A DNA stretch of 41,293 bases, from NCBI GenBank assembly GCA_018238545.1, contig JABCTC010000030.1, forward strand, positions 1 through 41,293, read 5' to 3'. The notes under the pieces are model-generated. The model was given only the letters and a program-made list of their open reading frames with translations, was not told where the DNA came from and did no database searches. The stretch comes from Candidatus Heimdallarchaeota archaeon (lineage in GTDB: Archaea; Asgardarchaeota; Heimdallarchaeia; Heimdallarchaeales; Heimdallarchaeaceae). Below are positions 1-41,293 of this stretch, piece by piece (positions within the stretch are counted from its first letter, which is position 1; each line of letters opens with the position of its first letter). A program made the position numbers and the translations under genes.

Positions 1-89
1 ACCCAAGAATTACTAGCTTCTTCTTTAGCTCCTTTATCCTCTTCAGGTTTTATAGTATAAATTTGAACTTCATTTCCCACAGTTATCAT
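1..89 (-). CDS. 5' end of a possible gene running off the window (MITVGNEVQIYTIKPEEDKG...)
   Basis: ATG at 89 opens a frame to the window edge, divergent from 190..678; too short to assign. Confidence 0.35.
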   Translation of the reverse strand, partial: MITVGNEVQIYTIKPEEDKGAKEEASNSW

Positions 90-189
90 TTCAAAAATAT
101 TAGGTGATGTTTAAAAGATTACTCTTTTTAAATCATAACAAATTTTTTGTAAATCGTTAATCCTTATTAAGAATCAAGAGAGAATATGG

Positions 190-678
190 TTGGTGTATAA
201 ATTGCCAGATGATGTTTTTATTTTAGATAAAAGTGGACTACCATATTATAGCAAATGCTTTGGGGGAGAAACATGTAAAATGAGACCAGATCATTCTTTA
301 CAGACAGGATTTTTAGCAGCACTATATGCTTTTTCAAAAGAATCATATGGACAACAAGAAATTAGAACAGTAGTGTTCAATGACATGAAATTGCATTTCA
401 AAACTGATCAAGAAAAAGATATCATAGTTGTGTTTACGTCACCATTGAGTGAAAAAGAGGAAGTAGTTGAGGGACAAATGGATATGACTTTAAGAGCTTT
501 CCTCGAAAATCATAATGATGATATAGGTAGAGGATATGTTGATGCAGACAAATTTACAGGATTTGATCAAATATTACAAGACATAGGAGTAGTAAAAACA
601 AAACCTATGGGAATGATAAATCTAGGAGAAAAAGTGGGTTTGTGGAAGAGAATCTTTAGAAGATATAAACACAAATGA
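190..678 (+). CDS. longin-like domain protein (Asgard eukaryotic-signature type)
   Basis: FILDKSGLPYYS...LQTGFLAALYAFSKE...IRTVVFNDMKLHF matches the longin/roadblock-like strand-helix pattern. Confidence 0.65.
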   Translation: MVYKLPDDVFILDKSGLPYYSKCFGGETCKMRPDHSLQTGFLAALYAFSKESYGQQEIRTVVFNDMKLHFKTDQEKDIIVVFTSPLSEKEEVVEGQMDMTLRAFLENHNDDIGRGYVDADKFTGFDQILQDIGVVKTKPMGMINLGEKVGLWKRIFRRYKHK

Positions 679-822
679 TTTTTCACTTTTACACTTCCTT
701 AAACTTCTCTTCTGCAATTAGTAAAAATTCCAATCTTTCTTCTTCCTACTATATTTATTGACCATTGTAAATTTTTGGAAAATCTGCAAAATCCTTAAAA
801 ATTTGCTTGTCTTTAGTTTAAT

Positions 823-1353
823 GTGGTTCGAGTTCCAATTTTGATTTATACTCATTTCAAACTTTTTTTTCCTATAAGGAATAAAGATAGACATTTGAGT
901 TGTATACGGTGTGGAAGTGAGAAAACTAAAACAGGCTATATTGTTAAATTTGTAGTGTTTATCTTTTGTTTCTATATTCCTATTCCAATAGAGTTTACTC
1001 CTTATTATAAATGCAAAGAGTGTAAAATCAGATTCACTAGACAGAAAGCGCTGATAAATCGTTTAACACCAGGTGTATCCAATCTTCTTGGATGGTATAG
1101 ACCAGAAAACCAAGATATACTAAATGATTTTTCTTTATCTGAGCTCATAAGTGTATCTGAAGATAGCAGATTACCTCCAAGCGCAGTTTTGTATGTGAAG
1201 ACACTTGTAAAGTCTTTTGAAGAGAAAAATAAAATTAAAAGAGAGAAAGAAAATAAAGCAATTAGAATAGCCTGTCCTGAATGTGGTGCTCTAATCTGGA
1301 GTAATGACAGAAGATGTAATTATTGTGAAGCTATTCTACAGGATGACAATTAA
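823..1353 (+). CDS. zinc-ribbon protein
   Basis: CIRC...FCFYIPIP...CKEC and C-terminal CPEC...CNYC. Confidence 0.6.
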   Translation: MVRVPILIYTHFKLFFPIRNKDRHLSCIRCGSEKTKTGYIVKFVVFIFCFYIPIPIEFTPYYKCKECKIRFTRQKALINRLTPGVSNLLGWYRPENQDILNDFSLSELISVSEDSRLPPSAVLYVKTLVKSFEEKNKIKREKENKAIRIACPECGALIWSNDRRCNYCEAILQDDN

Positions 1354-1357
1354 AATT

Positions 1358-2104
1358 TCAAACATTAAACCATATATCTTCTGAGATACAGACAATTCCT
1401 GATTGCTTGATTAGTTTAGTTTCAGGATCTACAACAGACTTGGGTATCCATATAGGTTTGTCAGTAAATTCTTCAATGAGTGCTTGAAAAGCTTTCTCTG
1501 TTTTAATATCTGTCTTACCCTCTTGATAAACATAAAACTGTTGCCGTTTTATCATTAATGCTACCATGTGTTGGAAAATTTCTTTTATATTTTCTCCAGT
1601 TTTTGCAGATACCTCATAATAGGGCATTTGCTTCCCTAATTTATTATATACTGCATTCAGATATTTTGATATCTCTTCGGATGATACTACTTTTTCTTCT
1701 TTGAGGTCATTTTTATTTCCTATTAGTATCATTGAAATTTGTTGGTCATCCAATGCATTCCTAACCTCTTCCGCCCACTTTGGAAGTGCAAGAAAAGAAG
1801 CTTTATTTGATAAATCGAATATTAAAAATACTCCATATGAACCACCATAGAATATTGGTCTTTCATCTGAGAATCTATCATGTGCTGAAGTCTCCATAAT
1901 CTGAATTCTTACTTTGTAATCTTCTATGCGTTCCCGCAGAATAGTTTGAATTGTTAAATCAGTTGCCCCAAATCCGACCCCAATAGTTTGCGAATATTTT
2001 ACGTTGAATTCAAAAATGCCTGGGAAATATCTTTGGATTATTGACGTTTTTCCAGTCTTTGAATTCCCTACTACAACCGTTTTAAATAAGAAATCAAATA
2101 GCAT
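1358..2104 (-). CDS. Rab-like small GTPase with divergent G3 box
   Basis: G1 GNSKTGKT, TIGVGF switch I, G3 ETSAH (canonical DTAGQ), G4 NKND, G5 SAK. Confidence 0.9.
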   Translation of the reverse strand: MLFDFLFKTVVVGNSKTGKTSIIQRYFPGIFEFNVKYSQTIGVGFGATDLTIQTILRERIEDYKVRIQIMETSAHDRFSDERPIFYGGSYGVFLIFDLSNKASFLALPKWAEEVRNALDDQQISMILIGNKNDLKEEKVVSSEEISKYLNAVYNKLGKQMPYYEVSAKTGENIKEIFQHMVALMIKRQQFYVYQEGKTDIKTEKAFQALIEEFTDKPIWIPKSVVDPETKLIKQSGIVCISEDIWFNV

Positions 2105-2110
2105 GAAACA

Positions 2111-2773
2111 CTATATCCTCCCTTTCTTCTTGGATTTCATTTTTCTAGGCATAGAAGCAGCAGCTCCTGTCATGTCATCTCCTGGATCTTTAGGATAGGG
2201 AGTAAGCGCCAAACCGTCGCTACTACCATAGAAGCTACTTACAATCTTTAGTAATGTCTTGAATGCTTCATCAACGTTTTCTCCTGTTTTTGCAGAAGTT
2301 TCAATATAAGGAACAGAAAAGCCGGACCATTGCGATAGAGAACGGGCATATTCTTCAGATTGTTCTCGCATAATAGGATCTTTAGCTATCGCTCGAAGGT
2401 CACTTTTATTACCAATTAATACCATTGGAACAACTCTATTACTATTGTTCTTAAGAAGTTCTGCAATCCATGATGGAATATTTTCGAAACTAGAACGGTG
2501 AGAAATGTCAAAAACAAGAAGGCAACCAGAAGTTCCTCGATAGTAAACCTCACGGACTGCTGAGAAGCGTTGTTGGCCTTCTAAATCCCAAATCTGAGCA
2601 ACGAAATCTTGATAATTAATTTGAAGTCGTTGTACAGCAAAATCTGCTCCGATTGTCATGGAGTAGCCGTCTTTGAACCCTTCCCCTAGATAGTTCTTAC
2701 GCAAAGAAGTTTTACCAACATCTCCATCTCCCAACAAAGTTATTTTGAATATTTTCCTTTGACCCGCTGCCAT
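2111..2773 (-). CDS. Rab-like small GTPase with C-terminal tag
   Basis: G1 GDGDVGKT, TIGADF, WDLEGQQRF, YYRG, NKSD, ETSAK; close paralog of 15813..16379. Confidence 0.95.
   Translation of the reverse strand: MAAGQRKIFKITLLGDGDVGKTSLRKNYLGEGFKDGYSMTIGADFAVQRLQINYQDFVAQIWDLEGQQRFSAVREVYYRGTSGCLLVFDISHRSSFENIPSWIAELLKNNSNRVVPMVLIGNKSDLRAIAKDPIMREQSEEYARSLSQWSGFSVPYIETSAKTGENVDEAFKTLLKIVSSFYGSSDGLALTPYPKDPGDDMTGAAASMPRKMKSKKKGRI
2141..2206 (-). repeat. shared C-terminal tag, copy 1 (LTPYPKDPGDDMTGAAASMPRK)
   Basis: 18 of 22 aa identical to copy 2 at 2838..2903. Confidence 0.9.
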
Positions 2774-2813
2774 TCTGTTTTTCCCTTCATGAAATGCTTA
2801 TCTATTGTTCTTC

Positions 2814-4250
2814 TTATTCTTCTTTTGTGTTCTTATATCTTCTAGCCATACCTGCTGCTGCACCCGTCATATCGTCACCAGGATCTTTAGGGAAAGGAGT
2901 GAGAGTTTTATCTGATGAGTGGAAACGACTTTTGATAGGAATAATTAATGTGCTGGGGGAATAGCGTTTAATGACTCTAAAAATTTCAGTTCTATTTTTT
3001 AGATGACGACACAAGTGAATGAAATCTGTGTGAAAAATTGAAAGATAAGAAAACCATTTTTTCTTCCAAAAAGACTTTTTTACCTTGTAAGTAATTATGA
3101 AAGGAATTTTGGTATAAAGCTTATAGGGCTCATGTTTAGAAATCAAAAAAAGTTGTACCATTTCAAGATTTTCAACGAATAATCCTGGTTGAATAATCCT
3201 TTCTTCAATTAATCTTGATTTAGTTCTAAAGAGTGTTCTAGCCGAAATATCATGTGTTTTTAATATATTATCAATACTAGGTTTCTTAAAATCCATTTCA
3301 CAGTTTCGTAAAAGATGAGTAACAGCTGATGAATCTTGATTAGGATAAGAAGTTTTCATGGATGAAATTAGTTGTCTATTTTTGGTGATTCTATACCTAA
3401 AGTTCTTTAAACTTTGAATTCCTTTTCCTATTCGTGAATAGGTTTTCCAGTTCAATACTCTTTGTGACTTAGGTGTATTATTCTCCCAATTTTCTATTGA
3501 TATTCCTTGAATCAATATTTCTGAATTAAAAATCAATCTCTTATCCTTTACATAATAATATTCTGAATCCTTTTCTTTTTCTTGTTTTATTCCATGGATA
3601 AATGTCGTTGTATCAATGAGTGATGATTTTTCAGGAAAAAGAAGGAAATAGTCAATTAGAACAGATTGATTATCTTTGTTTATTAATTTATTAATTGCAA
3701 AGAATTCGTGAAGATTTAAACGGGAATAATCTATGAAGCTTCCAAGATAAACTCTCTTCTTCTTTAGATTTTTGAGTAAAATACTAATTTCTTTTTCTGA
3801 AACTCCTAGTTTTTCTGCTAAATCTTTGAATAATGAGCTAGGATTATTACTGAGTTCTTTTATTATTTGCTTCTCTAAATCTGAGAAATGTAGACCTAAC
3901 ATTTTCGTAAAATAATCAAGAACATCTTCCAAAATCATCTCTCTTGCATAAATTAGATCATGAAATGCTTTTAATTCACTCCAAAAATTGTCAATCTCAG
4001 AAAATTCCCAGAATTCATTTCTGTCTAATTCGGAGTCATTGAAGAAGTATTTGACGAAGAAATCAGTAATATCTATTTTTAGATTTGAAGTGAACTTTGG
4101 GAAAAAATCACGAAAAATATTAGTAGTTCTAGCTTTCGAATATTGTTGTATGTTTAAAGAAAACTCATCTGGTGAAATCCTTCCTTCTAATAGGTCACTA
4201 ACTGGGGCAGGTTTCGTAGATGTTGAACTATCAAAGTTACTATCGTTCAT
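2814..4250 (-). CDS. winged-HTH (Lrp/AsnC-like) regulator with two HTH motifs
   Basis: LEKQIIKELSNNPSSLFKDLAEKLGVSEKEI and KPSIDNILKTHDISARTLFRTKSRLIEERII. Confidence 0.7.
   Translation of the reverse strand: MNDSNFDSSTSTKPAPVSDLLEGRISPDEFSLNIQQYSKARTTNIFRDFFPKFTSNLKIDITDFFVKYFFNDSELDRNEFWEFSEIDNFWSELKAFHDLIYAREMILEDVLDYFTKMLGLHFSDLEKQIIKELSNNPSSLFKDLAEKLGVSEKEISILLKNLKKKRVYLGSFIDYSRLNLHEFFAINKLINKDNQSVLIDYFLLFPEKSSLIDTTTFIHGIKQEKEKDSEYYYVKDKRLIFNSEILIQGISIENWENNTPKSQRVLNWKTYSRIGKGIQSLKNFRYRITKNRQLISSMKTSYPNQDSSAVTHLLRNCEMDFKKPSIDNILKTHDISARTLFRTKSRLIEERIIQPGLFVENLEMVQLFLISKHEPYKLYTKIPFIITYKVKKSFWKKKWFSYLSIFHTDFIHLCRHLKNRTEIFRVIKRYSPSTLIIPIKSRFHSSDKTLTPFPKDPGDDMTGAAAGMARRYKNTKEE
2838..2903 (-). 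repeat. shared C-terminal tag, copy 2 (LTPFPKDPGDDMTGAAAGMARR)
   Basis: 18 of 22 aa identical to copy 1. Confidence 0.9.
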
Positions 4251-4305
4251 TGACTATCCTACATTTATTAGAGAGTATGATATATAATGGTTCTTGTGAA
4301 CATAG

Positions 4306-4337
4306 TAACCATAGGTGTATAAACTAACCATAAGTGT
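4306..4337. promoter_or_regulatory. direct repeat TAACCATA(G/A)GTGT x2, candidate operator upstream of 2814..4250
   Basis: 4306-4318 and 4325-4337, 12 of 13 bases identical. Confidence 0.4.
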
Positions 4338-4343
4338 GGTGAT

Positions 4344-4481
4344 CTGCTTGAACTGTTTTTTTTCCTACAGGGAGCAAATTTGGGATCTTGCTCTGCCTGT
4401 TATTTAGCTGGTGGAGCTGGTGGATAAAGCTAAACAGCTAAGCAGTTTTTCCGACAAAGTGTAAATTTGGGGAATTACACT
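4344..4481 (-). ncRNA. candidate structured intergenic RNA element
   Basis: nested inverted repeats ctgctt/aagcag, acagg-gagcaa/ttgctc-cctgt, tttagct/agctaaa and agtgtaa/ttacact. Confidence 0.35.
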
Positions 4482-4490
4482 AATCCCATC

Positions 4491-5864
4491 TTATGGTGTG
4501 GTTGCAGTTGTGTTTCCATTTGATACGTGTTTGTATAGATATGATCCATTAGTGCCGTTACCGTTACCATTGGTTCCATATTCAGGAGCAACACCATTGG
4601 CCATTTTGACATCTCCGAATTTGTTATTCTTGAGTTTTTCATCAATACTTTCTAGTGTTTTATTAAGGATGAAATCTTCGTCAACTTTCCAGTATTTTGT
4701 AGCCATATTCATATTATCAAGCTGGAATGGATAATACATACCATGTTTTCCAAAGAAGTCTAATGAACAAATTTGATAATCTTTGAAAGTGTGCCAAATA
4801 ATATAATTTAGTTTGGTGTCTAAATAGGGAGGAATGGTGAATCTAAGGAATATGCCGTTATTTAAGAGCTCAAAGCCTGTTTGAAATGGTGGAGTTTCTT
4901 CATGTAGAAGTCTAAATAACTGAGCTTTATCCTTGTTTGGTACGTTCTTGATGATATATGCTCTAGAGACATGTTGTTCAAACAATTTTCTACTGAAATT
5001 CCATCTGGGGTTAGTGATAAGATGGTGTCTAACAACATTATAGTATTTACGACCAAAGTCTACTTTGATATGATGTTCATTACGTGTATCAAAGAACTCT
5101 CGTAGGTTTTCAAAGATGAGAGACTCTTTTTCAGTAAGGCTAATCTTCTTTCCTAGATGCATGTAGTGCTTTCTGTAGTGGTTGATCAAAGTGGTTTGTT
5201 TGGTTCTAATTCCTATGTCATCACCGTTCTTAAAGTGAGTTGTAAGATCCTGTAACAATAGATAATGTAGTGGCTCAAGGCTGTCAAGATTTACAGCTGA
5301 TGGAAGTCTAGGTAAATCTTCTGCCTTCTGCTTTCTACTTTCCCAGAAACCTACAATATCGTATATTTCAGGTTCTTTAGTGTATCTGGGTAAAGGTTCA
5401 GGCTTTCTAACTCTGTATCCTGTAGCTTTGTCAACCTCATAGCTGTCGCAGTATTCTTGTTCAACCAAATGATCAAGAAACTTCAAGAGTAAAGGTTTAG
5501 TTTCTTCAGGCATGTCGAAATTCGCTACCATACCAAATTTTTCTCCATAGAATCGATTGTAGCTTCTTATGTAGTCAAAAGAAGAAAATGCCATCTGAAG
5601 GAGAGTGTATTGGTGTAGTGAAGAAATATCGAAAGTTACTAAGAAACGAGTGAGTTGTAGTCTTTCAGGAACAAAGGAAGCTAAAGGTACAGAGAGTATG
5701 TCTCGCTTTTTGAGAGAGTTAACCCTTCGAATCAATGTCTGTGTAGATGTTCCCAATTTCTCAGCCATAGTGGAATATGGCTCTAACGGATAGTTCTGCA
5801 AAACCAATAAGATTTTTCTATCTAGCGGGTTTAATTGATCTATTTTTATGTCTGTTTTTTCCAT
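4491..5864 (-). CDS. Lrp/AsnC-family winged-HTH regulator, extended/duplicated architecture
   Basis: N-terminal LNPLDRKILLVLQNYPLEPYSTMAEKLGTSTQTLIRRVNSL, a RAM-like segment, and a second degenerate LEPLHYLLLQDL unit. Confidence 0.8.
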   Translation of the reverse strand: MEKTDIKIDQLNPLDRKILLVLQNYPLEPYSTMAEKLGTSTQTLIRRVNSLKKRDILSVPLASFVPERLQLTRFLVTFDISSLHQYTLLQMAFSSFDYIRSYNRFYGEKFGMVANFDMPEETKPLLLKFLDHLVEQEYCDSYEVDKATGYRVRKPEPLPRYTKEPEIYDIVGFWESRKQKAEDLPRLPSAVNLDSLEPLHYLLLQDLTTHFKNGDDIGIRTKQTTLINHYRKHYMHLGKKISLTEKESLIFENLREFFDTRNEHHIKVDFGRKYYNVVRHHLITNPRWNFSRKLFEQHVSRAYIIKNVPNKDKAQLFRLLHEETPPFQTGFELLNNGIFLRFTIPPYLDTKLNYIIWHTFKDYQICSLDFFGKHGMYYPFQLDNMNMATKYWKVDEDFILNKTLESIDEKLKNNKFGDVKMANGVAPEYGTNGNGNGTNGSYLYKHVSNGNTTATTP

Positions 5865-5884
5865 TTTTTTTGTTCTCCATAATT

Positions 5885-6215
5885 TTTCAGCTGGTGGGAG
5901 CTTATTTGTGGAGTTGAAATGGAGGTGATTTCCAGTATAACTGGATAGAATAGAAATCTAACAGAGACAAATGCGAGAGACGACTTGTTGAGACCCTGAT
6001 TTGGCTCTGAATTAGACTTCTCTTCTAGACCTCTAAATTGTTTTTACGGATTGTTTAGATCCGCGGTTTGACCCCTTGTCAGTAAGTTCAATTTTGCTAG
6101 TGGTAGCCAGAATTCCTCATGAAAAACCTGTAAGGACCTATGACCTCTCTAAGGCCCGTGGTTTTCCTTTCTCGCCGAGAAATGAGGAAAGGGGGTGGGG
6201 TTTTTCTGGCGATCG
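5885..6215 (-). ncRNA. candidate structured leader or ncRNA between the peptide gene and the regulator
   Basis: GC-richer than flanks; stems gccagaa/ttctggc (6106/6204), ttcctcat/atgaggaa (6113/6182), aaaacc/ggtttt, tttctc/gagaaa, cggat/atccg, tccag/ctgga. Confidence 0.45.
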
Positions 6216-6237
6216 TGATAGTTTTTATTTAAATGGT

Positions 6238-6546
6238 TTAAGTGTATATGCCACCTATTGGTTCATCAGGAAATCCACCTGTTGGATCCTTAAATAAACC
6301 GCCAATTGGCTCGTCTGGAAATCCGCCTGTTGGATCCTCTTTAAACAAACCACCTATTGGTTCGTCTGGAAATCCGCCTGTTGGATCTTCTCGTAGATCA
6401 AAGGTGTAATCAGTGCAATGCACTCCCTTATGATCTGACATTTCTATTACTAATTTCCCGGTAGGTGCGTTTAGAGCGATTGAGCTCGCAACAACAGCTA
6501 CGAAACTTATTACAAAGATAACCCCAAATATTTTTTTCGCTTTCAT
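6238..6546 (-). CDS. secreted tandem-repeat peptide precursor
   Basis: Sec-type signal peptide (MKAKK + hydrophobic + ALNA), short pro-region, three (E)DPTGGFPDEPIGG cores with synonymous differences; GGTGG SD-like site upstream. Confidence 0.85.
   Translation of the reverse strand: MKAKKIFGVIFVISFVAVVASSIALNAPTGKLVIEMSDHKGVHCTDYTFDLREDPTGGFPDEPIGGLFKEDPTGGFPDEPIGGLFKDPTGGFPDEPIGGIYT
6241..6390 (-). repeat. three coding tandem repeats of about 48-51 bp
   Basis: EDPTGGFPDEPIGGLFK / EDPTGGFPDEPIGGLFK / DPTGGFPDEPIGGIYT. Confidence 0.95.
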
Positions 6547-6593
6547 TTTGCTTTTCCACCAGCTAAATTGAGCTTGTCTAACGATTTCCAGCG

Positions 6594-6625
6594 TACTATT
6601 TAAGATTTGTTACAATTTTCCATTT
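6594..6625 (-). promoter_or_regulatory. putative archaeal promoter of the peptide gene
   Basis: minus-strand CTTAAATA TATA-like box about 50 nt upstream of the ATG, with A-rich sequence upstream. Confidence 0.4.
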
Positions 6626-6679
6626 TCTAGCCTTTTTTGGAAAATAATCACAAACACATGCCTTACCAAAGGCTCAACT

Positions 6680-6712
6680 CTTTATGTATTCCTTTATGTA
6701 TGACTTTATGTC
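6680..6712. promoter_or_regulatory. CTTTATGT x3 at 12-bp period, candidate operator array
   Basis: copies start at 6680, 6692 and 6704. Confidence 0.45.
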
Positions 6713-6906
6713 GGAAAAACGTTTTACTTAGATAAACGCTTGAAATGTAAGGCAACATGTGTTGCGGTTTACATATTGTCAGAACTAAGAGCTATATGCT
6801 AGCAATATGTGGGTAATACTGCACACAGAAATAATGCCCCTCCAAAAATATTTATTATGATTTTTGTTTGAAAAAAAAGAAAAAGGTTTTGTAATTGAAG
6901 CTTATT

Positions 6907-7068
6907 TCATTTGAATTTAGCATGCTTTTTCTTAAATACAATTACTACTGTACTAATTCCTAAGGATAGAATTATTCCAACCATTGAGATAGATGTTGGT
7001 TTAATGTACCCCTATTCTGATGCTTTAATAATATAATCAGCTAGAAATTTACTATGTGGAAATTCACT
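6907..7068 (-). pseudogene. 3' remnant of a paralog of serine hydrolase 8484..9662
   Basis: translates SEFPHSKFLADYIIKASE*GYIKPTSISMVGIILSLGISTVVIVFKKK, versus NEFPFREIVADYIIKASEEGYIESIAITLGSVILSLGISTVVIVSKKK. Confidence 0.85.
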
Positions 7069-7166
7069 TTACTTGATCTTAAACTGTTTTTTCTTTGACA
7101 TATTAACTATTGTGATAATGCTAAATGGTAGAATTATTGAAATCAGATAAATTGGTTCATAGCCTT

Positions 7167-8210
7167 CTACAAATACAATTTATTTTTTGAAAGCTTAATC
7201 TGTATCAGAGAAACGATAACCCAAATTGGTACTAATACTAGAGGTACTAGATAAACTAAATTGTTTTTTATTTTGTAAATCACTATGGATATATTTTTTA
7301 TTTCAAACCAATATTCAGTTCCTGATGTTAAGATTAGTAAACTAATGCCATAAGGGAGTTCAACAGTTATCGTACCTCTAACATAAAACTTATCTGAAGC
7401 AGCATTCTGATATTCTAAATATATAATCTCAACAGAAGTATTGTACTCTGCTGCTATTATGAGATATGCTTTTTCACCTTGAAGAGGATGTACAGCGCCC
7501 TGAGGCTTTATTCGAATCGAACTACCACTTGCCAAAACAAAGGAGTTTTCATAAACCAATACATAGTTACTATCTTGTATAGCAAGAAATGTACTAAACA
7601 TTAACATTGACATGATAAATACTACTGAACCTAGCTCAATTACTTTCGATAATTTAAGTTTTGAGAAATACTTCTGACTTCTGATGATTTTTTTATTAGT
7701 ATGTTTACTCATGGGCATTCGATAGAATATGTATTTCTTAGTTTTCTTCTTTTCAAATATTGAAGCTAAAAACCCCAATCCCATAAACGCATCCGCTCTT
7801 CTTTTACTACCTTGTAGACTTCCAACTATTGCTACGTATATATATAGAAGACCAAATATAAGATACATAGGAGTCATTAAAAGATGATAAATCCAACCTG
7901 GCTTCCCTTCCATTCTTATTCGAAATTTGTCTTTAGGATTGTAAGAAATTGGTCTGAAATGACTGGATCCTTCTATTATTCTTGTTTCTTTAGGCTGCAA
8001 AACAATCTTAGGTGTTTCATCAAAAATGGCCGGTGTTTTTGAGGATTTCAAATCTACTATAATTTTTATTGTTTGAGGTTTTTTCTTCGGATTAAATAAT
8101 TCTATTTGGTATTCCGGATGATATTGTTCCTCCTCTACAATATCTTTATCCACTTGAAAATTTACTTCTACCCCGTAAAATCTGAAAGATTTCTTTATTT
8201 CATAATCCAT
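7167..8210 (-). CDS. hypothetical membrane protein
   Basis: 347-aa ORF with several hydrophobic segments and an AGGAG SD upstream. Confidence 0.7.
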   Translation of the reverse strand: MDYEIKKSFRFYGVEVNFQVDKDIVEEEQYHPEYQIELFNPKKKPQTIKIIVDLKSSKTPAIFDETPKIVLQPKETRIIEGSSHFRPISYNPKDKFRIRMEGKPGWIYHLLMTPMYLIFGLLYIYVAIVGSLQGSKRRADAFMGLGFLASIFEKKKTKKYIFYRMPMSKHTNKKIIRSQKYFSKLKLSKVIELGSVVFIMSMLMFSTFLAIQDSNYVLVYENSFVLASGSSIRIKPQGAVHPLQGEKAYLIIAAEYNTSVEIIYLEYQNAASDKFYVRGTITVELPYGISLLILTSGTEYWFEIKNISIVIYKIKNNLVYLVPLVLVPIWVIVSLIQIKLSKNKLYL

Positions 8211-8483
8211 TTTAATTTCTCCTGTTTTTTAGCTTTCATTCAATTTTGATACTTGGGAACTAAAAATTTGAATTAGAATCCTCTCTATTCGTTCTTTTTA
8301 TAAAAACTTATCTGACTGCATATTCTATCGAAAACCCTTATTATTTTCTATCCCTTTTCTTTGAAAACGAATAATTTAAGAAAGTAGAATTGGCTTATTC
8401 CTTCCTTCAAAATTAACATAATGAATTTGTAATAAATACACGTAAAATTCATTATTGAGCGCATTAGAGATACTGTGGGGTTC

Positions 8484-9662
8484 TTATTTTAGTCTATTTT
8501 GTTTTTTCTTAGACACAATCACTACAGTGCTAATCCCTAAGGACAGAATTACTGAACCCAGTGTGATTGCAATAGATTCTATGTACCCTTCTTCTGAAGC
8601 TTTGATGATATAATCCGCCACTATTTCTCTAAATGGAAACTCATTTTCATTTAAACTTGATGTGAATACTGCAACAATATCATGCTGTGGAATAACACAT
8701 ATTATCTGTCCTGCCCAACCTAGAGCTAAGTAGGCATCAATTAGTGGATATACCCACCATTGGTATCCGTATTCTGTTCTATATGATAAGAAGATTTTTC
8801 CTTCAGAAGCTTGACTGACCCACTCCTCTGAAACAATTTGATTAACATTCCATGTACCGTTGTTCAGAAACAAATAGCCTAGTTTTGCCATATCTTTTGG
8901 CAATATCTGTAAGCCACTTCCTCCAAAACAAATTCCTTGAGGATCTTCTTCCCAGAAATAATCTGAAAATCCTAGTTTTGAAAAGATTTGATTTTCTGCG
9001 TAATCACGTGTAGATATCCCTGTTGCATTTTCGATGATAGCAGATAGAAGATGTGATCCACCTGAATTATATTTCCATGAATCCCCTGGTTCATCTTCCA
9101 TCGGTTGGTTTAGTACGAATTCAACCCAGTTAGAGCTATCATATAATTGTCTGAAAGTATTTTCAGGATCATAATAAGAGATCTCTTCATTCCATGCAAT
9201 ACCTGAAGTCATTGTTAACAAATGTTCTATGGTTATGTTTTCTTTATTTTCTATATTTGGCACATCAACATGTCCCAAGAATTCTAGAATTTTCTGATCT
9301 ACACTCTCAATATATCCTTCTTCTATAGCTCTACCTATCAAGGTTGAAGTGAAGCTCTTCGTAACTGAATAAACCGGATGCAGCGTCTCTGAACTATAAT
9401 ATGAGAGGTATTCCTCAACTACCATATAACCATCTTTTACGATGAGAACACTGTCTATAGCATAATTGTTCTCGTCAATATATTCAAACATTTCAACAAT
9501 TCTTTCTTCGTTCATCTCTACTTCTTCGAAAGATGCAGATTGCCACGATTCAGTTGGCCAATAGTCTCTCTCTAGACTGCTCTCAGTTAACCCTATTTGA
9601 TTGCTTGATAAAGAAACTATAAACATCATAATTATACAGATAGTGAAATGCCTTTTTTTCAA
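8484..9662 (-). CDS. membrane-anchored serine hydrolase, beta-lactamase/AmpC-like (peptidase S12-like)
   Basis: SVTK (SxxK), LLTMTSG, WKYNS, ALGWAGQ; signal peptide; C-terminal TM plus KKK; GGTGA SD. Confidence 0.92.
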   Translation of the reverse strand: MKKRHFTICIIMMFIVSLSSNQIGLTESSLERDYWPTESWQSASFEEVEMNEERIVEMFEYIDENNYAIDSVLIVKDGYMVVEEYLSYYSSETLHPVYSVTKSFTSTLIGRAIEEGYIESVDQKILEFLGHVDVPNIENKENITIEHLLTMTSGIAWNEEISYYDPENTFRQLYDSSNWVEFVLNQPMEDEPGDSWKYNSGGSHLLSAIIENATGISTRDYAENQIFSKLGFSDYFWEEDPQGICFGGSGLQILPKDMAKLGYLFLNNGTWNVNQIVSEEWVSQASEGKIFLSYRTEYGYQWWVYPLIDAYLALGWAGQIICVIPQHDIVAVFTSSLNENEFPFREIVADYIIKASEEGYIESIAITLGSVILSLGISTVVIVSKKKQNRLK

Positions 9663-9945
9663 ATCGTCACCTTTATGTCTAAATTTATGTTTCAGACACT
9701 AATAAGAGTTAACTTTTCATTTCCAATGATAGAGATTTCAAATAAATATTTTAGAATGTTTTCACAGAATAAATTTTACTTCTGATTAACGACTATATTA
9801 TTACGAAATAAAAAAATTTAAGGAAGATTTCCCAACCTACTTCAAAGTAATAATACTAACTGAAATTGTTTTTGTTGTAATATTTTTTTATTTTTATTTG
9901 AACTCTCTCTTTTCTACAATATGGTAACTCATTCATCCTATTATT

Positions 9946-10608
9946 CTATTCAATTCTTTCTATTTTTCCTTTATTTAATTTTACTTTTACCATTTCAATT
10001 GAAGGGATTTTTGGAATTTTTCGCACATTATATGCCATAAATGGGCTAAAAATCTTCCAATCCATACATGATTTAATTGCTTCCTCTGGGCATTTCAATT
10101 CACAATTAAAACAAGCAATACAATTATTACCAAACTTTGGAAATTCATTAGTTTCCATGCTTATGTTTTTTGTCGGACAAGAATCTACGCAAATTCCACA
10201 TTTTGTGCACTTAGATTTATTTACCTTGAAAAAGCGATAATAAAACTTTTGAACAAACCATTTTTGAGTTGTAAAACGCTCAAAACGATAAATTAATCCT
10301 GGTTTTTCATCAAAATCTTCAGGTTTATAGCCTTCGTCATCTATGTTGGATTTAATGCTTTCACCAAAATTCTTTGCTTCTAATAAATCTTCATCTTTGG
10401 GATGAGATGGGTACGTTTGAACACCGCGTTTTATATATCCAAAGAAGTTTCCTTCACCATTGCACTTAAAATACCCTACATCTCTTCCACCCTTTTTGTT
10501 AAGCTTCTTTCTTATCTGATTTCCAGCATCTCCTATAACAACTGCGTGTAAAACAAATGAGAAGTGTGCTATAATGTTTTTCTTCCTCCCCTGTATTTTC
10601 CTTTTCAA
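9946..10608 (-). pseudogene. flavodoxin/4Fe-4S ferredoxin (EFR1-like), 5'-truncated
   Basis: CTKCGICVDSCP and CIACFNCELKCP; HPKDEDLLEAKNFG flavodoxin tail; no N-terminal flavodoxin S.TGNT loop. Confidence 0.6.
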
Positions 10609-10803
10609 ACCTTACCAACGGCATTTACTTTCGGTTGTCTCTCTCTTTCTTCGCTATTTAAACCCCACAGAAATTAAGTGACAAAAACGAAAAATATTTT
10701 TAGGATTCTTAAGTGAGTTTGAATATTCTATATTTTTTATACTATAATGTTTAAATATACATACTTACTATCTGTTAATTGATTCACTTGGAGTGAGAAA
10801 TTT

Positions 10804-12591
10804 ATGAAAAAGAAAACATCTTTCTATTTGATATTTGGTTTATTAGTTATATCTGCTTTCTCAGCATCTTTGATTCAAAATACTTCAGCTGCAACAGTAT
10901 TTTCTATAACACTCTTATGCCCCAGTACGAATCCTGAAAGAGTGCAATGGGCTTTAATAATTGAGTCTGAGTTACCTGAAATTGGGATTGAAGCAAACAT
11001 GGATTTAACAGGATGGACACCAATAATTTCTAGAACATTCGGATATCCATTAGGAACTTATGATTATATCCCATCTTATGATGAAGGAGGTTATGATGTT
11101 CTGTTTATGAGTTATAGGTGGGACCTTGATATGGATCCTACAGGTTTGTATGAGTCATCATCAATTTACCCAGCTGGGGTCAATTATTATCAATACAATA
11201 ATTCTGAATACGATGCTAATAAGACTCTTTATGATAATGCAGCTATCCCTATTGACCGGACTAACTTAGCCTATAATTTGCAATCGATTCTGTACGAGGA
11301 TTTACCTGTAATTCCAGTTCTCTATCCCACTGATTATTATGTCTATAATGATAATCTGACAGGAATAGATCTTCTTCTACTTAGTTTATCAGATTACAAA
11401 GTTACTGCTTGGGATGATCCTATTGATCATGAAATTAACTACAGCACCCCCTATCAGTTTTTTGAATTTAATACTTTCAGAATTGAAAATCCATATGCTG
11501 ATATGAAGTGGGCTAATCCTATCTATGGTTCACTTTTTACACATATGCAAGGTTCACATTATTATGACTTTGAGATTGCAAACAATTTCGCATACGAAAT
11601 ACATTCTGGAGGAATAAATATAACTGCTACATTGGATTCAGCTGCAGAGTTTAGTGATGGAAGTACTGTACTCCCCTCTGATATAGAATATACTTATGAA
11701 CTTCATATGACACCTGAAGTACTCTCACCTTTTTATGGAGAACTCACTAGTATGTTTTCATCTAATGATTCAATAAGTATTGATGGGTCAGATATCGCTG
11801 GAGGTAAAGTTGTGTTCGATGTTAATCAAATGTTAAACTTTCCTGAAAGCATCTTAAGTTACGGTATTATAGATAAAAGTGAAGTTGAACCACTAATTGC
11901 AACACATGGATATGATATCTTCAATGATGCACCAGGAACAGGAAATGCAGGATGATCTTTAGTGAAATCTTGTGGTCCTATGATGTTAGATTCGTTTAAC
12001 GTGAGTGCAAGCAAAGCTCATCTTATTCCAAACCCTTATTGGCATGGAGATGCTGTGGAATTGACGAACCTTAACTTTGAGTATTATTCTGATAAGAATA
12101 CAGCTTTAGCAAATCTAGTTGCAGGTTCATTGGATTTATTGGATGCTGAGTATAGCTATATTCCTGATGATTTAACTGGATTGGTTGGAATAACAGCAAC
12201 TAAAAGTAAGAGTCTTGAACATCATGAAATAGGTGTAAATATGCGTCATCCAATTTTAGGAACAGGAGAACTAACTCCAGCAGGAACAGCAGAGGCAGGT
12301 AAATATGTCAGAAAAGCTATCAGTCACACCATTCAACGTCAATTATTCGTTGACACACTAATGTATGGTCTAGCTGATCCAGCCACTTCTCCAATCCCAA
12401 ATGGTTGTGTAGGATATGATAATGCACTTGTCCCATATGAGTATAATCTAGATACAGCAAAAACATACATGGAAGCAGCAGGATATAGTTTAATAGTTAT
12501 CTCAGAGTTTTCACAAGGTTATTTATTCCTACTTGGATTACTAGCAGTAAGTTCATCACTGATATTCTTTATTCGAAAGAATAGGCGATAA
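10804..12591 (+). pseudogene. ABC peptide/nickel substrate-binding protein (family 5), circularly permuted, interrupted by in-frame TGA at 11953-11955
   Basis: both ORFs are in one frame (GNAG*SLVKSCGP); motifs FSDGSTVLPSDIEYT, NPYWHG, VRKAISHTI, YNLDTAKTYMEAAG; signal peptide and C-terminal TM. Confidence 0.8.
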
Positions 12592-12669
12592 ATTACATCT
12601 ACCTTCTTTTCCTTTCTTTTTATTCTGAAATTTTTTATAGATAATTCAAATATTATTTACTTGATTTCA

Positions 12670-12822
12670 TTGGATGGACGTTGCATTGTATGTGGGAGTA
12701 GAGAGTTTAAAGATTGCAACAAATGGGTTTATCAAAAAACAGGCGATTTTTGGTCCTATAATTGTTATGTTATTTCATTGTTAGTAATAAAGGCTATAGA
12801 TATAGAGAAGAAGATTCAATGA
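12670..12822 (+). pseudogene. short degenerate zinc-finger ORF paralogous to 13161..13508
   Basis: MDGRCIVCGSREF...GDFWSYNCYVISLL versus MVDKCIVCGKPEV...FFCSFKCYAMSS; not in the ORF track. Confidence 0.55.
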
Positions 12823-13097
12823 AAGAAAGAAGTGTGATTAGAAATTGTTTATATTGTGGAGATATTTTAGAAAAAATAGACGATCAAGAACCAATTTCTT
12901 GTATGAGCTGTGGAAAGAAAACACATATATGTGGAATCTGTTCTCTTCGAATAAATACTCCTGATGAAATCTCCATTGTTGAACCATGTGAGCATACATT
13001 TCACAAACCAGAATTATTTGATTGGATGGAAGATAATGACCATTATCCTCAATTTGAAGGTATAATTGAAAAAATAGATGTTATTCTAACTGACTAA
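12819..13097 (+). CDS. zinc ribbon plus degenerate RING-like domain (possible pseudogene)
   Basis: CLYC..CMSC, CGIC...PCEHTFH...DW...YPQF; terminal CPxC replaced (TAT and TTT are each one change from TGT). Confidence 0.55.
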   Translation: MKERSVIRNCLYCGDILEKIDDQEPISCMSCGKKTHICGICSLRINTPDEISIVEPCEHTFHKPELFDWMEDNDHYPQFEGIIEKIDVILTD

Positions 13098-13160
13098 TCT
13101 TTCTCTTATACCCTAGTTAAAAGATTTATAAAGTAGAAGAATTACATGTGTTTAGATAAT

Positions 13161-13508
13161 ATGGTTGACAAGTGCATTGTTTGTGGTAAACCAGAAGTTA
13201 ATAGTCACTGGAGCAGCAAACAGACTTTCTTTTGCTCATTCAAATGCTATGCTATGAGTTCAGTTAAATTGCTTTTAGTTTTGTCATTTGTTTTCTCTGT
13301 TCTGTTCATTGGTTTTGGAACATGGATAGTATTTACAGATACTGATTTAGATTTGACAACAAGATTAGTTCTTCTAATACCATTTATTACAGCAGAGATT
13401 TTAGGACCTATCCCTGGTTTTGTGATTGCGATAATAGGTTTTTTCTATAATAGAAATGAAACAAAAGAAAAAGATGAATCGGAAGTTTCTGATAAAATGA
13501 AAAAATGA
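13161..13508 (+). CDS. membrane protein with N-terminal CxxC...CSxxC zinc finger
   Basis: CIVC...FCSFKC followed by two TM helices; start may be 13146 or 13161. Confidence 0.7.
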   Translation: MVDKCIVCGKPEVNSHWSSKQTFFCSFKCYAMSSVKLLLVLSFVFSVLFIGFGTWIVFTDTDLDLTTRLVLLIPFITAEILGPIPGFVIAIIGFFYNRNETKEKDESEVSDKMKK

Positions 13509-13785
13509 AGTCAATAAGAAATTATTATTCATTATTTTTGTTTTTTTCCAATAAAATTATTACTTTCATTTCATATTTCTTGAGTTTAAATAGTATTTTG
13601 AATATATACTTATGAAGCTAGTTTATTAGAAACGATCCCCTTCGTGAAATCACCTGAAACCTATTCTCCATTGGAGCTAGCTTCTTCCCCTCCTCTCTTA
13701 CTTCACTTTTTTAATTAAAACCCTTTAAATATTCTCATTGCTTCTAAAGTTATATAAGCGTTCAAGCATTTGGTTGTAGTGGGGT

Positions 13786-14055
13786 ATGATTTTGAATATA
13801 GAAAAAAGGAAACCTAAGTATATTAATGCAGATGGTTACGAGGTCTATCAAAGTGACGATGGAAAATATTACACTATCGTTACTTATGATGAATTTGAGC
13901 TTCAATCTAAAGGTTCTGAAGCTAAATCTGTTGATGAGTGGAAGGAATATTATACCGAGTGGAAAGACAACTATCCTAAAGACAGACAAGATAGTTATGA
14001 GTACAAACGTATCTGTCAACTATTTGAGAAGTTCATCGAAAAGACAGAAAAGTAA
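13786..14055 (+). CDS. hypothetical protein
   Basis: 89-aa ORF with normal composition, TATA-like TTATATAAG and GGGGT upstream. Confidence 0.55.
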   Translation: MILNIEKRKPKYINADGYEVYQSDDGKYYTIVTYDEFELQSKGSEAKSVDEWKEYYTEWKDNYPKDRQDSYEYKRICQLFEKFIEKTEK

Positions 14056-14074
14056 GAAAAGAAGTAAAGGTAGT

Positions 14075-14356
14075 TTATCCTCCAGCGATGAAAGGAATAA
14101 TGGCTATCGTTTGACCATCTTGTAAATCATAATCTTCAAAATTTTCCTTTTTAACATGTGTTTTATCAACTTGAATGGTGTAGAAATCACGTAATTTCCC
14201 TTCATTGTAGAGCAATCTTTCCAATGTCTCACCATACTTTTTCACAAATTCATCAAGAACATAAGGTATAGGTGCATTATCCCTAACATTTATCTCTACT
14301 ACTCGTTCTTTTGTTAGGGTGCGGACTTGACCAAAACAATGAATATTGATGATCAT
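14075..14356 (-). CDS. MoaD/ThiS/SAMP-family ubiquitin-like protein
   Basis: beta-grasp pattern with C-terminal LQDGQTIAIIPFIAGG. Confidence 0.9.
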   Translation of the reverse strand: MIINIHCFGQVRTLTKERVVEINVRDNAPIPYVLDEFVKKYGETLERLLYNEGKLRDFYTIQVDKTHVKKENFEDYDLQDGQTIAIIPFIAGG

Positions 14357-14457
14357 TATTTTAATGAAACGCTGAAATTATTTAAGTTCTACTTTCTACC
14401 TTAAATTTTCTTGCGTGTGTCAAAAAGAAGAAAATAGAAAAAGCAGATTTTTATTAC

Positions 14458-15021
14458 TCACGAGAATCTTGACATAAAGTTGTCTTTAATTTTAGTTGGA
14501 TGATGGGGAATATTATCTAACACGATAGTGTCTTCCTCAACTTTGAGATGCAGTACATTCAATCCAGGTTCTAAAATAGTATCTTTAAGCATCTCTGAAA
14601 TCAAGATTTCATCATCACTCATGTTAAAAGATCTGGCAGTATCTATACCCATCCCTTGGATCATAGTGATATAATCAATAGTAGAAGAAACTGTATCTTG
14701 TCCTCCAGTTGTTGCATAAAGTTCATTATCAATAATAATGATTTTGAGATTTGTTGGCTGAACATGAGCAACAGTTGTCATAGCACTCAATCCCATGAGA
14801 AAATTACCGTCTCCTGTGATAACTAACACTGTTCTATTAGGTTGAGCAAGTGCAAGACCTAATCCAATTGAAACTGGGAGACCCATACTTCCTCGAAGGT
14901 AAATTTGATCACCTTGAAGCAGGTGATAAACTTGTCTACTGACATTACCATTTGAACTAACAATTAATTCTTCACCATTTAAAATGGTACTAAGTTTCGA
15001 GATGACTTCTGCACCTTTCAT
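14458..15021 (-). CDS. comE: sulfopyruvate/phosphonopyruvate decarboxylase beta subunit (TPP-binding)
   Basis: GSMG, GDGNFLMG...IIDN TPP motif, YATTGGQ. Confidence 0.8.
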   Translation of the reverse strand: MKGAEVISKLSTILNGEELIVSSNGNVSRQVYHLLQGDQIYLRGSMGLPVSIGLGLALAQPNRTVLVITGDGNFLMGLSAMTTVAHVQPTNLKIIIIDNELYATTGGQDTVSSTIDYITMIQGMGIDTARSFNMSDDEILISEMLKDTILEPGLNVLHLKVEEDTIVLDNIPHHPTKIKDNFMSRFS

Positions 15022-15542
15022 TCACTTAGAACCCCCTTTTTAACAAGAATACAGACTGGCTTGGATAGTTCTTCCATAACTTCGAGAGCGTTGTCTAAAA
15101 CAACCTTCCAGTTAGTTTCTTTAATAACCCAATAAGGGATTTGATAGGCATCTAGAACAGGTTTTGTGACATCACCCATAATACTATGCTCAGGAAAATC
15201 TTTATCGGGTTCGAGACCTCTATAACTAACAAAAATTAGGAGAGGTATCTTGTAGAGTTGAGTAAGGGAAGTGATAGCGTCACCAATATTAGCTAAACCA
15301 GAATTTTGCATGATAAGAAATGTTCTACCTCCGCCAAGAAAATAACCTGTAGCAATACCTATTGCTTCGTCCTCACGAGTAGCAGGGAGATAGGTGAAAC
15401 GATCGTCCTTTTCAAGAGCAAGAAGCAAATTTCTGAAATAAGAGCAAGGAACACCTGTGGAGAAAGTGAAGTCGTTATCAGAGAGGTAAGAGAGAAAATC
15501 TGCAGAATCAATCATGATCATCACATAATACTTGAAAGGCAA
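15018..15542 (-). CDS. comD: sulfopyruvate/phosphonopyruvate decarboxylase alpha subunit
   Basis: GVPCS, TREDEAIGIATG, MQNSGLAN, SYRG...PEH..MG; overlaps the beta subunit gene; true start probably a few codons downstream. Confidence 0.8.
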   Translation of the reverse strand: MPFKYYVMIMIDSADFLSYLSDNDFTFSTGVPCSYFRNLLLALEKDDRFTYLPATREDEAIGIATGYFLGGGRTFLIMQNSGLANIGDAITSLTQLYKIPLLIFVSYRGLEPDKDFPEHSIMGDVTKPVLDAYQIPYWVIKETNWKVVLDNALEVMEELSKPVCILVKKGVLSE

Positions 15543-15604
15543 TTAAAAAAGGAGTATAAATTCTTTGTGCGAAATCCGCCCCAATTGTCATCGGGTATTG
15601 TGGA

Positions 15605-15765
15605 TACTGGCAACTTTGTGAACCATTAGTCTTGTTTTTGTTGATGTTTCAATAGAGGGATCATGAATATTAATCACTTGAAAAGCTAATTAGCTCGCTC
15701 CTAGACACATTCTGCGGAGGGAAGTTTTGCCTACAGCACCCTCTCCTAACGATTATATCAACTTT
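15605..15765 (-). pseudogene. internally deleted remnant of the adjacent Rab-like GTPase
   Basis: LGEGAVGKTSLRRMCLGAS* (G1) followed about 30 nt later by PSIETSTKTRLMVHKV (G5). Confidence 0.8.
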
Positions 15766-15812
15766 TCAGAGGAGATTAAAAAATATGGTAGAAAAATCGA
15801 AATAAACCAATA

Positions 15813-16379
15813 TTATTTCATACTTTCTAAAGTCAAACTTTCAAAGTAACTAGAAATATTTTCAGCAAGAATACTAAAAACTTTATCAACGTTAAGACCA
15901 GTTTTAGCAGAAGTTTCTAGGTAAGGAACGTAAAATCCAGACCACTCAGAAAGTTGGTCAGCGTACTCTTGAGCATATTCCATAGGAACAGAATATGGAG
16001 TAGATTCGCGCAAATCAGCTTTGTTACCTATTAGTACTATTGGAACTATGCGGTTTTTGTTGTTACGAACTAGTTCATGCAACCAATTAGGGAGAACCTC
16101 ATAAGTCTCTGGACGAGAAATATCAAAAATTAAAAGTGCTCCAGCTGTTCCACGATAGTAAACTTCACGGACTGCAGAGAACCTTTGTTGGCCTGCTAAA
16201 TCCCAAATTTGTAAAGTGTATTCAACCTGATTAAGAGCCATTTTTTTAACTGCAAAATCTGCCCCAATTGTCATCATGTACCCTTCCTTGAAGCTTTCAC
16301 CTAGATATATTCTACGAAGGGAAGTTTTACCAACTGCTCCTTCTCCCAGCAGGGAGATTTTGAAAATTCTTTGGCTCAC
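15813..16379 (-). CDS. Rab-like small GTPase (canonical motifs)
   Basis: GEGAVGKT, TIGADF, WDLAGQQRF, NKAD, ETSAK; likely GTG start at 16379 after GGTGAT. Confidence 0.95.
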   Translation of the reverse strand: MSQRIFKISLLGEGAVGKTSLRRIYLGESFKEGYMMTIGADFAVKKMALNQVEYTLQIWDLAGQQRFSAVREVYYRGTAGALLIFDISRPETYEVLPNWLHELVRNNKNRIVPIVLIGNKADLRESTPYSVPMEYAQEYADQLSEWSGFYVPYLETSAKTGLNVDKVFSILAENISSYFESLTLESMK

Positions 16380-16499
16380 AATATCACCATTTATACATAT
16401 AATTTTACCCAATTATTCTATTTAAACAATTTGATAGAGGGAACGGGCAGTATGTCTGGAAGCCAAAAGAAAGATATATTAGCAATTCAAGGACCATAC

Positions 16500-16970
16500 A
16501 TGGATATTATTCTCAAGCCAATTGGTCATATCGAATCACCTTTCGAAAAAAATGATGATAATATACCTATCCAACCTGGTTTCTCTGAAGCTTTTGGAAC
16601 CGTCATTGTTAATCCTGAATATCTAGATGGTTTAGACGAACTCGATGGTTTTTCTCATATCATACTTCTCTATTGGTTTGATCAAGCAACAGAAGAAAAA
16701 CTCAAGTTTCAACCTTATTTAGATGATGTACCAAAAGGTATTTTTGCAATTCGTCACCCTAATCGTCCCAACAAAATTGGTTTGTCTATTGTTCAATTAG
16801 TCAAAGTTGATGGGGATAAGCTATTAGTTAAAGGGATTGATGTTTTCAATAAAACACCTCTACTAGATATCAAACCTTTTGTACCAGAATTTGATATCCA
16901 TGGTATAGAAGATACTAAGATTGGCTGGTTAGCTGAGAGATTGCGAAATAAAAAAGAAAGTGGTGGATAA
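16500..16970 (+). CDS. trmO: tRNA m6t6A37 methyltransferase TrmO (TsaA)
   Basis: KPIGHIESPF, GLDELDGFSHIILLYWF, GIFAIRHPNRPNKIGLS, TPLLDIKPF; start uncertain (16452 or 16500). Confidence 0.92.
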   Translation: MDIILKPIGHIESPFEKNDDNIPIQPGFSEAFGTVIVNPEYLDGLDELDGFSHIILLYWFDQATEEKLKFQPYLDDVPKGIFAIRHPNRPNKIGLSIVQLVKVDGDKLLVKGIDVFNKTPLLDIKPFVPEFDIHGIEDTKIGWLAERLRNKKESGG

Positions 16971-18057
16971 AATATCTAAGATAGATTGTGCGGTTATACT
17001 AGCTGGAGGAAAAGGAACAAGACTAAAACCTTTGACTACTAACAAACCCAAACCGCTGGTTAAGGTAGCTCTAACACCGATGATTGATTTTGCTATTCGC
17101 CAAATAACTGAAACTGGAGTAAAGAAAATTGTTATAGCTGTTAAATACTTGGGAGAACAAATCCGTGATTATGTTACCGAAAAATATTCCAGTGAAGATT
17201 TAGAGATAATAATTCCTGATATGGAACCTGTTGGAACAGCTGATGCAGTTCGTTTAGTGTCAGATATCATCGAAGGAGATTTTATTGTTTCTATGGCTGA
17301 CATAGTTAGTAATTTGCCTTTACAAAAAATGACAGATTTCTTTTACTCCACTGATGCTTATGCAACTATCAGTCTCAAAAATATTGACTTCCCAACGAAA
17401 AAATTCGGCGTGATTCTTCTAGATGAGGAACAGAACATAGAAATCTTCTTAGAGAAACCAAAACCTGAAGAGATGCTATTTACAACTCTAGCTTTTGCAT
17501 ACAGACCTGTATCCGAATTTCATCAGAATTTAGTTAATACTGGTGTGTATATTTTCAAAAATAGAGTTTTAGAAATTCTGGAAAATTTCAAAGATATTAA
17601 TGATTTTGGACAAGATCTCTTCCCTTATCTCTTACAAGAAAAGTTCAAGATTAACGGTTATGTTGATGAGTATTATTGGATGGATTGCGGGAACATTCGA
17701 AGTTATCTCTGGGCTAATTGGGATATTCTTAGAGGCTTTGTGGAAGGAATTAGTCCTCCTGGAAACAAAGCTAATGGTATCTGGAAAGGAGAAAATGTTG
17801 ACATTTACCCGACAGCAAAAATAATTCCACCTGTTGTGTTTGGAAATAATATTATAGTGGAGGATAATGTGACAATTGGACCTTATTCTATAATTGATGA
17901 TAATGTCAATATTAGACCAAACTCAATAATAGATCATAGTGTTATCTGGAAATCTTCAGATATAGGGAGTGATTCATTTGTTGAAAAATCTGTTATATGT
18001 GATAATGTAAAAATTGAAAAAATGCGAAAGGTAATAAATTACTCTGCCATAGATTAG
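16960..18057 (+). CDS. sugar-phosphate nucleotidyltransferase (mannose-1-P guanylyltransferase/GlgC-like)
   Basis: LAGGKGTRLKPLT.NKPKPL, FLEKP, NTGVYIF, DFGQDLFP, YWMDCG, C-terminal hexapeptide beta-helix. Confidence 0.9.
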   Translation: MVDKISKIDCAVILAGGKGTRLKPLTTNKPKPLVKVALTPMIDFAIRQITETGVKKIVIAVKYLGEQIRDYVTEKYSSEDLEIIIPDMEPVGTADAVRLVSDIIEGDFIVSMADIVSNLPLQKMTDFFYSTDAYATISLKNIDFPTKKFGVILLDEEQNIEIFLEKPKPEEMLFTTLAFAYRPVSEFHQNLVNTGVYIFKNRVLEILENFKDINDFGQDLFPYLLQEKFKINGYVDEYYWMDCGNIRSYLWANWDILRGFVEGISPPGNKANGIWKGENVDIYPTAKIIPPVVFGNNIIVEDNVTIGPYSIIDDNVNIRPNSIIDHSVIWKSSDIGSDSFVEKSVICDNVKIEKMRKVINYSAID

Positions 18058-18076
18058 TTTACACTATAATCAACGA

Positions 18077-18772
18077 TTGATTCTTATGACCTTGAAAAAA
18101 CATCTACTATCTGCAACCATTATTGTTTCTGTATTAGTCACATCATTAATTCATCCTGCGCAAGGTGTTACTGCATCCATTCCTTTTACAAATATTAGTA
18201 TGGAAAATGATGATGTTCTAAATTATGAAGGAGTAAGAATAGTTATTTTCTTTAAACCAAATTGCCCTTCATGTCATAATCAAATTGAAACTCTACAGGA
18301 ATTAGAAAATAATTATACTCTCTCATTAATCGCTTTGGATGTTGATTCCGAACCAACAAATGCTACGTTGCTTGGTTTAATTGAAGATCTTTCTCTCTCA
18401 ACTAATTGGACATTGGGATATGCTTCTGTTCAAGCAATCTCGACTTTTGATTTAACAGTAGTCCCATCTCTAGTTATACTAGATAATAATTCAGAAATAG
18501 TTGCTGTAACAGAAGGTTATTTTGGTTATGGGTCGATTGAAACAAAAATCCTTGATGCTATCAATCATCGCACAGAAAATTACAGTGAAAATCCAATATC
18601 AGATTCGGGAGATTTGTTAACTGCTCTTTTTATAATTATAGGTGTAACTGTAGCAACAGTAGTAGTAATCTATCTATTCCGCATATTCAAGCGAAGTGAT
18701 AAGACTACTGATATTATTATAGCAAGCAAGAAATTGGAAAAAGAGGAAGAAGATAAAGCAGATGTGGATTAA
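18077..18772 (+). CDS. membrane-anchored thioredoxin-fold (TlpA-like) protein
   Basis: signal peptide, CPSC, VVPS cis-Pro loop, C-terminal TM. Confidence 0.8.
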   Translation: MILMTLKKHLLSATIIVSVLVTSLIHPAQGVTASIPFTNISMENDDVLNYEGVRIVIFFKPNCPSCHNQIETLQELENNYTLSLIALDVDSEPTNATLLGLIEDLSLSTNWTLGYASVQAISTFDLTVVPSLVILDNNSEIVAVTEGYFGYGSIETKILDAINHRTENYSENPISDSGDLLTALFIIIGVTVATVVVIYLFRIFKRSDKTTDIIIASKKLEKEEEDKADVD

Positions 18773-19644
18773 ACAGCTGTAGGTGTATGTCCACATTTTG
18801 GACATTTTGACTCTTCTGAATCTATTCTAATTCCACAGTTCTTGCAAAATAGCGATTTTTCTTGTTTCGCATAAAGGGTTTGATCTGTTAGAACTAATAC
18901 ATTTTCTTCTTTTTCTAACACTTTATCTCTTTTAGCACTTGCTAGTAAATACCCTATCTTTATTTTTCGGGCATCTTTCCATAATGCGATAATGAAACCT
19001 ATCGATACAACAGATGCTAGATACACCATAATCAGTGATGAATAATAAGTGAAAATTAATGTATATTCCATACTAAATACCAGAAAAATGAACCATAGAA
19101 GATATCTTATGGCTGGATTTAAACCAAATAAAGTATAGAATATAGAGCTCCCTGCTGCAGTATTCTTACTTCTTCCTATTGATGTGATTAATTGTTTTAT
19201 TAGTACCATAGAATAGAAATGAGCTATAATCATGAAAACGAATGGGGCAGTATTATCACTTTGGTGACTATACTGCAAATCAGCTTGAAGAATTAAAAGA
19301 ACATCGTATAGAACTGTGAAAAAAGCTGTAATTATTAACATGATGAATGCTAATCTAGCTTTACTTCTTGTATCATAATCTCTACTAGTATTTCTCCAAA
19401 CAAGGGCTTGAATTGCGATACAGATTAAAGCTAGAGCATAAATCGAAGTATCGATTATCATCCAAGGGATAAATATATCCCCCCTCACAGCTGGATTGCT
19501 ATAATCTAGGAAAAAATAAAATATTCTACTTATCATTTCACTTAGATAGTAACCTAAAATTGCAAATGTTGCTATTTTTATCCAAGTAAAATTAAATGCG
19601 GTGTATTCACCGTTCTTTACAGAATACTCAACTAAATCTGACAT
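18769..19644 (-). CDS. polytopic membrane protein with C-terminal zinc ribbon
   Basis: about 6 hydrophobic helices; CKNC...CPKC. Confidence 0.8.
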   Translation of the reverse strand: MSDLVEYSVKNGEYTAFNFTWIKIATFAILGYYLSEMISRIFYFFLDYSNPAVRGDIFIPWMIIDTSIYALALICIAIQALVWRNTSRDYDTRSKARLAFIMLIITAFFTVLYDVLLILQADLQYSHQSDNTAPFVFMIIAHFYSMVLIKQLITSIGRSKNTAAGSSIFYTLFGLNPAIRYLLWFIFLVFSMEYTLIFTYYSSLIMVYLASVVSIGFIIALWKDARKIKIGYLLASAKRDKVLEKEENVLVLTDQTLYAKQEKSLFCKNCGIRIDSEESKCPKCGHTPTAV

Positions 19645-19707
19645 TACAAAGCAACGAATGTTGAGATATTTATAATTTCTACTATACGAACTTTTTTTCT
19701 GAATCGG

Positions 19708-21189
19708 TTAATCCTTTACTGATTTCTTCTTATCATCCTTCTTTTTGAACGGAAGTTTTTTTGGTTCTGGTATAGTTGCAACATCAGTATGTTTCCCTAT
19801 TATAACTCCTCGAACCTTGGAAACTAAGGCTTTTGGTTTAGTTTCGATTGGCTCTATTTCGATATCCAGTGAAGAATCTGTTTCGATTGGCTCTATTTCG
19901 TTATCCAGTGAAGAATCTGTTTCGATTGGATCTATATCTGGTTCTATTGATGTTTTAGTCTCAATAATTTCCACTTTGGAGTCCATGGAAGCTTCTGTCT
20001 TTATTATAGAAATTTCAGGTTGCATTGAAGTATCAGAATCAAAAACTTTCACGTCTGTTTTAACTGCTTCTGCATCCTCTCCTAAGGGATCAACACCTTC
20101 ATCAAATCTTATCCCTTCTTCATATTGGAGCTGGATTCCTAGTTCGATTTTTTTCTTCAATTCGTCTTTATCTTTAATTTCCTCTACTTTCGAAACTAAA
20201 ACTGCTGATGTGGGCTTAATATCGGTGCTCAGCTGCAACAATCTTCCTACTAGTGGAATGAGTTTTTCGTATAATTTGATTGAGCCTTCTTTCCAGTATA
20301 AAGTATCACTCTCTGCTTCATAACCATAATTTAATCCTGAAACACAGTATTTCGATAAAACTTCCTTTGGCATCTGTTTAGTTAAATAGAGAGTCCCTCT
20401 TCGGGTATTATTAGTTAGTTTTAGCCCATAAATAAGCTTGACATGCTTATCATCTAAGTTAGAGAAGAAGCTCAAGAATGAGATGAGAGTTATAATAACG
20501 CTTACTGGTAAGATTACTTCCGGAAATAAGTTTTGCATTATTATTGCTAATGTGATAAAAGTTGCTCCTCCTAAGAACCCTACAAGCTTAAATACTATAA
20601 GCACTGGACTTTCCTTTACATATTTTTTCTTGCCAAACAGCGAGTAGAAAATCCAATAGTTTGCTGCGCGAGGGTTAATGAAAGGTTTAGAAGTCATACC
20701 TAAGAAATTGCTTCTTTCAATTTGCTTGATATCTTCTATCGCTCTGATTTGTGAATATTCTATGTGACTTGAGCTTAATAATTTCTTATTTTCATAAAAA
20801 CTGATTTTGAAATAATTTTTCCCTTGTTTAATATTGCTCTTGAAAACGATATCTCTAAACCAAACTTCTTTTGGATTAATGATTATTTTTTCAATTGAAA
20901 TCTTTTTATCATCTTTCTGTAGGTCACTAAACCAACCAACGAGAGAATAATAAACATGAATTGTCTTGGTTAAATCACCTGTGTTGGCAATGAATAATCT
21001 TACAATACCTCGCTTATTCTCTGGAACCTGTTCTACAATAGGAAACAATGCATAAGATAGATCTTCATGAGTTTCCATTTCCAAATTATCTAGTAGAGCT
21101 GAATCAATTTCTTCATTATGCGTGAACTTTGGAATCACATTTGAAGCAAAAACAGGATTATCAAAGATTTCATTGCTCATGACTATCAA
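19708..21189 (-). CDS. hypothetical 2-TM protein with acidic 11-aa repeats
   Basis: 493-aa ORF, central TM pair, IEPIETDSSLD repeats. Confidence 0.8.
   Translation of the reverse strand: MIVMSNEIFDNPVFASNVIPKFTHNEEIDSALLDNLEMETHEDLSYALFPIVEQVPENKRGIVRLFIANTGDLTKTIHVYYSLVGWFSDLQKDDKKISIEKIIINPKEVWFRDIVFKSNIKQGKNYFKISFYENKKLLSSSHIEYSQIRAIEDIKQIERSNFLGMTSKPFINPRAANYWIFYSLFGKKKYVKESPVLIVFKLVGFLGGATFITLAIIMQNLFPEVILPVSVIITLISFLSFFSNLDDKHVKLIYGLKLTNNTRRGTLYLTKQMPKEVLSKYCVSGLNYGYEAESDTLYWKEGSIKLYEKLIPLVGRLLQLSTDIKPTSAVLVSKVEEIKDKDELKKKIELGIQLQYEEGIRFDEGVDPLGEDAEAVKTDVKVFDSDTSMQPEISIIKTEASMDSKVEIIETKTSIEPDIDPIETDSSLDNEIEPIETDSSLDIEIEPIETKPKALVSKVRGVIIGKHTDVATIPEPKKLPFKKKDDKKKSVKD
19840..20040 (-). 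repeat. 33-bp coding tandem repeat ((I/N)EPIETDSSLD), decaying outward
   Basis: gtttcgattggctctatttcg...atccagtgaagaatct repeated. Confidence 0.8.
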
Positions 21190-21330
21190 GTTAAAAATAG
21201 TGTCTCCCTTTAAAAAATTAACTAGTTAAACACAAAAAATGGAATATTTTTCTCTGACAAATTACGAAAATATGTATTAGGACTTCACAAATCTTTAAGA
21301 ATATTTTTTGAATATGTTAGATAGATTATT

Positions 21331-23364
21331 TTGAAAGCTGAATCCTTCGAACTTCCAAATGAATTTTCTAAATATGAGATTCTTATACAAGAAGATTTCG
21401 AAAATTTTTATTCAGTTTATCGAAAATATCAGTATCAAAACAATACTTTTTTCCAGTCACTTGTCTATGCATGTGACGATTTAGCAAATTCTAACGCAAC
21501 CCCTGAGAAGTATAGACCAGCATATACAGAGATTTCGCTGTTAGGATACTTTCTGTTGTCTCAATACAAACAAGTATTGACATTTACTATTAGGAATAAT
21601 CGTTTTGAAACAAATTATTTCCGATTTAAAGCAGCAATCATAACTGGAGAAAGAGGTATAATCTCAGCCATTCTCGCAAATATCATGACTGCTTTGGTAG
21701 AGTTAAAGAAGAGCGATCCAGAGACACACAAGGTATTTTTTACAATCATGTCTTTAGAAATAGCAGCAATGGATTCAGATGTTGATTCTGTCAAAAAACA
21801 TTCTGTGAAAATTCGCGAGATGCTTTTTAATACAGTTTTGATCCAAGATTATCCTCTAGTAACTCTGCAAATAGTAAGTGATCTTGCTTATAGAGAATTC
21901 AGAACAGGAGATGAATCCTATGAAGGATGGTTGGAAATTTACAAAGAACTTGCAGAAGCTCTAAACATGGATACTAAACGATTAGATTGTTATACTATGC
22001 TAGGTGGATTGTATCGTTTCAAGGGTTTTCTAGATGAAGCTTCAGAGTACTATAGCAAAGCTTTCGAGATAGCAGAAAAGGTTGGAAATAGGGAATTTAA
22101 AGCATCTTTAATTTCCAACATGGCTGATTTAGAACATACTTTAGGTAATCTTGAAAAAGCCCTTTTGTTGTGTAATAATGCTTTGAAAGACCCTGAACTC
22201 TCTCAATCAAAACCAAATCTATACATCAATAAAGCTGAGATTCTCATTAAGCAAGAAAAATATTCTGAAGCAATTACCAATCTGAAAAAAGCAGAGAAGT
22301 TATCAAACAGATTAGCTCCAATAGTCAATATTCTTCAAGGTTATGCTCTCACTAGACTCCCTGGAAAGGAATATTTACATGAAGGTATGAAGTATTTGGA
22401 AAAGGGAGGACATCTTAGTGAACAATTAAAGAACCAACGCTGGCTTGCTACTTATTATTATTACATGGGAAGGACATATCTTGACATTTATGACCTTTCA
22501 TCAAGTATTAATGCTTTTGAGAAATGTTATGATTATGCAATTAGGAGTGAATTTCAATATGTTGTTCTTTCGCAATTGTTTTTAGCTGAATCTTACCTCC
22601 ATCGTTATAAGATTTCTCAATCTGATAATGACTTAACTTGTTCTGAGAGATATTTAGCAAATGTCATATCAATCTGTCAAGAACAAGAACTACCTATTCT
22701 TTCAGATGTGCTTTATCTTAAAGGGCAACTCCTCATAGCTCTTGGGGAATACGCTGATGCTTACTCAGTTTTCCGTCAAACAAAGGAGATAGCTCTAAAA
22801 AATGATAATTCTCTTCTAGCTATAAGCTGTGAGAAGAACATTGAGATGTTGGATTCCGATAGTCTCGACAAATCAACATTAATTACAACAGAGATAACAG
22901 AAGTAATTAAGATTCTTTCGAAGCAATCCTATGTGAAGAAAACCGAAAAATTACCGGATTTATACTTCCTGAACATTTTTACTGATGAGGGAACAAGTGT
23001 TTATTCCCATCTATTCAGAGATCAATCACCAATAAATGATGTTATACTATCTGCAATTCTTACAGCGGTAAAAACTATGTCAGATGAAGTGTTTGGGACA
23101 GGTCTACGGGGTATTGATTTCGAGGGTAAGACTTTGCTTGTTGAAGGGTTTGGAAATTTCGTAGGAGTCCTAGCATGTGAACGAGACAGTTTTAATGCTA
23201 GAACAAAATTGTTCAATTTCATGAAAAGATTTGATGAGAAATTTACTGAGCACACTTTAGTTCAAGTTAGTCAAGAAACTAAGGATGAGATAAATAAACA
23301 AGCAGATCTACTTGTAGAAATCATTTTCGAAAAATCACTCAAAGGAATCGTTACAGCTATCTGA
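21331..23364 (+). CDS. TPR-repeat protein with C-terminal longin-like domain
   Basis: TPR-like helices (LGGLYRFKGFLDEASEYYSKA); C-terminal LNIFTDEGTSVYS...ILSAILTAVKTMSDEVFG...IDFEGKTLL. Confidence 0.8.
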   Translation: MKAESFELPNEFSKYEILIQEDFENFYSVYRKYQYQNNTFFQSLVYACDDLANSNATPEKYRPAYTEISLLGYFLLSQYKQVLTFTIRNNRFETNYFRFKAAIITGERGIISAILANIMTALVELKKSDPETHKVFFTIMSLEIAAMDSDVDSVKKHSVKIREMLFNTVLIQDYPLVTLQIVSDLAYREFRTGDESYEGWLEIYKELAEALNMDTKRLDCYTMLGGLYRFKGFLDEASEYYSKAFEIAEKVGNREFKASLISNMADLEHTLGNLEKALLLCNNALKDPELSQSKPNLYINKAEILIKQEKYSEAITNLKKAEKLSNRLAPIVNILQGYALTRLPGKEYLHEGMKYLEKGGHLSEQLKNQRWLATYYYYMGRTYLDIYDLSSSINAFEKCYDYAIRSEFQYVVLSQLFLAESYLHRYKISQSDNDLTCSERYLANVISICQEQELPILSDVLYLKGQLLIALGEYADAYSVFRQTKEIALKNDNSLLAISCEKNIEMLDSDSLDKSTLITTEITEVIKILSKQSYVKKTEKLPDLYFLNIFTDEGTSVYSHLFRDQSPINDVILSAILTAVKTMSDEVFGTGLRGIDFEGKTLLVEGFGNFVGVLACERDSFNARTKLFNFMKRFDEKFTEHTLVQVSQETKDEINKQADLLVEIIFEKSLKGIVTAI

Positions 23365-23430
23365 ATATCAATCTACAGCACTTTTTGCACAAGGAAATCT
23401 TTATGATTTAGGTTTATCACTTACATCTCA

Positions 23431-24612
23431 ATGAATGAAAAAAACTCCTCATTAACGCATTTGAAGTGCACAAAATGTGAAAAAAAATACGATTCGACAG
23501 AATTGCACAAATTATGCTCGTGTGGAAAAGTGCTCTTTGCTGAATATGATATTGAAAAAGCTAAAGAAACTGTTAGTTTTGCTAGTATTACAAATAGAAG
23601 ATATGATATTTGGCGATTCCACGAAATTATGCCCGTTTTAGAAGATAAGAATCGTTTTACTTTAGGCGAAGGTTGGACACCTTTGGTGAAACTTCCTAAC
23701 TTAGGAGAGAAGTTGGAATTGAATAATCTTTATGTTAAAGATGAGGGGCTTAATCCTACCGGATCTTTCAAGAGTAGAGGACTTTGTGCTGCTGTTTCAA
23801 AAGCTTATGAGCTCGGAGTTAGAGAATTTGTTATTCCAACTGCAGGTAATGCTGGTGCTGCTCTTGCAGCTTATGCAGCAAGAACACAAACTAAAGCACA
23901 CGTGTATATGCCAAAAGATACACCTGAATTTATAGTTACAGAGATAAGAGCATTAGGCGCAAATATGCATTTAGTAGATGGTTTGATTACAGATGCAGGA
24001 AAAATAGCTAAAGAAGAAGCTGCTAAACAACAATGGTTTGATGTTTCAACATTGAAAGAACCATATAGAGCAGAAGGAAAGAAAACTATGGGATTAGAAT
24101 TAGCTGAGCAGTTTAATTGGGAATTACCAGATGTAATAATTTATCCAACGGGAGGTGGAACGGGCATTATAGGTATGTGGAAAGCTTTTGACGAGCTTGA
24201 GGAACTAGGTTTAATTGATTCAAAAAGACCAAAGATGATAACTGTACAATCAACTGGTTGCGCTCCAATAGTCAAAGCTTTTCATGAAGGTAAAGACTAT
24301 GCTGAATTCTGGGAAGACGCTGAAACAATTGCAGCTGGGTTGCGCGTTCCTGCAGCTGTAGCTGATTATTTGATTCTGAAAATATTACGAGAATCAAGGG
24401 GTACAGCTGTATCTGTCGATGATTTAACGATTAAGATATCTATGTTCCAGCTAGCAAGAGAAGAAGGGATGATGTTATCTCCTGAAGCTGCAGCAACTAT
24501 AGCGTCTTTAGATTTGCTTATCGAGAAAGGAGAAATCCAGTCAGATGAAAATATAGTGGTTTTTGGTACTGGTTCAGGTTTCACAACACCTGAAGTATGG
24601 GAAAAAGAATAA
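23431..24612 (+). CDS. thrC: threonine synthase (PLP-dependent)
   Basis: LGEGWTPL, NPTGSFKSRG, TAGNAG, EGKKTMGLE, PTGGG. Confidence 0.92.
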   Translation: MNEKNSSLTHLKCTKCEKKYDSTELHKLCSCGKVLFAEYDIEKAKETVSFASITNRRYDIWRFHEIMPVLEDKNRFTLGEGWTPLVKLPNLGEKLELNNLYVKDEGLNPTGSFKSRGLCAAVSKAYELGVREFVIPTAGNAGAALAAYAARTQTKAHVYMPKDTPEFIVTEIRALGANMHLVDGLITDAGKIAKEEAAKQQWFDVSTLKEPYRAEGKKTMGLELAEQFNWELPDVIIYPTGGGTGIIGMWKAFDELEELGLIDSKRPKMITVQSTGCAPIVKAFHEGKDYAEFWEDAETIAAGLRVPAAVADYLILKILRESRGTAVSVDDLTIKISMFQLAREEGMMLSPEAAATIASLDLLIEKGEIQSDENIVVFGTGSGFTTPEVWEKE

Positions 24613-24621
24613 TGTAAGAAA

Positions 24622-25569
24622 TCAAATCTTGGGCATGATTTCTTCTTGGAACATTTTCATTTGTTCTATTTCCATATTTTGTGGGAACATAAAAATATAA
24701 TTCTCAATCCCATATTTCTTGTAAGCTTTTAACCATTCTATTATTTCTTCAATTGTACCATGCATAGAACCTTCGTATCTTTTAATTAATTGTTCAAGAG
24801 TGATGCTTCTTTTTTCTGCTATCTCTTTCCAGGTCTTTTGCTTTTCCTCTTTACTTCTGTATATACGTGTCCAGATACCATATGAGCGGAGTAGGGATTT
24901 AGGTTTTCTATCATATTTTTCGCATAGTATATCAAGTTCTTCCATTTTTTCTTTGAAAACTTCTTGTGTATAAGCCCAAGCTAAGTTTATTCCGTCAGCG
25001 TATTTTGCTGCGATGTTTAGCATCTTTGGTTTTGCATACATTGTACCTACCCAAATTGGAGGATAAGGTTTCTGTAATGGTTTTGGAAAAGAAACAGCAT
25101 CTTTCAATTCATAATATTCTCCCTTGAAATTCGCTACTTCTTCAGTCCAAAGCTTCTTGATAACTTGCATACCTTCAACAAGTTGTTTCAACCTAACACC
25201 TGCACTTGGAAAAGGAATCCCATAAGCATTATACTCTACTTCTTTCCATCCTGCTCCATAGCCAAAATCAATTCGTCCTTTAGAATAATGATCTAATGAA
25301 GCTATTTGTTTTGCTAGAACAGCTGGATACCTATAGGAATTACAATATACTAACGATCCCAGCCTAAGCTTCGTTGTATGTGAAGCAGCTGCCATCATTG
25401 AAGTGAAGCATTCATATGCATTCACGTCTTTCGATTCCCCAGTTAACATGAAATGATCTGAGAACCACGCATGAGTAAAATCATGTATCTCAGCAGCTTG
25501 GACAATTTTTTGAATTTCTTCAAAATTATACCCAAATTGCGGTTCTATTTGAACTCCATAATAAGTCAT
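24622..25569 (-). CDS. LLM-class (probably F420-dependent) oxidoreductase
   Basis: WFSDHF, RYPAVLAKQIASLD..SKGR..G.GAGW...EY.AYG, PKPLQKPYPPIWVG. Confidence 0.9.
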   Translation of the reverse strand: MTYYGVQIEPQFGYNFEEIQKIVQAAEIHDFTHAWFSDHFMLTGESKDVNAYECFTSMMAAASHTTKLRLGSLVYCNSYRYPAVLAKQIASLDHYSKGRIDFGYGAGWKEVEYNAYGIPFPSAGVRLKQLVEGMQVIKKLWTEEVANFKGEYYELKDAVSFPKPLQKPYPPIWVGTMYAKPKMLNIAAKYADGINLAWAYTQEVFKEKMEELDILCEKYDRKPKSLLRSYGIWTRIYRSKEEKQKTWKEIAEKRSITLEQLIKRYEGSMHGTIEEIIEWLKAYKKYGIENYIFMFPQNMEIEQMKMFQEEIMPKI

Positions 25570-25667
25570 ATCTTCATCAAAAATCCCAATTTAATAAATA
25601 TTCTCCAAAATGTCCCTTTTTAAATTAAATAAGCAATAATTAAATATAAGTTCTGTTCAACTTATAA

Positions 25668-26087
25668 TTGATGTCTATTATTCAAATGCTAGATGATCTT
25701 GAAACTGGTAACTTTCTATTGTTATCTCTGTCATTCGTTATTTTGTTTGTTTCAGGTTTTGTAATAGGAATTGTACGAGACTATCCGTGGATGATTTACT
25801 TAGCAAGTGTTGTTGCTGGTATCTATGTTGTGTTTGCCATAATGTATTCCATTGTAAATTGGAAAGAATGGCGCAAAGAAAAAGAGATTCTAGCAGAGCT
25901 TCCTAGCTTTCCACAAAAAGATTATTGCGATATCTGTGGAAAAGAGCTTGAAGAGGGAGAAAAGAAGACTGATGGGGAGTTTCTAACAATAATTTGCCCT
26001 CATTGTGAAGCAGAAAATATCGTCTCAAATGAAGAAAAGATACAAGAAGTTGAGAAAAAGGCAGAAGTTGAAGAAGAAGGTCAATAA
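25668..26087 (+). CDS. membrane protein with zinc finger
   Basis: two TMs; CDIC...CPHC. Confidence 0.7.
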   Translation: MMSIIQMLDDLETGNFLLLSLSFVILFVSGFVIGIVRDYPWMIYLASVVAGIYVVFAIMYSIVNWKEWRKEKEILAELPSFPQKDYCDICGKELEEGEKKTDGEFLTIICPHCEAENIVSNEEKIQEVEKKAEVEEEGQ

Positions 26088-26179
26088 CTAACACTTTTTT
26101 ACCATACATTATTACATAACAATTTCACATGAAATTATGTTTTAGTGGAAATAGGTTAACAAAGGGTTAAATATTTAAA

Positions 26180-27139
26180 TTGCCAAAAGTACATTGGAAG
26201 GAGATTATGGAAAGTTTTGCTATTTTAGTGATAATATTCAGTGTTATTGTAATTTTCATACTTGTTGGAATAGCAAGATCTGTTAGAAAAAAAGAAAAAT
26301 ATACCAAAAACATCAAATCTAGAATCAGCGAAATTACTCCCAAAAGCGATCCTACTAGATATAAGGGAAAATCTAAGATACTGGAATGGTTAAAAAGTGA
26401 GATAATGGAGAATAATGCGAATGTGCTTCGATTATCAAAAGGGTATCAAATAAAAATTCCAAGAGGACATAAATATGATCTTTTCTCTGCAATAAAAATT
26501 ACACAAGAAAGTAAAAAAACTATCAAAATCGTTGGTATTTTAACGAAAGTTATTCCTTCCTATCTAGATATTAGAAACTCAAAAATCCTTTATGGTTCTA
26601 CAAAAGACTCTTTCTCTGTTTTTGATTTAGACCGTGATTTCAAGCTTTATTCTACAGCCCCTGACATGTGGAGAGAGATATTTACAAATTCTGAAATAAT
26701 AAATCTACTTCAAAATAATTCTTTACACATCCAACATTACTATCTAAGGGGGGAATATATGGAAGCTTTAATTAGTCATAACCAAGTGGGTCTTGGTACT
26801 ACAATTCTATCATTGACAATATTAATACATGAAGAATTGAAAAAACTTTTTGGGATTTTAGATTCGACTGAAATTGAAAAACTTGTCTGTTATAATTGCC
26901 AAGATCCCTTTGATCCTTTGGAAGAAGTATGTGACAAATGTGGTTCTTCACGTCCTAGATGCATTGTGTGTTTATTAGATTTGTATCCCTCTGATATTGA
27001 ACGGGATGTTGTAACTACTCCATGTTGTGGAGTTTATGCACACAAAGATCACATTATAACATGGTTAAAACAAGACCCACGTTGTCCTAACTGTCATAAG
27101 AATATAAGCCACTGGTTAGGTCAACTGCAAATTTCTTGA
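26180..27139 (+). CDS. membrane-anchored RING-finger protein (putative E3-like)
   Basis: N-terminal TM; CYNC..CDKC ribbon; CIVC...PCCGVYAH..H...WL...CPNC. Confidence 0.75.
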   Translation: MPKVHWKEIMESFAILVIIFSVIVIFILVGIARSVRKKEKYTKNIKSRISEITPKSDPTRYKGKSKILEWLKSEIMENNANVLRLSKGYQIKIPRGHKYDLFSAIKITQESKKTIKIVGILTKVIPSYLDIRNSKILYGSTKDSFSVFDLDRDFKLYSTAPDMWREIFTNSEIINLLQNNSLHIQHYYLRGEYMEALISHNQVGLGTTILSLTILIHEELKKLFGILDSTEIEKLVCYNCQDPFDPLEEVCDKCGSSRPRCIVCLLDLYPSDIERDVVTTPCCGVYAHKDHIITWLKQDPRCPNCHKNISHWLGQLQIS

Positions 27140-27185
27140 ATAATCAAAATATTATCCTAAAACAGGAAGAAGAAAAGATTCTTTG

Positions 27186-27542
27186 TTAGAGATAGGGAAT
27201 AACACACAGAAAGGATACAGTTGTATCTCCTTTATTTTTATACCCATGAACTTCATCAGGTGGGACGTACAAAACATCATTAGCTTTTGCAGTGTAAATC
27301 TCAGTCTCCGTGATGACTTCTATTTCTCCTTTTAGAATATATATCTCATGTTCTTGTTTGTGGTTATGCATACCAATTTGACCACCAGGTTGCACCTCAA
27401 ATCTTCTGAGAGCAAAATTTGGTGCACCATCCTTCTCCTTTGTTACTAACCATCTTATTGTTGTTCCTGTGGAACCATAATCTTCTACATCAAGTTCTTC
27501 AACATCTGTGAAATGCAATTTTTTCATCTTCTTCAACCTCAA
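27186..27542 (-). CDS. cupin domain protein
   Basis: PGGQIGMHNHKQEHEIYILKG...VPPDEVHG. Confidence 0.9.
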   Translation of the reverse strand: MRLKKMKKLHFTDVEELDVEDYGSTGTTIRWLVTKEKDGAPNFALRRFEVQPGGQIGMHNHKQEHEIYILKGEIEVITETEIYTAKANDVLYVPPDEVHGYKNKGDTTVSFLCVIPYL

Positions 27543-27683
27543 TAATATTACTTTCTAAAACAATCTAATAAGTTAATTTGATAAATATTTTCTTTCTCCG
27601 TTTTATATCTAACAAGTCATTGTTATTGCAAAATCCTTATTTACAATTCTGATAAAGTTTTATTAACAAACGGAGCTTTACAA

Positions 27684-28472
27684 ATGGTAGATGGTTTTTG
27701 TCCTGAACATTCCCCTCAATATTATGAAGAATTTCTAAGAGAAATTAATCATTCTCGTGAATTTCGGAAGAAGATTTATGATAAAATTGGATTGAAAGAT
27801 GCTCGCAGAGTATTAGAAGTTGGGTGTAGAAGCGGTGTTATTAGCAAAGAACTTAGAGCATTCACCGATGCTCAAATAACAGCAATTGACTCTGATCATT
27901 TAGCTATTGCTGAAGCTTCATCCAATATCAAAGGTGTAGAATTCTTTAGAGATACTGAGGAAAAACTATCAATAAGAGATGAATCCTTTGATGTTGTAAT
28001 TTGTCATTATTTCTTCCTTTGGCGAACTAAACCCTTTGGTCTGCTTATGGAATTGAAAAGAGTTTGTAAAACTGGAGGTTATATAGTCGCGTTAGCCGAA
28101 CCTGACTATGATGGTTGGATTGAACATCCAAATTTAGATTTAGGGAAATTCCATAAGGAAAGTCTAAAAGGTCAAGGTGCTAATCCCTCTGTTGGAAGAA
28201 ACTTGCTTTCATTATTTTCCTCAGGAGGGCTTGAAACATCAGTGTTTGTAAATGCAAGGATCTGGCCCAAAGAAGAATTGGAAGATTGTATTGAAAAAGA
28301 ATGGCAAAATGTTCTCAATGAGGGATTCATTTCTGAAGAAGAATACAATAACAAAATTGAGGAAGAAAAAAAGATAATCGCAGAAAATCTTAGAATTATA
28401 GCTTTACCTTTCTTCTCAGCAATCGGCAAAAAAGTTATTCTGGAAGACGACATTATTGATCCATATGATTAA
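27684..28472 (+). CDS. class I SAM-dependent methyltransferase
   Basis: VLEVGCRSG, DESFDVV, RVCKTGG, AEPDY. Confidence 0.85.
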   Translation: MVDGFCPEHSPQYYEEFLREINHSREFRKKIYDKIGLKDARRVLEVGCRSGVISKELRAFTDAQITAIDSDHLAIAEASSNIKGVEFFRDTEEKLSIRDESFDVVICHYFFLWRTKPFGLLMELKRVCKTGGYIVALAEPDYDGWIEHPNLDLGKFHKESLKGQGANPSVGRNLLSLFSSGGLETSVFVNARIWPKEELEDCIEKEWQNVLNEGFISEEEYNNKIEEEKKIIAENLRIIALPFFSAIGKKVILEDDIIDPYD

Positions 28473-28473
28473 C

Positions 28474-29268
28474 TCATTTTTTAGTGATTATTGTCACTAA
28501 ATCCTTACTCATTTTCTCATTAAACTCGGTTTTCTCATAATCTCCAAATAAAGAAAGTACTGCATTTACTTTGTCAGTAAATTCTTTGAAATGATTGCTT
28601 TTTAGAACATAAAATTCCGTTCTTTTCTTATGAAGAATGAAATTTTCACTTTTTTCACCTTCTTGTTGAGCTTTGAGAACATACATTGTTATTTTCTCTT
28701 TCAACTCTTTCCATTCCATAATTCTGACAGTGTATTGGATTTCATCACTGTTACCTCTAAGGATGATAGGTTTATAGAACCACTCTGTCTCGTTTGTATG
28801 GGATAGATAATTAACAACTTGAAAAAGTATTTTTCCTCCCACATTCAGGAGATTATACATCTGATTAAATATTAGAGTTCGTTCTTCTGGAGTGAAGATA
28901 GAAAATGTATTTCCAATACAAGAGATGAAATCGAATTTTTCTCCTTCTAGAGATTCTTCTAATTTTAGCATGTCACCGATAATGAATTTAATTTTACCAT
29001 CTGTTTTATTTCTTTTTGATAACTCTTCGGCAGCTGCAATATTATGTTCAGAAATGTCAATTCCAACACCTCTATAACCCCATTTAGCAAACATAACTAG
29101 ATGATCGCCTGTACCGCAGGAAACGTCTAAAATTCGAGTTTCTGGGTTATCAATACTTTTAATTATTTCATTAAAAAAAGGAGCTTCGTATTTTAGCCTG
29201 CTATCCCATTTAACTAAATCTTGGTAAAGAATTTCGTTTTTCCATTCGATTTCCATATGCAACAACAT
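28474..29268 (-). CDS. class I SAM-dependent methyltransferase
   Basis: ILDVSCGTG, GIDIS, GDM, FDFISCIGN. Confidence 0.9.
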   Translation of the reverse strand: MLLHMEIEWKNEILYQDLVKWDSRLKYEAPFFNEIIKSIDNPETRILDVSCGTGDHLVMFAKWGYRGVGIDISEHNIAAAEELSKRNKTDGKIKFIIGDMLKLEESLEGEKFDFISCIGNTFSIFTPEERTLIFNQMYNLLNVGGKILFQVVNYLSHTNETEWFYKPIILRGNSDEIQYTVRIMEWKELKEKITMYVLKAQQEGEKSENFILHKKRTEFYVLKSNHFKEFTDKVNAVLSLFGDYEKTEFNEKMSKDLVTIITKK

Positions 29269-29322
29269 ACAGAGAAGTTCTTTCTTCTTAATTTTATTCT
29301 TCTAACAATAAATTGTTCTGAA

Positions 29323-30249
29323 CTACATGAACTCCCATTCTCTCCAGTTTGATTCCAAAACATCTACAACAGCTTTTGGTCCATGGAATTTTATAACATC
29401 CTGCCTATTTATTTGGGACTTCTTTTTTAATAAACTAAGAATAGTTTTTTTAGTTTCTTCTGGTTTAGGATCTATATAGTGAACCATATTTTTCATCCCT
29501 TCAAAATCGAAGTATTTGTCTTCATAATATGTTCCTACTGGAACCTCACAAAGAAGTGATTCTAAAGAGACAACGTTGTAACTTTTACCAGTCTTTGGAT
29601 TAATGTGATCGAGTATGTAATCACAGGAATTCATAGTTTCAAGCATTTGGTCCCTTGGTATTGGTTTATTTTTAAATTCTATATTCAATCCTTCCTCTTC
29701 AATTATAGTGTCTATAGCTTTTTCAAATTTAGTAGAGCCTTTGATTTTAGGAGAATGAGTAAAATGACCAACAATATAATCTATACCATTATTATCCTTG
29801 TATGCTTCTTTTTTCTCTTTTATCTCCTCAATTGGGTAAAATAGTTCTGGATCAATAGCTCTTGGAAGAAAAACTGATTCTTTGCTATAATCCAGTAGTT
29901 CTCTTAAACTTACAAATGAGGGATATTGCGGTTTAGTGTAACCCAATCTCAATTCTGAACCATTGTAATAGAAACAAGTGTTGGAAGCCCTAACGCATTT
30001 AGGGTATGTTCCATTAACTATTTGAATATCTGCTTTCTTGAAAATTCTTCCTGCTGTTTCCCAAAATCCTGTCCTAATATAGTTAAATAACAAAGGTCCT
30101 TGAACTGAACCAAGTTTATGGTAGTCTTCGGGGAGATCTGCGAATTTGTTATCTTGAAGAAAGTATTCTACTCTATAATCTCTATTGGCTAATTCAGTTC
30201 CAATTCTTTTGCTGATACTTGCATAATCTCCAACTATTGTTACCTTCAA
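29323..30249 (-). CDS. GT-B (GT4-like) glycosyltransferase
   Basis: LPRAIDPELF, KIKGS, MNSCDYILD, VSLESLLCEVPV; likely TTG start at 30249. Confidence 0.65.
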   Translation of the reverse strand: MKVTIVGDYASISKRIGTELANRDYRVEYFLQDNKFADLPEDYHKLGSVQGPLLFNYIRTGFWETAGRIFKKADIQIVNGTYPKCVRASNTCFYYNGSELRLGYTKPQYPSFVSLRELLDYSKESVFLPRAIDPELFYPIEEIKEKKEAYKDNNGIDYIVGHFTHSPKIKGSTKFEKAIDTIIEEEGLNIEFKNKPIPRDQMLETMNSCDYILDHINPKTGKSYNVVSLESLLCEVPVGTYYEDKYFDFEGMKNMVHYIDPKPEETKKTILSLLKKKSQINRQDVIKFHGPKAVVDVLESNWREWEFM

Positions 30250-30332
30250 TTTTATCCGATAATATTGACAAAATAAGTGTATAAAACTGTTGCCCAATCT
30301 TTAGAGAACATACTACCAGAAAATAGTAATAA

Positions 30333-30881
30333 TTATAATGAATAGGATTTTAACTTATCCATTTCTTCATGCATTAAATTTTTAGCTTCATAGATGTTGT
30401 TGTCTAATCGCAGAGCATTTTTGAAACAATCTATAGCTTTGTCACCAGTATACATTTTACCTAGTTTCAACCAGTCTTCAGATGATTGTGGTTGTTTACC
30501 TTCAATGATATAATGAAGACACTCACAAGGTTCTCCGAATTCAACAAATACCATTTCTTGATCAATAATTGACGTTGAATTTAATGGCAAAACTTCAGAA
30601 AAGAAATTGCTCTGATATTGAGGATTTTGATACTTCTTTGAAACTAACCAAATCCATCTTGGGGGGTCTACTTTCGAAAGAAGCACATGTGATTTATGCT
30701 CTATCTTAGTTTTACATCTTGGGCAATATGAAAAATTAAAATTTCCTTCCATTATCTCTTTCAAACATTTTGAGTCTTCAGAAAGATTGATCGACTCGCA
30801 TACTCTTTTTTTCACTTTCGTTCCACAATTGGAACATGTAATTTCCTTTAAAGGCAAATTGAACCCCTTACCTATTCTCAA
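30333..30881 (-). CDS. CpXC-domain protein with C-terminal TPR-like helix
   Basis: ITCSNCG...SIN...IMEGNFN..YCPRC; AIDCFKNALRLD. Confidence 0.7.
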   Translation of the reverse strand: MRIGKGFNLPLKEITCSNCGTKVKKRVCESINLSEDSKCLKEIMEGNFNFSYCPRCKTKIEHKSHVLLSKVDPPRWIWLVSKKYQNPQYQSNFFSEVLPLNSTSIIDQEMVFVEFGEPCECLHYIIEGKQPQSSEDWLKLGKMYTGDKAIDCFKNALRLDNNIYEAKNLMHEEMDKLKSYSL

Positions 30882-30933
30882 ACTAGTAGATTCACCTTAT
30901 AGTTTATAAATACTGTCATTAAATATTGAACAT

Positions 30934-31425
30934 ATGGGAAAGCAGAAGACAGTTAGAAGGCTTCTAATAAGCAGTATACTCATTTCTCTCTTAGGTTTTT
31001 TCGATGCAATTTATCTTTTATATTCCGATTTAGTCGGAGTGATATATTGTCCTCTGGAAGAAGGGATGTTACAATGTGGAAAAGTTCAGGAGTGGATTGA
31101 ATTAGAACCTTTAATCCTCCATCCGAGTTTATGGGGAACTCTTTTCTATCTCGCAGTAATTGCCTTACTCTTCCTCTCCGTTAGTCAAAATAATCCATAT
31201 TGGTTGGGTTTCTTCTTGCCACTTGCAGGAATAGTAGGACTAGGATTCTCGATTTTCTTAACTTTCCTAGAAATATTTGTTATAAAATATTTTTGCGAAT
31301 TCTGTATATTTTCCGCACTTTGTACGTTAACGCTGTTTATTCTGATTATTATAGCAAAAAAAATGAAACAAGGTTCGATTTTTGCAAATCTAGATTTTTG
31401 GAATATGTACAAGAAAGTAGAGTGA
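30934..31425 (+). CDS. vitamin K epoxide reductase (VKOR) family protein
   Basis: loop Cys pair C...CGKV, 4 TMs, FLTFLEIFVIKYFCEFC. Confidence 0.88.
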   Translation: MGKQKTVRRLLISSILISLLGFFDAIYLLYSDLVGVIYCPLEEGMLQCGKVQEWIELEPLILHPSLWGTLFYLAVIALLFLSVSQNNPYWLGFFLPLAGIVGLGFSIFLTFLEIFVIKYFCEFCIFSALCTLTLFILIIIAKKMKQGSIFANLDFWNMYKKVE

Positions 31426-31493
31426 TTTTTCTATCTCTTCATTTCTGTCTTTCAAACAAACTTAAATTACATAAATGAAACCTACTACATGGC

Positions 31494-32897
31494 ATGCAAA
31501 TTACGAATAGTATTGATTATTCTAAGTTAAATCGCAAGAATAGACTTTCTGGTACTGCAAGTGAGTTATCCCCTGAAGTTGCTTCCACACTCGGCGCTAT
31601 TCTAGGGAGTTATTTAGGTGGTGAAGAAGCTGTTGTTATTTCTGCTCGAGATTTTAGAAAGGATACAAGAATGATTAGTCGAGCTTTTAATGCTGGATTA
31701 ATTAGTGTAGGAACGACTGTTTTTGAATTGCATGCGAGTTCTTTACCAGTTCTACAATTTGCTCTTCGCAGATTTAGTGCTCATGCAGGAGTTCATTTTG
31801 CTGCAGCACATAGATCTCCAGAGAAAATCAACATTCGTATTTTTGATCAAACAAGCATAGAACTAACTTTCTCAGATATTTTTTCTGATGAGAAGATAAA
31901 AAGTAGAAAAATAGTTCGTTCTAAGCCTGAAAAAATAGCTGATATTCTTTCTGTGAAGCAAGCTAATGATTTGTACCGTGCAGCTATAAGTTCAGCTCTT
32001 GGTAAAGATATACTTAAAGAGAAGAATTTTTCAGTTGTTCTAGATTGTGCACTAGGTCCTATGAGTGAAGTTTTTCCAAACATTCTAGCAGAAATAGGAT
32101 GTAATGTTTTAACTCTAAATGCTTTCAAACCTGAAGGGATACCTGAATCTCTCCCTAGTCCAAACTCCTTATCGATTCTCTCCAGAACCGTAGTTGCTGC
32201 TAAAGCTGATCTCGGGATTGCTTTTGATCCTAGTGGTTCTAGAGTGATATTTTTTGATGAGAATGGTAAAATCATAGATACACAGAAAATTGCGGCTATT
32301 TTAATTCAGAACAAAATGATTGGAAGAGACAAAGGGACTGTTGTTCTATCTGAAACAATGTGGCCACTAGAAGATTGGTTGGTGAAAAACAATATTACAA
32401 CTATATATGCACATGATTCTCCAGGAGAAACTTCAAGAGCTATGCAATTTCATAGAGCTCTTTTTGGCGCGACTGCTCAAGGAAATTATATACACCCCAC
32501 TATGTCCAATGAATCAGAGCCATTTGCATCAACTCTGTATTTACTTTCCACTTTTGCTCGTGATGGTAAACACAAATACATATCGACCTTTGTTGAACAG
32601 TGGGATGTCCTTAACAAAGAATTCACCGAAGAAAAAAACTATAATCTACTTTCTAAAGCTAAAGAGTTCTTTGAGGTAATATATGAGAAAGATATGGAAA
32701 ACAGAATTGTCAACACTCTTTATGGGTTAAAAATAGTCTATGGAGAAAGGAAGAGTTGCCATATCTTCACCACAATAATCCCTGATCGTGTAACAGTTAG
32801 AGCATGTGCTGAAAAACAAGAAGATAGAGAAGAAATCATGAGAAAAACGCTCGAAATAGTAGAATCTGTAGATCGTGATATACATGAAAAAAAGTAA
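31494..32897 (+). CDS. phosphoglucomutase/phosphomannomutase-fold protein with degenerate catalytic motifs
   Basis: ARDFR, VVLDC, ADLGIAFD; AAAHRSP replaces TASHNP and DPSGSR replaces DGDADR. Confidence 0.8.
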   Translation: MQITNSIDYSKLNRKNRLSGTASELSPEVASTLGAILGSYLGGEEAVVISARDFRKDTRMISRAFNAGLISVGTTVFELHASSLPVLQFALRRFSAHAGVHFAAAHRSPEKINIRIFDQTSIELTFSDIFSDEKIKSRKIVRSKPEKIADILSVKQANDLYRAAISSALGKDILKEKNFSVVLDCALGPMSEVFPNILAEIGCNVLTLNAFKPEGIPESLPSPNSLSILSRTVVAAKADLGIAFDPSGSRVIFFDENGKIIDTQKIAAILIQNKMIGRDKGTVVLSETMWPLEDWLVKNNITTIYAHDSPGETSRAMQFHRALFGATAQGNYIHPTMSNESEPFASTLYLLSTFARDGKHKYISTFVEQWDVLNKEFTEEKNYNLLSKAKEFFEVIYEKDMENRIVNTLYGLKIVYGERKSCHIFTTIIPDRVTVRACAEKQEDREEIMRKTLEIVESVDRDIHEKK

Positions 32898-33027
32898 GAA
32901 TGGGGAAAAAGAGAACCAATTCTATTGTTTAAAATGCGGTAAGAAAATAGGTCGAAAAGAGAATTATTGTTCAGTATGTGGTCTGGATTTTGATTTAAGA
33001 AGATGCTACCCCCACAATTTGTTGTGA
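32884..33027 (+). CDS. small zinc-ribbon protein (47 aa; absent from the ORF track)
   Basis: MKKSKNGEKENQFYCLKCGKKIGRKENYCSVCGLDFDLRRCYPHNLL; GTGAT upstream. Confidence 0.65.
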   Translation: MKKSKNGEKENQFYCLKCGKKIGRKENYCSVCGLDFDLRRCYPHNLL

Positions 33028-33081
33028 AAGATTCTTCTACTCTTCACAAAATTAAAGAATAGGTCTTATCAGTATCAACTA

Positions 33082-34800
33082 ATGGCAATTGGATACTTTT
33101 CGTTAGTTTTGCATGGGCATTTACCTTATGTTTTAGGCTATGGTGTTTGGCCACATGGTGAAGTGATGCTTTACGAAGCCGCCTCAGAAACATACTGTCC
33201 TACATTATCTTTGTTATCAGACTTTGTTGAAAAAAAAGGCTATTCCAATATGTTAACTTTGGGGTTAACTCCTGTTCTAACAGAACAATTATCAGATAAT
33301 CGTTTCAAATCAGGTTTTTTAGATTATCTTAACGAAAGAATAGACGTTAGTAACAAAGATACAGATGAATTTCAAGCATCAGGTAATGATGAATTTGCTA
33401 AATTGTCCAAAAGATGGTCTCAACTATATGGTTCTGTTAAAGAACAATTCACAGAACGATTCAATCAAGATCTGGTTGGAGGATACAAGTCTTTACAAGA
33501 TAAAAAGGCAATTGAGATTATAACAAGCGGGATTTCCCATGGATATCTTCCCCTACTTGGTAAAGAAGAGACAGTTTATGCCCAAATAAGAGCTGGACAA
33601 GAAATTTATAAGAAACGATATGGAAAGCAACCGTCAAAGGGTATCTGGATACCAGAGATGGCTTATCGTCCTGGTTACAACTGGGAAAATCCAATAACAG
33701 GAGAAGAGTTTGAAAGGAAAGGAATCGAATATTATTTGAGCTTGAATGATGTCAAATACTCAATTCTTAATACTCCTTTACTTAATGAAGGAAAAAGTAT
33801 TGGACAGAATATTGAAGATGCTGAAGTGATTCAACAACTGTGGAAAAGGTCTGAAAAAAGAGAGAAAATTGAACAAGAAGAAGTTCTTTCTTATTACCAA
33901 CCTTACTATTTAGCAAAAACAAAAGAATCTTCCAGTGAGACAGCAATATTCATCCGAGATGATAAAACAGGAGCAATTGTTTGGTCAGGAGAAATTGGTT
34001 TTCCAGGTGATGAGTATTACTTAGAATTCCATAAAAAGCACTTTCCATCAGGAAATAGATATTGGAGAGTAACAGGAACTCAAGTTGATTTAGGTGAGAA
34101 AAAAGTCTATATTCCAGAAAAAATTGTCGAAAGACTTGATGAGAACTCTTCCTATTTTGTTGGAATAGTCAAAGAAACTTTAGTTAAGTTTCATGAAGAA
34201 AACACCTATCCTGGAATAATTGTGAGCCCCTACGACTTCGAGCTGTTTGGCCATTGGTGGGCAGAGGGGGTAGGATTCTTGGACAGAATTATCCGAACAT
34301 TTCAAGAAGATGAAGAAATCTCAACTATCACAACAGGTAATTATCTGTCGAAATTTCCTTCTTCAAAGAAAACAATTGTATCATTACCTGAGGGTTCTTG
34401 GGGAAGAGCAAATTTCCATTGGAATTGGATAAATCCAGAAACTCTATGGTGCTGGAAAAAAATCTATGAATGCGAAACTATCTATCTCCAAACAATCAAG
34501 ATATTTCTTAAGAATAAAGGGAAAGAGGAAATCCTAAAAAGAATATTAAATCAGATGGGAAGAGAACTATTTCTTTTATCAGCATCAGATTGGGAATTCC
34601 TGATTTCAACATATTCTGCAAGAGATTACGCAGAAGCGAGGATAAATACTCACTATAATAATTTCAAAGAGCTCCTCAGTATGTACAATCTTAAAATAGA
34701 CTCACGAACAATAAATATTGCGTTTTTAGAAAAATTAGAAAAAACAGATAATATTGCAGCAACTGAAGATGTTTATGAGTGGTTTGAAATACCCTCATAA
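33082..34800 (+). CDS. GH57 1,4-alpha-glucan branching enzyme (DUF1957 type)
   Basis: LHGHLPYV, HGYLPL, WIPEMAY, YLEFHKK, YDFELFGHWW, SASDWEF. Confidence 0.92.
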   Translation: MAIGYFSLVLHGHLPYVLGYGVWPHGEVMLYEAASETYCPTLSLLSDFVEKKGYSNMLTLGLTPVLTEQLSDNRFKSGFLDYLNERIDVSNKDTDEFQASGNDEFAKLSKRWSQLYGSVKEQFTERFNQDLVGGYKSLQDKKAIEIITSGISHGYLPLLGKEETVYAQIRAGQEIYKKRYGKQPSKGIWIPEMAYRPGYNWENPITGEEFERKGIEYYLSLNDVKYSILNTPLLNEGKSIGQNIEDAEVIQQLWKRSEKREKIEQEEVLSYYQPYYLAKTKESSSETAIFIRDDKTGAIVWSGEIGFPGDEYYLEFHKKHFPSGNRYWRVTGTQVDLGEKKVYIPEKIVERLDENSSYFVGIVKETLVKFHEENTYPGIIVSPYDFELFGHWWAEGVGFLDRIIRTFQEDEEISTITTGNYLSKFPSSKKTIVSLPEGSWGRANFHWNWINPETLWCWKKIYECETIYLQTIKIFLKNKGKEEILKRILNQMGRELFLLSASDWEFLISTYSARDYAEARINTHYNNFKELLSMYNLKIDSRTINIAFLEKLEKTDNIAATEDVYEWFEIPS

Positions 34801-34806
34801 AACAAC

Positions 34807-36261
34807 TCATTTCTTTGCCAAAGCTTTGTCGTAAACCTTCTGCCACTTTTTAGCTACTTTTTTCCAGGAGAAATCTAATTCCATAATCCTCCTAGTCAAT
34901 TTTTTCCAAGTGTCAGGCTCTTCATAGTATATTTTTACAGCTCTTTTAACAGCCTTAAAGAAGTCTTTTTGAGTGCTTTTCTCAAAAACAAATCCATATC
35001 CTTCTTTTGTTTTAGGATCGAAATCTTTGACTGTATCAGAAAGACCTCCAGTTTTACGAACTATAGGAACCGTTCCATAAATCATTGAATATATTTGATT
35101 TAAACCACAAGGCTCGTATTCTGAAGGCATCAGAAACATATCTGAAGCTGCTTCAATTTGATGTGCAAGAACATTATCAAACATGATATTGATAGAACAA
35201 TCATCTGGATATTGTTTCTCTTTCTTCTTGAATTGTGTCTCTAGGGTTTTGTCACCAGTACCTAGCAAAATAATTTGAACACCAAGTTCCATCATTTCGT
35301 CAAACTTTTTGAGAATTAAGTATAAACCTTTTTGAGTGGCTAAACGTGTGATTATGCCTAATATAGGTTTGTCATTCAATTCCATGTTTAATTTTCCTTG
35401 CAAGTAGCTTTTGCATTCTGCTTTTCCTTTAAGATTTCTTGAATCATAATTCTTGACAATAAGTGTATCAGTTTTAGGACTCCATATTGATAAATCCACT
35501 CCATGGACAATTCCATAAAGATCATCTTTACGAGTTTTAATGATTTTTTCAAGCCCAAAACCGAATTTTTTAGTTTGGATTTCTTCTGCATATTTTGAAC
35601 TGACTGTTGTCACAATTGTTGAATATACTATACCAGCTTTCATGAAATTTAGTTTTTTGTTAAAACCTAGTAGATCTTCATTTAAGTATAATTCTGGTAT
35701 ATTAGCCTCTTTGACAGATTCAAAAGGATAAATGCCTTGATAACCTATGTTGTGAATTGTGTAGATGGTTTTTGTATTTTTGAACAACTTGTTTTCTGAA
35801 TAATCTGTTCTTAAGTAGAAAGGTAATAGACCAGTATGCCAATCATTAGCATGAATTATATCAGGTGCAAAATCCAGGTTTTCAAGAATTTTGAAGACAG
35901 CTTTGGTGAATGTAATAAATCTCATTGGACTGTCTTTATAATCAATGCCATCAGTATCGACATATATTCCTTCACGATAGAGATAATGATTTTTAACAAA
36001 ATAAACTGGAACTTTTGATTTTGGAATATAAGATATAAATAGATCAAATACTTCTTCTCTTTCTCCTACTTTTGCTAAATTGTTCTCTGACACTAATTTG
36101 ATTTTATGCTTTTTTGTGTCAATACTCTTATACAAAGGAGTAATGATTAAAACTTCATTACCTAAATCACTTAATGCCTTTGGAATGGCAGATGAGACAT
36201 CAGCTAACCCACCAGTTTTTGAAAAAGGTACGACTTCAGCAGTTATGAATGCTATTTTCAT
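34807..36261 (-). CDS. glgA: glycogen synthase
   Basis: KTGGLADV, HANDWHTG, TIHNIGYQG, MPSEYEPCGLNQ, RKTGGLSDTV. Confidence 0.96.
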   Translation of the reverse strand: MKIAFITAEVVPFSKTGGLADVSSAIPKALSDLGNEVLIITPLYKSIDTKKHKIKLVSENNLAKVGEREEVFDLFISYIPKSKVPVYFVKNHYLYREGIYVDTDGIDYKDSPMRFITFTKAVFKILENLDFAPDIIHANDWHTGLLPFYLRTDYSENKLFKNTKTIYTIHNIGYQGIYPFESVKEANIPELYLNEDLLGFNKKLNFMKAGIVYSTIVTTVSSKYAEEIQTKKFGFGLEKIIKTRKDDLYGIVHGVDLSIWSPKTDTLIVKNYDSRNLKGKAECKSYLQGKLNMELNDKPILGIITRLATQKGLYLILKKFDEMMELGVQIILLGTGDKTLETQFKKKEKQYPDDCSINIMFDNVLAHQIEAASDMFLMPSEYEPCGLNQIYSMIYGTVPIVRKTGGLSDTVKDFDPKTKEGYGFVFEKSTQKDFFKAVKRAVKIYYEEPDTWKKLTRRIMELDFSWKKVAKKWQKVYDKALAKK

Positions 36262-36262
36262 T

Positions 36263-37429
36263 TTATTTACCTACGTTTGTTAGTATTTGTTCTATTTTTT
36301 GAATAATTTCATCTGATTCTTTTAAAATCATTTGTTTTAAGTCCTCTTCTAGCTCATTTGTCATGCTATCCAAGACAAGACGTTGATAGTTTAATCCAAC
36401 AAGTATCAATTCTTCTCTATAAAACCCATGTTGCATTTTTAAGCCAGAAGCCCACCAAAGTTGGCAAGAATAATGTGCAGCTTGGTAATCGTCCACCCAT
36501 AATCCACTATCTATTTTTTCTTTGACTTTTTCAAGTAATTTCATGTGTTCAAGTAGTAATTTATGCACTGGGTTATCTGGATGGTTCCACAAAGGAAGAT
36601 GATTTTGTTTCTGATAATCTTCATTAGAAGTTGACCAAGAAGTGAAATATAGAAAATCTATAGGTGTTGATATATTATAGTTAATTTGAAACTCTGTCAA
36701 AGTGATTGTTGAAACCCTATTCGCTATCTCAAAGAAGAAGTTATAATAGTTTGAATGGTGTTCTCCAAAAGTTTCCAAATCCATAGCTAACACCACTGGC
36801 AATTTATCAAGTTTATGAGTGCGCGATATTTCATTTTCTAATTTTGTAGCTTCTCTCTTATAATAATCAAAAGAGATTCTGTTGCTAATAATCTTATTTC
36901 GTTTTAGAATGAAGATTTCTTCTCCGTTATCTAATTGGTATATTCCACCGTAAGTTACATTAAGAGAATTAGCGGCACTTATCATGATCTTGAACCCTTC
37001 CTTAATGATAATTGGTATATTCTCTGGATTCAAAGCTAATTCGGGTGGGAAAAAAGCTGTGGGAGTTTTACCAAAAATACCTGAAACAGCAAAGTTTTGT
37101 TTTTGTATCTGATATGCTTGGTCTACTTGTCTGGTCAAAGGTAGAATTGGATGATAAAAAGCTGAACCCATTAATTCTATCTGATTGTTATCTTTAGCTT
37201 TTTCAATCAATTTAACTATTTCAGGATATTCCATTGTTAATTTCTCTAACAAACATCCTGCGATGTTTAGAGAAATTTTAACTGAAGGATTATCTATAAG
37301 TTTTTCAAAAAATGGTTTATAACATTTTTCGATTATTCTTTCAAGAACCTCTTTTGATTGAGTTATAGGTTGATATGCGTGAAGAATGAATAAGACGGTG
37401 GGTTTTTCGTTTTCAGTCATCAAAAGCAT
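36263..37429 (-). CDS. GH57 family alpha-amylase/amylopullanase-like protein
   Basis: HAYQP, YHPILPL, FPPEL, MDLETFGEH, SCQLWWAS. Confidence 0.85.
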   Translation of the reverse strand: MLLMTENEKPTVLFILHAYQPITQSKEVLERIIEKCYKPFFEKLIDNPSVKISLNIAGCLLEKLTMEYPEIVKLIEKAKDNNQIELMGSAFYHPILPLTRQVDQAYQIQKQNFAVSGIFGKTPTAFFPPELALNPENIPIIIKEGFKIMISAANSLNVTYGGIYQLDNGEEIFILKRNKIISNRISFDYYKREATKLENEISRTHKLDKLPVVLAMDLETFGEHHSNYYNFFFEIANRVSTITLTEFQINYNISTPIDFLYFTSWSTSNEDYQKQNHLPLWNHPDNPVHKLLLEHMKLLEKVKEKIDSGLWVDDYQAAHYSCQLWWASGLKMQHGFYREELILVGLNYQRLVLDSMTNELEEDLKQMILKESDEIIQKIEQILTNVGK

Positions 37430-37431
37430 CC

Positions 37432-38652
37432 TCAGCTTTTAGGAATTATGCCTTTATCTATTAAGCTTTGTCTCATAACTTGTGCAGTTGCTTCAGGGAA
37501 CATTGTTGCAATACGATAAGTTTCCATTTTTTCTGCTCCTCCAATTCTTTGTATGGAGATGATGTCGATTAACATGTGCATTCCTGAATCATATCCTTCA
37601 TTTTCTTGTCTAATCAAGATGTTTCTATCTTGAAGTAGATGCATGTTTGGAGGTGCACTTTTTATGAACTCATCTAAAGCAATGTTAGCTTTTACAAGTA
37701 CGTCAGCTAAAGTTCTAAGTTGACCATCATCTAGTTCTATGAATCTTGACGTATGCTTCTTAGGAATCAGTCTTATCTGTCCATCTCTTTCTGGAGAAAA
37801 TGCTGTAAAAACAAACCATCCTTCATTTTCATAAACAATTCTTTCTTCTACTAGAAGTTCTTGACCTATAGGATCTTTAACATTTTTTCTAGATTTAGCT
37901 ATTGCACAGGCAAGACAGTATTTTTCATCTTTCATTGCTTTTTTGTGGAATTCTGGAACACTAAGAAAGCCCAAAGATGTCCATCCATGGCCAATATTGT
38001 TTGCATAGATGTATGTTTGCGAATGTAAATGGCAAATACTTGCACCTGCTTCTTCGCCAATGTTAAAGAAATGCAATGTGGTAAGTTGGTCTTTGTTGTA
38101 TCGTTCTTTTAGTGCTTCAATTGAGCGTTTATGCGCTAATTGAGTTGTTCTTAAAAGCGAGTATACTTCGTCAATAGGGGCTTCTGAAAGAGTGTCATAA
38201 TGATTAGTCGGAAGATGTACTAAACCAATCCCAACACTTCTATCTTGCAAAGCTTCTATGCTAGTTTTTTGTGTATGTTCAAATAATACTCTAGCCATGG
38301 GTGTAAATAAATTAACAATAGAAATAGCTGTACTATCATGAAGATTCCCTTTTGCTGGAGATGTACTGAAAGGATGATCTCCTTCTTCATCTTGTTTAGT
38401 TATAACAATTGCAGGTAGTTCTCCATTAATAACCTTGCAAAAAGAATCTGTTGGTGGTGAGGCGATTTTTTCAGTCTCATCATCACTTTGTTGATGTTCA
38501 AATGGTCTAGAACCTCTCAAAGGAGAGAATTGCGTAATATGACCTACTTTTGTGCCAAACTCGTTTATAATTGTTCGAAAAGGATCAAACCTTTCTAATG
38601 GCATGTTTTCTTTATCTTTGTATATACCCCAGTAACCTTCAGGAATTTCCAA
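37432..38652 (-). CDS. GalT-like HIT nucleotidyltransferase (possible ADP-glucose phosphorylase)
   Basis: SPLRGSRP, NLFTP, FNIGEEAGASICHLHSQ, CLAC, ERIVYEN, IPKKH. Confidence 0.8.
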   Translation of the reverse strand: MEIPEGYWGIYKDKENMPLERFDPFRTIINEFGTKVGHITQFSPLRGSRPFEHQQSDDETEKIASPPTDSFCKVINGELPAIVITKQDEEGDHPFSTSPAKGNLHDSTAISIVNLFTPMARVLFEHTQKTSIEALQDRSVGIGLVHLPTNHYDTLSEAPIDEVYSLLRTTQLAHKRSIEALKERYNKDQLTTLHFFNIGEEAGASICHLHSQTYIYANNIGHGWTSLGFLSVPEFHKKAMKDEKYCLACAIAKSRKNVKDPIGQELLVEERIVYENEGWFVFTAFSPERDGQIRLIPKKHTSRFIELDDGQLRTLADVLVKANIALDEFIKSAPPNMHLLQDRNILIRQENEGYDSGMHMLIDIISIQRIGGAEKMETYRIATMFPEATAQVMRQSLIDKGIIPKS

Positions 38653-38802
38653 CCTATATCACCACTACAACTTTTTGCTAATAGTAGTGTTTTTTAAATT
38701 AGCGGTAGGGTTGTATTTCTATCTTCGTATAATCTCTTCTATGTTTTTTCAAAAAACAACATTTAAAAACTAACAAAACTACATTCCATAGAGCATCATA
38801 CT

Positions 38803-39447
38803 GTGAGCAAGATGATAGGTAAAATACATAGATTGGAACCGATTCTATTTAAAGATATGATGGTACTTAGCGAGCAGTATATTGCAGCTGAGAAAGAAAA
38901 TATCAATGATATAAACGTTTTTCCTATTCCTGACGGGGACACTGGTAGTAATATGTTTTACACTATTCAAGCTATTGTAAACGAAGTTAAGAATATGGGC
39001 GGTGGGCATAGTAATAACGAGATTTTTCAGGCAATAAGCAAAGGAAGTTTTGTAGGAGCTAAAGGAAACTCTGGAGTCATTTACTCACAATTTTTAATTG
39101 GAGTAGTAGAATACCTTGAAAAAATACAGATTATTACACCATTAACATTTGCAAAAGCACTGGAAGAAGGAACAGAATTTGCATATGATGCCGTTTTAAA
39201 CCCAACAGAAGGGACAATTTTAACTGTAATGAAGAGAACTTCAGATAAAGCAATTGAGATAACTTCAGAGAAACAAGATATTGATTGGATAGAGTTTATT
39301 GATCTACTGGTAGAAGAAAGCAAACAATGTTTAGAAGAAACAACAGAAATGCTAGACATTTTGAAAGAAGCTGGAGTTGTTGATGCTGGAGCTAAAGGTT
39401 TTGTTCATATACTTGAATCCTGGAAGGAAGTTATCTACAACCAATAA
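38803..39447 (+). CDS. DAK2-domain protein (FakA N-terminal-like)
   Basis: INVFPIPDGDTGSNM, GAKGNSGVI, PTEGTILTV, GVVDAGAKG. Confidence 0.9.
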   Translation: MSKMIGKIHRLEPILFKDMMVLSEQYIAAEKENINDINVFPIPDGDTGSNMFYTIQAIVNEVKNMGGGHSNNEIFQAISKGSFVGAKGNSGVIYSQFLIGVVEYLEKIQIITPLTFAKALEEGTEFAYDAVLNPTEGTILTVMKRTSDKAIEITSEKQDIDWIEFIDLLVEESKQCLEETTEMLDILKEAGVVDAGAKGFVHILESWKEVIYNQ

Positions 39448-39470
39448 AATTGATGAGCTGAATGTAACTC

Positions 39471-39983
39471 TTGCTAGTAGTAATGACTGGTCCAACAAAA
39501 ATCGGAAAATCTACTCTTTTAGAAAAAATATATCTTGCTTTGAAAGAAGAATTTTCCATAGGTGGTGTTATCACCTTAGGGCAAAAAAAGAGAATATTTA
39601 TTGATTTACTAACTGGGGATAAAAGAAGTTTCTCAGAAAATGATGAAGAACAAGGAATAACAATAGGCGATTATCTTATTTCAGACAAAGCTATTGATTT
39701 TGCTTCCAATGCGATAATAGAATCAAAGGATAAGGATATCATAATTATTGATGAAATAGGAATTCTTGAAAGTGAGAAAAAATGTCTGTATGAACCTGTA
39801 AAAACATTGCTAAACTCAATTAATAACGCTGAAGACAAATTTACTCTTTTATGCGTGAGAGAGCGTGTTCTACCTCAAATCATAGCTCTTTATAAATTGA
39901 AAATCGATAATTTATGGAGAATAAGTCATCAACCTGATGAAGAAATATTAGACCAACTAATACGATTCATTAAAACTTCATGA
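39471..39983 (+). CDS. P-loop NTPase (NTPase_1/THEP1-like)
   Basis: TGPTKIGKST, IIIIDEIGILE. Confidence 0.85.
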   Translation: MLVVMTGPTKIGKSTLLEKIYLALKEEFSIGGVITLGQKKRIFIDLLTGDKRSFSENDEEQGITIGDYLISDKAIDFASNAIIESKDKDIIIIDEIGILESEKKCLYEPVKTLLNSINNAEDKFTLLCVRERVLPQIIALYKLKIDNLWRISHQPDEEILDQLIRFIKTS

Positions 39984-39996
39984 TCGAGGGAGGGAG

Positions 39997-40028
39997 GGCT
40001 GTGAATTATAAAACAGCAATTCACAGCC
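39997..40028. terminator. perfect 11-bp inverted repeat after the NTPase gene (terminator or operator)
   Basis: GGCTGTGAATT-N10-AATTCACAGCC. Confidence 0.4.
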
Positions 40029-40226
40029 AATATTATTTAGCAATTATATTATATAAAATCAACGTTTTTAAAAATTCAGACTTATTTAACCTAATTTTAT
40101 CGAAATCACTAATCTAAGATTCAAAATTCTATCATATTTTCTTTTTAAAATGTCTTTTTTCCTCTCGATAATTATCTTATTAAATAAATTAACAACTGAA
40201 AAATTAATCTATTCATTTAGGAAACC

Positions 40227-41201
40227 TTGAAATATTACTATCTCAAAAATTCTGACATGAAAAAAATATTTTCCATTTTTGTATTTATTACAATACTATT
40301 ACCTTTATTTTTGGGAAATAGCGTTAGTGCTTCAGATGAAACAAATCTGCCTGTTGTTGAACAAACTATTCAGGAATTACAAGTTGGTGCAATTGCACCT
40401 GATTTTACTGTAAGAGATGTTGATACTAATATTTCATACACTCTAAGTACCTTATTATCGGAAGGTAAAACTGTTTTTATCGATAACTGGGCTACTTGGT
40501 GTGCTCCCTGTAAAGCTTCCATACCCTTCCTTCAAGATCTATATTCAATTTATCCTCAAGATGTAGTAACTATGATTTCAATAGATGAAAGCGTAAGTGA
40601 TAAATTAGAACTAGTCCAACAAGCTAGAAAGAGTGATGATATGGATTGGGTAGTCTCCTTCAATGCAAGTGGTACTATTCAAGATGACTACATGGTTTCT
40701 GGAATTCCAACATTTTATGCCGTTGATCCTGATGGTACAATCTCTTGGAGTCAAGTGGGATATGCAGAAGAATATAGAACTATCTTCCTTGACGAGTTAA
40801 AAGTTGTTCTTCCAATAGATACAGTTGATCCAGTTATTGAAGAGGCTTCTGTAACAATTGGTACTGAATTTTCTATTCTTTATCCAGAAGTAGCAATATA
40901 TGCAAATATTACAGATAACTGGAAAGCAACTCAGGCTACACTTATTCTAGACAATGGTGATGATGTTATTCAATATGATTTGAGTTTGAAAATGAAAGAT
41001 GGTTATGATTTGATAAGCCAGAATGTAAGCTTAGATCCACTGATTTTGTATGGACACAATGCAGTAGACATCAAAATACAAGTTAAAGATTATTATGATA
41101 ATTCTGCAATAGAGACTTTCACACTTAATTTGACTAGTTATGTTGATACAGGTGCACCCGTTATCAACGCTTATTCTTACAATGTTACCGTAGTCAACTG
41201 A
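40227..41201 (+). CDS. secreted TlpA/redoxin with downstream beta-rich domain, possibly 3'-truncated
   Basis: signal peptide (likely start MKKIF), APDFT, WATWCAPC, GIPTF; stops just after a second DTxxPVI unit begins. Confidence 0.85.
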   Translation: MKYYYLKNSDMKKIFSIFVFITILLPLFLGNSVSASDETNLPVVEQTIQELQVGAIAPDFTVRDVDTNISYTLSTLLSEGKTVFIDNWATWCAPCKASIPFLQDLYSIYPQDVVTMISIDESVSDKLELVQQARKSDDMDWVVSFNASGTIQDDYMVSGIPTFYAVDPDGTISWSQVGYAEEYRTIFLDELKVVLPIDTVDPVIEEASVTIGTEFSILYPEVAIYANITDNWKATQATLILDNGDDVIQYDLSLKMKDGYDLISQNVSLDPLILYGHNAVDIKIQVKDYYDNSAIETFTLNLTSYVDTGAPVINAYSYNVTVVN

Positions 41202-41293
41202 TGAGTAAAATCTTACCCAATCTTGTTATGAGGGGGAAGGAGGGGAATAATTTTGAGCAAAAATAATAAAGAGAGTATATGTTAGTGAGAATA

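Follow-up and report, generated by a model that had tools for sequence, protein, structure and literature searches.

A secreted precursor and a tandem-Lrp regulator paired across Heimdall- and Thor-type Asgard archaea: a candidate peptide-signalling cassette with optional tagged GTPase copies

Elements of the locus

The window analyzed here – the whole 41,293-nucleotide stretch of contig JABCTC010000030.1 from a Candidatus Heimdallarchaeota archaeon – contains at 1358-6850 five co-oriented genes, as an initial annotation of the DNA had stated. All lie on the minus strand (6238-6546, 4491-5864, 2814-4250, 2111-2773, and 1358-2104), separated in that order by gaps of 373, 240, 40, and 6 nt. Misassembly was rejected, since two JGI assemblies contain this same block. 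The locus has two layers, a core (4491-6644) and a cargo (683-4309). In the core, a conserved palindrome at the promoter is followed by a secreted precursor, a structured spacer that shows covariation, and a tandem-Lrp regulator; this set is complete in 17 genomes of the same Heimdallarchaeaceae genus, with 2-7 lineage-specific peptide cores per precursor.

The first gene (6238-6546, minus strand) encodes a secreted precursor of 102 amino acids, with a signal peptide at approximately residues 1-25, a spacer, and three DPTGGFPDEPIGG cores (6349-6387, 6298-6336, and 6250-6288) that differ from one another only synonymously – the repeat propeptide of the initial annotation. It has no match in Pfam, PHROG, or NCBIfam. 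As was also noted at the outset, no RiPP-modifying enzyme adjoins the peptide gene here, and none was seen among the adjacent genes of any orthologous locus. The core corresponds to the tail, FDPPGG..(D/E)P, at the C-terminus of a secreted protein with an Ig fold, and YTFD at the end of the precursor's spacer is what remains of the Ig domain. It was from this Ig-fold secreted family that the repeat precursor arose: the Ig domain was lost and the C-terminal DPxGG..DEP motif, which persists with lineage-specific sequence, was amplified 2-7 times. All matches of a fold search with the Ig precursor were generic FnIII/Ig ones (Z up to 10.6).

Upstream of the peptide gene, a BRE-like TGTAACAA and a TATA box (6597-6614, minus strand) are conserved in orthologous loci, in the usual archaeal promoter layout. 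A sigma-70 promoter scan, unsuited to archaea, was disregarded. Abutting the BRE/TATA is the palindrome TTTCCA-N15-TGGAAA (6616-6644), which is kept in 13 related loci (with the 15-nt spacer in 10 of the 13); in 12 of them its distance to the leader motif is 53-55 nt. The genome holds five instances, of which this is the sole intergenic one, and exact matching yielded no genome-wide regulon. From its conserved position we infer that the palindrome is a candidate operator of the tandem-Lrp regulator, placed as for an activator. Of the operator-like repeats described earlier, this one stands out, while most of the short repeats are unremarkable.

The peptide leader carries AGCTGGTGG (6556-6564, minus strand), a Shine-Dalgarno-like element (GGTGG) approximately 10 nt before the ATG that precedes the peptide gene in all orthologues whose DNA covers this region. 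GGTGG and TGGTG are enriched ahead of starts in this genome, whose 16S 3' end reads GATCACCTCCT. The occurrence of this motif between genes, as first described, was confirmed, with 4 copies in the window against 0.14 expected; of 40 copies in the genome, 5 lie outside ORFs of at least 100 amino acids, and 4 of those 5 are in the window. The motif is in sense orientation only upstream of the peptide, with antisense copies at 5889 and 4406/4415 and none at the GTPase genes of the locus, so its supposed tie to all the genes did not hold: it is the ribosome-binding region of the peptide gene plus antisense copies, with no link to the GTPases. One antisense copy (5889-5897, plus strand), immediately ahead of the first regulator, was seen only here and in the nearest relatives. 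Two antisense copies of the leader in the regulator's 3' flank (4402-4430, plus strand) could form an ~18-bp duplex with the leader (-28 kcal/mol, computed); such copies number 2-4 in all loci of the subclade and 0 in other clades.

Between precursor and regulator lies a conserved structured element (6026-6213, minus strand), a candidate cis-regulatory RNA defined by alignment, with invariant blocks at 6184-6213, 6065-6078, and 6026-6036 and, at 6121-6167, a long hairpin whose loop contains AGGTC. The hairpin arms pair better with their cognate than across clades (p=0.003; 720 permutations, 6 clades, two mis-anchored sequences left out). For the element as a whole the folding z-score reaches only about -1.2, folding energies do not discriminate its strand, and RNAalifold on a MAFFT alignment lost the hairpin via register shifts. 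An Rfam 15 scan of positions 1000-7300 gave no match with E up to 1. HDV-like ribozyme and c-di-GMP riboswitch readings, both considered by eye, were dropped for lack of a P1.1/L3 arrangement and of an Rfam match, and bacterial matches to the spacer pattern, which come without a peptide gene or the downstream element, look like chance.

The second gene (4491-5864, minus strand) encodes a tandem Lrp/AsnC-type regulator of 457 amino acids in which the wHTH-RAM unit occurs twice, followed by a disordered tail; the second HTH region is divergent. Pfam assigns HTH_AsnC, with PF13404 above cut-off, and an AlphaFold2 model (pLDDT 84.5) has an alpha/beta wHTH-RAM architecture in duplicate whose Foldseek matches are NirDL and Lrp/AsnC proteins. 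The protein thus has the N-terminal wHTH followed by a RAM domain that defines Lrp/AsnC proteins. Neither the Pfam search nor the model shows a TPR domain. Against the AhbA family the regulator scores 20.6 bits, below the cut-off of 140, and no haem genes were noted in the loci read around its family.

Pairing and neighbours of the precursor and regulator

The initial annotation had proposed a search for small peptide ORFs upstream of homologues of 4491-5864. Of the genus genomes in which the regulator orthologue occurs, 17/17 have such an ORF, each time together with the spacer element, and the ancestral pair extends to two Asgard classes. All three elements also co-occur in additional metagenome contigs; a protein scan of a metagenome collection gave no match. 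A secreted protein with an FD[PS]P tail precedes 30 of the 36 regulator-family genes, against a background of 13 such endings among the 3,605 ORFs of the genome. Reciprocally, the regulator lies directly behind the precursor in all 32 loci picked by precursor (Heimdall- and Thorarchaeia), and it is the downstream gene in 81/82 loci overall. The family occurs in 79 of 250 Asgard genomes from Heimdall and Thor lineages and forms 356 clusters at 50% identity. Pairing is near-obligate and one-to-one over the two classes, including paralogues inside one genome. Heimdallarchaeum has 5-6 cassettes of the Ig type.

An upstream precursor that is always co-oriented with and close to the regulator could instead be a secretion-monitor leader, an exported protein that stalls ribosomes at DPPG or DEP until translocon pull releases them, with the stalled ribosome and the spacer RNA setting regulator translation. 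SecM and VemP are similar in size to the 150-180 amino acid precursors and likewise have a signal peptide; these two and MifM also resemble the present arrangement in that the ORF before the regulated gene encodes an exported or membrane-directed product with a Pro-rich motif at its C-terminus. At 15-22 residues before the stop FDPP is near-invariant, and ribosomes stall strongly at the triplets DPP and PPG. The spacer also contains a UUUCCUC block resembling an anti-SD and multiple SD-like copies of GAGGUC. We nevertheless consider this reading improbable: the PP pair is gone from the repeat forms in most lineages, and in several the precursors are 62-76 amino acids long with the first core directly after the signal peptide, too near for pulling, so that the short repeat forms fit poorly. 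The downstream gene, moreover, is a transcription factor and no translocation component, and the motif is FDPP, with RAPP or RAGP absent.

Secreted hydrolases are recurrent neighbours. Of the 82 cassettes, 37 touch a gene for a secreted hydrolase (S8, C14, or another type), whereas the genome as a whole has 19 such genes. The neighbour counts given here and above are non-independent, being drawn from related genomes. Divergent subtilase genes are frequent, and OppA/DppA-type binding proteins adjoin several peptide loci. Together with the Lrp fold, a known amino-acid sensor, the subtilases lend something to a reading in which the regulator responds to an amino acid or another small molecule and governs two targets, a surface protein encoded next to it and a secreted protease. 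This surface protein would then be a strand-exchange Ig subunit, or a protease inhibitor or bait, and the repeat form an acidic, degenerate peptide of the cell surface. The predicted structure of the Ig-type precursor has the last, C-terminal strand packed onto the Ig/FnIII sandwich, which would also fit a structural role of the tail. This account has a low but appreciable chance of being right, as it leaves unexplained both the retention and multiplication of the motif alone under protein-level selection and the one-to-one pairing across two classes.

We also followed up the suggested checks for co-variation and binding. The cores follow the regulator tree, but the tail (rho 0.44) tracks the regulator no better than does the Ig body (rho 0.53), which does not establish covariation going further than shared descent. 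Co-folding of the first regulator (residues 9-418, with alignment) with the three cores (residues 50-102) yielded no verdict (score 0.00) and carries no weight here in either direction. Too few sites vary together with the most divergent core (Q328E is one) to be interpreted.

The cargo insert and its tagged genes

The cargo occupies a variable insert (683-4309) between the first regulator's 3' flank and a convergent longin gene, as comparison with relatives reveals. In a relative with a 95%-identical regulator this 3.6-kb insert is replaced by ~54 nt, in G016 the position holds a different gene, and in L282, L284, L285, and L286 it has other content. The insert includes a convergent zinc-ribbon protein (823-1353, plus strand; Pfam), not found in 23 other genus genomes, and copies of housekeeping genes, namely a second regulator and two Rabs. 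The second regulator (2814-4250, minus strand; TATA-like box at 4280-4287, inside the insert) is a 478 amino acid copy of a single-copy Heimdallarchaeaceae HTH family, 42% identical to its core paralogue C86. Its HTH region is AsnC-like and is the only part that aligns with the first-regulator family; of the two Lrp-like regulators proposed, the first repeats the wHTH-RAM unit, and for the second the likeness observed is in the HTH.

The first GTPase (2111-2773, minus strand; 220 amino acids) is a tagged copy of a core Rab-like GTPase (92% amino acid and 88% nucleotide identity to C71:8625) with a dN/dS of 0.076. All of G1-G5 are present, and the substitutions A18D and A65E fall on residues that correspond to Ras G13 and A59, both positions being invariant across 22 core orthologues; the equivalent of A65E in K-RAS, A59E, confers GEF-independent fast exchange (bioRxiv 10.1101/2021.06.23.449327). 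The second GTPase (1358-2104, minus strand), 41-44% identical to core paralogue C114, is a divergent Rab-like protein fused to a small TEKA..WIPKS domain; G1, G4, and G5 are present, G3 reads ETSAH, its tail has a weak PHROG match (E 0.005), and no orthologue was found in 23 other genus genomes. Both GTPases have atypical G-box residues, in line with the initial description. Neither tail ends in the geranylgeranylation cysteines of eukaryotic Rabs, a feature shared with Thor-Rab, a Ras-family G domain that also lacks prenylation cysteines (Tran et al. 2024, PMC10933270). The GTPases here differ in being accessory duplicates with a portable 22 amino acid tail or a fused WIPKS domain, and the tagged Rab in its substitutions at the Ras G13 and A59 positions. 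The insert thereby offers a small-scale view of Rab paralogue diversification, in which a near-invariant Asgard Rab was duplicated and given a portable tail and switch substitutions.

The 478 amino acid regulator and the 220 amino acid GTPase end in a common tail, P[FY]PKDPGDDMTGAA (2832-2897 and 2135-2200, minus strand; 22 amino acids each), found on no other ORF of the 3.6-Mb genome, which bears out the shared tag reported initially. Tagged regulator and Rab copies recur at the insert site in four other assemblies of one subclade. Tag copies differ by 206 synonymous and 81 non-synonymous codon changes (with 10 and 32 sites, respectively), and the tag is, on this codon evidence, selected as a protein. 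A role as a DNA recombination site was rejected because changes are mostly silent and the flanks differ.

If the tag (PxDPGDD) mimicked the core (DPxGG) for docking on the first regulator or some shared partner, the tagged regulator and Rab copies might form the circuit's output. One or both sit behind the first regulator here and in L282, L284, and L286, and they lie in the same neighbourhood in L285, where the 40-nt gap between the two genes and A65E recur; the link is not pure chance. The tagged Rabs, however, form one clade (support 93), and their single origin means that the recurrence reflects descent. Cargo is absent at most loci, near-identical relatives included, and its content is shuffled and partly broken (a split regulator in L284, a truncated tag in P0200, a stop codon in the G015 chimera). 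Because a variant of the tag is also carried by ABC transporters and other unrelated proteins, a GTPase output is unestablished. We regard this extended circuit as very unlikely, and as yet more doubtful the specific version in which a multi-core pheromone acts on an Lrp-fold receptor to which the pheromone-mimicking tag couples a fast-exchange Rab-like GTPase and the second regulator; were the tag coupling real, an extracellular peptide would be connected to a small GTPase in archaea closely related to eukaryotes. Of the five-gene circuit first envisaged, the pairing of peptide and first regulator stands, and the small-GTPase output is weak, the GTPases being paralogue copies on an insert that most relatives lack. 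They are optional tagged gene copies, later additions within one lineage.

A proposed peptide-signalling unit and its relation to known systems

We favour, at roughly even odds and from sequence comparison, a reading in which peptide gene, structured spacer, and first regulator form an autoregulated signalling unit accompanied by non-essential cargo duplicates. The precursor would be exported via its own signal peptide and cut, directly after that peptide or after Lys/Arg or small residues, into short Pro/Gly/Asp-rich peptides starting at a fixed X-Pro register. These would re-enter the cell through an ABC transporter for oligopeptides and be recognized by the RAM domains in the tandem-Lrp protein, which would act on the palindrome beside the peptide promoter in a positive loop, as its conserved position suggests. 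In the ancestral cassette, control by the regulator probably extends to the secreted protease or hydrolase encoded alongside. The spacer RNA, whose structure is partly shown, and the antisense leader copies may tune expression post-transcriptionally. The second regulator and GTPases would be tagged housekeeping duplicates that one subclade gathered at a hot spot for insertions, kept by purifying selection in relaxed form and dispensable for the circuit. Counting against peptide signalling, the ligands known for Lrp/AsnC RAM domains are amino acids and not 10-15-mers.

The closest parallels in logic are the RRNPP peptide systems of Bacillota (Rap-Phr, PlcR-PapR, NprR-NprX, and Rgg-SHP). Both have a small exported precursor adjoining a cytoplasmic one-component regulator, an active part (putative in the Asgard case) that is C-terminal and sometimes repeated, and lineage-specific peptide sequence; the oligopeptide permease and secreted proteases or phospholipases of RRNPP circuits appear here as neighbour genes only. 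In contrast to the TPR repeats of RRNPP receptors, the putative Asgard receptor has a tandem Lrp/AsnC alpha/beta fold; the ancestral precursor contains a whole Ig domain and is always upstream, the genes are separated by a structured spacer, and the host is archaeal. The core is best read, with about an even chance of being so, as peptide signalling of RRNPP-like logic without homology and with putative binding.

The wHTH and RAM domains are shared with Lrp/AsnC (FFRP) proteins and the fused NirDL / AhbAB siroheme decarboxylases (PDB 4ch7, 4czc, 2cyy), NirDL also having two modules per chain. The first regulator differs in its 12-19% identity to these, its score under the AhbA cut-off, and its near-obligate pairing with a secreted protein. 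Archaeal density signalling in Haloferax volcanii likewise has an Lrp/AsnC-type regulator, CsmR, in the same physiological area, but that system uses a secreted small molecule and has no peptide precursor, and direct sensing by CsmR was not shown (PMC13286277). In the open-access literature, we found neither peptide-based cell-cell signalling in Asgard archaea nor an Lrp-fold peptide receptor; the widespread pair looks like an undescribed peptide-signalling circuit. Given its wide distribution and frequent location next to secreted proteases, the cassette may tell when these sediment archaea invest in extracellular digestion. The repeat form is its most testable member, since it names a candidate ligand (13 residues), receptor, and operator, all of which can be produced and assayed without culture.

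A candidate for processing is encoded nearby. An exported, C-terminally anchored hydrolase of S12-type beta-lactamase fold (8484-9662, minus strand; Pfam PF00144) may process the precursor, and its gene lies close upstream of the peptide gene in several orthologous loci. Weighing against the proposed uptake, the genome has five OppA-like genes, and the copy in the window is split by a stop.

A conserved pairing of repeat peptide and regulator

The initial annotation proposed that a repeat propeptide, two Lrp-like regulators, and two Rab-like GTPases form one signalling circuit. We confirmed all five ORFs on the minus strand: the precursor (6238-6546), a first regulator (4491-5864), a second regulator (2814-4250), and a first (2111-2773) and second (1358-2104) GTPase, separated by gaps of 373, 240, 40, and 6 nt. 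Pfam identifies AsnC-type HTH domains in both regulators and Ras domains in both GTPases. Judged by its homologues, the source organism belongs to the Heimdallarchaeaceae. The modelled first regulator has a confident fold of two wHTH-RAM modules, with structural matches to NirDL and Lrp/AsnC proteins. We conclude that the precursor and first regulator belong to a genuine Asgard unit that is undescribed and open to direct testing, and for which the tagged GTPase cargo is optional.

The 102-amino acid precursor begins with basic residues, is then hydrophobic up to about residue 25, and carries the same 13-residue core (DPTGGFPDEPIGG) three times, with codons that differ only silently. We examined first-regulator orthologues together with flanking DNA in several metagenome contigs and in 16 further genomes of the genus. 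Upstream of every orthologue whose DNA extends that far lies a short repeat peptide, also exported, whose 2 to 7 cores are near-identical inside one precursor but different from lineage to lineage (GPDDGQTDTPLQG, GPDGGYPDEPIGG, GPVEDEPIG, and EPTDAWPDEPVGG elsewhere). The first core directly follows the signal peptide in many lineages; in the window's subclade, the cores come after Lys or Arg.

A palindrome, TTTCCA-N15-TGGAAA, sits upstream of the precursor's TATA and BRE boxes and is kept in 13 related loci. Archaeal activators usually sit upstream of these boxes, and we infer that the palindrome is a candidate site of the first regulator. Small ORFs or remnants with a WIPKS motif recur upstream of peptide loci (L044:6981-7289, L046:11970-12278, L047:11772-12035, L175 near 2550-2800, and contig C26 of the window's genome, G000, near 34255); this domain is also fused to the window's second GTPase.

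The motif AGCTGGTGG, earlier taken as one of the signals tying the five genes together, occurs four times in the window (0.14 expected). Its only sense-strand copy lies 10 nt before the peptide start; the motif stands ahead of the start in all orthologous loci with DNA there and matches the genome's Shine-Dalgarno signal. In the window's subclade only, the peptide leader is repeated two to four times in antisense 65-100 nt past the first regulator's stop, and these copies could pair with the leader. Since these copies also occur at loci with no GTPase behind, the motif does not link the GTPases to the peptide.

Within the 373-nt spacer between peptide and first regulator, some blocks are invariant, and a long hairpin has arms that vary in sequence but still pair, cognate pairing surpassing pairing with other clades' arms (p = 0.003, six clades). 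AGGTC occurs three times in this element, once in the hairpin loop, and also forms the first regulator's ribosome-binding region in several genomes. The element had no match in Rfam; its sequence is best read as a candidate cis-regulatory RNA. In a sister genus, the spacer between an Ig-type precursor and the regulator has, in place of the hairpin element, three direct repeats that contain a palindrome, TTAGAC..GTCTAA (L049:8600-8960, L050:6090-6440, L051:4318-4668); these are candidate DNA operators.

A wider family of secreted precursors

Upstream of more distant regulators in the family lie secreted 150-180-amino acid proteins ending FDPPGG..(D/E)P. This precursor is modelled as an Ig/FnIII sandwich in which the motif forms the loop ahead of the last strand, and no Pfam or NCBIfam family matched. 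One such protein, from complete genomes of the family, ends DPPGGSGDEPIGG, nearly the window's core, and the window's precursor retains YTFD of the last Ig strand. A secreted neighbour with an FDPP-type tail occurs at 30 of 36 regulators, versus 13 of 3,605 genome ORFs with a similar ending. Among loci picked by precursor with downstream DNA present, the regulator lies directly behind in 32 of 32; overall, precursor then regulator holds in 81 of 82. The precursor family (356 clusters at 50% identity) is present in 79 of 250 Asgard genomes, spanning Heimdall lineages and Thorarchaeota; no member turned up among 54 genomes from a different large family. Thirty-seven of the 82 cassettes touch a secreted subtilase, caspase-like protease, or other secreted WSNGG-start protein, mostly divergently, though these neighbour counts come from kin and are hence not independent; the pattern covers two classes.

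That the motif alone outlives its domain, in multiple copies whose sequence is particular to the lineage, that precursor and regulator pair one-to-one, and that proteases and peptide-binding proteins lie close by together argue for peptide signalling, which on this comparative evidence we rate an even prospect. The precursor would be exported and cleaved, and the peptide imported and bound by the regulator. This working logic resembles that of RRNPP systems, but the cassette lacks their defining receptor fold. A plain pair of regulator and target would be consistent with the fold, and we consider it unlikely. A stalling leader, with the upstream exported protein acting as an arrest peptide, would account for the PP pair and for a precursor that always lies upstream, but the short repeat precursors do not fit it; we rate it doubtful. 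The cassette did not score as a siroheme decarboxylase, and with no modifying enzyme seen beside the peptide in the orthologous loci it does not read as a RiPP locus. The literature, chiefly open-access, yielded no description of such a cassette.

Elsewhere in the window's genome (L001:4394-9138, C56), a tandem pair of cassettes, each with an Ig-FDPP precursor and a tandem-Lrp regulator, flanks a caspase-like (C14) protease that is secreted. A regulator subfamily (C18:4198-6254 of the same genome and L209-L212) instead follows a 290-amino acid exported, membrane-anchored, polyproline-linker protein.

Optional GTPase cargo and a portable tag

In place of the insert at 683-4309, a relative with a first regulator of 95% identity has about 54 nt, and relative G016 has a different gene. 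Identical proteins in two JGI assemblies show that this cargo block is real. A five-gene circuit with GTPase output, as first proposed, appears improbable. Judged from their sequences, the second regulator and first GTPase are copies of core genes: the former shares 42% identity with a family member that occurs once per genome and adjoins core genes elsewhere, and the latter 92% with a core Rab that is single-copy in the genus's other genomes. The second GTPase and a zinc-ribbon gene have no counterpart among 23 relatives. The first GTPase (dN/dS 0.076) has the substitutions A18D and A65E, which correspond to Ras G13 and A59; neither residue varies among 22 orthologues. K-RAS A59E confers fast, GEF-independent nucleotide exchange (bioRxiv 10.1101/2021.06.23.449327), and A65E may act likewise.

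As the initial annotation noted, the second regulator and first GTPase share a C-terminal tail, and no other protein in the genome carries it. Tagged copies recur at this neighbourhood in other subclade assemblies: the regulator alone (L282), the Rab alone (L286), four tagged genes and fragments (L284), and both genes with the same 40-nt gap on a contig ending short of the first regulator (L285). Tagged Rabs form one clade under relaxed yet purifying selection. Differences among the ten tag copies are mostly silent, so the tag is under selection as a peptide. Three other genomes have a variant, GDPPDSPASMPRKL, at the C-terminus of ABC transporters, of wHTH proteins, and of fusions between HEAT and regulator parts, with 102 synonymous versus 11 non-synonymous codon differences. 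These recurrences, on tagged copies and as a variant on unrelated proteins, show that the tag is a portable tail of this Heimdallarchaeaceae genus. It resembles the signal core over a short stretch, perhaps by chance.

The variant lies at L288-L290 and L294-L297 (relatives G015, G019, and G008); the proteins that bear it are unrelated, ABC transporter subunits among them. In G015 and G019 (L132:29-3025, L131:55-3300, L133:6357-9359, L105), copies from the family of the second regulator are joined to long HEAT-repeat proteins. One such fusion, in G015, also includes a Rab copy and is broken by a stop codon.

Elsewhere in the window, a third Rab-like GTPase (15813-16412, minus strand), 61% identical to the tagged one, is untagged and kept across the genus. 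A conserved longin-like gene (190-678, plus strand) bounds the insertion hot spot on its far side. An OppA/DppA-type binding-protein gene (10804-12591, plus strand; paralogues about 600 amino acids) is interrupted by a single in-frame stop near 11955, representing either a pseudogene or a sequence error. A 148-nt duplicate (6923-7070 and 8500-8647, 74% identity) matches the 3' end of an S12 hydrolase gene.

Follow-up and report, generated by a model that had tools for sequence, protein, structure and literature searches.

Short linear docking motifs in disordered tails, such as the C-terminal peptide of SSB, the PIP box and HbYX, are conserved at the residue level and occur on unrelated proteins. 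Modules shared by neighbouring unrelated proteins are also known as the effector-associated domains (EADs) of NTP-dependent conflict systems, which lie in variable loci that also encode GTPases and repeat proteins, are typically N-terminal and tied to MoxR-vWA or GAP1-type systems, and whose repetition was proposed to couple their carriers (Kaur et al. 2020, PMC7159879). Eukaryotic Rabs carry a hypervariable region with prenylated cysteines after the G domain. Asgard Rab-like GTPases were reported to be without this C-terminal extension, and how their paralogs are distinguished and localised is open (PMC4915359, PMC10933270).

In this study, we analysed a C-terminal tail found on a Rab-like GTPase and on an adjacent, unrelated helix-turn-helix (HTH) regulator in a contig of Candidatus Heimdallarchaeota archaeon; the whole stretch of 41,293 nucleotides is called the window. 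Like the docking motifs, the tail is short, predicted to be disordered, conserved in its residues and present on unrelated proteins, whereas at about 20 residues it is longer than most of them and it is confined to part of one uncultured genus. As with EADs, it is a module that recurs on unrelated neighbours in variable loci where GTPases and repeat proteins are encoded, and a second copy was found on the product of the adjacent gene in the window and in the metagenome loci L103 and L105. Unlike EADs, it is a probably disordered C-terminal peptide, and no MoxR-vWA or GAP1-type core was found among the island genes.

Table 1. Features of the tagged island and its borders (positions in the window).
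Feature	Position	Strand	Remarks
Conserved longin/roadblock-like gene, border of variable segment	190..678	+	Piece of 3' end duplicated at several inserts
Variable insertion segment	683..4309	.	Homology to relatives ends at about 682 and restarts at about 4310
Zinc-ribbon protein inside variable segment	823..1353	+	No second copy in genome
Second Rab-like GTPase, untagged, inside variable segment	1358..2104	-	Diverged paralog of G000:C114:49014-49568, 41% over 188 aa
Rab-like small GTPase, tagged	2111..2773	-	Pfam Ras; young duplicate of G000:C71:8625-9194; A18D (P-loop), A65E (G3)
Tail motif on Rab-like GTPase	2141..2206	-	Type A in its front half, type B from Ala-Ser-Met onward
Tandem Lrp/AsnC-like (NirDL-type fold) protein, N-terminal helical domain	2814..4250	-	Pfam HTH_24 / AsnC
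Tail motif on tandem Lrp/AsnC-like protein	2838..2903	-	Type A
Conserved AsnC/Lrp-type regulator, other border	4491..5864	-	Untagged

The initial annotation had described the same tail on these two neighbours, and this was confirmed by a codon-by-codon comparison. The two C-termini have a common stretch of 22 residues, 18 of which are identical and four replaced, and 11 of the 18 codons for identical residues are synonymous variants. When 21 codons were compared, 11 of 14 synonymous sites differed as against 8 of 49 replacement sites (Fisher p=3e-5). Among the 2,723 ORFs of at least 150 aa in the genome, the pair took third place for C-terminal similarity on unrelated bodies (E 2e-14), and the remaining top-ranked pairs resembled small folded domains such as zinc ribbons. 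These two are the only tail copies in the window genome (G000). The GTPase paralog at 15813 indeed lacks the tail, as had been noted, and G000:C71:8625-9194 was found to be a closer comparator.

The profile scan of Asgard proteomes that had been proposed earlier yielded further carriers. HMM searches covered 82 genomes of the class, 300 of the phylum and two protein sets (1.84 billion representatives and 5.8 billion proteins), and about 25 copies were found; all those with a taxonomic placement belong to one Heimdallarchaeia genus, several metagenome matches carry no taxonomy, and no real placed copy was detected outside the genus in any of these sets. The tail is an undescribed family with two related types, A and B. 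Type A reads aromatic-Pro, Asp-Pro-Gly-Asp-Asp-Met, Gly-Ala-Ala-Ala and Met-Pro/Ala-Arg-Arg, and was found in the window and in the metagenome loci L103, L104, L105, L111, L114 and L116; L103 has four copies, one of them internal and without the basic half. Type B reads Gly-Asp-Pro-Pro-Asp-Ser-Pro-Ala-Ser-Met-Pro-Arg-Lys-Leu-Lys, and was found in the genomes G008, G015 and G019 and on several metagenome proteins, its carriers being HEAT and TPR-like proteins, winged-helix proteins, ORFs of 65-90 residues and two different ABC half-transporters. The two profiles matched at 93% (E 3e-7), with the mosaic tail of the window Rab included in the type A alignment; the front halves differ considerably. 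Four type B carriers (L088 at about 6615-6810, P0015, P0003 and P0004) have a common short helix upstream of the tail, and two of them, with only 65-70 residues, could represent an ancestral adaptor form.

Taken over both types, the carriers are mutually unrelated: Rab-like duplicates, Lrp/AsnC duplicates, HEAT/TPR-like proteins, small ORFs and ABC half-transporters. Both tagged half-transporters have orthologs without the tail; for one subunit it is present in one of 23 orthologs, where the insert is positioned ahead of the native end. The earlier proposal would have been refuted by absence of the motif from orthologs and from all other proteins; the single-copy host orthologs do lack it, whereas other proteins are tagged. 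Four of the 24 species representatives of the genus carry the tail, in genomes 72-92% complete, and no copy was seen in the other 20. Since, furthermore, no conserved native carrier was found in the 82 class genomes or the 300 phylum genomes, the function of the tail is accessory.

No description of the tail was found in the literature, and Pfam and PDB sequence searches with it gave no match. The Atlas search gave only unnamed short clusters at 0.90, the related-loci search with the regulator as the query gave nothing, and exact DNA patterns revealed no true additional type A copy in metagenome, viral and order-level genomes. Several matches were rejected. CRISPR-like arrays called as proteins (P0017, P0023 and P0024) are false hits whose translation spells the Ala-Ser-Met-Pro-Arg-Lys part by chance; TPR proteins and a phage protein outside the genus, as well as an internal stretch of a dehydrogenase, were also chance matches, and further matches outside the genus were off-frame. 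A tail on a MurG-like fragment (P0025) looks like an assembly chimera and was left out of the carriers. At L115 1-330, bacterial ftsW-murG-like sequence is joined to the tail, probably as an assembly chimera.

The tail is under purifying selection on its residues, not on its bases. The pooled pN/pS was 0.19 over the 12 copies of type A, 0.17 over the 9 of type B and 0.11 for the 15-codon core of type A, although pN is biased downward somewhat, the copies having been collected by protein similarity. About half of the synonymous sites differ (pS about 0.5) while the residues are fixed, including a Ser that switches between codon families, and no RNA fold signal was obtained in six RNA tests. The claim of a portable motif under selection at the protein level was therefore upheld, with unrelated carriers in related species. 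A mobile DNA repeat (MITE/REP-like) read in frame was rejected on the basis of the same pS and the lack of a fold signal.

These values also bear on the idea that the tail is functionless, a recombination scar or the constant end of a cassette that hitchhikes with shuffled genes. Its patchy distribution and its position at cassette junctions fit such a scar, some carriers look like fragments, and the 3' end of type B overlaps the repeated DNA leader of HEAT cassettes. However, the fixed residues amid diverged synonymous sites, that is, the pN/pS, largely refute it; the two G000 copies differ at 19 of 63 nucleotides, among the largest differences of all copies and the opposite of what a patch of DNA homology requires; and the alternative reading frames are full of stops. 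A scar is accordingly very unlikely. The acidic end of type B lies outside the motif: it is translated from the promoter-like DNA leader, purine-rich and TATA-like, that is found ahead of tagged and untagged HEAT cassettes alike.

The HEAT-repeat cassettes themselves (L183-L187 in G011, L064-L066, L117, L119 and G000:C103:26531-26758) have in common this leader of about 45 bp and an N-terminal helix. They are inserted at scattered sites, often near toxin-antitoxin-type or Rab-like genes, and resemble mobile cassettes.

The tagged Rab is 92% identical (89% in nucleotides) to its untagged counterpart G000:C71:8625-9194, which is conserved across the genus and nearly invariant. In the tree, the tagged Rabs of the window, L103, L105 and L114 form a clade (100/99) nested among untagged host orthologs, and those of L104 and L116 branch separately on long branches, giving up to three tagged lineages. 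The dN/dS was 0.09-0.32 in the four-copy clade versus 0.00-0.02 for the host gene. The two substitutions of the window Rab listed in Table 1 correspond to Ras G13 and A59, positions at which changes of this kind accelerate nucleotide exchange; by this analogy, the window Rab may have an altered nucleotide cycle. Of the 36 nucleotides compared in the 3' half of its tail, 28-32 agreed with most type B copies and 18-23 with type A copies, and an HMM built from type B only found this tail with an E of 0.002. The window Rab tail is an A/B mosaic, and the type B DNA in its 3' half indicates that tails exchange between lineages.

The initial annotation had pointed out that the tail sits where eukaryotic Rabs carry their targeting tail. 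As in those Rabs, it is placed after the last helix of the G domain, its carrier is a typical archaeal Rab-like GTPase, and a basic patch is present, strongest on the window Rab (8 basic and 3 acidic residues). On these grounds, one could envisage that the tail targets membranes much as the lipid-modified one of eukaryotic Rabs does. However, no Cys was found in any of the 23 copies checked and the net charge of most is near zero; the eukaryotic region is hypervariable, whereas the tail is conserved; the majority of carriers are proteins other than GTPases; and the tagged Rabs arose by recent duplication, nest among untagged orthologs and are limited to part of one genus. The reports on archaeal Rab-like proteins without this region also speak against it (PMC4915359, PMC10933270). 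The suggested link is unsupported, membrane targeting of this kind is exceedingly improbable, and the tail is no precursor of its eukaryotic counterpart.

The regulator, for which the best Foldseek matches were NirDL and AsnC/Lrp, is a diverged duplicate of an untagged, family-wide gene (G000:C86:33387-34709), with about 45% to the host copies. In a quick version of the tree, it formed a long branch within the host genes of the G000 clade; the type A regulator copies grouped with these host genes, and a type B HEAT fusion grouped with the host gene of G015. This fusion is derived from the regulator gene of G015 itself, and its type B tail is an independent recruitment. At L064 29-3025 (G015:C116), in the neighbourhood that also holds the window island, HEAT repeats, the N-terminal helical domain of the regulator and the N-terminal half of the same Rab-like GTPase are fused.

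In relatives, the insertion site is empty in G021 and holds a gene for a secreted binding-protein-like product in G016 and G002. Zero to four tagged genes were found there: the Rab only in L114, the regulator only in L111, both in L105 and the window, and four in L103. In other species, a type B small ORF and the HEAT-regulator-Rab fusion adjoin a conserved gene of the window neighbourhood. The window and L105 aligned at 88% from the regulator tail through the Rab, and the window regulator tail is nearest in DNA to that of L105 (7 of 63 differences), while the protein bodies are far apart; the tail therefore stayed constant, and the cargo ahead of it was either exchanged or diverged rapidly. 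The tail is portable and is exchanged by recombination. Duplicates or pieces of host genes come to lie in front of a tail that is already present, for the most part at a single insertion hotspot; the breakpoints fall immediately before the motif, tail halves are also swapped between types A and B, and on two occasions the tail was added to an ABC half-transporter gene.

Further observations concern the borders of the site. Several inserts are edged by a second copy of the 3' end of the longin-like gene, as at an integration site (window 550-690 compared with L103, L105, L111 and L179); Atlas look-alikes of this gene, with Fuz_longin_1 on 22% of one cluster, give a lead only. On the other side, a small secreted protein with three tandem cores of 13-17 residues (6238-6546, minus strand) is encoded upstream of the untagged AsnC/Lrp-type regulator. 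The pair, which resembles a pheromone precursor and its receptor, was seen in the window, L103, L114, L180, L181 and L182 and is conserved in several species with species-specific cores. At G000:C56, where AsnC paralogs are likewise preceded by secreted proteins, these proteins have similar Asp-Pro-Pro-Gly-Gly ends. A link between the tail and this pair was rejected, the pair being conserved in species without a tagged gene at the site.

With regard to the function, the structure models had a pLDDT below 50 over residues 184-220 of the Rab and 433-478 of the regulator; both were built from shallow alignments, so that these values are merely suggestive of disorder, and the tail is likely to be disordered. 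The motif is followed by 0-14 variable residues, and the internal front-half copy indicates that it need not be the chain end. Because the tail is conserved, probably disordered and portable with variable ends, we regard it, with close to an even chance of being right, as a short linear motif, situated in a disordered extension of the C-terminus, that is read by a putative host protein for docking or recruitment. The motif starts with a Pro/Gly/Asp segment, which is followed by small residues and then by Met-Pro-Arg with a few basic residues; a host protein would read it, and any carrier would thereby be brought to that partner. A Rab-like switch, a regulator and HEAT solenoids, each present as accessory copies, might in this way gain a common docking handle for the same partner or site. 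Against docking, types A and B are rather dissimilar in their front halves for a single binding site, and HEAT cassettes and the tail do not strictly co-occur: G011 has nine cassettes without the tail, and G008 has the tail without cassettes. The cassettes are often adjacent to the tail, yet a role as its obligate reader is not supported by this co-occurrence. Complex prediction for the tail and the neighbouring longin-like protein gave a score of 0.01, which is no evidence either way.

Rather than a docking site, the tail might be a degron or another signal for the control of proteolysis, by which a protease or unfoldase keeps extra, mutated copies of dosage-sensitive proteins low. A disordered stretch near the C-terminus would suit this role, as would the fact that many of the carriers are duplicated, fragmentary or altered, the Rab with its P-loop and G3 changes among them. 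However, conservation does not extend to the final residues, since type A copies end variably and the acidic end of type B is only translated leader DNA; this makes a degron read from the end unlikely and is compatible with an internal one. In addition, the tagged ABC subunit has retained the tail in its native operon in several samples and a second species. A degron is unlikely on balance, and docking, which we consider more likely than degradation, is the best reading.

A modification or cleavage site was also considered, namely Ser/Thr-Pro phosphorylation or self-cleavage at Asp-Pro, since Thr-Pro or Ser-Pro and Asp-Pro are present in most copies. Asp-Pro is, however, missing from several copies of both types, so that the cleavage suggested earlier is unlikely, and no Ser or Thr is invariant across the two types; such a site is on the whole very improbable. 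The proline-rich composition close to the stop codon, the Pro-Pro of type B and the Rab-like gene that closely follows each tagged gene in the window would all be expected of a ribosome-arrest or translational-coupling peptide controlling the next gene. Six of the 12 terminal type A copies, however, are followed by a convergent gene or a remnant, there is no hairpin to be opened, and type A has no Pro-Pro. Hence, the control of translation by the nascent peptide, which the initial annotation had listed, is unlikely, and we give an arrest or coupling peptide very little weight.

A second tail was observed in Promethearchaeia-labelled genomes. This Loki-type proline tail with a zinc ribbon is found on Roadblock proteins, Rab-like GTPases, fusions of both and other bodies (L156 860-6449, with three in a row, L157-L163, L121 and L122), and no description of it was found in the papers searched. 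It is likewise portable and C-terminal, with a similar order of aromatic-Pro, Pro-Gly/Asp-Asp, small, basic and acidic residues; however, it ends in a zinc ribbon, whereas the Heimdall tail has no Cys, and the hhalign match of the two profiles had a probability of 1-4%. From its sequence, the Loki-type tail looks analogous to the Heimdall tail.

In conclusion, a recently duplicated Rab has gained a selected, portable tail that it has in common with unrelated proteins, and this gain can be traced across close relatives. A peptide of 20 residues is an inexpensive bait with which to look for the reader. A wider reading, which we put forward as a long shot, is that Asgard lineages repeatedly invent portable peptide address labels, grafted onto duplicated Rab-like GTPases, regulators and solenoids in variable islands, that would wire modules to one hub without lipid anchors, the Heimdall and Loki-type tails each being one version of a sorting or assembly code that is read by proteins. 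If this were true, they would offer a living model of the way in which Rab paralogs might acquire separate addresses when prenylation did not yet exist.

Follow-up and report, generated by a model that had tools for sequence, protein, structure and literature searches.

The window analysed here is a 41,293-nt stretch of the Heimdallarchaeota contig JABCTC010000030.1 (assembly GCA_018238545.1). Its minus strand carries a gene for a 102-aa peptide (6238..6546, with the ATG at 6546) and the regulator gene reg1 (4491..5864), which encodes a 457-aa protein with an N-terminal AsnC/HTH_24 winged helix. Ten nt past the reg1 stop codon starts the element referred to here as type A (4368..4481, minus strand, read on the gene-sense strand), which occupies the putative 3'UTR of reg1. 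A second element (type B, approximately 125 nt) was found outside the window, on another contig of the same genome than the peptide locus (G000, C73:3577-3704), where it is free-standing and has a TATA box of its own.

The peptide, the proposed regulated target, possesses a signal-like N-terminus followed by three hydrophilic repeats of approximately 17 aa, rich in Pro, Gly and Asp. A Pfam search with the 102-aa sequence returned no family and a protein-atlas search gave no usable lead. Two of its orthologs have 75 and 103 aa, and the G001 ortholog has different repeat units. Ahead of the gene, positions 6555..6568 (minus strand) read AUUUAGCUGGUGGA; this stretch holds the GGUGG Shine-Dalgarno (SD) and ends 8 nt before the AUG. 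Based on pairing by hand, GGUGG is able to make five pairs with the genome's own 16S 3' end (GGAUCACCUCCU). The TATA box of the gene (CTTAAATA; 6597..6604, minus strand) is kept as TTTAAATA, CTTAAATA or TTTATATA in the alignment of orthologous loci (A6), and the TATA-to-start distance usual for archaea would place the transcript start near 6575, and thus the 14-nt stretch inside the 5'UTR. Near this predicted mRNA 5' end lies a second pairing site, AAGCUC (6570..6575, minus strand), whose partner is GAGCUU of the type-B RNA; in A6 it takes the form [A/G]AG[C/U]U[C/U], all variants of which stay paired via G-U wobble. Within the coding part, codons 6-9 (AUUUGGGG; 6522..6529, minus strand) complement the type-A hairpin loops CCCCAAAU, and (A/C)TTGGGGT is retained in 9 of 11 peptide orthologs (A6). 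This possible second contact is suggestive only, because the 8-mer by itself is no rarity in the window, with 3 copies for 1.2 expected.

The initial annotation had proposed a perfect 14-nt complement of the region covering this SD, 2.1 kb downstream. Direct reading of the sequence and a repeat finder (pair I8) bore this out, as ATTTAGCTGGTGGA at 4402-4415 (plus strand) is the exact reverse complement of 6555-6568 (100% complementary). The partial copies that it placed at 4415-4423 and 5889-5897 are likewise exact copies of the 9-mer AGCTGGTGG. Four copies of this 9-mer occur in the window, against 0.14 expected, and all are packed into 2.2 kb (inside 4406-6564); none of 100 shuffles reached four. 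At up to two mismatches, the 14-mer has three matches in the window, compared to 0.27 expected. Conservation at orthologous loci, named beforehand as a check, also held: AGCTGGTGGA is invariant across 11 loci, 5-9 nt ahead of the peptide ATG (A6), while the regulator proteins at these loci share only 55-91% identity. A chance origin of the repeat is ruled out by the shuffles and this conservation. The further concern was that the motif might be common genome-wide. The 9-mer is present 40 times in the genome (5 times for the reversed control), but the remaining 36 copies, as judged by eye, lie in an ORF-like setting and read as Ala-Gly-Gly codons, and the explanation by mere genomic frequency was set aside.

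Of 23 genus genomes, at least 16 have a reg1 ortholog within the identity range given above; the others gave only weak matches. On the gene-sense strand, type A consists of a hairpin (4458-4481, loop UUCCCCAAAU), a spacer, tandem anti-SD words and another hairpin (4368-4399, loop GAUCCCAAAU), such that two hairpins with C-rich loops surround two or three tandem CCACCAGCU words. The window has two of these words (UCCACCAGCUCCACCAGCUAAAU; 4402..4423, minus strand), the final 14 nt of which form the perfect complement of the target site, and G016, G021 and G002 have three. The copies had been described as lying within a hairpin, which holds in part: a single-sequence fold puts the first CCACC in a 9-nt loop and part of the second in a stem. 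The middle stem of type A is broken in one of the four genomes, and the conserved part is formed by the two flanking hairpins. The third CCACCAGCU copy (5889..5897, minus strand), 25 nt upstream of the regulator AUG, is retained in G000 and G016 only, degenerate in G021 and G002, and absent elsewhere (A8); it is probably recent and its importance is doubtful. No promoter of its own was found in the sequence for type A, and because it lacks one and stands directly behind the regulator stop codon, it is probably made as the 3'UTR of the regulator mRNA. Trusted matches of the type-A model (R2) were confined to its four training genomes (G000, G002, G016 and G021), two further matches (E about 0.004) being too weak to be accepted as type A. 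The occurrence of CCACCAGC directly after reg1 in G005 was considered a coincidence, as it lies inside a coding sequence (Ser-Pro-Pro-Ala).

Type B is the more widespread form. Model R1 detected 17 copies, spread over 16 of the 24 genus genomes; 16 genomes from elsewhere in the order had none. Five more copies were present on metagenome contigs. A scan for the seed and stem across 185,579 species recovered only Heimdallarchaeota and uncultured-archaeon MAGs, besides four bacterial matches taken as chance. The element possesses three hairpins, supported by compensatory changes, and its only open stretch without variation is the word CCACCAGCAGAGCUU. The model itself produced the fit of alignment A5; of its cells, 98% are paired, and sliding the partners lowers this to 31-56%. 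Both sides of five pairs (21 cells) have changed, and the covariation score was matched in 0 of 500 shuffles. All 17 copies have the identical seed CCACCAGCAGAGCTT, which is otherwise absent from these genomes and is predicted by folding to be unpaired. Compensatory changes, suggested with the initial annotation as a check at orthologous loci, were seen in the type-B hairpins; the main helix itself offers no such test, since seed and target are both invariant.

All 16 type-B copies inspected upstream keep TTGG(G/T)GTTT(A/T)(A/T)ATA 23-25 nt ahead of the first hairpin (hairpin 3). The TATA box (TTTAAATA or TTTTATAT) is kept across differing neighbour genes, and even where the element sits in a 3'-3' convergent spacer that needs no mRNA promoter. 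An oligo-T run after the element (after hairpin 1) is clear in some copies only. Read by eye, neither strand of the elements has a conserved ORF; a small ORF behind an SD-like word on the opposite strand was ruled out, as neither an ATG nor a frame is conserved. Searches against Rfam 15 gave no match in window positions 3800-7300 at E values up to 1, and none at the type-B loci besides a sub-threshold miRNA hit elsewhere in the locus; no tRNA or known RNA family was found. Model R1 gave no match on type A, and homology of the two types is thus putative. The 372-aa membrane protein adjoining type B belongs to no Pfam family, and a Roadblock-like domain considered for it was a guess that Pfam did not support.

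Hairpins are possible on both strands of the elements. RNAs made on the opposite strand would display GCUGGUGG as well as GGGG loops and, rather than pair with the peptide mRNA, could act as SD mimics or decoys that titrate C-rich RNA, protein or ribosomes. A few positions favour that strand: in 8 copies the pair closing the loop of hairpin 2 would be G-U there (G-C and A-U occur as variants), one internal stem pair of G002 also fits it better (both by hand reading), and the G002 type-A hairpin has a terminal G-U there. The type-B stems, however, contain 14 G-U cells on the CCACCAGC strand, compared to 4 A-C cells, and on the opposite strand these 14 turn into A-C mismatches, 8 of them within hairpin 1. 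The sole TATA box that travels with the element is on the other side, type A has no conserved TATA box on the decoy side, and the fold of type A is no better than shuffles on the opposite strand (z = -0.78, compared to -2.07 on the minus, gene-sense strand). Decoy RNAs are accordingly regarded as an improbable explanation.

On the CCACCAGC strand, both elements are predicted to pair with the peptide leader. A linked-construct fold of type B and the peptide 5'UTR gave two helices (9+6 bp; -42.1 kcal/mol, z = -6.75), and the duplex also formed between type A and the target (-46.9 kcal/mol, z = -5.3); both folds left the hairpins of the small RNAs intact. The distribution of type B and of the peptide start motif overlaps, with both in 14 genomes, the motif alone in 2, type B alone in 2 and neither in 6, although these are related and incomplete MAGs and the counts are not independent. 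G004 (88% complete) and G022 (81%) keep the invariant SD word, and neither a type-A nor a type-B element was found in them.

The sequences and their conservation, the hairpin covariation, the TATA box and the co-occurrence are observed, and it is inferred that the elements are transcribed, on which strand and with which RNA ends, that they pair with the peptide mRNA in the cell and that the outcome is repressive. The proposal is that both elements are small RNAs of a new family which mask a ribosome-binding site, to which we assign a probability of roughly 0.55. The two would be related, C-rich regulators read on the same strand, each presenting CCACCAGC open between hairpins, and their target would be the translation-initiation region of the mRNA for the predicted secreted repeat peptide. 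Type A would make contact through its two to three tandem copies, with 14 nt of perfect complementarity, and type B through two helices of 9+6 bp. In either case the pairing would cover the GGUGG SD, 5-9 nt ahead of the AUG, and the masked SD would keep the small ribosomal subunit off the mRNA, so that less peptide would be made. The elements thus probably pair with the peptide ribosome-binding site and restrain its translation. Pairing of RNA that limits peptide translation had already been suggested in the initial annotation, and this part is supported by the conserved structured non-coding element, the word in type B and the co-occurrence; the accompanying idea of pairing in cis over 2.1 kb is not required, because nine genomes of the genus have no complementary element adjoining the regulator and type B is unlinked in G000. 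In these nine genomes, type B is the only complementary element in the vicinity of the locus; it lies on the far side of the regulator at approximately 1.4 kb, with two opposite-strand genes in between.

A mechanism restricted to cis pairing would have one long transcript, containing the peptide, the regulator and type A, fold back across 2.1 kb and shut the peptide ribosome-binding site with its tail. All three parts do share a strand, no strong terminator is obvious behind the regulator gene, their order is kept on one contig in three of the four type-A genomes (the G016 peptide gene being on another contig), and the duplex is stable in the linked construct. Approximately 110 nt past the peptide stop codon, however, a conserved structured block is followed by a T5 run, which makes co-transcription of peptide and regulator uncertain. 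Moreover, the widespread form, type B, is separately promoted and either unlinked or separated by opposite-strand genes, and folding in cis cannot therefore be the general mechanism; we consider it unlikely to account for the elements. The initial annotation also raised the possibility that the repeats are recombination sites flipping the segment with the peptide and the regulator. Apart from the perfect inverted repeats that flank these 2.1 kb, nothing speaks for inversion: all three loci with both the peptide gene and type A (G000, G021 and G002) show one orientation, none of the five local proteins scanned is a recombinase (the peptide, two HTH proteins, a GTPase and a 347-aa protein without family), the same word is present in the unlinked element, and 14 nt is short for such sites. 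Inversion is hence extremely improbable.

The invariance of both proposed RNA partners would be equally expected of a word bound by a protein. In that case AGCTGGTGG would be an operator for one of the two adjoining winged-helix regulators, distributed over three intergenic regions, and indeed its copies occupy all three intergenic spacers of a locus that encodes two HTH_24/AsnC-type proteins. Yet the word is neither palindromic nor an inverted repeat, and in the peptide gene it is located downstream of the predicted transcript start, within the 5'UTR and spaced from the ATG like an SD. Outside G000, only G016 conserves the copy upstream of reg1, and the type-B word lies between covarying hairpins behind its own TATA box, on a different contig in G000. 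A more typical candidate operator for regulators of the Lrp/AsnC type is the 17-nt inverted repeat immediately upstream of the peptide TATA box (6606..6654; repeat finder pair I9), conserved as GTTACnnTTTTCCA ... TGGAAAAnTGTAAC in most orthologs. The operator alternative put forward in the initial annotation for AGCTGGTGG is therefore better transferred to this palindrome, which is the better candidate for binding by the winged-helix regulators, and an operator function of the word itself appears unlikely, if slightly less so than the decoy and cis-folding explanations.

The elements may also have begun as inverted partial copies of the 5' end of the peptide gene, which now serve a different purpose, e.g. 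RNA stability or some other target, or have none; their complementarity would then be a relic of that origin. Type A, on its opposite strand, mirrors the order of the peptide 5' end (ATTTAGCTGGTGGA, an A-rich stretch, then ATTTGGGG), and as words of the GAGCUC type complement themselves, the complementary strand of the elements likewise looks like a peptide 5'UTR copy. This resemblance fits an origin by inverted duplication, and a DNA-level reading remains compatible with it. The retention of the SD word in G004 and G022 without a detectable element also agrees with such leftovers. On the other hand, a 15-nt word that is identical in 17 copies amid compensatory stem changes points to selection on the word, exactly the anti-SD word is tandemly amplified in type A, and the elements co-occur with the peptide gene, all of which leave little room for remnants with an unrelated role or none.

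Small RNAs that mask ribosome-binding sites are known in archaea, as illustrated by the intergenic sRNA154 and sRNA41 of Methanosarcina mazei (review PMC5867862). The elements described here resemble them in that an independently encoded, structured archaeal RNA with an exposed anti-RBS sequence represses translation initiation of its target, which in the present case is predicted from sequence. They have no sequence or Rfam relationship to sRNA154 and sRNA41, and their host is a Heimdall-group Asgard archaeon. Furthermore, they present the seed in the open stretch that links hairpins, not in a loop, a single specific target in the neighbourhood is predicted, and a second, 3'UTR-borne paralog with tandemly amplified seeds would exist.

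In type I toxin-antitoxin systems such as tisB/istR-1 of E. coli, a nearby trans-encoded antitoxin RNA controls a small, hydrophobic membrane peptide, usually under 60 aa, that is toxic when made. As in tisB/istR-1, the putative small RNA is encoded near a small-protein gene (2.1 kb away for type A) and has a short complement to its translation-initiation region. The resemblance to a type I antitoxin noted in the initial annotation is nevertheless one of mechanism only: the protein has 75-103 aa, a signal-like N-terminus and hydrophilic repeats instead of being a short hydrophobic toxin, it is not known to be toxic, and type B can be unlinked. Membership in this class is not supported, as the 102-aa hydrophilic-repeat peptide does not qualify as such a toxin. 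In the icaR mRNA of Staphylococcus aureus, an anti-SD element in the 3'UTR closes the SD of the same mRNA. Type A would similarly carry a C-rich anti-SD word in a 3'UTR, but its complement matches the SD of the upstream peptide gene and not the regulator's own GGAG. The RsaE/RoxS RNAs of Firmicutes are global regulators with C-rich loops and generic CCCC seeds. Both they and the elements have several exposed C-rich motifs (here CCCC loops and the linker) that pair, or in the elements would pair, with G-rich SD regions; unlike in RsaE/RoxS, only one mRNA is matched by the longest complementarity of the elements (14 nt, or 9+6 nt), and there is no homology.

More broadly, the elements may form a lineage-specific two-part RNA brake, consisting of a free-standing small RNA and a 3'UTR-borne copy with amplified seeds on the regulator mRNA, co-inherited with its target across this Heimdallarchaeial genus. 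We put this forward tentatively, at a somewhat lower probability than RBS masking as such. The secreted repeat peptide under this brake could serve as the precursor of a signal. It evolves fast and has winged-helix regulators and Ras-like GTPases encoded on its flanks, and its kind and its neighbours suggest that the RNA layer may belong to a peptide-based signalling or surface system.

Searches of the literature turned up no work on a regulatory small RNA of Asgard archaea, the closest prokaryotic relatives of eukaryotes, for which a target has been defined. Should the function fail to be confirmed, the elements would still represent an uncatalogued structured RNA family of narrow distribution. 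In this locus, seed and target site are both defined and natural variants exist (one, two or three seeds; free-standing or 3'UTR-borne), which makes the proposed pair concrete and testable. If the proposal is true, Asgard archaea would gain their first defined sRNA-target pair, one that couples transcription of the regulator to translation of the peptide.

The peptide gene (6238-6546; 102 aa, with a signal-like N-terminus and three repeats of ~17 aa), reg1 (4491-5864; 457 aa, with an N-terminal AsnC/HTH_24 winged helix), a 478-aa HTH_24 protein (2814-4250) and two Ras-family GTPases follow one another in this order, all on the minus strand. Of the genus's 23 other genomes, at least 16 encode reg1 orthologs (55-91% identity), and the remainder match only weakly. 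One GTPase (2111-2773) and the 478-aa HTH protein share the C-terminal tail PKDPGDDMTGAAA. Direct reading of the window and a repeat finder (pair I8) both confirmed the 14-nt complement of the peptide ribosome-binding region claimed in the initial annotation, ATTTAGCTGGTGGA at 4402-4415 (plus strand) being the perfect reverse complement of 6555-6568. All four copies of the core 9-mer AGCTGGTGG in the 41-kb window lie between 4406 and 6564 (0.14 copies expected; none of 100 shuffles reached four). Across the whole 3.6-Mb assembly (34% G+C) there are 40 copies of it and 5 of the reversed control, but it is not a common non-coding word, since the context of the copies outside the locus resembles coding Ala-Gly-Gly (judged by eye). 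The third copy (5889-5897) is retained only in the source genome (G000) and in G016, and the word may have spread there recently. In the spacer that separates the peptide stop codon from reg1 (5900-6230, minus strand), blocks identical across 11 genomes of the genus (ATCGCCAGAAA, CCCCACCCC..TTTCCTC, CAAGGGGTCAAACC and TTAGAGGTCTA) alternate with hairpins; the spacer had no Rfam match and has the appearance of a conserved RNA or leader in its own right.

On the target side, the minus-strand copy (6555-6568) ends 8 nt ahead of the peptide ATG. The 16S rRNA of G000 terminates in GGAUCACCUCCU, so that GGUGG is usable as a 5-bp Shine-Dalgarno (SD; pairing by hand). The 16S gene itself (G000 contig C86, minus strand; ~1525-1560 of the excised stretch L052) carries a hairpin-forming insertion of ~30 nt just before its GGATCACCTCCT 3' end. 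Among the 11 loci with the upstream gene assembled (alignment A6 and pattern search), all retained a TATA box (TTTAAATA-like), a short 5'UTR and an invariant AGCTGGTGGA 5-9 nt ahead of the peptide ATG, so the motif is conserved in orthologous loci; the peptide repeat units vary from species to species. A 17-nt inverted repeat (6606-6622 and 6638-6654; pair I9), conserved across the genus, directly abuts the upstream side of the TATA box; it has the look of a classical operator and is a likely binding site for one of the winged-helix regulators. Four contigs (G016:C48, G011:C147, G012:C138 and G017:C274) start 458-509 nt upstream of reg1, inside the peptide repeats, which evidently break assemblies and thus limit presence/absence counts.

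Alignment around the downstream copies revealed an element (type A) common to G000, G016, G021 and G002 that begins 10 nt after the reg1 stop. On the gene-sense (minus) strand it comprises a first hairpin (4458-4481, loop UUCCCCAAAU), a spacer, two or three tandem CCACCAGCU words and a second hairpin (4368-4399, loop GAUCCCAAAU). Its fold was better than that of shuffles on this strand (z -2.07) but not on the opposite one (z -0.78). Searching the genus with a model built from these four copies yielded no other convincing match. Each loop is complementary to AUUUGGGG, which lies within peptide codons 6-9 (6522-6529); as this 8-mer is not rare by itself, the loops are rated a possible second contact.

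Nine other genomes have the complementary word ~1.4 kb beyond reg1, with two opposite-strand genes in between. A covariance model of this free-standing element (type B) recovered 17 copies in 16 of the 24 genomes of the genus; 16 genomes from elsewhere in the order had none, and five additional copies were found in metagenome contigs. Neither type matched an Rfam family. When the seed (the open C-rich word) and the first stem arm were scanned over 185,579 species, matches were restricted to Heimdallarchaeota or uncultured-archaeon MAGs of this genus, plus four bacterial matches taken as chance. Type B consists of three hairpins and an open linker, CCACCAGCAGAGCTT, which is identical in 17/17 copies, otherwise absent from these genomes and unpaired in the fold of the G000 copy. 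In its stems, 98% of cells were paired (31-56% with partners slid), both sides had changed in five pairs (21 cells), and the covariation score was reached by none of 500 shuffles; in G000-like copies hairpin 2 was replaced wholesale. G011 contains two copies of different subtypes (C36:167-303 and C147:3137-3260), which could reflect duplication or a mixed bin. The order of type B and a neighbouring gene for a 372-aa membrane protein is swapped between G001-like and G000/G021-like genomes (L017 1458-2756 versus L029 344-1628 and L014 6349-7633), with strand unchanged and the pair still beside an Ldh_2-like gene.

Both elements are probably read on the CCACCAGC strand, which is favoured by a conserved TATA box, wobble pairs and the type A context. 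A TATA box preceded by TTGG(G/T)G lies 23-25 nt ahead of hairpin 3 in 16/16 type B copies and is kept regardless of neighbours, including in the convergent spacer of G000 and G021, where an mRNA promoter is not expected. On this strand the type B stems contain 14 G-U cells, eight of them within hairpin 1, that would be mismatches on the other strand, and four A-C cells, mostly model misalignments on inspection by hand. Type A lies directly behind a stop codon on the same strand, and neither of its flanks has a conserved TATA box. Against this orientation, the loop-closing position of hairpin 2 would be G-U on the other strand in eight copies, and one stem position in G002 fits the other strand. 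The resemblance of the elements' opposite strand to the peptide 5' end is consistent with their having arisen by inverted duplication, and it leaves room for a DNA-level or "historical" reading of the complementarity.

With the peptide mRNA, type A shares 14 perfectly complementary bases. Type B is predicted to form a first helix of 9 bp with the G000 mRNA (UCCACCAGC with GCUGGUGGA) and, across a small internal loop, a second of 6 bp (GAGCUU with AAGCUC). In linked constructs, single-chain stand-ins for a bimolecular calculation, the type B helices formed with the sRNA hairpins intact (-42.1 kcal/mol, 30% of the ensemble, z -6.75), and type A reached -46.9 kcal/mol (z -5.3). Seed and target are both invariant, which leaves the main helix with no covariation. 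At the second helix the mRNA reads [A/G]AG[C/U]U[C/U] and wobbles preserve pairing in every variant, which lends the predicted helix modest support, as transitions are common and GAGCUC-type words self-complementary.

Fourteen genomes had both type B and the start motif of the peptide gene, and six had neither; two had the motif without type B (G004 and G022, where the SD word is kept yet no element of either type was detected) and two the reverse (G010 and G017, the G017 contig being cut within the peptide gene). As these genomes are related and 72-92% complete, the co-occurrence is supportive rather than a test.

The 2.1-kb long-range pairing initially proposed, in which the complement folds back in cis and closes the peptide ribosome-binding site, is possible in the four type A genomes. 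It cannot hold generally, since type B has a predicted promoter of its own and is not always linked to the locus. In G000 type B lies on another contig (C73:3577-3704), in a spacer between two convergent genes; G021 carries both types on one contig. Membership of a type-I toxin-antitoxin system is not supported, given the nature of the protein, and what stands of the "type-I-antitoxin-like" proposal is a proposed mode of action resembling that of trans-encoded type-I antitoxins. The proposed action also resembles that of the sRNAs masking ribosome-binding sites in Methanosarcina mazei (PMC5867862). These sequences are most economically read as a family of small RNAs that would mask the peptide mRNA's ribosome-binding site by pairing over it with an open C-rich word, one member (type B) being free-standing and a second (type A), in one clade, apparently borne by the regulator's 3'UTR with its seed amplified.
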